The notes: a model not told the origin generated them from the sequence alone. A stretch of 29,378 bases of DNA from an uncultured Candidatus Saccharibacteria bacterium (GCA_964355845.1 CAYHFF010000003.1:1-29378), one strand, 5' to 3'; counted from the first letter of the stretch, positions 1 to 29,378 are shown. Numbers and translations: made by a program.

Positions 1-83
1 TATCACTTTTTCTTTATTAAAATTAAACATTGTTTTCTTTATTATTACTATGTAATGTAACATATTTATGTTAAAATTTCTAA

Positions 84-2633
84 ATGTCACATAAGAAAAG
101 CTTTTTTAATTCATGGAAATGGCGCGTTTTAAAGCCTCTTATACTTTTATTCATTTCATTCTGTCTATTATTGTCAGGTATAGGTATTGTATGGTTTACA
201 ACGCTCAAAACACCTGATTTGAGTGTTTTTGAAACTAGAAAAGTTGCACAATCCACAAAGATTTTTGATAGAACTGGTCAAGTTCTCTTATACGATATAC
301 ATAATGACGCAAAAAGAACAGTAATTCTATTTGAAAACATTTCAAAAAAAATTAAAGATGCGACTATCGCTATTGAAGATTTGGAATTCTACACACATAA
401 AGGAATAAAGCCAACTGCGATTTTTCGCGCAATACTTTCAAATATAACTCCTGGATCAAAAATCACCCAAGGTGGATCAACCATAACCCAGCAAGTTATT
501 AAAAATTCAATACTGACAAAAGATAAAACCATAACTCGAAAACTCAAAGAATGGATATTGGCAGTAAAGCTGGAGAGAGTTCTATCGAAAGATCAGATAT
601 TGAATACATATTTAAATGAAAATCCTTATGGTGGAAGTATTTATGGTGTTGAAGAAGCAAGTAAAACATTTTTTGGCAAAACCGCAAAGGATGTAACATT
701 GGCGGAAGCCGCGTATATAGCTTCTATTCCTCAAGCCCCCACCTTCTATTCACCTTATGGCCCAAACAAAGAAAGGCTCGATATTAGAAAGAATCTCGTG
801 CTACAGCAGATGAAAGTGAACGGATTCATTACAGATGATGAGTATAAAACTGCAATGACAGAAAAAGTTAATTTCTTAGAAAAAAACACTTCGGGAATAC
901 GAGCTCCACACTTTGCACTTTATGTTAAGGACTATTTAGTTAATAAATATAGTGAAGATGTGGTTGAGGAAGGAGGATTGAAAGTTATTACAACTTTAAA
1001 TTACATAATGCAAGAAAAGGCTGAAAAAGTGATAAAAAATTTTTCAAAAACACTGGAAAACTCTTTTAATGCTAGCAATACTGCGATGATCGCTATAGAT
1101 CCGAAATCTGGTGATATATTGACCATGGTTGGTTCTCGTAACTATTTTGAAAAGGGTTATGGAAATTTCAATATAACAACTGCATATAGACAACCTGGTT
1201 CTACATTTAAACCTTTTGTATATGCTACTGCATTTATGAAAGGTTATACGCCAGATACCATACTTTTTGATGTCAAAACTGAATTTTCAACTCAATGCAC
1301 ACCAGAAGGTAAACCAAAAATTCCAAAAGAAAATCCCAATGATGATAAAAAAACATGCTATTCTCCTGATAACTATGATGATATTTTTGAAGGGCCAGAA
1401 ACAATGAGAATGGCATTGGCTCATTCAAGAAATATCCCCGCTGTGAAAACTCTATACCTTGCTGGTATTTCTGATTCTATAGAGACCGCAGAAGCTATGG
1501 GAATAACTAGTTTAAATGAACCAGACAGATATGGACTTACTTTGGTTCTAGGTGGTGGTGAAGTTTCTTTACTAGAATTAACCAGCGCATACGGCGTATT
1601 TGCAAACGATGGTATAAGAAATCAATACAGATCAGTGCTTCGTGTTGAAGATAGTAAAGGTAATGTATTGGAAGAAGCAAAATTAAACCCTGTTCAAGCG
1701 ATAACTAGCCAGTCAGCAAGGCAAATAAACGATATTTTATCTGATCCTAAAATTAGACTGAATAGTATATCTTCAGTTGTAGATAATTTAAATAAGCCAA
1801 TAGCGGTGAAAACAGGAACTACAAATGATTTTCGTGATGTGTGGATTGAGGGATATACACCAAATATTTCAGTCGGCGCTTGGGCTGGTAAAAATGACAA
1901 TAGTCCAATGGAAAAGAAAATTGCGGGAGTTATCATAACTCCCGTTTGGGGAGCGTTTATGGCTGAAATAAATGATATGATTGAAAAAGAAAGTTTCAAA
2001 AAACCCGAAGAATTATCTACAGATGTAAAACCTGTACTTAGAGGTATATGGCAAGGTGGAATTTCATATAAAAAAGATTCTATTTCTGGTAAGGTAGCGA
2101 CACAGTTTACCCCACCAGAAACAACGCAGGAAATTTTATTTAACAATGTTCATACTATTCTTCACTGGATTGATAAAAATAATCCTGGTGTAGATTTTAT
2201 AGATGATCCAAAACAAGACTCTCAGTATGAATATTGGGAATATGGTGTTAGAAAATGGTTTGATGAATGGAAAATTAAAAATCCAAATTTTAGTGAAAAT
2301 AGCGTAATAAGTATACCAATTGAAAAAGATGATATTCATATTGAAGAAAATATTCCAAAAGTCATTCTAACAATAAGTCAGAAAGAAACTTTATTTGAAA
2401 TGAATTCTTTAATTAATATTGGAGTAGTTATTAATAGTAAATATCCTATAAAAAAACTGGATCTCTATGTTAATGGTAAATTTATTTCAACTAATGATGG
2501 AAATTTAAAAAATATATCATTTTATCCAAAAAACATAGATGGAATACAGAACAATAATAGTGTTAAGGTTATAGTTTATGACACTATTTTTAATAGAGGT
2601 GAATCTTCAATAGATATTCAGATTAATAAATAA
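84..2633 (+). CDS. ponA: Class A penicillin-binding protein (bifunctional transglycosylase/transpeptidase, PBP1A family)
   Basis: N-terminal TM anchor; glycosyltransferase motifs EDLEFYTHKG, QGGSTITQQ, RKLKE; transpeptidase motifs SxxK (GSTFK), SxN (SRN), KTG; C-terminal Ig-like tail. Confidence 0.95.
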   Translation: MSHKKSFFNSWKWRVLKPLILLFISFCLLLSGIGIVWFTTLKTPDLSVFETRKVAQSTKIFDRTGQVLLYDIHNDAKRTVILFENISKKIKDATIAIEDLEFYTHKGIKPTAIFRAILSNITPGSKITQGGSTITQQVIKNSILTKDKTITRKLKEWILAVKLERVLSKDQILNTYLNENPYGGSIYGVEEASKTFFGKTAKDVTLAEAAYIASIPQAPTFYSPYGPNKERLDIRKNLVLQQMKVNGFITDDEYKTAMTEKVNFLEKNTSGIRAPHFALYVKDYLVNKYSEDVVEEGGLKVITTLNYIMQEKAEKVIKNFSKTLENSFNASNTAMIAIDPKSGDILTMVGSRNYFEKGYGNFNITTAYRQPGSTFKPFVYATAFMKGYTPDTILFDVKTEFSTQCTPEGKPKIPKENPNDDKKTCYSPDNYDDIFEGPETMRMALAHSRNIPAVKTLYLAGISDSIETAEAMGITSLNEPDRYGLTLVLGGGEVSLLELTSAYGVFANDGIRNQYRSVLRVEDSKGNVLEEAKLNPVQAITSQSARQINDILSDPKIRLNSISSVVDNLNKPIAVKTGTTNDFRDVWIEGYTPNISVGAWAGKNDNSPMEKKIAGVIITPVWGAFMAEINDMIEKESFKKPEELSTDVKPVLRGIWQGGISYKKDSISGKVATQFTPPETTQEILFNNVHTILHWIDKNNPGVDFIDDPKQDSQYEYWEYGVRKWFDEWKIKNPNFSENSVISIPIEKDDIHIEENIPKVILTISQKETLFEMNSLINIGVVINSKYPIKKLDLYVNGKFISTNDGNLKNISFYPKNIDGIQNNNSVKVIVYDTIFNRGESSIDIQINK

Positions 2634-2888
2634 TTATTTTATATCTGATATTTTTTCTTTAGTTTTTTCTGATATTAAACTTATTAACAGTGTTTTTTTT
2701 AAATAGATTTCACTTTTAAGTGTTTGATTGCCTTTTATAGCTATAATTCCATTTTTAATACTAATATCTTTTATTTCAATATTTTGTTTTAAAGTATTTT
2801 CTATAATACTACATATTATCTCTCTTTTTTTTAATTCTTTTAATGCAATATTATTAAATCTTTCAAAAAATTTTCCTATATTTTGCAT
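2634..2888 (-). CDS. Small DUF721/DciA-like protein (putative replicative helicase loader)
   Basis: 84 aa directly downstream of dnaN (2-nt gap); pattern IKNGIIAIKG..LKSEIYLKK.LLI resembles the DUF721 core. Based on recalled motif and synteny only. Confidence 0.55.
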   Translation of the reverse strand: MQNIGKFFERFNNIALKELKKREIICSIIENTLKQNIEIKDISIKNGIIAIKGNQTLKSEIYLKKTLLISLISEKTKEKISDIK

Positions 2889-2890
2889 TT

Positions 2891-3997
2891 TTATCTGTTC
2901 ATTGGCATTACTAAATATCTAAATGATGTGTCTGATATTGGAACTATAACCATTGGTTTATTTAGTCCATTGAACATCAGGTTAATACTATCTGATTCTA
3001 TTGACTGAAAACAGTCTATTATATATTTATAATTAAAATTAATATCAATATCCTCCCCCATTATACTAGAATCAAGACTTGTTATATTTTCACCTATATC
3101 ATTATTTTTTGTTTTAATTTCACATTTTCCTATAGATTTCATCGCTTTAATATTTATTTGATTAAATTTATCTGAAAAAATATTTGATAATTTTAAAGTA
3201 TTAATAAAATCCTGTTTGAGAACAGTAATTTCTGTTGCATATGTTTTGGGTATTATTTGTTTATAATCTGGAAATGATCCATCTATAACCCTTGAAACCA
3301 TGTATATACCATTATGAGTAAATGAAATTTGATTTTTATCTAAATTTACCTGAACTTCATTATTTAATGATTCTAAAACTCTTATAATATCTGGAATATT
3401 TTTATATGGAATTAAAATTTGACCAAAATCCTTACTTTTTTTAATTTTTATTTTCTTTTCTGCAAGTCTAAATGAGTCTGTAGCAACAAAAACCACAAAT
3501 TCTCCATCACAGTATACATAAACACTAGATAATTCTGGTTTAATACTAGAAATAGATGAACTGTACCAGACAGATTTCAATCCTTTAACAAAATCACCTG
3601 AATGTATTGTAAAATTATCCGAATTATCAACTTTTGGAATACTTGGAAAGTCTTCATGTGATAATGTTTTTATTATTCCAGAATTGCGTGTGGTGCTTAT
3701 TTTTAAATTACCCTGCGACAATGAGAGGTTAACACCTTTATCATCGCTTATAGCGTTGATTAGGAATGAATTAATGGTAGTGCTCGGTACTGCCATCATA
3801 CCTGTTTCATTTGTTTTTATTGGTATAGTTATTTCAATACCTAAATCTAAATTTGTAGCTTTGAGAGTTAATTGGTTTTTAACTGATGCGTCAAAAAGTA
3901 TACATGACAAAACTGGTAAAGTCATATGTTTATTTGCTACCCTCTCTACATAACCTATCGCTTCTCTCAATCTATCTTGTATGCATTCTATATTCAT
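2891..3997 (-). CDS. dnaN: DNA polymerase III beta sliding clamp
   Basis: 368 aa; ATNLDLGI, VATDSFRLA, SRVIDGSFPDYKQIIP, C-terminal YLVMPMNR; adjacent to dnaA. Confidence 0.98.
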   Translation of the reverse strand: MNIECIQDRLREAIGYVERVANKHMTLPVLSCILFDASVKNQLTLKATNLDLGIEITIPIKTNETGMMAVPSTTINSFLINAISDDKGVNLSLSQGNLKISTTRNSGIIKTLSHEDFPSIPKVDNSDNFTIHSGDFVKGLKSVWYSSSISSIKPELSSVYVYCDGEFVVFVATDSFRLAEKKIKIKKSKDFGQILIPYKNIPDIIRVLESLNNEVQVNLDKNQISFTHNGIYMVSRVIDGSFPDYKQIIPKTYATEITVLKQDFINTLKLSNIFSDKFNQINIKAMKSIGKCEIKTKNNDIGENITSLDSSIMGEDIDINFNYKYIIDCFQSIESDSINLMFNGLNKPMVIVPISDTSFRYLVMPMNR

Positions 3998-4244
3998 AAT
4001 TAGTTATATTTATTATATAAATACTTATTGTTATTATTAGTCATGTGGATATGGTGATAACTCAATTATATTCTTATTACAGACTATATTTTCTATTTGA
4101 TAAATGTTGATAAAACAAGTACATAAACTAATAACTTATTTAGTATTACTTAAAATTAATATTTATCTATTCTTTTCAACAATACTATAAACAAGTTATC
4201 ACTATTCTATCCACAAACTTATTCACAATCTTATCAACAAATCC
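3998..4244. other. Chromosomal replication origin (oriC), dnaA-dnaN intergenic part
   Basis: DnaA-box-like 9-mers at 4044-4052 (-, ATATCCACA), 4105-4113 (-, TTATCAACA), 4173, 4185, 4196, 4207 (CTATCCACA), 4219 (TTATTCACA, perfect), 4231 (TTATCAACA) on +; AT-rich tracts; trio-like repeats at ~4023-4039. Confidence 0.85.
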
Positions 4245-5591
4245 TCACATCATTGCTCGGATTTGACTTATCTCTTCCATAAGAACACTATCTGTTTTAA
4301 GGTCATCTTTGATTTTATCACAAGAATGTATGACAGTTGTATGATCCCTTCCACCCAATTTATCACCAATTGATGGAAATGAAATATTAAAATCTTCTCT
4401 TAATATATACATTATTACTTGTCTGGGTTTAACAACCTCTTTTTTTCTTGTTTTATTAAAAACACTTTCTTCACTTATATTATAAAAATCAGAAATTAAT
4501 TTTATTACTTCTTTTGTGGATATATTTTTCTTTTGTTTTGTATTGTTTTTAATCAAATTTTTTATTTCAAGCAATGAAAGAGGCCTGTTTTTAAGCTGTG
4601 TCTGACAAACTATAGCATTTACAACACCCTCAAGTTCACGGACATTACTTTCTATATTTGTAGCGAGAAATTCAAGTATATCTGATTTTAAATCAACATT
4701 ACTTATTAAACTTTTTGCTTTTAATATTGCCATTCTAGATTCATGATCTGGTGATGGAATATCTATTATCATTCCCTGATTGAATCTAGATTTTAGCCTA
4801 TCCTCAAGTCCGGGTATAAAGTTTGGATGTTTATCAGATGAAAATACCAATTGTCTATTTGATTGAAAGAAAGTTTCAAAAAGATGAAATAATTCTTCTT
4901 GAAATTTTTCCTTATTTGCGAAAAATTGAATATCGTCCATAATAATCACATCATATTTTCTATATTTATCTTTGAATTTTTGTGTTGTATTGTTTTGTAA
5001 TGAAGAAAAGTACTCAGAACCAAATCTTTCTGATGTTAAATAGAATACTTTTTTTTGTGGAAAATCCTTTTTTATATGATTACCTATTGCCTGTATTAAA
5101 TGTGTTTTTCCATGACCGGTATTGCCGTATATAAACAATGGATTATATGAACCTCCTGGATTTTTCACTACAGATTTTGAAGCAGCATGGGCCAATTCAT
5201 TGAAAGGTCCAACAACAAATGAATCAAAAACATATCTAGGATTCAAATTATCATCCCTATTTATATAGAAATCTTGAAGCGGTATAGATATTGTAGGGCT
5301 TATTTGAGATTTTTTCTTTTCTTCCTCCTTTCTTTTTTCTGAATCTTTAACTATTGTATATTCAAGTCCTCTAACTTGATCATTCAGATGTCTAAGAGTT
5401 TTTAAAATAGTATTGTGAAATTTTTTATATAACCATTCCTGAATAAATGAATTTGGTACTCCGAGATAGATTACACCATCTTCATTTTTCATAATATAAG
5501 TTCCACTAAACCATGTAGAAAAATTTGCTTTAGAAACTGCCAATTCTATGTCAACAAGTGCCCTTTCCCAGAGTTCGATATGATCTTTCAT
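4245..5591 (-). CDS. dnaA: Chromosomal replication initiator DnaA
   Basis: LNPRYVFDSFVVG, Walker A GNTGHGKT, Walker B IIMDDIQF, LKSRF, NVRELEG, domain IV SFPSIG..LGGRDHTTVIHSC. Confidence 0.99.
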   Translation of the reverse strand: MKDHIELWERALVDIELAVSKANFSTWFSGTYIMKNEDGVIYLGVPNSFIQEWLYKKFHNTILKTLRHLNDQVRGLEYTIVKDSEKRKEEEKKKSQISPTISIPLQDFYINRDDNLNPRYVFDSFVVGPFNELAHAASKSVVKNPGGSYNPLFIYGNTGHGKTHLIQAIGNHIKKDFPQKKVFYLTSERFGSEYFSSLQNNTTQKFKDKYRKYDVIIMDDIQFFANKEKFQEELFHLFETFFQSNRQLVFSSDKHPNFIPGLEDRLKSRFNQGMIIDIPSPDHESRMAILKAKSLISNVDLKSDILEFLATNIESNVRELEGVVNAIVCQTQLKNRPLSLLEIKNLIKNNTKQKKNISTKEVIKLISDFYNISEESVFNKTRKKEVVKPRQVIMYILREDFNISFPSIGDKLGGRDHTTVIHSCDKIKDDLKTDSVLMEEISQIRAMM

Positions 5592-5687
5592 CTGAACAGT
5601 ATATACTTTTTTAAAAATTGCAAAACTTGTTAAAAGTTTATAAACATGTTGATAAGTTGTTAATAATAATATATACTGCTTTTACAT
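5592..5687. promoter_or_regulatory. Divergent dnaA / rpmH promoter region with DnaA boxes
   Basis: rpmH: TTGATA (5649-54) -17 bp- TATACT (5672-77). dnaA: TATACT on minus (5598-5603), 6 nt before ATG. Box-like TTATAAACA 5638-46, TGTTGATAA 5647-55, TGTTAATAA 5658-66. Confidence 0.7.
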
Positions 5688-5822
5688 ATGTCATTTACAT
5701 ACAAACCAAAAAAAAGAAAGAGAGCAAAAACACATGGATTTCTAGTTCGTTCAAAGTCTTCTACAGGACGAAGAGTATTGAAGAGAAGAAGAACAAAGGG
5801 ACGAAAAAAGATAGCAGTGTAA
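5688..5822 (+). CDS. rpmH: 50S ribosomal protein L34 (absent from the supplied ORF track)
   Basis: Hand translation gives [44 protein letters not shown], with the HGF..R and GR.VL..RR.KGR signatures; canonical position between dnaA and rnpA. Confidence 0.97.
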
Positions 5823-5837
5823 TGAGAAGTATCAGAT

Positions 5838-6173
5838 ATGTTAACTAAGTCAAAAAGACTAAGTACAGCATTATTTAGCGATATAATTGAAAAAGGACAA
5901 TCATTTCATAATCCTTTTTTGATTATAAAAGTTAAAAAAACAGATAAAATAAGCCGATTTGCCGTATCTGTGCCTAAAAAAGTAGCAAAAACAGCCGTTT
6001 TGAGAAATAAAATAAAGAAAAAGATATATTCAATTATTAAAAATTTTGAAAAAAAGATAATTCTTGGTTTCAATGTAATTTTTATTGCAAAAATAGGTGT
6101 AGATAAATTAAAATTCACTGATTTATCAAATGAAATAGATAAAATCTTTGTTAAAATAGGTATTTTAAAGTAG
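5838..6173 (+). CDS. rnpA: Ribonuclease P protein component
   Basis: RFAVSVPKKVAKTAVLRNKIKK (RNR-motif equivalent); follows rpmH. Confidence 0.95.
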   Translation: MLTKSKRLSTALFSDIIEKGQSFHNPFLIIKVKKTDKISRFAVSVPKKVAKTAVLRNKIKKKIYSIIKNFEKKIILGFNVIFIAKIGVDKLKFTDLSNEIDKIFVKIGILK

Positions 6174-6183
6174 AATATATCTT

Positions 6184-6915
6184 ATGATTTCTTATTTATA
6201 TAATATTATAGTTTTCAAACCACTTTACAATGGGCTTATATTTATATTTGATGTTATACCATGGATTGACGCAGGTTTTTCTGTAATCCTATTCACTATT
6301 ATTGTTCGTCTTATACTATTTCCCCTTTCAAAGAAGGCTACTATCACTCAGGTTAGAATGAAAGAAATAGAACCAGAATTAAATGAATTAAAAAGAACAA
6401 TTACAGACAAACAACAACAAGCATTAAAAGTTATGGAATTATACAAGAAAAAAGGAGTAAATCCATTTTCAAGTTTTCTGCTTCTTTTACTGCAATTACC
6501 GATTATTTGGGCACTGTATTCAATATTTATGAATTCGGGCTTGCCAAATGTAAAACCGGAACTTCTCTATAGTTTCATATCAATACCTACTATTGATATG
6601 AGTTTTCTTGGTATATTTGATATAGCAAAAAGTAATATTTTCCTTGCGATTTGTGCGGCTATTGCACAATATCTGCAATTACACTTCTCTCTAGCGGCAT
6701 CTAATGTAAAGGTAAATGCGAATTCAGACAATCCATCTATTGATATGGCTCAAAATATGATGAAAAATATGAAATATATATTTCCAGTTATGGTTTTCTT
6801 TATTTCATATAAGATTTCAGCTGTAGTTGCTATATATTGGACTATTAGTAGTTTATTCACTCTTGGGCAAGAAATAGTAGTAAGAAGACATATAAAGAAT
6901 CACGAACCTCTATAA
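6184..6915 (+). CDS. yidC: YidC/Oxa1 membrane insertase, short form lacking the large periplasmic domain
   Basis: IILFTIIVRLILFPL, MKEIEPEL, LYKKKGVNPFSS..LLLLQLPI, IYWTISSLF..GQE; canonical rpmH-rnpA-yidC order. Confidence 0.95.
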   Translation: MISYLYNIIVFKPLYNGLIFIFDVIPWIDAGFSVILFTIIVRLILFPLSKKATITQVRMKEIEPELNELKRTITDKQQQALKVMELYKKKGVNPFSSFLLLLLQLPIIWALYSIFMNSGLPNVKPELLYSFISIPTIDMSFLGIFDIAKSNIFLAICAAIAQYLQLHFSLAASNVKVNANSDNPSIDMAQNMMKNMKYIFPVMVFFISYKISAVVAIYWTISSLFTLGQEIVVRRHIKNHEPL

Positions 6916-6917
6916 TT

Positions 6918-8183
6918 TTATTTATTCAAATCCAATGACCATGCAGTCAAATCCCTTTTATTTATAAAGTATAGAAAATTCTCTTTTTGGTCTAGTGTAA
7001 GTTCTGTCGCATCTATCAATTTTCCTGATAATCCCATAAGATTTGCTAGAAGGTGCACCTCACCTGTTATAGCATCCAAGTGCCATATTTGATCAATAAA
7101 GGACGAATTACCCCTATACCAGTCATCTGGGTATATTCCAGTAGCTATTTCAATCGGTACTGCGCAGTATAATTCGTTTTTTCTCAATGTGCTCCATACG
7201 CATTTGTCACTAATTGTTTTAAAAACTATTTCTTGGCTCGTATTGTCTTTAGTATCGTAAATTAATGTTAAAAATTTATCCTGTTTTGTTGTAGTATATA
7301 TTATCTTAGATAAATCTCTATTTGCCTTAGCTGTGAGACCTTTTACTCCACTTATCACCTTTTTCATTATATTGGTTTTGATATCAATAAAATACATATA
7401 ACCCAGCGATAGACCAGAAGCTTTGCTCGTAATACTTACAGTATTTGTTTCTGGCCAATCCAATACCACTTGTCTCATTGGCGTGTTTACTATTTCAATT
7501 TTATTTTTATCGTCAAATAATGATATATATCCTATTCCATTACCATTTTCTATATTCCATGTGAACACCCTGTCTCTATTTGGCGATACTACAATCTGAT
7601 TTATATTTGAAGATAAATATCTACCCTTTATTTCATAAGGTGTTACAGTTGTTGTTGTGCCGGTTGATTTTAGTTCTGCATAAAAATTTACTATATCATC
7701 TGTTTCATTTTTTAAATATCTAGTAATAAATGCATTTAAATTTTTATTCCAGAAACTTTCATATGTTTTAGGTAATGTTGTATTTGAAATTTTCTTTATC
7801 TCCATTGTTTCACTATCTGATTCATATATATGACCAGTACCACGGTCTATAAATCGGGCAATTGAAGAATTTTTTGTACTACTAGCAGATATTCCTGATA
7901 TTGGAGTAATACTCAACTGACGCAGTTTTGGTATTTCAGGTATTTTATTTTCTACAATCATCTCATCAGATTCCACTGTATCTGTTGTGCTCGCTGTATC
8001 AGACTTTTTTACGGGTGGCTTACTTCTATCAAATGGAGAAAATCCACTATTTGAAGTATTATCTAATGAAATATTGTCATTTATATCAGTTGGGTTTTTC
8101 AAATAAATAAACCAATATATAATTGCACCTATTATTCCTAGTATTAGTATCACTATTATAGATATGAGAATTTTTCTAAGCAT
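6918..8183 (-). CDS. Membrane-anchored exported protein, probable beta-propeller, unknown function
   Basis: N-terminal TM helix, S/T/D-rich linker, repeated beta-strand-like blades, Cys pair (CVWS...YCAVP); last gene of the secretion-like cluster. Confidence 0.6.
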   Translation of the reverse strand: MLRKILISIIVILILGIIGAIIYWFIYLKNPTDINDNISLDNTSNSGFSPFDRSKPPVKKSDTASTTDTVESDEMIVENKIPEIPKLRQLSITPISGISASSTKNSSIARFIDRGTGHIYESDSETMEIKKISNTTLPKTYESFWNKNLNAFITRYLKNETDDIVNFYAELKSTGTTTTVTPYEIKGRYLSSNINQIVVSPNRDRVFTWNIENGNGIGYISLFDDKNKIEIVNTPMRQVVLDWPETNTVSITSKASGLSLGYMYFIDIKTNIMKKVISGVKGLTAKANRDLSKIIYTTTKQDKFLTLIYDTKDNTSQEIVFKTISDKCVWSTLRKNELYCAVPIEIATGIYPDDWYRGNSSFIDQIWHLDAITGEVHLLANLMGLSGKLIDATELTLDQKENFLYFINKRDLTAWSLDLNK

Positions 8184-8188
8184 ATTAT

Positions 8189-9307
8189 TTATTTTCCTAA
8201 GACCATTTTCAAGTATTGAATCCTTGTTTCTGTAATCGTTTTATACTGAGTGGTTATTTGAGCGCCCATTTTGTCTCTTTTTGCTACAGTATCAATTTCA
8301 GCATACTCTTTTTCTAATGTCAGTAATCTTGTTTGAACTGCACTTTTCTTTTTATCAATTGTGCTCTGAAAAGATGTATAGCCACATAGTGTTTTACTAT
8401 CCTTACATTTATAATAACTATTTGCTTCAATAGCAATTTCTTCGGATTTCAACATTTGATTTACATAGAAGCTCCTCTCCTCTTTTAATTTTTGAATATT
8501 TTCATAATCCTGTGTCTTATTCAATTCCTCAATATATTTGTCATATATGATTTTTGTACTTTCGATACTTTTGCCTGCTGTTTTATTTCCATTATTAAAA
8601 TCTAAAATAGCACTGTTCCAGACATTATCAATTTCTTTATAAGCTATATTACTAGTGTTAGTTTGTGCTATTTTATATTTTTCTGCAGCAATATCGCCAA
8701 GAAAAGGTGATATTCTTCTTCTATACTCCTCTTCACTGATTTCTTTATTGTCAAAGGCTTTCTTATGCGCTTTTATAGTTTCTTCAGAATTTCTAATTTT
8801 TTCATTTGATAAATAAACCTTATTGTTTGGATTTTGCAGATAGGCTAATTCTCTAAATAATGCCTCAGAGTCACTAGTATTTATACCCACTCTCTGTAAT
8901 TGTGTATTTACTTCTACCAGTCTAGGGTCAATTGTTTGTAGTATAAGATATGATGCCAAAACCATTATTAGTCCACCTATGGCATTTTTCATTCTACTTT
9001 TACCATCTGATTTTTGCGATGGAATTTCACTAGTCATATATTCAAATCCTCCCCATATTAGTATTATAATAGATAGAAATACTGAAATCGCTATAGCAAA
9101 TTTGAATATATATGAGATATAATCATCAAATTTAATTGAAGAAATAGTGCTACCCTTTTCACATGCTTTACCATCTTTCTCTACTCCCTCTATGCATGGC
9201 AATGGTTCTAGCAATTTGTATTCGTCTGTATTTGCTGAATTCTCTGCATTAGAAATAAATGGCAGAAGACAAATTGTTATAAATAGACTAAGTAAAATTT
9301 TTTTCAT
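8189..9307 (-). CDS. T4SS pilin (TrbC/VirB2-like) domain protein with long C-terminal extension
   Basis: Signal peptide, then YISYIFKFAIAISVFLSIIILIWGGFEYMTS...GKSRMKNAIGGLIMVLASYLILQTIDP, a two-helix VirB2-type pilin pattern. Confidence 0.75.
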   Translation of the reverse strand: MKKILLSLFITICLLPFISNAENSANTDEYKLLEPLPCIEGVEKDGKACEKGSTISSIKFDDYISYIFKFAIAISVFLSIIILIWGGFEYMTSEIPSQKSDGKSRMKNAIGGLIMVLASYLILQTIDPRLVEVNTQLQRVGINTSDSEALFRELAYLQNPNNKVYLSNEKIRNSEETIKAHKKAFDNKEISEEEYRRRISPFLGDIAAEKYKIAQTNTSNIAYKEIDNVWNSAILDFNNGNKTAGKSIESTKIIYDKYIEELNKTQDYENIQKLKEERSFYVNQMLKSEEIAIEANSYYKCKDSKTLCGYTSFQSTIDKKKSAVQTRLLTLEKEYAEIDTVAKRDKMGAQITTQYKTITETRIQYLKMVLGK

Positions 9308-9309
9308 AT

Positions 9310-10335
9310 TTAAAATATTATTTCTTCTGTATTTTCCTCACTTCTATTTTTATTAAAGTATACAGTAAATTCTGATCTTGCGCCCTGCAAAATATCCTCA
9401 ATATTTCTTACATCAAGGCTAATATTTGAACTACCATCAGTATCACCTTTTGTTTTTATTATTATACTTCTATTTCTAATCAAATCAGGCTGTTCAATAT
9501 TATTTATTGACCAAGCATGCGAATAGTTTTTATTTATATTGAAACCATATGGAACTGCCAATACACGCATTTCAGTATTATTTAAACGAGTTTTGTCAGT
9601 GAGGGCATTATTGAAAAGTAAACCATAAAGCAAATCATCTTCATAAAATGAAATACTAGGGTCAGTTGGTTCAAGTATCATATAGCCTGTACTATTGTCA
9701 GTCTGCTCCCTATTATAAACATTGACACTTATTTCAAGAGGTTTTGGGATTTCGCTTCCCTGTATTTCTATAGATTGTTTTCCGTATCCTTGACCATTTT
9801 CCACATATTTACCATTATTTTTCCATGAATACACAAGTGTTTTTGGATCAATTTCTCTAACCCCATCTTTTGAAAGATGCGGTATGGCTATCAATTTTAC
9901 TTTATTTTGATATACAAATGGTAACTTGCCTTTATAAAATGGGTGACTATGACCTTCTGTTTCCCACAATATTTCTACCGAGCCCGTTTTAATCGATATT
10001 GATTTTCTGACCTCTATACCATCTGGAGTTCTGATTACAGCAGTTATTGTTGATTTTATACCGACTTTAGGAGCTATTATACTTATCTTTTTTAAACCTA
10101 TTCCCTGATTTTGAGTTTTGCTATTTACAAGCCAAACTATCGAAGACGAATTTAAATCAAGCAAATAGCTTTCAAGTGATATTTCAACACTTTGTCCTGG
10201 TCTCGGATTTTCGATATTCATACTTATATTTACTCCATCTACTGAGGTTGGAACTTGGGCATAGACACTGTGTATATTTTGTGAAAATATACACATAACC
10301 ATGACTAATATAGACAATTTAAATATCAATTTCAT
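9310..10335 (-). CDS. Secreted protein with probable Ig-like beta-sandwich domains, unknown function
   Basis: Signal peptide ending VYA|Q; beta-rich segments such as NPRPGQSVEISLES, IVWLVN, YSWKNNG. Confidence 0.55.
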   Translation of the reverse strand: MKLIFKLSILVMVMCIFSQNIHSVYAQVPTSVDGVNISMNIENPRPGQSVEISLESYLLDLNSSSIVWLVNSKTQNQGIGLKKISIIAPKVGIKSTITAVIRTPDGIEVRKSISIKTGSVEILWETEGHSHPFYKGKLPFVYQNKVKLIAIPHLSKDGVREIDPKTLVYSWKNNGKYVENGQGYGKQSIEIQGSEIPKPLEISVNVYNREQTDNSTGYMILEPTDPSISFYEDDLLYGLLFNNALTDKTRLNNTEMRVLAVPYGFNINKNYSHAWSINNIEQPDLIRNRSIIIKTKGDTDGSSNISLDVRNIEDILQGARSEFTVYFNKNRSEENTEEIIF

Positions 10336-10355
10336 TAAGCATATTTTAACATACT

Positions 10356-10781
10356 TTAATTCTCCTGTGGAAAGTTGTTTTGTGATCTAGGTTCACGGAT
10401 TCCAGGATTTGCATTTAATGGCGGAGATCTTCTCGGGAGGGTCATTTTTTTTATAGCCGCTATAGGCATTAGACTTATTCCTGTTTTGTCTTCAAATTTT
10501 GATATAAATATTATACCTATTGTTGCCACTACAACCGAAGGTGTAAAACTTAAATATGGAATCCATTCAAGAACGACAGATGCTATCTCAGGTATTACTA
10601 TTTTCCAATTGAAAAGACCATGCCCTGTTTTCCATAAATACCAAGATATCGCAGCCCAATATGCTGTAGTAGTGAATCCACCGATTATGGGTATAATATT
10701 TACAATATCTACAATACCAGCAGAAACAATTAGCACTATTATCATTCCAAATCCAATTCTATTTTTTTTCTTTTCCTCCAT
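10356..10781 (-). CDS. Small multi-pass membrane protein, unknown function
   Basis: Three to four hydrophobic segments and a Pro/Arg-rich tail; own -10-like TACAAT 7 nt upstream of ATG. Confidence 0.7.
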   Translation of the reverse strand: MEEKKKNRIGFGMIIVLIVSAGIVDIVNIIPIIGGFTTTAYWAAISWYLWKTGHGLFNWKIVIPEIASVVLEWIPYLSFTPSVVVATIGIIFISKFEDKTGISLMPIAAIKKMTLPRRSPPLNANPGIREPRSQNNFPQEN

Positions 10782-10802
10782 TGAGACTATTGTACAGTAT
10801 TT

Positions 10803-12617
10803 CTACTTCTGTGACATTTCCAAATCCTTTTTCGCTTTATTTATAGCCATAACCTGTGCAGGATTTGTAGTAATTATCTGATCTTCTGTATAGGATGCTA
10901 CAACTTTTAAAGCAACATGCTTGAGTCCTACAAAGAATATTCCCTCTCCAACATCAGACTCCAATAACAGATATTTTTCTTCATCGGTAAGATTGAATGT
11001 TCTTTGAATATTATCAATAGATGATGGTGATTGTTTTAGTAGTATTTGAATTGAAGAGTTCGTAATAATAGGTAATCCATATGGTGATTTTAGAAAATCA
11101 TCAACATCCTGAGTAATTGTCGCAAGTCCTAGATAATATTTTCTTCCTCTTTTAGCAAGTCCAAGTAGAAATGATGCAGTATCTTCTGATTTCATCATCC
11201 ACCATGCCTCATCTATCACCAACAGTCTCTTTTTAAGCTCTTTTCTTATTGCATTCCATATATAGTGTGTGACAATATACATTGCAACTGGTTTCAACTC
11301 ATCTTCCATATCTCTTAGTGAAAATACTACGAATTTTTTATTTATATCTACATTTGAGGGGCGATTTATAAAACCTGACCATGTTCCCTTTGTATATTTT
11401 GTCAGTCTTTCAACTAGCGATTCAGCGCCTTCCATACCTGCAAGTACCAGCTCAAAATCAGAAAGCAAGGGTGGTTCAACATTTCTAAAATTTGATTCAG
11501 GAGTTATATCTTTCAGGGCATATGTTTCACTTATTGCCCTGTCTATTATTGCGTCCTCCTCTTGAGTCAATCCACCGAGCATTATACGAAAAAGTCCTAC
11601 AAGGTTTATAATATTTGATCTGAGTATATCTGCCGCACTTTCATCTTCTCTTGGTATAGGCAAGTCAAATGGATTGATATGATGCTCGGAGTTTAGAGAA
11701 ATATTGAAATATTTTCCTCCGGTCGCCTCTGCCATGTACTCATATTCTTTTTCTGGGTCTATTACGATAACTTCTGTGTCAAACATAAGAGTTCTAAGTA
11801 TTTCAAGTTTTGTACAATAGGATTTTCCTGAGCCTGCTTTTGCAAATGTTACTGAATTGTAGTTTTCAAGTAGAAATCTATCAAAAAGTACCAATGAGGA
11901 ATTGTGTCTATTTATTCCATAAAGTATCCCTTTGTCAGATGTTAGGTCAAATGATACGAATGGAAATAGACTTGAAAGTGGTGAAGAGTTCAGTTTTGAA
12001 TGTACTGCTAACTGATCATCGCCTATTGGCAAAACACTCTTATATCCACTTTCCTGTTGAAATAGTGCGGGTTTAATATATACCAATTTTGATTCCAGAA
12101 TTGATTTTATTTCAGACTCTATTTTATCAAGATCTGTAGTATTGTCGCCAAATATTGTTATATATACTCCGACATCAAATATTTTCTCTTGTGCCTGCAT
12201 GAGATTATCACGCAATGCCTCAAGGTCTTGGTATGCAGTATCAAGCATAGGATCTCTAACCAAACCCTTATCTTCTCTTGTAGATATCTGACTCTGCACT
12301 TCAGCTACTTTTTTTTGGAAATGTCTGAGGATTTTAGCAGTGTCTACTGGATGTATAAATATTGAAATATTGAAAATTTTATCAAGGTTAATTATCGGTG
12401 CAAACCAGCTTTCTGTTAGGAATCTAGGATATGAAATCACAAAAAATGTTCTAGCCACCTTTTCTCCCAAGTTTATTTCTTTAGGGCTTATTTTCAATGC
12501 CGATGGAGCTATAACATCTTTTAGTTCTAGTATTCCAGCTTCATATATCTCCTGTGGCATAAGAGAGACTATGGGTGACTGTTCTTTTTTTGCAAATAAT
12601 TTTGAAAATATACTCAT
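10803..12617 (-). CDS. VirB4/TraE-like type IV secretion ATPase
   Basis: GILYGIN..NSSLVLFDRF...NYNSVTFAKAGSGKS (Walker A), VIVIDPEKEY, LLVIDEAW (Walker B), KRGRKY.LGLATITQDVDDF. Confidence 0.9.
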   Translation of the reverse strand: MSIFSKLFAKKEQSPIVSLMPQEIYEAGILELKDVIAPSALKISPKEINLGEKVARTFFVISYPRFLTESWFAPIINLDKIFNISIFIHPVDTAKILRHFQKKVAEVQSQISTREDKGLVRDPMLDTAYQDLEALRDNLMQAQEKIFDVGVYITIFGDNTTDLDKIESEIKSILESKLVYIKPALFQQESGYKSVLPIGDDQLAVHSKLNSSPLSSLFPFVSFDLTSDKGILYGINRHNSSLVLFDRFLLENYNSVTFAKAGSGKSYCTKLEILRTLMFDTEVIVIDPEKEYEYMAEATGGKYFNISLNSEHHINPFDLPIPREDESAADILRSNIINLVGLFRIMLGGLTQEEDAIIDRAISETYALKDITPESNFRNVEPPLLSDFELVLAGMEGAESLVERLTKYTKGTWSGFINRPSNVDINKKFVVFSLRDMEDELKPVAMYIVTHYIWNAIRKELKKRLLVIDEAWWMMKSEDTASFLLGLAKRGRKYYLGLATITQDVDDFLKSPYGLPIITNSSIQILLKQSPSSIDNIQRTFNLTDEEKYLLLESDVGEGIFFVGLKHVALKVVASYTEDQIITTNPAQVMAINKAKKDLEMSQK

Positions 12618-12623
12618 AATATC

Positions 12624-13256
12624 TTAATTAATTTGAATAGGCTTTTCCGTCTCTCCAGGGTTGAATATTTTATAATACAATTCTACCACTTCTTCAGTGC
12701 CAAGTTCAGCTACTCTAATACCGCATCTTACCAATCCTTGCTCCACCACTCCCACTCTCTGTTCTAGCTGGCTTCTGTATTCTTCAAATTTCTCATTTTC
12801 AAGTATTTTGTCATTACTTTTTTTATTCAATAATGTTTTTATAGGATTACTGCTCATAGTTATAGGTGGAGTAAAAGGTATGATTAGAAAAAATCCTTTA
12901 GTCATTATATTGCTATTATCGACAAATGTTTTTATAAATTCTATATATTCTCTGGTTTGTATTTTCATCAATTCACTCATTTGCTCTTTGTACCTTTCTT
13001 CAAGTAATGCAATATATGGCCTTATATCAAGGCGTTTTGATTGAATAAAAATCTGAATTGAAAAATCTAAAGAGTTTATAAAGTTTTGAAATTGTAAAAT
13101 AATAGCACTCTGCTCATCCGCAGATTTCAATGCAAAGTTAAGAGATGAAGCCATGATAATAGATCTCATTGATCCATCTTTGAGTATTACAATACCATCT
13201 CTTATTTCTTGTATAGGTACAAATTCCTGTGTTGTTTTTGTATTTTTTTCCGCCAT
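12624..13256 (-). CDS. VirB4 N-terminal-like (TraC/TraE-associated) accessory protein
   Basis: TQEFVPIQEIRDGIVILKDG...SSLNFALKSADEQ..II.QFQNFINSLDFSIQI resembles the N-terminal region of Gram-positive-type VirB4s, here a separate ORF between PrgI and VirB4. Confidence 0.65.
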   Translation of the reverse strand: MAEKNTKTTQEFVPIQEIRDGIVILKDGSMRSIIMASSLNFALKSADEQSAIILQFQNFINSLDFSIQIFIQSKRLDIRPYIALLEERYKEQMSELMKIQTREYIEFIKTFVDNSNIMTKGFFLIIPFTPPITMSSNPIKTLLNKKSNDKILENEKFEEYRSQLEQRVGVVEQGLVRCGIRVAELGTEEVVELYYKIFNPGETEKPIQIN

Positions 13257-13257
13257 T

Positions 13258-13683
13258 CTATTTTTGATTTTTATTGCTATACATACTTTCCTTTATATCC
13301 AGACTCCATGTTAAGTCTTTCAATTTACTATCAGAAATCTTTGGTACCATTATACCGGCATATTCTTTTGCTTCTTGTATAGCATTATCTGCTTTCTCAT
13401 TTGGCACTTTTTTCCATAAAAATAATTTTGCAGATGTATAGTACTTGAATGCCGCTTCAACAACATTGATAAAAGGCTTATTATTTATTTTATAAAATGC
13501 CAAAGCAATAGAAAATGACATAATTATAACTACAGGTATTATTGATAGAAGAAATGATGATAGAAATTTGTAAATTATAAAGGATAATCCTGCCCCACCA
13601 GCTAGGTATATGAACTGTTTCAATGTCAATGGGCCAAATATTTTATCCTCAACTTCTATAAATTGTGGAACTTGATATCGCAT
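13258..13683 (-). CDS. PrgI family (VirB3-like) membrane protein
   Basis: MRYQVPQFIEVEDKIFGPLTLKQFIYL followed by two TM helices, the PrgI signature. Confidence 0.85.
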   Translation of the reverse strand: MRYQVPQFIEVEDKIFGPLTLKQFIYLAGGAGLSFIIYKFLSSFLLSIIPVVIIMSFSIALAFYKINNKPFINVVEAAFKYYTSAKLFLWKKVPNEKADNAIQEAKEYAGIMVPKISDSKLKDLTWSLDIKESMYSNKNQK

Positions 13684-13702
13684 GTATTTATTATAGCATC
13701 AC

Positions 13703-14419
13703 TTATATTGCTTCCCTATACGGATCAGTTCTACTAATATCATTTTCTGTATTCTTTACTGCTATTTTTTTCTCTATAACCTTCTCGACAGTATTTACAG
13801 GTGTAGTAAGTAAATGATCTATCATAGATACACCATTTATACTCTCTGGGTGTTCTATTTCTTTTAAAATACTATTTCTATTCATGCTTTCATTTGTCTC
13901 TGCTCTACTATCTATAGGTCTTTCCATCTCCTTTTCTATAGTAAAGTCACCAATTTTCTCAATATTTGATATATCCTTATCTATTTTGACGGGTGTTATA
14001 TAGGTAGGTACTGAGGTAATAACTGGATTGATTTTTTTTATTTGAATTTTTGTTTCTTTAGATTCAGTGTTTTTTTCTATATTTTGAGCATTATTATCAG
14101 AATTTGATTGTATTTGTTGGAGCGATGAGCGAATAGGGTCGAAGATTTCGGTGTTTATATCTTTAGACAAATTGATAGCAATTTTGTTACTAATATCAAG
14201 TCTCCTGCTTATATTTGCAACAAAATTATTTTGTTTTGTTAATCCCAGCATAAATAGCACCACTTCATCAGATAATTCAGAGACTTTATCTAGCATTAAG
14301 GAATATTTTTTTGAAATTGAATCAATTTTCTCTGGTAATTCAATAGAAGTAATAGCATCTTTGAGTTCTTGAGGAAGTGTTTCGTAAATTTTAAGTTTTT
14401 GTTCTTTACTATATTCCAT
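13703..14419 (-). CDS. Hypothetical cytoplasmic protein (helical N-domain, low-complexity linker, C-terminal DPYRE motif)
   Basis: 238 aa ORF closely spaced within the cluster; no TM segment. Confidence 0.7.
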   Translation of the reverse strand: MEYSKEQKLKIYETLPQELKDAITSIELPEKIDSISKKYSLMLDKVSELSDEVVLFMLGLTKQNNFVANISRRLDISNKIAINLSKDINTEIFDPIRSSLQQIQSNSDNNAQNIEKNTESKETKIQIKKINPVITSVPTYITPVKIDKDISNIEKIGDFTIEKEMERPIDSRAETNESMNRNSILKEIEHPESINGVSMIDHLLTTPVNTVEKVIEKKIAVKNTENDISRTDPYREAI

Positions 14420-14428
14420 AAATTTTAA

Positions 14429-16459
14429 TTAAAATGTAAAGTTTGTTTTAAGGTATTTCTGCGCACGATCTATTGTAGAATTTGTGGTTGGGGAAATATA
14501 TGATTCAATTATAGCTCTTATCGCATCTCTATCTGGCTTGCCCATATTTCCATTAGCAATAGCTTTCAACATTGCCGGATCTAAATGTTTAGCCACATCT
14601 CTTTGTTTGAGTATACTAGATGGGAGTTTGGCAACATCCTGATGACGACCATTAAGATGTATATTTATCAATTCATCTCCACCATTTGGATTTTTTACTA
14701 TATCTTCAAATCCTTCATTTCTTGCCTTTTCTATAGCTCCTTTTTGTTCCGCTGTTAATTTATCGCTTTTCATCAATGTTTCCATTTTTCCAGATGGTAT
14801 ATGTGATGCAAACTTTTTATTTTTTAATATATCAATTTCTATATTTTCTAATTCTTTAGAATCAAGACTACTTAGGCTTTTTTTCATTTTATCAATCTCC
14901 GCAGTAGTAGGACCACCAGAATTTTTATATGAATTTACAAAAGTATTTATATTACCTATATGTTCCTTATTTCTACTTATACCAGAAAGTGTTTGTGCTC
15001 TCTCTTTATCCTCTTTATCATAATCCTCCGTTGACTTCGATCCACCATACTTTGATTTTGCAGCTGAATTTATTCCCCCTCTAATCGCCTGACTTACACC
15101 TACTGCGCGTAATGCTGATGATCCAATTCTTCCTGCGGCAGTTTTCTGGGCATTGATTGCCATACTGTCGAAGCCTTTACCTAAAGTTCCAGCAACTCTA
15201 CCAATTGTATTTCTACCAACTACACCAACTGCATTTTTTGCCATACCACCCATGAATTTTCCAAGCCCTGTAGCTATACTTAACCCCGGTGCCCATTTTG
15301 CCCCAATTGCTCCAAACTTTATAGCCGCTATAAGAGGTGCATTTATAAACAAAATTGCAATAACATAGCGTATGACTATACCGATATATGTAGCACCAAA
15401 AGGACCTTCATTTTGAGGAATAGTTCCATTTGAACTTATACCTTCATAAAAGATTGAATTAAATCCAGTACTACTGATTAATCTAAGTGATATATACATT
15501 AGTAATAGATACACAGGCAGAAATAGAAGTTGACTAAAAAATAAATCTTTTATTCTATCAGAAACTTCTGCTTTAATTTGAGGAAAAATCATTCCAACAA
15601 AGTAAAATGGTGAAAGAGCCATAACAAAAAGTAGAACTGCTGTTCTTATAAATATAGCTATTCCAATTGCAATAAAACTAAAACATGCAGTTACGATCAT
15701 GAGCACTCCTCCCATAAGAGCGATAAATATACCTATAGGTAAATCGCCATCACCTTTTAAAGCTTTAGTATTGTTGTATATCTGCTGTATTTTAAGACTA
15801 CTCATAAAAACATTTGATATACCACCAGAAGTATATGCACTAGGTACTGTCGTATTGTTCTCTGTATCTGGTGCTATAGCTCTGTAAAATTGCATAGAAA
15901 CAAGATTTGATGCATCGATCATTGTGCGAGCAAAAAATAAACTAAAATTAATGAGTAGTCCGGCGATTATGACATTTGTGATTAAACTTTTTAAATTACT
16001 TGTTCCAACACTAAGCATTGTTTTTATTGAGTAAAAAATCAATAGAAAAATAATAAAAATACTAGATATATTTCTTATTACAATCCAAATCTCGCCAATA
16101 GCAGTGATTTTACTCTGATATTCTCCGATACGAAGTGTTGTAGTGATAGCAAGATTCAAAAAAACTCCAGTAATACTAAGCAATGAACCAACAAGACTCA
16201 TAATTCCATCTGCTATATTTGCCAATACACTATTTATAAAACTTTTTGTAGCACCATTGAGTATTATTGTGCTGGCAGTTACAACTGGAGGAGGAGTTAA
16301 GGTAATTGCCTTTGAAGCGGCATTGAGTACTGCCGCACCAGCAGTTGTCGCTGCAGTCCCTGTTGTTTGCGCATTTGTACTAATAGGAATAAAAATACAC
16401 AATATCAATACTACAGAGATTATGGATATTATGTAATTTTTATTAATTAGTATTTTCAT
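14429..16459 (-). CDS. TrbL/VirB6-like polytopic membrane protein
   Basis: Signal peptide, about 7-8 TM helices including LLINFSLFFARTMIDASN and AVLLFVMALSPFYF, then a Gly/Ala-rich region and a charged C-terminal domain. Confidence 0.7.
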   Translation of the reverse strand: MKILINKNYIISIISVVLILCIFIPISTNAQTTGTAATTAGAAVLNAASKAITLTPPPVVTASTIILNGATKSFINSVLANIADGIMSLVGSLLSITGVFLNLAITTTLRIGEYQSKITAIGEIWIVIRNISSIFIIFLLIFYSIKTMLSVGTSNLKSLITNVIIAGLLINFSLFFARTMIDASNLVSMQFYRAIAPDTENNTTVPSAYTSGGISNVFMSSLKIQQIYNNTKALKGDGDLPIGIFIALMGGVLMIVTACFSFIAIGIAIFIRTAVLLFVMALSPFYFVGMIFPQIKAEVSDRIKDLFFSQLLFLPVYLLLMYISLRLISSTGFNSIFYEGISSNGTIPQNEGPFGATYIGIVIRYVIAILFINAPLIAAIKFGAIGAKWAPGLSIATGLGKFMGGMAKNAVGVVGRNTIGRVAGTLGKGFDSMAINAQKTAAGRIGSSALRAVGVSQAIRGGINSAAKSKYGGSKSTEDYDKEDKERAQTLSGISRNKEHIGNINTFVNSYKNSGGPTTAEIDKMKKSLSSLDSKELENIEIDILKNKKFASHIPSGKMETLMKSDKLTAEQKGAIEKARNEGFEDIVKNPNGGDELINIHLNGRHQDVAKLPSSILKQRDVAKHLDPAMLKAIANGNMGKPDRDAIRAIIESYISPTTNSTIDRAQKYLKTNFTF

Positions 16460-16477
16460 ATTTCTATTTTATTCCTA

Positions 16478-18109
16478 TCAATTTACAGTGTTTGGAAATT
16501 TCTGACATTCATCCAACATTTTTTGCGCTTCAGCATTCATAGGTGATGTTTTTACTACTACTGCATCATATTCTTCTTTTGATTTCACAACTTCTATACC
16601 TGTTGTGATTGTACGGTTTTGAATCATCAGTGACAGTTTCTGACTAGGTTCATTCAATTCATTCAATGTATTTGCAATTGTGATACTTGTTTTTAGTCTT
16701 GTGATTTCAAGTAGTTTTACATCGGCTTGTTTTGCAGAGATCAGTAATTGCGATGCTTGGGGAGCAATATCTGATGTTATTTTATTATCGATATTCACTA
16801 TTTTGCTCTGGGCAGACTGTGTTTGGGAAGCTGTAAGTGTCGGATTATTGCTCGATATTTTATTTGCATAACATGATTTTACCGACTCATAATTATTTTT
16901 AGTAGCAATAATAGTATTCAAAGATGCATCCTTATTTGTTTTATCATCTGTTGAATTTTTTATATAAGTATCCATATTTTGCAATAGGGTTTTCTTTGCA
17001 TCCTGAACTTGCTGTGTCTGTGTATTATTTGCTACATTTGCCTCATTTTGTATCTGTGATAGATATGATGATTTATCACCAGAACCACTTCCACTAAGCG
17101 CAGTGAGACCAGATTGTAGAAGTTGAGTAACAAGCTGAGCAAAGAGCGCATCTACAACTTCATTTATTTCATCAGCCAAGTTCAAGGCATCAGCGGGTAC
17201 CCCCAATTGCTTATCCAGTGTTCCAGCTATGACCGAGCCTGGGGTCTGTATTTCGCATCTCTTTTCAGGTGAGAATCCTTCCCCAGTTCCCTCAAATGAT
17301 CTTTCAGGTCCATCGTATGAGCCTTCTCCTGTACCTTGATATGATCTTTCTGCAGTACTTTCTGTATTTAAAGTTGTACATTTCTGCCATGATAGGAATC
17401 CTCTACCCTGATTTAGCTCATCCTTTTTCTGTATTTGTGCTCCAGCCACTCTAAGTGACAATTCACTTTCCGCGGTTAGGTATGCTCCATAAGGATTGTT
17501 TTGTGGCTCTGTTGTAAGTGATACAAAAGCCGGCCATCCACCTTGTTTGAAATCTCCAGCGGTAAAACCATTTATAGATGCTCCTTCTACCGCATTTTTA
17601 GAATTCTCTATTATTTTACCTAGGGTACAAGTATATCTCTGTTGAATTCTAGGATGATATTTAAATGAGAGAGCAAGACGAATATCGATACTAAAAGGAC
17701 TACAGAGATTTGAAAGAGGTCCACCACTTTTTGCTAGGAAATCTCCAGTGATCTGATCTGCAACATCAAGGAAAAATGATCCGGGATTTTGTATAAACGC
17801 TGGACTGCCTTCAAAACCAGAGTTTATCCAATTGACAACACTAGCTGTTATTTGTCTCACTACCTGTTTTAGAAGTGAGACTACAAGTCCGTCTAGAACA
17901 TATTCCTTTAATTCTATTGAATAATCAGAAAATGAGCTTATGGAAGTATTTGCCGCAGTCAATGCGTTTTGAATTGTATTTGTTTCGTCAAAAACTATAT
18001 CACCGACTCCAAATACTGCGTATACCCTATTTACATTGACTGTAAATCCAAATACAAAAAATATACTTAGCGTTATCAATGTTATTTTTTTGTATATTAA
18101 ATTTTTCAT
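16478..18109 (-). CDS. Exported protein with TrbJ/VirB5-like N-terminus
   Basis: Signal peptide then GDIVFDETNTIQNALTAA, resembling the TrbJ-type IVxDPxNxxQNxLTAA start; directly upstream of the TrbL-like gene; three Cys pairs; helical C-terminus. Confidence 0.5.
   Translation of the reverse strand: MKNLIYKKITLITLSIFFVFGFTVNVNRVYAVFGVGDIVFDETNTIQNALTAANTSISSFSDYSIELKEYVLDGLVVSLLKQVVRQITASVVNWINSGFEGSPAFIQNPGSFFLDVADQITGDFLAKSGGPLSNLCSPFSIDIRLALSFKYHPRIQQRYTCTLGKIIENSKNAVEGASINGFTAGDFKQGGWPAFVSLTTEPQNNPYGAYLTAESELSLRVAGAQIQKKDELNQGRGFLSWQKCTTLNTESTAERSYQGTGEGSYDGPERSFEGTGEGFSPEKRCEIQTPGSVIAGTLDKQLGVPADALNLADEINEVVDALFAQLVTQLLQSGLTALSGSGSGDKSSYLSQIQNEANVANNTQTQQVQDAKKTLLQNMDTYIKNSTDDKTNKDASLNTIIATKNNYESVKSCYANKISSNNPTLTASQTQSAQSKIVNIDNKITSDIAPQASQLLISAKQADVKLLEITRLKTSITIANTLNELNEPSQKLSLMIQNRTITTGIEVVKSKEEYDAVVVKTSPMNAEAQKMLDECQKFPNTVN
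17277..17350. repeat. Degenerate 45-bp-period tandem duplication encoding ERSYQGTGEG / ERSFEGTGEG
   Basis: ccttccccagttccctcaaatgatctttc (17277-17305) versus ccttctcctgtaccttgatatgatctttc (17322-17350). Confidence 0.85.
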
Positions 18110-18112
18110 GAT

Positions 18113-19042
18113 TTAATTTTTTATATTTAAAGAGCCATCTGTAGTTGGATTTACTCCAAGAAAAGTCAAATAGCTTCTTATTCCAAGATATGAATTATTA
18201 AAAGCTTCTGCGTATTTTAAGTAATTACTAGCAGCTTGTATCCCTGACATCGGATCTTTGTCTGATTTTTTAAATAATTCAGAAACAAATATCAGTCCAC
18301 TAATTGAATTTATTAAATCCAAATGTAATCGCGATATAGTGCTAGGTGCTTTTATTTTTATTATTCCATTCAATATATTTTTATAACTTAATATTATAGG
18401 ATCAAGTTCATTCAAGATTTTTGAATCCTGCCTATCTACTGAATCCTTTGTGATTACAGCTTCATTTCTTGATTTTATTGAATACATTTTAAATATTTGA
18501 TCTATACTATTGCCATAATTTTTTATTGATTCTTTGCTAATATCATTATCTATGATTATATTTGCTACTGTATATGTTTTTGGCTGTGATGAGGCAAGTA
18601 TATTTTCTACACTTTGACTCATTGCATCTTGTTGACTCTGTTTATCACCTGAAATTCCCATTTGTCGCAGTTCCATATATCGAGCAAAAAAATCCTTACC
18701 AAGCAATTCTGTATTAGTCGGTATTACTTTTTCAATTTTGGAATCATTTTGAATTGAAGATTTTTTTGAAATCTCACCCATGCTTTTTGCATCTTTTGAA
18801 TCACTACCTAAAAGGATTTCTTCCCAATCCTTCAATCCGTCACCATCCGTATCAATATTTTCCGCTTCAATATTATCATCAATTGAACTAATATCTGCCG
18901 ACGCTGTATAAGTATTCTGTACTTTTCTATTTCTGTATTCAGAAAAGAGAAAAACTCCTCCGACCAGAAGGATTGAAACAAAGATCAAAATCATATTTCT
19001 AACACTACCTTTTCTTATTATTTTTATGTATTGGTAATTCAC
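18113..19042 (-). CDS. Membrane-anchored protein with one DxDxDG Ca-binding (TSP3-like) motif; start uncertain
   Basis: N-terminal TM; DTDGDGLKDWEE at 18818-18853. The GTG start in the track may be too far upstream; the ATG of MILIFVS is an alternative. Confidence 0.7.
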   Translation of the reverse strand: MNYQYIKIIRKGSVRNMILIFVSILLVGGVFLFSEYRNRKVQNTYTASADISSIDDNIEAENIDTDGDGLKDWEEILLGSDSKDAKSMGEISKKSSIQNDSKIEKVIPTNTELLGKDFFARYMELRQMGISGDKQSQQDAMSQSVENILASSQPKTYTVANIIIDNDISKESIKNYGNSIDQIFKMYSIKSRNEAVITKDSVDRQDSKILNELDPIILSYKNILNGIIKIKAPSTISRLHLDLINSISGLIFVSELFKKSDKDPMSGIQAASNYLKYAEAFNNSYLGIRSYLTFLGVNPTTDGSLNIKN

Positions 19043-19075
19043 ATGGGCAGTATTCTCGATACTGTGTAAATTATA

Positions 19076-19939
19076 TCAAGATATACAAGTAAATCCTACG
19101 ATTTTTTTCCACATTTCAAGTGTTATGTTCTCTGCCCTCAAGTCTATAGATAGATTTTCCTTTTTCCATAGCATTTCCAAGGTATTTTTGGGTATTTTTT
19201 TCTCTAAATTTCTAATAACAAATTTTCTTTTATGTGAAAAACCAGCTTTCAAGACTTCAAAAAAGTATTTTTCATCTATTTTATTGTCCATAAAGTATTT
19301 TTTTGAAATATTTTCAATCAAAATCACTGCGGAATCAACATTTGGTATCGGTCTGAAGAATTTACGATCTACAGTGCAGATATATTTAGGATTCCCATAA
19401 ACCTTCACTGAAATCGATAAAATACTTTCTTTTGTATCAACTATTCTTTTTGCCACTTCTTTTTGTACCATGGCGACCATTCTAAGCGGTGGATTTTCAG
19501 ATTCTAGAAATTTTCTCATAAATTCCCCAGTAATATAATACGGAATATTTGCTATCAATACATAATTTTTAAACTTTATACCTTGAACGGCAATATTTTC
19601 ATCAAATTTCAAAATATCTCCATGTATAAGCTCAAGTTTACCGGTATTTATTTGTTCATTAAATTTTTCTTTCAAAAATGGTATTGCCCTATCGTCCTTC
19701 TCTACCGCGATTACATATGCGCCTGTTTCAAGTATTTTTGTTGTTAAAGCTCCCTTTCCTGGACCAACTTCCAATACAATACTATTTTGATCAATATCGG
19801 AAACTTTAACCATAGCAGAAATCACATTTGGCGCATGTAGGAAGTTTTGTCCCAAAGATTTTTTTGCAGAGAAATCTGCATTATTATGTGTATTCTCTTC
19901 AATATATTCGATTTCATTTTCTTCTAAAGAATTTTTCAT
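19076..19939 (-). CDS. rsmA: 16S rRNA m6,2A1518/1519 dimethyltransferase KsgA
   Basis: KKSLGQNFL, LEVGPGKGALT, IANIPYYIT, MVQKEVAKRI, FRPIPNVDSAV. Start moved from the track's TTG (19957) to ATG 19939, which has TAAAAT 7 nt upstream. Confidence 0.97.
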   Translation of the reverse strand: MKNSLEENEIEYIEENTHNNADFSAKKSLGQNFLHAPNVISAMVKVSDIDQNSIVLEVGPGKGALTTKILETGAYVIAVEKDDRAIPFLKEKFNEQINTGKLELIHGDILKFDENIAVQGIKFKNYVLIANIPYYITGEFMRKFLESENPPLRMVAMVQKEVAKRIVDTKESILSISVKVYGNPKYICTVDRKFFRPIPNVDSAVILIENISKKYFMDNKIDEKYFFEVLKAGFSHKRKFVIRNLEKKIPKNTLEMLWKKENLSIDLRAENITLEMWKKIVGFTCIS

Positions 19940-19953
19940 AATATGTATTTTAA

Positions 19954-21921
19954 TCAAAAATCAATAAAAATAGCTTTCACACCCCTCGGCTCATCTGTAT
20001 CACCCTTTGATTCTATATGTTCATCACCAATATCTGAAATAAAATGAGAGGGAGTATTTACTCTCTGTGCTCCATAAATTGTTCTAATTTGCGCATAACT
20101 GAGAAAAACTTTTTTACGGGCGCGGGTGATTGCAACATAAAAAAGTCTGCGTTCTTCTTCTGTTTCACTTGAACTTGCGATTTTTCCATCTCTACCTTCA
20201 TTTATTCTTGCATGTGGAAATAGGTCTTCTTCCAATCCAGATATAAAGACATAATCAAATTCAAGCCCTTTTGAAGCGTGAACAGTCATTAGTTTTACTG
20301 CATTATTATCTTTTTCAAGTTCATCTTGATCAGTTGTAAGTGCCACATTTTCAAGTAATTTTTCTATAGCCTTTTCAGCTCCTTCATTTATAAAAATAGA
20401 ATCATACTGTGAAGCAACTGTTACCAATTCTCTAAGGTTTTCAAGCTTTTCTTGATCTTCCTGACTTCCGCTTTTATATGCATTTTCCATGCCAGTTTCT
20501 CTGATTATGTATTTTATAAGTATGGAAGGACGCTCACTTGTCGCCGTATTTTTTATTCTTTCAAGTAAATTTAAAAAAGTAGCAACCTTATGTTTTAATC
20601 CATCCCCCAAAGTATTTTCTTGGCCAGTTATGACTTTCATTATTGTGGCCTTACCTATTCCCCTTGGTGGAACATTTACAATTCTTACTATATCTTTTGT
20701 ACTATCTCTATTCAATGATGCTTTTATAAATGAAATCGTATCTTTCACCTCTTTTCTTTCAAAGAATTTAATTCCAAGAACTTGATATGGAATATTTTTA
20801 TTTAAAAATGCTTCCTCGAGCACTCTTGACTGAAAGTTTGCCCTGTATAACACCGCCATTTCCCTAGGTTCCACTCCATTTCCAATAAGATTTCTCGCTT
20901 CATCTGCTATCATTCTCGCTTCCTCCTGTTCAGTATATGAGATGATCAATTCAATTTTCTCCCCCTCTGCGTTTTTTGTAAAAAGATTTTTTTCACGACG
21001 CATAATGTTTTTCTTTATCACATTATTTGCCGCAGTGAGTATTGTCTGTGTTGATCTATAGTTCTCTTCTAAAGTTATGACTTTTGCTTCTGGATATTCC
21101 TTTTCAAAGTTTAAAATATTTGTAATATCTGAACCTCTCCAGCTATATATATTTTGATCATGATCTCCAACAACGCAAATATTCCTATTTTTTTCTGATA
21201 GAAGAGATACGATTTCATACTGAACTCTATTTGTATCTTGATATTCATCAACATGTATATATTTCCAAATATTTCCATATTTACTTTGAATTTCAGGAAA
21301 TTGCCTCAATAGACCTACAGTTTTCAATAGTAAATCATCAAAATCCAGAGATTTCTCTTTTTCCAATGTTTTTTCATATTTTTCCCATACATTTGCAACT
21401 ATTTTCTGGAAATATTCTTTCTGTAGATTTTTATATGTTTGAAATGTCATTCCATCACTTTTTTCCCTAGAAATAGCATTCAGTATTGCTCCGGGTTCAT
21501 ATTGTTTTGTATCTAAACCTATTTCCTCCAGAGCATCTTTCACCGCTTTTTTTGAATCCCCCCTATCATAGATAGTAAAATGTCTCGGAATACCTAAAAG
21601 TCCTGAATTTTCTTTTATAATATGCACTCCAAGAGCGTGAAATGTGCTTACGAAAGGTCTTTCATTAAATGAAATTGGTATATTTAGACTTTTATCTTGT
21701 TCAATAAGGTGAAATACTCTTTCACGCATTTCTTTAGCAGCTTTATTTGTAAAAGTTATTGCAAGAATTTCTGCAGGTTTTACTCCATTTTTAATCAAAT
21801 TCAGTATTCTATGAGTTATGGTTTTGGTCTTTCCTGCACCTGCTCCAGCAATGATCAATAGCGGTCCTTTTAGGGTATTTACAGCCTCATTTTGCGCATT
21901 GTTTAAAGCATGGTTTATCAT
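19954..21921 (-). CDS. pcrA: SF1 DNA helicase PcrA/UvrD
   Basis: LNNAQ, AGAGAGKT, ITFTNKAAKEM, DEYQDTN, VGDHDQNIYSWRG, NYRST, MTVHASKGLEF, EERRLFYVAITRA. Confidence 0.97.
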   Translation of the reverse strand: MINHALNNAQNEAVNTLKGPLLIIAGAGAGKTKTITHRILNLIKNGVKPAEILAITFTNKAAKEMRERVFHLIEQDKSLNIPISFNERPFVSTFHALGVHIIKENSGLLGIPRHFTIYDRGDSKKAVKDALEEIGLDTKQYEPGAILNAISREKSDGMTFQTYKNLQKEYFQKIVANVWEKYEKTLEKEKSLDFDDLLLKTVGLLRQFPEIQSKYGNIWKYIHVDEYQDTNRVQYEIVSLLSEKNRNICVVGDHDQNIYSWRGSDITNILNFEKEYPEAKVITLEENYRSTQTILTAANNVIKKNIMRREKNLFTKNAEGEKIELIISYTEQEEARMIADEARNLIGNGVEPREMAVLYRANFQSRVLEEAFLNKNIPYQVLGIKFFERKEVKDTISFIKASLNRDSTKDIVRIVNVPPRGIGKATIMKVITGQENTLGDGLKHKVATFLNLLERIKNTATSERPSILIKYIIRETGMENAYKSGSQEDQEKLENLRELVTVASQYDSIFINEGAEKAIEKLLENVALTTDQDELEKDNNAVKLMTVHASKGLEFDYVFISGLEEDLFPHARINEGRDGKIASSSETEEERRLFYVAITRARKKVFLSYAQIRTIYGAQRVNTPSHFISDIGDEHIESKGDTDEPRGVKAIFIDF

Positions 21922-22047
21922 TGTGACAACTATATCATGTATTTATGGTTTTTTATCAAAATTTCACAATTTAAATTATATTTATTCAATGCTATATTTG
22001 ACACAATACGATACTAATTATCTTATATTTTATGTTAACAACCTCTA

Positions 22048-22076
22048 TTGACTTTAAATTTCAGCTAGCGTAGGCT
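22048..22076 (+). promoter_or_regulatory. Sigma70-type promoter for the LysM-M23 gene
   Basis: TTGACT (22048-53) -17 bp- TAGGCT (22071-76); predicted start near 22083. Confidence 0.6.
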
Positions 22077-22082
22077 AGATAG

Positions 22083-22198
22083 GTAACCAAAAAATATTGG
22101 TATACATATGGCTTCATTGAGCCATATACTGAGAATACTGCATGGATGTAACCGTCTTAAAGACGAATGAATGACATTGACGAACGACTATTTATATT
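22083..22198 (+). promoter_or_regulatory. Structured ~115-nt 5' leader, candidate cis-regulatory RNA
   Basis: Three hairpins: GUA-ACCAA/UUGGU-UAC (22083-22105), AUAUGGCU/AGCCAUAU (22106-22127), CGUCU/AGACG (22153-22165). Confidence 0.45.
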
Positions 22199-23302
22199 AT
22201 GCAATTTTCAACTAATAATCTAGAAGGTAAAATATTATATTCTACAAGCATTATATCAAAGATGCTTATTACTTTTTTCATACTGTTTAGTTCAATTTTC
22301 ATATATAATTCATCTTTAAAGACCGCAGAAGCCGGTTTTTTCTCTATGATTTCAGATATGGGGGCAGATGATGTTTTGGCAGATAATGATTCCAATAAAC
22401 CGATCGTTACATCACAGAATATGGCATTATTGCAGGCGGCAGTTAATACCGACCCTACACCATATAAAAATTACGATTATACCCCTATTGCAAATGGCAA
22501 TGCACTCGTAGCAGAAATAGGACCACAGGGTACATTATCTGAAATAGAAGAGGATATTTCAACAGAAATAAGTTTTTATACTGTAAGAGAGGGAGATTCA
22601 CTCTCAAAAATCGCAGAATTATTTGATGTTTCTGTAAATACTATAATATGGGCAAATGATTTGGGTAGAAATCCAATAATAAAAGAGGGTCAAAATCTTA
22701 TAATACTTCCTATTTCCGGTATAAAATATACAGTTAAAAAGGGCGATACTATAAAAGGTATAGTTTTGAGGCATAAGGCAAATCTAGAAGAAGTGCTACA
22801 GTACAATGATATTACACTCTCTACTGTACTAAAAGTTGGAGATATTATAATTATTCCTGATGCAGAGCCGTCAATATCTGAAACTCCAAAAACAATAAAG
22901 GGTTCAAAATCTACAATTTCAAATAAAGTTCATGATGCTGATGGACCATTTTATCCAGGTTATTATATTCGTCCTATAGAAGGAGGAAGGAAATCTCAAG
23001 GATTACATGGGTATAATGCAGTTGATCTAGCTGCATCGGCTGGAACTATCATAAGAGCATCAGCTTCAGGTACAGTTATAGCTAGTATGAAAAATGGAGG
23101 ATGGAATGGTGGTTATGGAAATTATGTGATTATTTCACATAGAAATGGCACACAAACCCTATATGCGCATAATCAAAAGAACTTTGTGAATGTCGGTGAT
23201 CTAGTTGAACAAGGTCAAATGATTGCAAAGGTTGGAAATACAGGCAAATCATCAGGTCCTCATGTGCATTTTGAGATAAGAGGTGCAAAGAACCCATTCT
23301 AA
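22199..23302 (+). CDS. Exported peptidoglycan-binding protein with two LysM domains and an M23 peptidase domain
   Basis: N-terminal TM/signal; YTVREGDSLSKIAELF and YTVKKGDTIKGI LysM repeats; NGGYGNYVII.H, LYAHN, GPHVHFE. Confidence 0.92.
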   Translation: MQFSTNNLEGKILYSTSIISKMLITFFILFSSIFIYNSSLKTAEAGFFSMISDMGADDVLADNDSNKPIVTSQNMALLQAAVNTDPTPYKNYDYTPIANGNALVAEIGPQGTLSEIEEDISTEISFYTVREGDSLSKIAELFDVSVNTIIWANDLGRNPIIKEGQNLIILPISGIKYTVKKGDTIKGIVLRHKANLEEVLQYNDITLSTVLKVGDIIIIPDAEPSISETPKTIKGSKSTISNKVHDADGPFYPGYYIRPIEGGRKSQGLHGYNAVDLAASAGTIIRASASGTVIASMKNGGWNGGYGNYVIISHRNGTQTLYAHNQKNFVNVGDLVEQGQMIAKVGNTGKSSGPHVHFEIRGAKNPF

Positions 23303-23340
23303 ACTTAAATTTACTTTACTTCTTCTATAAGTTTGTTTTA

Positions 23341-24870
23341 TTAGATTGTTTTACGCCTATACTGCAATGCTTCTAGTATATGATTTTTATTAATTTTATC
23401 TGAATTTTCCAAATCGGCTATTGTTTGAGCGAGTTTTATTATTCTATGATATGCCCTTGCCGATAGAGAAAGCCTTTCTGCCGAATTTTTGAGCAATTCA
23501 CTAACATCAGTATCGAGTCTGATACATTTTTCTATATCCTGTAATGACATTTCGCTATTGTATCTTTTATTATTTATATTATTTTTTCTAAATCTTTCCA
23601 GTTGAACTTTCCTTGAATTTATAACTCTTTTCCTGATATTTTCCGAATTTTCTTTAGATTTAGAATTATTGGCGAGTTTATCATATTCTATTTTTGATAC
23701 AGAAACCCACATATCTATACGATCAATTATTGGTCCTGATATTTTTCTATTGTAATTTGCAATATCCCTATCTGAACATTTGCAGTTTTTATCCCCTCCA
23801 TATCCACATGGACATGGGTTCATGGACAATATCACTATACATTGAGCCGGAAATGTTAATGTTCCCCTTGCTCTGGAAATTGTAATTATATGATCTTCAA
23901 GTGGTTGCCTCAATGCTTCAATTGATTTTTTATCAAATTCTGGGAATTCGTCGAGAAAAAGCACGCCTCTGTGAGCCAGTGTGATCTCACCAGGTTTTGG
24001 AAATGGTCCGCCACCGATAAGTGAAATATGTGATGAAGTATGATGCGGAGAACGGAATGGAGGTTTTGTAATAAACGGTCTTTCCAAGATTTTTGCAATT
24101 GAATGTATACCTGTAACTTCAAGTATTTCATCATATTCAAGTGATGGAATAATACTCTGAAAGGCTTTTGCAAGCATGGTTTTACCTGTTCCGGGAGGTC
24201 CATACATTCCTATATTATGTCCACCAGAAGCCGCTATTTCCAAAGCCCTTTTTGCAGTTTCTTGGCCTTTTATTATATCAAAATCATTTTCGTATTCATT
24301 ATTTTCAGATATTATTATGGTCGGTTTCTGTTTTTCTATACCCATTCCTTTTACATACATAAGATGATTTATGATTTCATTTAAAGTCTTAACTGGATAT
24401 ATATCTATACCTTTCACGAGCCCTGCTTCACTTGCATTATCATACGGTATATATATTTCCTTGAATCCATTTATCACTGCTCCACTTGTAAGTGGCAATA
24501 CCCCATTCACTTTTCTAATATCTCCTTCAAGCGACAATTCTCCTAAAAATATTTTATTTTTTGGGTCAAAATCTATATCACCACTAGCAGAGAGATATGC
24601 AAGTGCCATTCCCAAGTCAAATGATGGTCCTTCTTTTCGTATATGAGCTGGAGCAAGTGAAATAACTACTTTTTGATTCTTCTGTTTTGGTGAAGTATAG
24701 CCACTATTTTTAATAGCAGCAGATATTCTGTCTTTTGATTCATCTATGGCTTTGTCCCCTAGACCTACAATAGAAAAGGCATGTAAACCATTTGAAAGAT
24801 CTACTTCAATATTGATAATATGCGAATCCAAACCAGACAATTGCAAACTATATACTTTTGATATGCTCAT
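23341..24870 (-). CDS. comM: ComM/YifB Mg-chelatase-like AAA+ ATPase
   Basis: GLHAFSIVGLGDKAIDESKDRI, KEGPSFDL, GELSLEG, GPPGTGKT, PFRSPHHTSS, LFLDEFPEF, MNPCPCG, LSARAYHRI. ATG start at 24870 preferred (TAAAGT 7 nt upstream). Confidence 0.93.
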   Translation of the reverse strand: MSISKVYSLQLSGLDSHIINIEVDLSNGLHAFSIVGLGDKAIDESKDRISAAIKNSGYTSPKQKNQKVVISLAPAHIRKEGPSFDLGMALAYLSASGDIDFDPKNKIFLGELSLEGDIRKVNGVLPLTSGAVINGFKEIYIPYDNASEAGLVKGIDIYPVKTLNEIINHLMYVKGMGIEKQKPTIIISENNEYENDFDIIKGQETAKRALEIAASGGHNIGMYGPPGTGKTMLAKAFQSIIPSLEYDEILEVTGIHSIAKILERPFITKPPFRSPHHTSSHISLIGGGPFPKPGEITLAHRGVLFLDEFPEFDKKSIEALRQPLEDHIITISRARGTLTFPAQCIVILSMNPCPCGYGGDKNCKCSDRDIANYNRKISGPIIDRIDMWVSVSKIEYDKLANNSKSKENSENIRKRVINSRKVQLERFRKNNINNKRYNSEMSLQDIEKCIRLDTDVSELLKNSAERLSLSARAYHRIIKLAQTIADLENSDKINKNHILEALQYRRKTI

Positions 24871-24975
24871 GCATATCACTTTACACTATTGAAATAAAAT
24901 CCTTATGAAATTCTGATAAAATATAAATGAAATTTTTATCAATATTTCATAATATGTGAATAAGTTATTTTCTCA

Positions 24976-25341
24976 CTATTTTCCCATATGAGCCTTGCAA
25001 GTTCTTGCAGATGGATTTGCCTCCAATCTATCCCTTTCTATTTCTTCACCGGATACTTCACAGATGCCGTATTTTAGAGTTTCAATTCTATCTAGAGCAT
25101 TTTTTACTTCTAAATATTGTGGTTCAAGCTTGCTGATTACTACTTCATTCTCTTCTAGCTCTTCAAATCTATCAGCCACTTCATTTTCATCTGCGCTATC
25201 AGTTTCTATATCATTTGTAGTTGCCGACCAGTCATTTGGATTATTTGGATTTACTTTACCAATATTTGCCAATTCACTCTCGAGCAGAGCTTTTTCTTTT
25301 AAAAGTTTTTCCTTGAAATAAAGTATATCATTTTTATTCAT
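24976..25341 (-). CDS. DksA/TraR family transcription factor
   Basis: Coiled coil with ADENEVA tip; ALDRIETLKYGICEVSGEEIERDRLEANPSARTCKAH zinc-finger-like region. Confidence 0.88.
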   Translation of the reverse strand: MNKNDILYFKEKLLKEKALLESELANIGKVNPNNPNDWSATTNDIETDSADENEVADRFEELEENEVVISKLEPQYLEVKNALDRIETLKYGICEVSGEEIERDRLEANPSARTCKAHMGK

Positions 25342-25350
25342 GATGATATT

Positions 25351-26553
25351 CTATCTTATATACGCCTGTTTTTCAATACGCTCTACAAGAGCTGGGATTA
25401 CAGATTCAGATGTAGTTATGACAATTGTATTTTTATCTAGGAATGAGTAAATTATCAAAATTTCACCATTTTCAGTAATAAATTCTCTAATATCTCTATT
25501 TTTAATTATTTTATCTTCAAATTTACCTTTTATATTAAAATAATTTGAAATAGTTGATGTGCCATTTTGATTATTTCTATAAGCTTTATCTTTGTATGCA
25601 AATATATCTATAAACTCATCCGGCATTGTATCTTCCCATTTCAGCATTCCAGCGTATGCATTCTGAAAGAAATTATTGGTTAGAATAATAAAAGGAATGC
25701 TCTGACCATTATTTGAATACACACCCATCATCCAGTGATTGGTTATAGATCTTCGCAATGTATCGGTAATATCAAACTCTAATACTTTCAATACTTGTAA
25801 AGCATTGACTTTGACAGTTGTTGAAGCTGAAGTTTTTATTGTAGGTATTATTTCAATTATCTTTTCTGTGCCAGTATCAGATCTATTAAATTGACTTGAG
25901 AGAAAACTAGTAAATATTGATTTATTCTGAATAGATGATGAAACAATTCTCTGTTCATCAGGAGTGATGACACTAGGTATTTTATTTTCCTGTTTTACAA
26001 CTGTTTGCTTTACCAATGGACTCTTTAGATATAGATAATACCCACCAGCGAGGCCAGCTAAAATAAATATTAAACTAATTGAAATTTTCAGTACATTTTT
26101 TCCAGTATTTGTCTGGCTATTGTTACTTCTACTCTCATTTTCAGCACTTCTCATATTTTCGGCTATTACTATTTTAGCTACGGATGTTGTCTTTTTAGAA
26201 AGAGCATAAGCCATATCACTTTCATATGTTCGTATAGATCTCTGACCATTAAAATCACTTTTTAAATTTGTAGTTTTTGGAGTTTCTACTATCTCAGGAT
26301 TTTTAATAATATTTAATTTAACTTTATTTATATTCTCCTCAATACTCTCATCTCTAAGTGAGTCTATAATCGGTGTTTTACTAGGCAAGCTCTGACTCTC
26401 TGGAATTTCAATTTTTTCTATAGGATTATTTACTTCTACAACTTTTTCTTTCTGATCATTTAAAATATCAAAACTATTAGTATTTACGGTACTATCAGTT
26501 TTTTCATTTTTTAGTATAGAAGTAATTTTCGATTGTAGATTATCGCCATTCAT
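25351..26553 (-). CDS. Single-pass membrane protein with disordered N-terminus and extracellular C-domain, unknown function
   Basis: Low-complexity first ~110 aa, IRTYESDMAYAL motif, one TM (ISISLIFILAGLAGGYYLYL), globular C-terminus. Confidence 0.7.
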   Translation of the reverse strand: MNGDNLQSKITSILKNEKTDSTVNTNSFDILNDQKEKVVEVNNPIEKIEIPESQSLPSKTPIIDSLRDESIEENINKVKLNIIKNPEIVETPKTTNLKSDFNGQRSIRTYESDMAYALSKKTTSVAKIVIAENMRSAENESRSNNSQTNTGKNVLKISISLIFILAGLAGGYYLYLKSPLVKQTVVKQENKIPSVITPDEQRIVSSSIQNKSIFTSFLSSQFNRSDTGTEKIIEIIPTIKTSASTTVKVNALQVLKVLEFDITDTLRRSITNHWMMGVYSNNGQSIPFIILTNNFFQNAYAGMLKWEDTMPDEFIDIFAYKDKAYRNNQNGTSTISNYFNIKGKFEDKIIKNRDIREFITENGEILIIYSFLDKNTIVITTSESVIPALVERIEKQAYIR

Positions 26554-26602
26554 TTATACTAAGTATACAACTATATGTTTGGATTATGAAATTGGCATCT
26601 AT

Positions 26603-27433
26603 TTAATTTTCTAATACTTTTCGTTGCTCTTTCGACAAATAATTCCCACTATCGATCACCCCTTTCTTTGTCTGGCTTTCTATATCTTTTCTTGTCCTTC
26701 CAGCTACCCCTCCGCCATCCTTTGCATCTTTATGCAATTCTTTGAATTCTTGGGAATCCCTATCTTGAGTAAACTTGGTCGTTGTTGCTTCTCCAAGCAT
26801 AGTCAAAATCAATTCAATATCATTCATATGATCGCGAAGGTTATGCTCTTTATCAAGCGACTTATGTTTCTTATACCCATTGGCAGTCATGTCAAAAGTA
26901 CCCTTATAGATCTCATCAGTAAGAATGGCAAATTCTTGACCTTTCTTTACTCCTCTATTTTTCCATTCATCTGTGAGTGAATGACGGACATTGATACCTC
27001 GCATTCTCTTATCAATCCATTCCTTTGGATAACCTTTTCTTTCGTATGTTTCCTTTGCACGGTTTATAGCTAGTTCCGGATCTTGGATTTCTTCGAGTCT
27101 TTCAGTTCCAACTCTAGCGAGCCATAGCCTGATCGGTTCTGCCTTAGGAGATGGAATAGATTGGATTATTCTAAATATTCCTTCTAGATTTGACATATTC
27201 TCTTTGCGTTTTTTATCATCTTTCGACATCACTTCAAGTAGGGTACAAATTGTACCCCAGTTGATCGATAGTTCATTATCTCGTTCCCGCATTTTTTTTA
27301 TATATTGTTTAACATCATTAGAGTCTGTAAGTACGAAAACTACATCACTAATAGAAAAATACCATTTCTCATTATGCCAAACCTTTCTAATCTCCCTTCC
27401 CTCAAACAAAGCAATTTCTTTTATTTTTTCCAT
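26603..27433 (-). CDS. Bro-N domain (phage antirepressor-like) DNA-binding protein
   Basis: FEGREIRKVWHNEKWYFSISDVVFVLT, GIFRIIQSIPSPKAEPIRLWLA; C-terminal NLRDHMNDIELI region. Confidence 0.85.
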   Translation of the reverse strand: MEKIKEIALFEGREIRKVWHNEKWYFSISDVVFVLTDSNDVKQYIKKMRERDNELSINWGTICTLLEVMSKDDKKRKENMSNLEGIFRIIQSIPSPKAEPIRLWLARVGTERLEEIQDPELAINRAKETYERKGYPKEWIDKRMRGINVRHSLTDEWKNRGVKKGQEFAILTDEIYKGTFDMTANGYKKHKSLDKEHNLRDHMNDIELILTMLGEATTTKFTQDRDSQEFKELHKDAKDGGGVAGRTRKDIESQTKKGVIDSGNYLSKEQRKVLEN

Positions 27434-27608
27434 ATTTAAAAATAGATTAAACTAATAATTACCGATAGTTACTCACCGCCAACCAAGCTAACATAATAAA
27501 GTTGGGTACTTGTATATAATTAAATCACTTTGCAAGAAAAATACAATGGAATTTTATATGAATTTCATGTTAAGAAATAGAAAAACATATAGTGTAAAGG
27601 GTGGATAT

Positions 27609-27640
27609 AAAAAGTTGATAGTGAAGTGTCAACTATCAAC
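27609..27640 (-). terminator. Intrinsic terminator downstream of the NYN gene
   Basis: 9-bp stem GTTGATAGT/ACTATCAAC (27614-22 with 27632-40) followed by UUUUU on the minus strand, 8 nt after the stop codon. Confidence 0.8.
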
Positions 27641-27648
27641 CATTAATC

Positions 27649-28290
27649 CTATTCTTGCCCCGATAGATCCGCTATATCATCCGCTACAGTTCCCTGTGTT
27701 GCATCTTTTGGTCCACGCTTTTTAAAATTTCCTCGAGCACCTGATGCTATTTTTCCCATATTCTTTCCAGTAAATCCATTTCTATGACCTATGAGATATT
27801 TACTGACATTTTCATCGAGATCAAAAAAGTCATCTACAACTTCGCGTAATTTCGTTGATGTTGATTTACCAAATGAAACTACTTCTACCTGACAACCCTC
27901 ATTTACCTGTAAATATTCAACCAGTGGAGCAAAGTCTCCATCACCTGTAAGAAGTATCACTGAATCAAGTTTTGGCGCAAGTTTTACAGCATCTATTGCC
28001 ATTCCCACATCCCAATCTGCCTTTTTTGCACCACTACCAAAGATCTGAAGGTCTTTTGTCTTTGTCTCTATTCCCATTTTTGTAAGTGCCTCAAAAAAAG
28101 CTTTTTCATCCCCTGCTTCTGTTGTTATCACATAAGCAACAGCGCGTATGAGAGATCTCTCCCCTACCGCATCTTTTACTATTTGACCAAAATTTACTTT
28201 TGAATGGTATAGATTCTTTGCACTATGATAAATATTCTGTGTATCTATGAAAACTCCAACACGCTGTTCTTTATGTTTTATTACTGACAT
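27649..28290 (-). CDS. NYN domain (LabA/DUF88, PIN-like) ribonuclease
   Basis: VFIDTQNIY, KKADWDVGMAID, LLTGDGDFAPL, VEVVSFGKSTS.KL...DDFFDL; Gly/Lys/Arg-rich tail. Confidence 0.92.
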   Translation of the reverse strand: MSVIKHKEQRVGVFIDTQNIYHSAKNLYHSKVNFGQIVKDAVGERSLIRAVAYVITTEAGDEKAFFEALTKMGIETKTKDLQIFGSGAKKADWDVGMAIDAVKLAPKLDSVILLTGDGDFAPLVEYLQVNEGCQVEVVSFGKSTSTKLREVVDDFFDLDENVSKYLIGHRNGFTGKNMGKIASGARGNFKKRGPKDATQGTVADDIADLSGQE

Positions 28291-28414
28291 ATAAAATTAT
28301 TTACTTATTAACTTAAAATTATTAAAATTAAAAACCACATCACTTATGTTCATCAGACTAAATATTCATATTAAACACCATTACTTAAAACTTATTAAAA
28401 TATACTACGGATAG

Positions 28415-28423
28415 ATTATAGCA
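28415..28423 (-). promoter_or_regulatory. Extended -10 promoter for the NYN gene
   Basis: Perfect TGCTATAAT on minus, 11 nt past the rpsO stop; implies a ~118-nt AT-rich leader. Confidence 0.6.
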
Positions 28424-28434
28424 CATTTTAGAAA

Positions 28435-28704
28435 CTATTTTGCTTTGATTTCCAATTTCTTTGCAATACTTGCATGTCTCTTTGGGGATTTCTTTTTCAA
28501 ATAATTCATATGAGACTGTCTATTTGCAACCATAGCGAGAAGTCCACGTCGTGAATGATTATCTTTCTTATGCTTCTTCAAATGTCCTGCAAGTTCGTCA
28601 ATACGCTTTGTTAAAATTGAAATCTGAACCTCTGGAGAACCAGTGTCCTTATCATGAATTGCTACTGCTTTTATGATATTTGTTTTCTGTCTTGTTGTTA
28701 ACAT
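28435..28704 (-). CDS. rpsO: 30S ribosomal protein S15
   Basis: HDKDTGSPEVQISILTKRI..L..HLKKHKKDNHSRRGLL.MV..R. Confidence 0.98.
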   Translation of the reverse strand: MLTTRQKTNIIKAVAIHDKDTGSPEVQISILTKRIDELAGHLKKHKKDNHSRRGLLAMVANRQSHMNYLKKKSPKRHASIAKKLEIKAK

Positions 28705-28713
28705 GATTGAAAT

Positions 28714-28742
28714 ATATTAGCACGAATGGCTTAAATGTGCAA
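28714..28742 (-). promoter_or_regulatory. rpsO promoter
   Basis: TTGCAC -17 bp- TAATAT with TG extension, 9 nt before ATG. Confidence 0.7.
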
Positions 28743-28761
28743 ATTTTTCCCTGATTTGGGT

Positions 28762-28801
28762 AAAAATCAACCCCTGAGATCTCATACGAGATTCAGGGGT
28801 T
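28762..28801 (-). terminator. Strong hairpin, probable 3' terminator of the upstream structured RNA
   Basis: AACCCCTGA/TCAGGGGTT plus ATCTC/GAGAT (14 bp, one bulge) followed by GAUUUUU on minus; lies just upstream of the independent rpsO promoter. Confidence 0.55.
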
Positions 28802-29344
28802 ATATAGTCGCTAGAAGAATGGTTTCATTTAACCTTTCTGACGACTCATGCGTCGTCGCGCCTTATTTTTTCTATTGAGATCTTTTGTTCAACCAGTGAT
28901 CTGTTTAACTGGTTTTTATTGTTTTTGAGTGCGAGCCCAAACGCTTTTTGCTTAGATCTCTCTTTGCAAAGCTCTTTTGGGTGACTCGTCGGGGGTTCCT
29001 TTTTTTGTTACCTACCTAAGCTTAATTACTTAGGTTTATTTTTTCCAACAAACCTTGGGACGGGAGGGGCTAATAGACCCAGAATCTGCCGACTACGGCG
29101 TTAAAATAAAAGATTCTGAGTTTTGCCCGCGCCGGCGACCTAGGCGGTGGTGGAAAAAGAAAGATTTGGAACAATTACATTAAATGCTTGGAATGTGGGA
29201 ACGGCGGGAGGACTATTCATTTTTTCCTTATCTGCTCTCTTTTTGAGCGGTTTTTTTGTTTTAACCGAAGAAATGACCGAATGAAGCCAAAAAGCGTCCA
29301 AACAGGCACACAATTTCCTCAAAGAGATCTAGTTACCTTTGAAG
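28762..29344 (-). ncRNA. Unclassified large structured RNA candidate (~580 nt; 5' end may extend past the window)
   Basis: At least ten helices, two long-range; GC-rich stems with A-rich linkers on minus; no credible ORF; four helices need G-U pairs that work only on minus, two favour plus. Confidence 0.55.
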
Positions 29345-29378
29345 TAGGACAGTAGAATTAATGCATTAGCAAAAATTA

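Follow-up and report, generated by a model that had tools for sequence, protein, structure and literature searches.

The GC-rich stretch upstream of rpsO (28760-29325, minus strand) is, at about even confidence, a disrupted copy of a transcription unit that is undescribed and evolves fast, occurs genus-wide, and carries conserved tiny reading frames. This assignment comes from comparing sequences. The stretch is not a new giant ornate RNA. The window analyzed here is an entire contig of 29,378 nt (C3) from a 566-kb, 58-contig genome that is 91% complete. The S15 protein of this genome clusters with proteins named 'Patescibacteria group bacterium', and the runs with the locus are groundwater DNA metagenomes only. 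rpsO is a minus-strand gene at 28435-28704. The GC content of the region upstream, 28762-29325, is 0.417 compared with 0.317 contig-wide, in line with the sequence-only reading that had drawn attention to the stretch, and the longest ORF there has at most 60 codons. The same reading saw no credible ORF, yet three short minus-strand frames (29217-29309, 29140-29220, and 28811-28828) match motifs conserved in relatives. Its choice of the minus strand as the functional one was supported. So was its view that a hairpin and U-run close the unit ahead of a separate rpsO promoter, which proved to be of the leaderless type. The features, read along the minus strand toward rpsO, are as follows.

29326-29378, no strand assigned: end of a multicopy repeat, outside the RNA unit, occupying the expected site of the promoter and first codon.
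29311-29325, minus strand: 5' motif remnant (TCTTTGAGG...), the distal half of a motif that in relatives and on contig C52 reads (G/A/T)TG ATC TTT GAA G.
29217-29309, minus strand: upstream ORF of 30 codons with a GTG start; its UGA overlaps the next AUG as AUGA.
29234-29248, minus strand: short hairpin GCUC/GAGC ahead of the second start; in relatives, a hairpin of other sequence takes this position.
29140-29220, minus strand: second ORF, MNSPP (ATG AAT AGT CCT CCC, 29206-29220), 26 codons, preceded by AAGGA and ending at TAG.
29040-29135, minus strand: GC-rich core with nested helices 29077-87/29111-21 and 29088-91/29096-99.
28979-29004, minus strand: a second, degenerate start-motif copy (AAAAAGG ... 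ACG AGU CAC CC), read directly from the sequence and devoid of a start codon.
28925-28950, minus strand: 3' arm of the long-range helix, pairing with 29288-29313 inside the upstream ORF (10/10 and 7/8 Watson-Crick).
28840-28857, minus strand: hairpin GACGAC/GUCGUC, immediately 5' of the last start motif.
28811-28840, minus strand: mini-ORF MKPFF-stop with GAAAGG; five codons, ATG at 28826-28828 and TAG at 28811-28813.
28760-28801, minus strand: predicted intrinsic terminator, a GC-rich stem of 9-14 bp followed by GAUUUUUA.
28714-28742, minus strand: rpsO promoter (TTGCAC, 17 nt, TGC-TAATAT), 9 nt before the ATG.

Comparison across the genus placed these features in a common plan. rpsO and an XerC/D-like recombinase gene are divergent neighbors in 29/29 same-genus loci, and the spacer between them measures 55-815 nt. 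Spacers of 55-86 nt are found in 11 genomes, of 120-186 nt in two, and of 281-815 nt in 16; these 16 together with the present genome form the set of 17 long spacers. The GC content of every long spacer exceeds that of its surroundings. Read in the rpsO sense, the plan comprises a leaderless xer promoter, a promoter facing rpsO, the 5' start motif, a variable body, a terminator, and the rpsO promoter. The promoter facing rpsO is near-consensus and of the TTGACA type (CTTGACA-16/17-TGnTAnnnT) in 16 of the 17 long spacers. About 10 nt past its -10 box lies the start codon, within (G/A/T)TG ATC TTT GAA G. A terminal hairpin with a U-run is present in nearly all 17, approximately 45-55 nt before the rpsO ATG. 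Every one of the 29 genus spacers, unit-free ones among them, retains the rpsO promoter block, at 6-9 nt before the ATG. At the 9 nt found in the window, the rpsO mRNA is therefore predicted to be leaderless.

The unit is missing from 12 of the 29 genus spacers and is present in more than half of the species of the genus. BLAST similarity is limited to both spacer ends and to the closest species pairs; on this comparison, the unit bodies are diverged homologs that BLAST does not recognize between species. A BLAST-type search of 60 relatives with the window DNA matched only the rpsO promoter block. Searches of JGI metagenomes, GTDB contigs, and IMG/VR for exact 19-20-mers returned nothing but chance matches, in high-GC or archaeal contigs. 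The commonest S15 sequence of the S15 cluster adjoins short, unit-free spacers, no record was found for the exact xer protein, and a full-text literature search returned no description of such a unit.

The recombinase next door raises the idea that the unit is a cassette-like insertion captured by the tyrosine recombinase, either integron-like or Xer-exploiting. Capture of this kind would explain presence and absence, tandem modules, and non-homologous bodies at one fixed site. The insertion point beside xer is indeed fixed, the content is patchy and variable with tandem modules, and the Xer protein passes the cut-off only of NF040815, a XerA/integron-integrase-type model. However, the recombinase is a single-copy, syntenic, housekeeping XerC/D-like protein that scores 123.6 bits against the integron-integrase cut-off of 265 (TIGR02249), and an integron cassette array was rejected on this score. 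The promoter, motifs, and order common to the units mark them as diverged homologs rather than unrelated cassettes, and the terminal hairpin, judged by eye, misfits the R''/R' box layout of attC. The window also has a putative dnaA, so a dif site nearby would be unexpected. We regard cassette capture as extremely improbable.

The second ORF carries a possible signal of coding. Its opening, ATG AAC AGC CCG CCC (MN[S/G]PP) in the general form, is kept in about a dozen genus units and in two genomes of another family. Its distance from the predicted 5' end is 99-111 nt for most units and about 60 nt for locus L063, and AAAGG precedes it at a spacing of 4-7 nt. Variation falls mainly at third codon positions: AAC/AAU, AGC/AGU/GGA/GCA, and CCG/CCU/CCC/CCA. 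Over the first 16 codons in 14 units, frame 0 contains 0 stops compared with 23 and 14 in the other frames. Tandem copies of the start-motif module occur in L052, L050, and G164.

The upstream ORF ends at the UGA of AUGA. Of 12 units, 8 keep the frame leading to this UGA open through most of their 5' region; for each of the other two frames, the count is 1. L051 has the UGA frame free of stops all the way from its start-proximal ATG. Within the upstream ORF of the window, the segment R-S-F-L-(R-L)-K-Q, with the shared core S-F-L-(G)-K-Q, differs from L051 and C52 only by synonymous changes and one 3-nt indel. Against coding, the first ORF of L038 and L039 is frame-shifted after 6 codons with the UGA frame closed, and in the present genome (G000) the upstream ORF, in its conserved part, is out of frame with the leaderless-type start motif. 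The third frame, the mini-ORF MKPF[F/Y/T/L]-stop with GAAAGG ahead of it, also precedes the terminator in L040 (twice), L045, L054, and G246 and occurs in about one-third of the units. A loose genome-wide search for its pattern found it no commoner than a reversed control; the motif is significant only inside units. Peptide conservation is slight past about the fifth codon, and the ORFs, at 16-62 codons, are only modestly longer than chance. All these coding tests rest on 12-14 partly related sequences.

Signals were also found at the RNA level. On the minus strand, 28740-29330 folds at -171 kcal/mol with z = -6.3 (100 dinucleotide shuffles), and the plus strand reaches z = -3.2 against dinucleotide shuffles, so both fold better than shuffled sequence. 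All eleven helices proposed from the sequence are complementary (4-11 bp, at most one mismatch each). One of them, 29317-24/29337-44, is spurious because it pairs the RNA with repeat DNA. The long-range pairs held at 10/10 Watson-Crick for 28941-50/29288-97 and 7/8 for 28925-32/29306-13, and the former helix is present in both the minimum-free-energy and centroid folds; no single homolog spans both of its arms. G-U wobbles had been cited in four helices, yet reading the minus strand adds a G-U pair to just two of those proposed. The GC-rich core corresponds to the GC-rich block of relatives, 60-80 nt past the ATG.

Relatives conserve the position of hairpins more than their sequence at one site. 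In six units, the hairpin 8-20 nt before the second start is replaced by another, as in C52 (CCGCU/AGCGG), L038 (GGCUC/GAGCC), L039 (AUGGCU/AGCCAU), L051 (GCGCC/GGCGC), and L052 (GAGCU/AGCUC). Among full-length units, 11 of 17 fold relatively better in sense than in antisense, with sense z mostly -3 to -6. Between L038 and L039, none of the 58 predicted pairs is broken, 8 have changed on one side, and 2 carry double compensatory changes, in a test biased by a fold derived from those same two sequences. Taken together, RNA structure and short frames both appear to be maintained.

These folding results would also suit a purely non-coding structured RNA family of this lineage, in which the AUG-centered motifs (GAAAGG-N-AUGAAC..CCNCC and AUGAARCCNUUC) would act as sequence or structure elements of the RNA or be bound by protein, with the open frames merely coincidental. 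In its favor are the strong folding signal with strand asymmetry, the replacement of one hairpin by another at fixed positions, and the substitutions between L038 and L039 that preserve pairing. The peptide bodies also lack conservation. GAAAGG can pair with codons 3-5 of the mini-ORF, that is, with its CCNUUC, and the conserved AAAGG lies in a lineage without an anti-Shine-Dalgarno, where it is not a Shine-Dalgarno sequence. The motif nevertheless varies with three-base periodicity (CCN CCN, AAC/AAU, AGC/AGU), stops are depleted in frame 0, and the AUGA overlaps an open upstream frame. The indels between G246 and G164 are in frame with a conserved C-terminus, and the units have neither an Rfam match nor the cross-phylum conservation of known large RNAs. 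A purely non-coding family is, in our judgment, unlikely.

The window copy itself is damaged at its 5' end. The feature had been thought to reach 29344. Its true end is at about 29325, and 29326-29378 is a multicopy repeat, with the consequence that the helix 29317-24/29337-44 joins the RNA to foreign DNA. Exact copies of 53-55 nt of the repeat occur at six contig ends (C3 and five others), all entering in the same orientation, and Logan word depth over the repeat is about 5-10 times that of the flank. Because of these exact copies and the raised depth, we take 29326-29378 to be the terminus of a multicopy element at which the assembly broke. The genome has no second group of shared contig ends. 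The repeat had no match in 44 other genus genomes, GTDB contigs, or IMG/VR. It is probably a mobile element with long terminal inverted repeats; about three copies, long and perfect terminal inverted repeats, and a palindromic GATC target are most likely. The repeat starts exactly at the GATC of the 5' motif in the window. C3 and contig C31 share the 55 nt and the palindrome GAGATCTC; the two were considered as possible flanks of one insertion, with C31 carrying unrelated genes.

The xer gene of this genome lies on contig C52, whose first 124 nt resemble 29200-29325 of the window (C52:51-124 and 29251-29325 are 83% identical). From the xer gene and the window-like 5' sequence, C52 is taken as the syntenic continuation. 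It carries the promoter TTGACA-16-TATGCT with a TG extension, scoring 10/12. Its 5' copy is diverged, with the second start mutated to AUA. The two contigs C3 and C52 have a 25-nt motif in common that none of 44 other genus genomes contains. C52 and C3 may be tandem copies or the alleles of two strains. A diversity-generating retroelement was considered for the likeness of the two contigs and rejected; the mismatches show no adenine specificity, and both copies are outside genes.

With the promoter and first codon lost to the repeat, the window copy may be silent or decaying. Taken further, it could be a non-functional relic, a promoterless and frame-damaged copy left by mobile-element insertion or recombination, whose fold and GC content were inherited from a functional ancestor. 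The repeat does replace the promoter and first codon, and no promoter-like site was found upstream on the minus strand within the window. The start motif and the upstream ORF are out of frame relative to L051, and the second ORF stops at TAG where that of G246 reads on. Absence from the 12 unit-free genus spacers would further mark the unit as dispensable. However, two independent groundwater assemblies keep the 3' part identical or conservatively changed, with mini-ORF and hairpin kept, the terminator and motifs are intact, and the repeat may hold an outward promoter. A relic is decidedly unlikely. The biological weight of the window copy is limited, since its promoter was cut off by the repeat insertion and it may be inactive.

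The strain variants behind this argument came from ENA groundwater contigs, two of which encode an identical S15. In one, the 3' 390 nt of the unit are unchanged. In the other, the strain variant H43, the unrelated hairpin GGUGG-GGAA-CCACC takes the place of GACGAC/GUCGUC (28840-57). The spacing up to the following AUG is 7 nt instead of 4, and MKPFF-stop is kept with one synonymous UUC to UUU change.

Outside the genus, homologs were obtained in another family. G246 came from an order-wide pattern search and its congener G164 from a follow-up; this range was probed with a strict pattern in 400 sampled genomes. Their ORFs, of about 47-48 codons (G246) and 62 codons (G164), have the N-terminal motif in common and, beyond a middle that has diverged, the same C-terminal ASGVISFG, still in frame. 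The G246 ORF is annotated as a hypothetical protein; a search of 5.8 billion proteins returned only itself, and the ESM Atlas gave no match. rpsO and xer are absent within the 1.5 kb examined on either side of both homologs.

This location bears on a regulatory role. The unit could be a leader of rpsO-NYN-pnp, a ribosome-mediated attenuator in which translation of the mini-ORF melts the terminator and allows read-through into rpsO. The unit is co-oriented with rpsO, relatives have a strong upstream promoter, and the mini-ORF stop (28811-28813) lies 9 nt from the terminator stem (28801). Such control is difficult to reconcile with the conserved leaderless promoter of rpsO, which all 29 genomes, unit-bearing or not, have between terminator and ATG. 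The G246 and G164 homologs lack rpsO in the flanks examined, and the G246 unit faces a convergent terminator. The mini-ORF is confined to a minority of units, and in G246 the stop-to-terminator spacing is 26 nt. Attenuation of rpsO is very unlikely.

How short internal frames might be read depends on the translation system of the lineage. In two genus members, the 16S rRNA has GGAUUAUUUCAAUU at its 3' end rather than GGAUCACCUCCUUA and is without the CCUCC anti-Shine-Dalgarno tail. Upstream of 416 long ORFs in this genome, Shine-Dalgarno-like words number 30 compared with 43 in a control window and are not enriched. Leaderless-looking ORFs, with a TAnnnT box 5-9 nt before the ATG, make up 47% of the 416. 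Interpretation of AAAGG before the AUGs as a classical Shine-Dalgarno was rejected on these two grounds, the missing CCUCC and the lack of genome-wide enrichment; its conservation may instead reflect an RNA-level motif. In a lineage without an anti-Shine-Dalgarno and with mostly leaderless genes, a start-proximal first codon and an AUGA overlap are mechanistically sensible.

Our preferred reading, at about even confidence, is a structured RNA with multiple small ORFs, of the dual-function type, undescribed and largely genus-restricted. The sequences show the architecture, the conservation pattern, the folding, and the strand; transcription, translation, coupling, and any function of the peptides or of the RNA body are inferred. 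In intact units such as L051, the near-consensus sigma-70 promoter would drive a transcript toward rpsO. With the first start codon approximately 10 nt past the -10 box, initiation would be leaderless or nearly so. A first short ORF would then be read to its end at AUGA, and this stop/start overlap implies termination-reinitiation coupling, by which the second short ORF (MN[S/G]PP...) would be read. Beyond it lie a long GC-rich structured body, in several species the mini-ORF MKPF[F/Y/T/L]-stop, and the intrinsic terminator. Helices such as the 5'-3' long-range stem could gate access to the starts. In the present genome, the repeat inserted at the GATC of the 5' motif has cost the rpsO-side copy its promoter and first codon.

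A fuller version of the small-ORF reading is offered tentatively, with more doubt than confidence: the spacer would host a highly expressed hypervariable RNA, in which a micro-peptide chain is produced by leaderless initiation and AUGA reinitiation and the structured body acts at the RNA level. If true, this would be a new dual-function RNA family and would give a first view of internal-cistron translation in organisms without an anti-Shine-Dalgarno. The peptides, with their MN[S/G]PP start and variable Gly/Thr-rich tails, could then be diversifying effectors of a symbiotic lifestyle.

A genus-wide unit with a defined architecture is a family that can be modeled and searched for. The locus also illustrates how a GC-rich, well-folding, 'ORF-free' spacer can mislead, as codon-level comparison points to micro-ORFs that gene callers would miss. 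The AUGA-coupled short ORFs provide a concrete, testable case of Shine-Dalgarno-independent translation of internal cistrons.

Known RNA families were compared with the unit by model and by architecture. A cmscan of the whole window against Rfam at gathering score gave 0 matches, as did the loci of 18 relatives. At E ≤ 10, 28650-29378 gave only sub-threshold chance matches to VrrA, 6A, and PK-BYV. ARAGORN detected no tRNA or tmRNA in the region. These scans agree with the earlier statement that hallmarks of tmRNA, RNase P RNA, SRP, rRNA, and introns are absent, since no such model matched the region. The genome encodes its RNase P RNA on C4 (124 bits) and its tmRNA on C30 (105 bits); SRP and 6S were covered by the all-family Rfam scans only. 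rRNA is absent from the bin, and the region matches no rRNA model. A group I or II intron was rejected, with no match at E ≤ 10 and no reverse transcriptase or homing endonuclease ORF in the region; a group II reading of GUGUG near the 5' end failed for want of domain V/VI.

Size and complexity had suggested a likeness to the large RNAs OLE, ROOL, and GOLLD. Membership in OLE (RF01071), ROOL (RF03087), GOLLD (RF01998), or HEARO (RF02033) was rejected as the family models went unmatched, and relatives of the unit are confined to one genus except for two loci. The unit does resemble these RNAs, and HEARO/omega RNAs, in its length of about 0.55 kb, its raised GC in an AT-rich genome, its many helices, and its closing long-range stem. 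Unlike them, it is without a conserved core across orders, and its conservation is centered on start codons with codon periodicity. Because promoter, start-codon motifs, and terminator are kept but the body has diverged, a structured small-ORF RNA fits better than an ornate ribozyme-like RNA.

Type I toxin mRNAs (hok, tisB, zorO, dinQ) likewise have a short ORF in a highly folded RNA, a patchy distribution, and a long-range 5'-3' helix with the potential to lock the start region. They differ in having one ORF rather than several and in encoding hydrophobic helices, whereas the peptides of the unit are rich in Pro, Ser, Thr, Gly, and Asn. A search of 28400-29378 showed neither an antisense RNA gene nor an opposing promoter. 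A type I toxin-antitoxin system was rejected on the polar, Pro-rich peptides and the missing opposing promoter. Leader-peptide attenuators (trp, pheA, pyrBI) also have a very short ORF just before a terminator and a co-oriented downstream operon. Here, in contrast, rpsO keeps a post-terminator promoter, no alternative antiterminator was identified, and homologs lie away from rpsO.

Dual-function (coding) small RNAs include RNAIII of Staphylococcus aureus, which is 514 nt long and encodes the 26-aa delta-hemolysin, SR1/SR1P of Bacillus subtilis, and SgrS/SgrT of E. coli. The unit differs from RNAIII, SR1/SR1P, and SgrS/SgrT in lacking any sequence or model similarity to them, in its several, apparently AUGA-coupled ORFs, in its predicted Shine-Dalgarno-independent initiation, and in the promoterless state of the window copy. 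It resembles them as a predicted stand-alone unit of a few hundred nucleotides from promoter to terminator, with a candidate short ORF in the 5' third (here 26 codons, approximately nt 106-186 of about 565) and a helix-rich remainder, and in its lineage-restricted, rapid evolution. By this analogy of layout, which implies no homology, dual-function RNAs such as RNAIII would be the closest functional counterparts of the unit.

The proposed small-ORF RNA units in the xer-rpsO spacers of two relatives, G002 and G035, each contain an ORF of similar length:
L047:1816-2082 and L046:1816-2400, spacers of G002 and G035, 39-40-codon ORF, MKT...NSGIFAG-stop
In both units, a strong terminator comes after this ORF. 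The ORF's C-terminus, NSGIFAG, is similar to the ASGVISFG of the ORFs from G246 and G164, two congeners of another family, a possible sign that these ORFs encode a single family of small, Gly/Thr-rich peptides. G246 also holds part of the unit elsewhere:
L075 (G246:C37:9928-10025), partial second copy of the unit promoter and 5' region, ~70% identity
This copy lies on a different contig from the first, upstream of an unrelated gene, which suggests duplication of the promoter/5' module within genomes.

A consensus scan of the opposite strand found three hairpin and T-run sites in the window, versus 0.9 expected:
28839-28858, 29014-29035 and 29232-29250, plus strand, hairpin + T-run (also at L007:28-45)
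In the minus-sense RNA these sites read as A-run + hairpin modules. They could insulate xer against antisense transcription, or be a mere by-product of A-rich linkers.

Beyond the unit, the contig terminates in a multicopy sequence:
29326-29378, exact 53-nt repeat (GATCTAGTTACC...), with identical copies at the ends of C7, C19, C30, C31 and C37
The six copies, each at a contig end of this genome (G000), share the same orientation, and the flanks diverge exactly at a GATC. The repeat probably belongs to a mobile element that is specific to this species, carries long terminal inverted repeats and is present in ~3 copies. The element's interior is absent from the G000 bin; ~780 nt of it are held by a 996-nt Logan contig (run X3).

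The 16S rRNA tail was read in two genomes of the genus:
L086:2941-3000 and L087:2941-3000, 16S rRNA 3' ends
Both tails read GGATTATTTCAATT in place of GGATCACCTCCTTA, and the CCUCC anti-Shine-Dalgarno is therefore absent. Across the whole G000 genome, SD-like words showed no enrichment in front of 416 long ORFs, 47% of which appear leaderless. Upstream of the remainder, AAATA, AATAA and TAAAT were enriched 3.8-4.4x at -20..-4; these A/T-rich words could be an altered SD that would pair with UUAUUU, or -10 boxes that escaped recognition.

Downstream of rpsO, two genes follow in succession:
27649-28290, minus strand, NYN/LabA-like gene
26603-27433, minus strand, gene for a 276-aa protein
The former is kept in every relatives' locus examined, and the latter's product is weakly similar to DNA-damage-inducible protein D.
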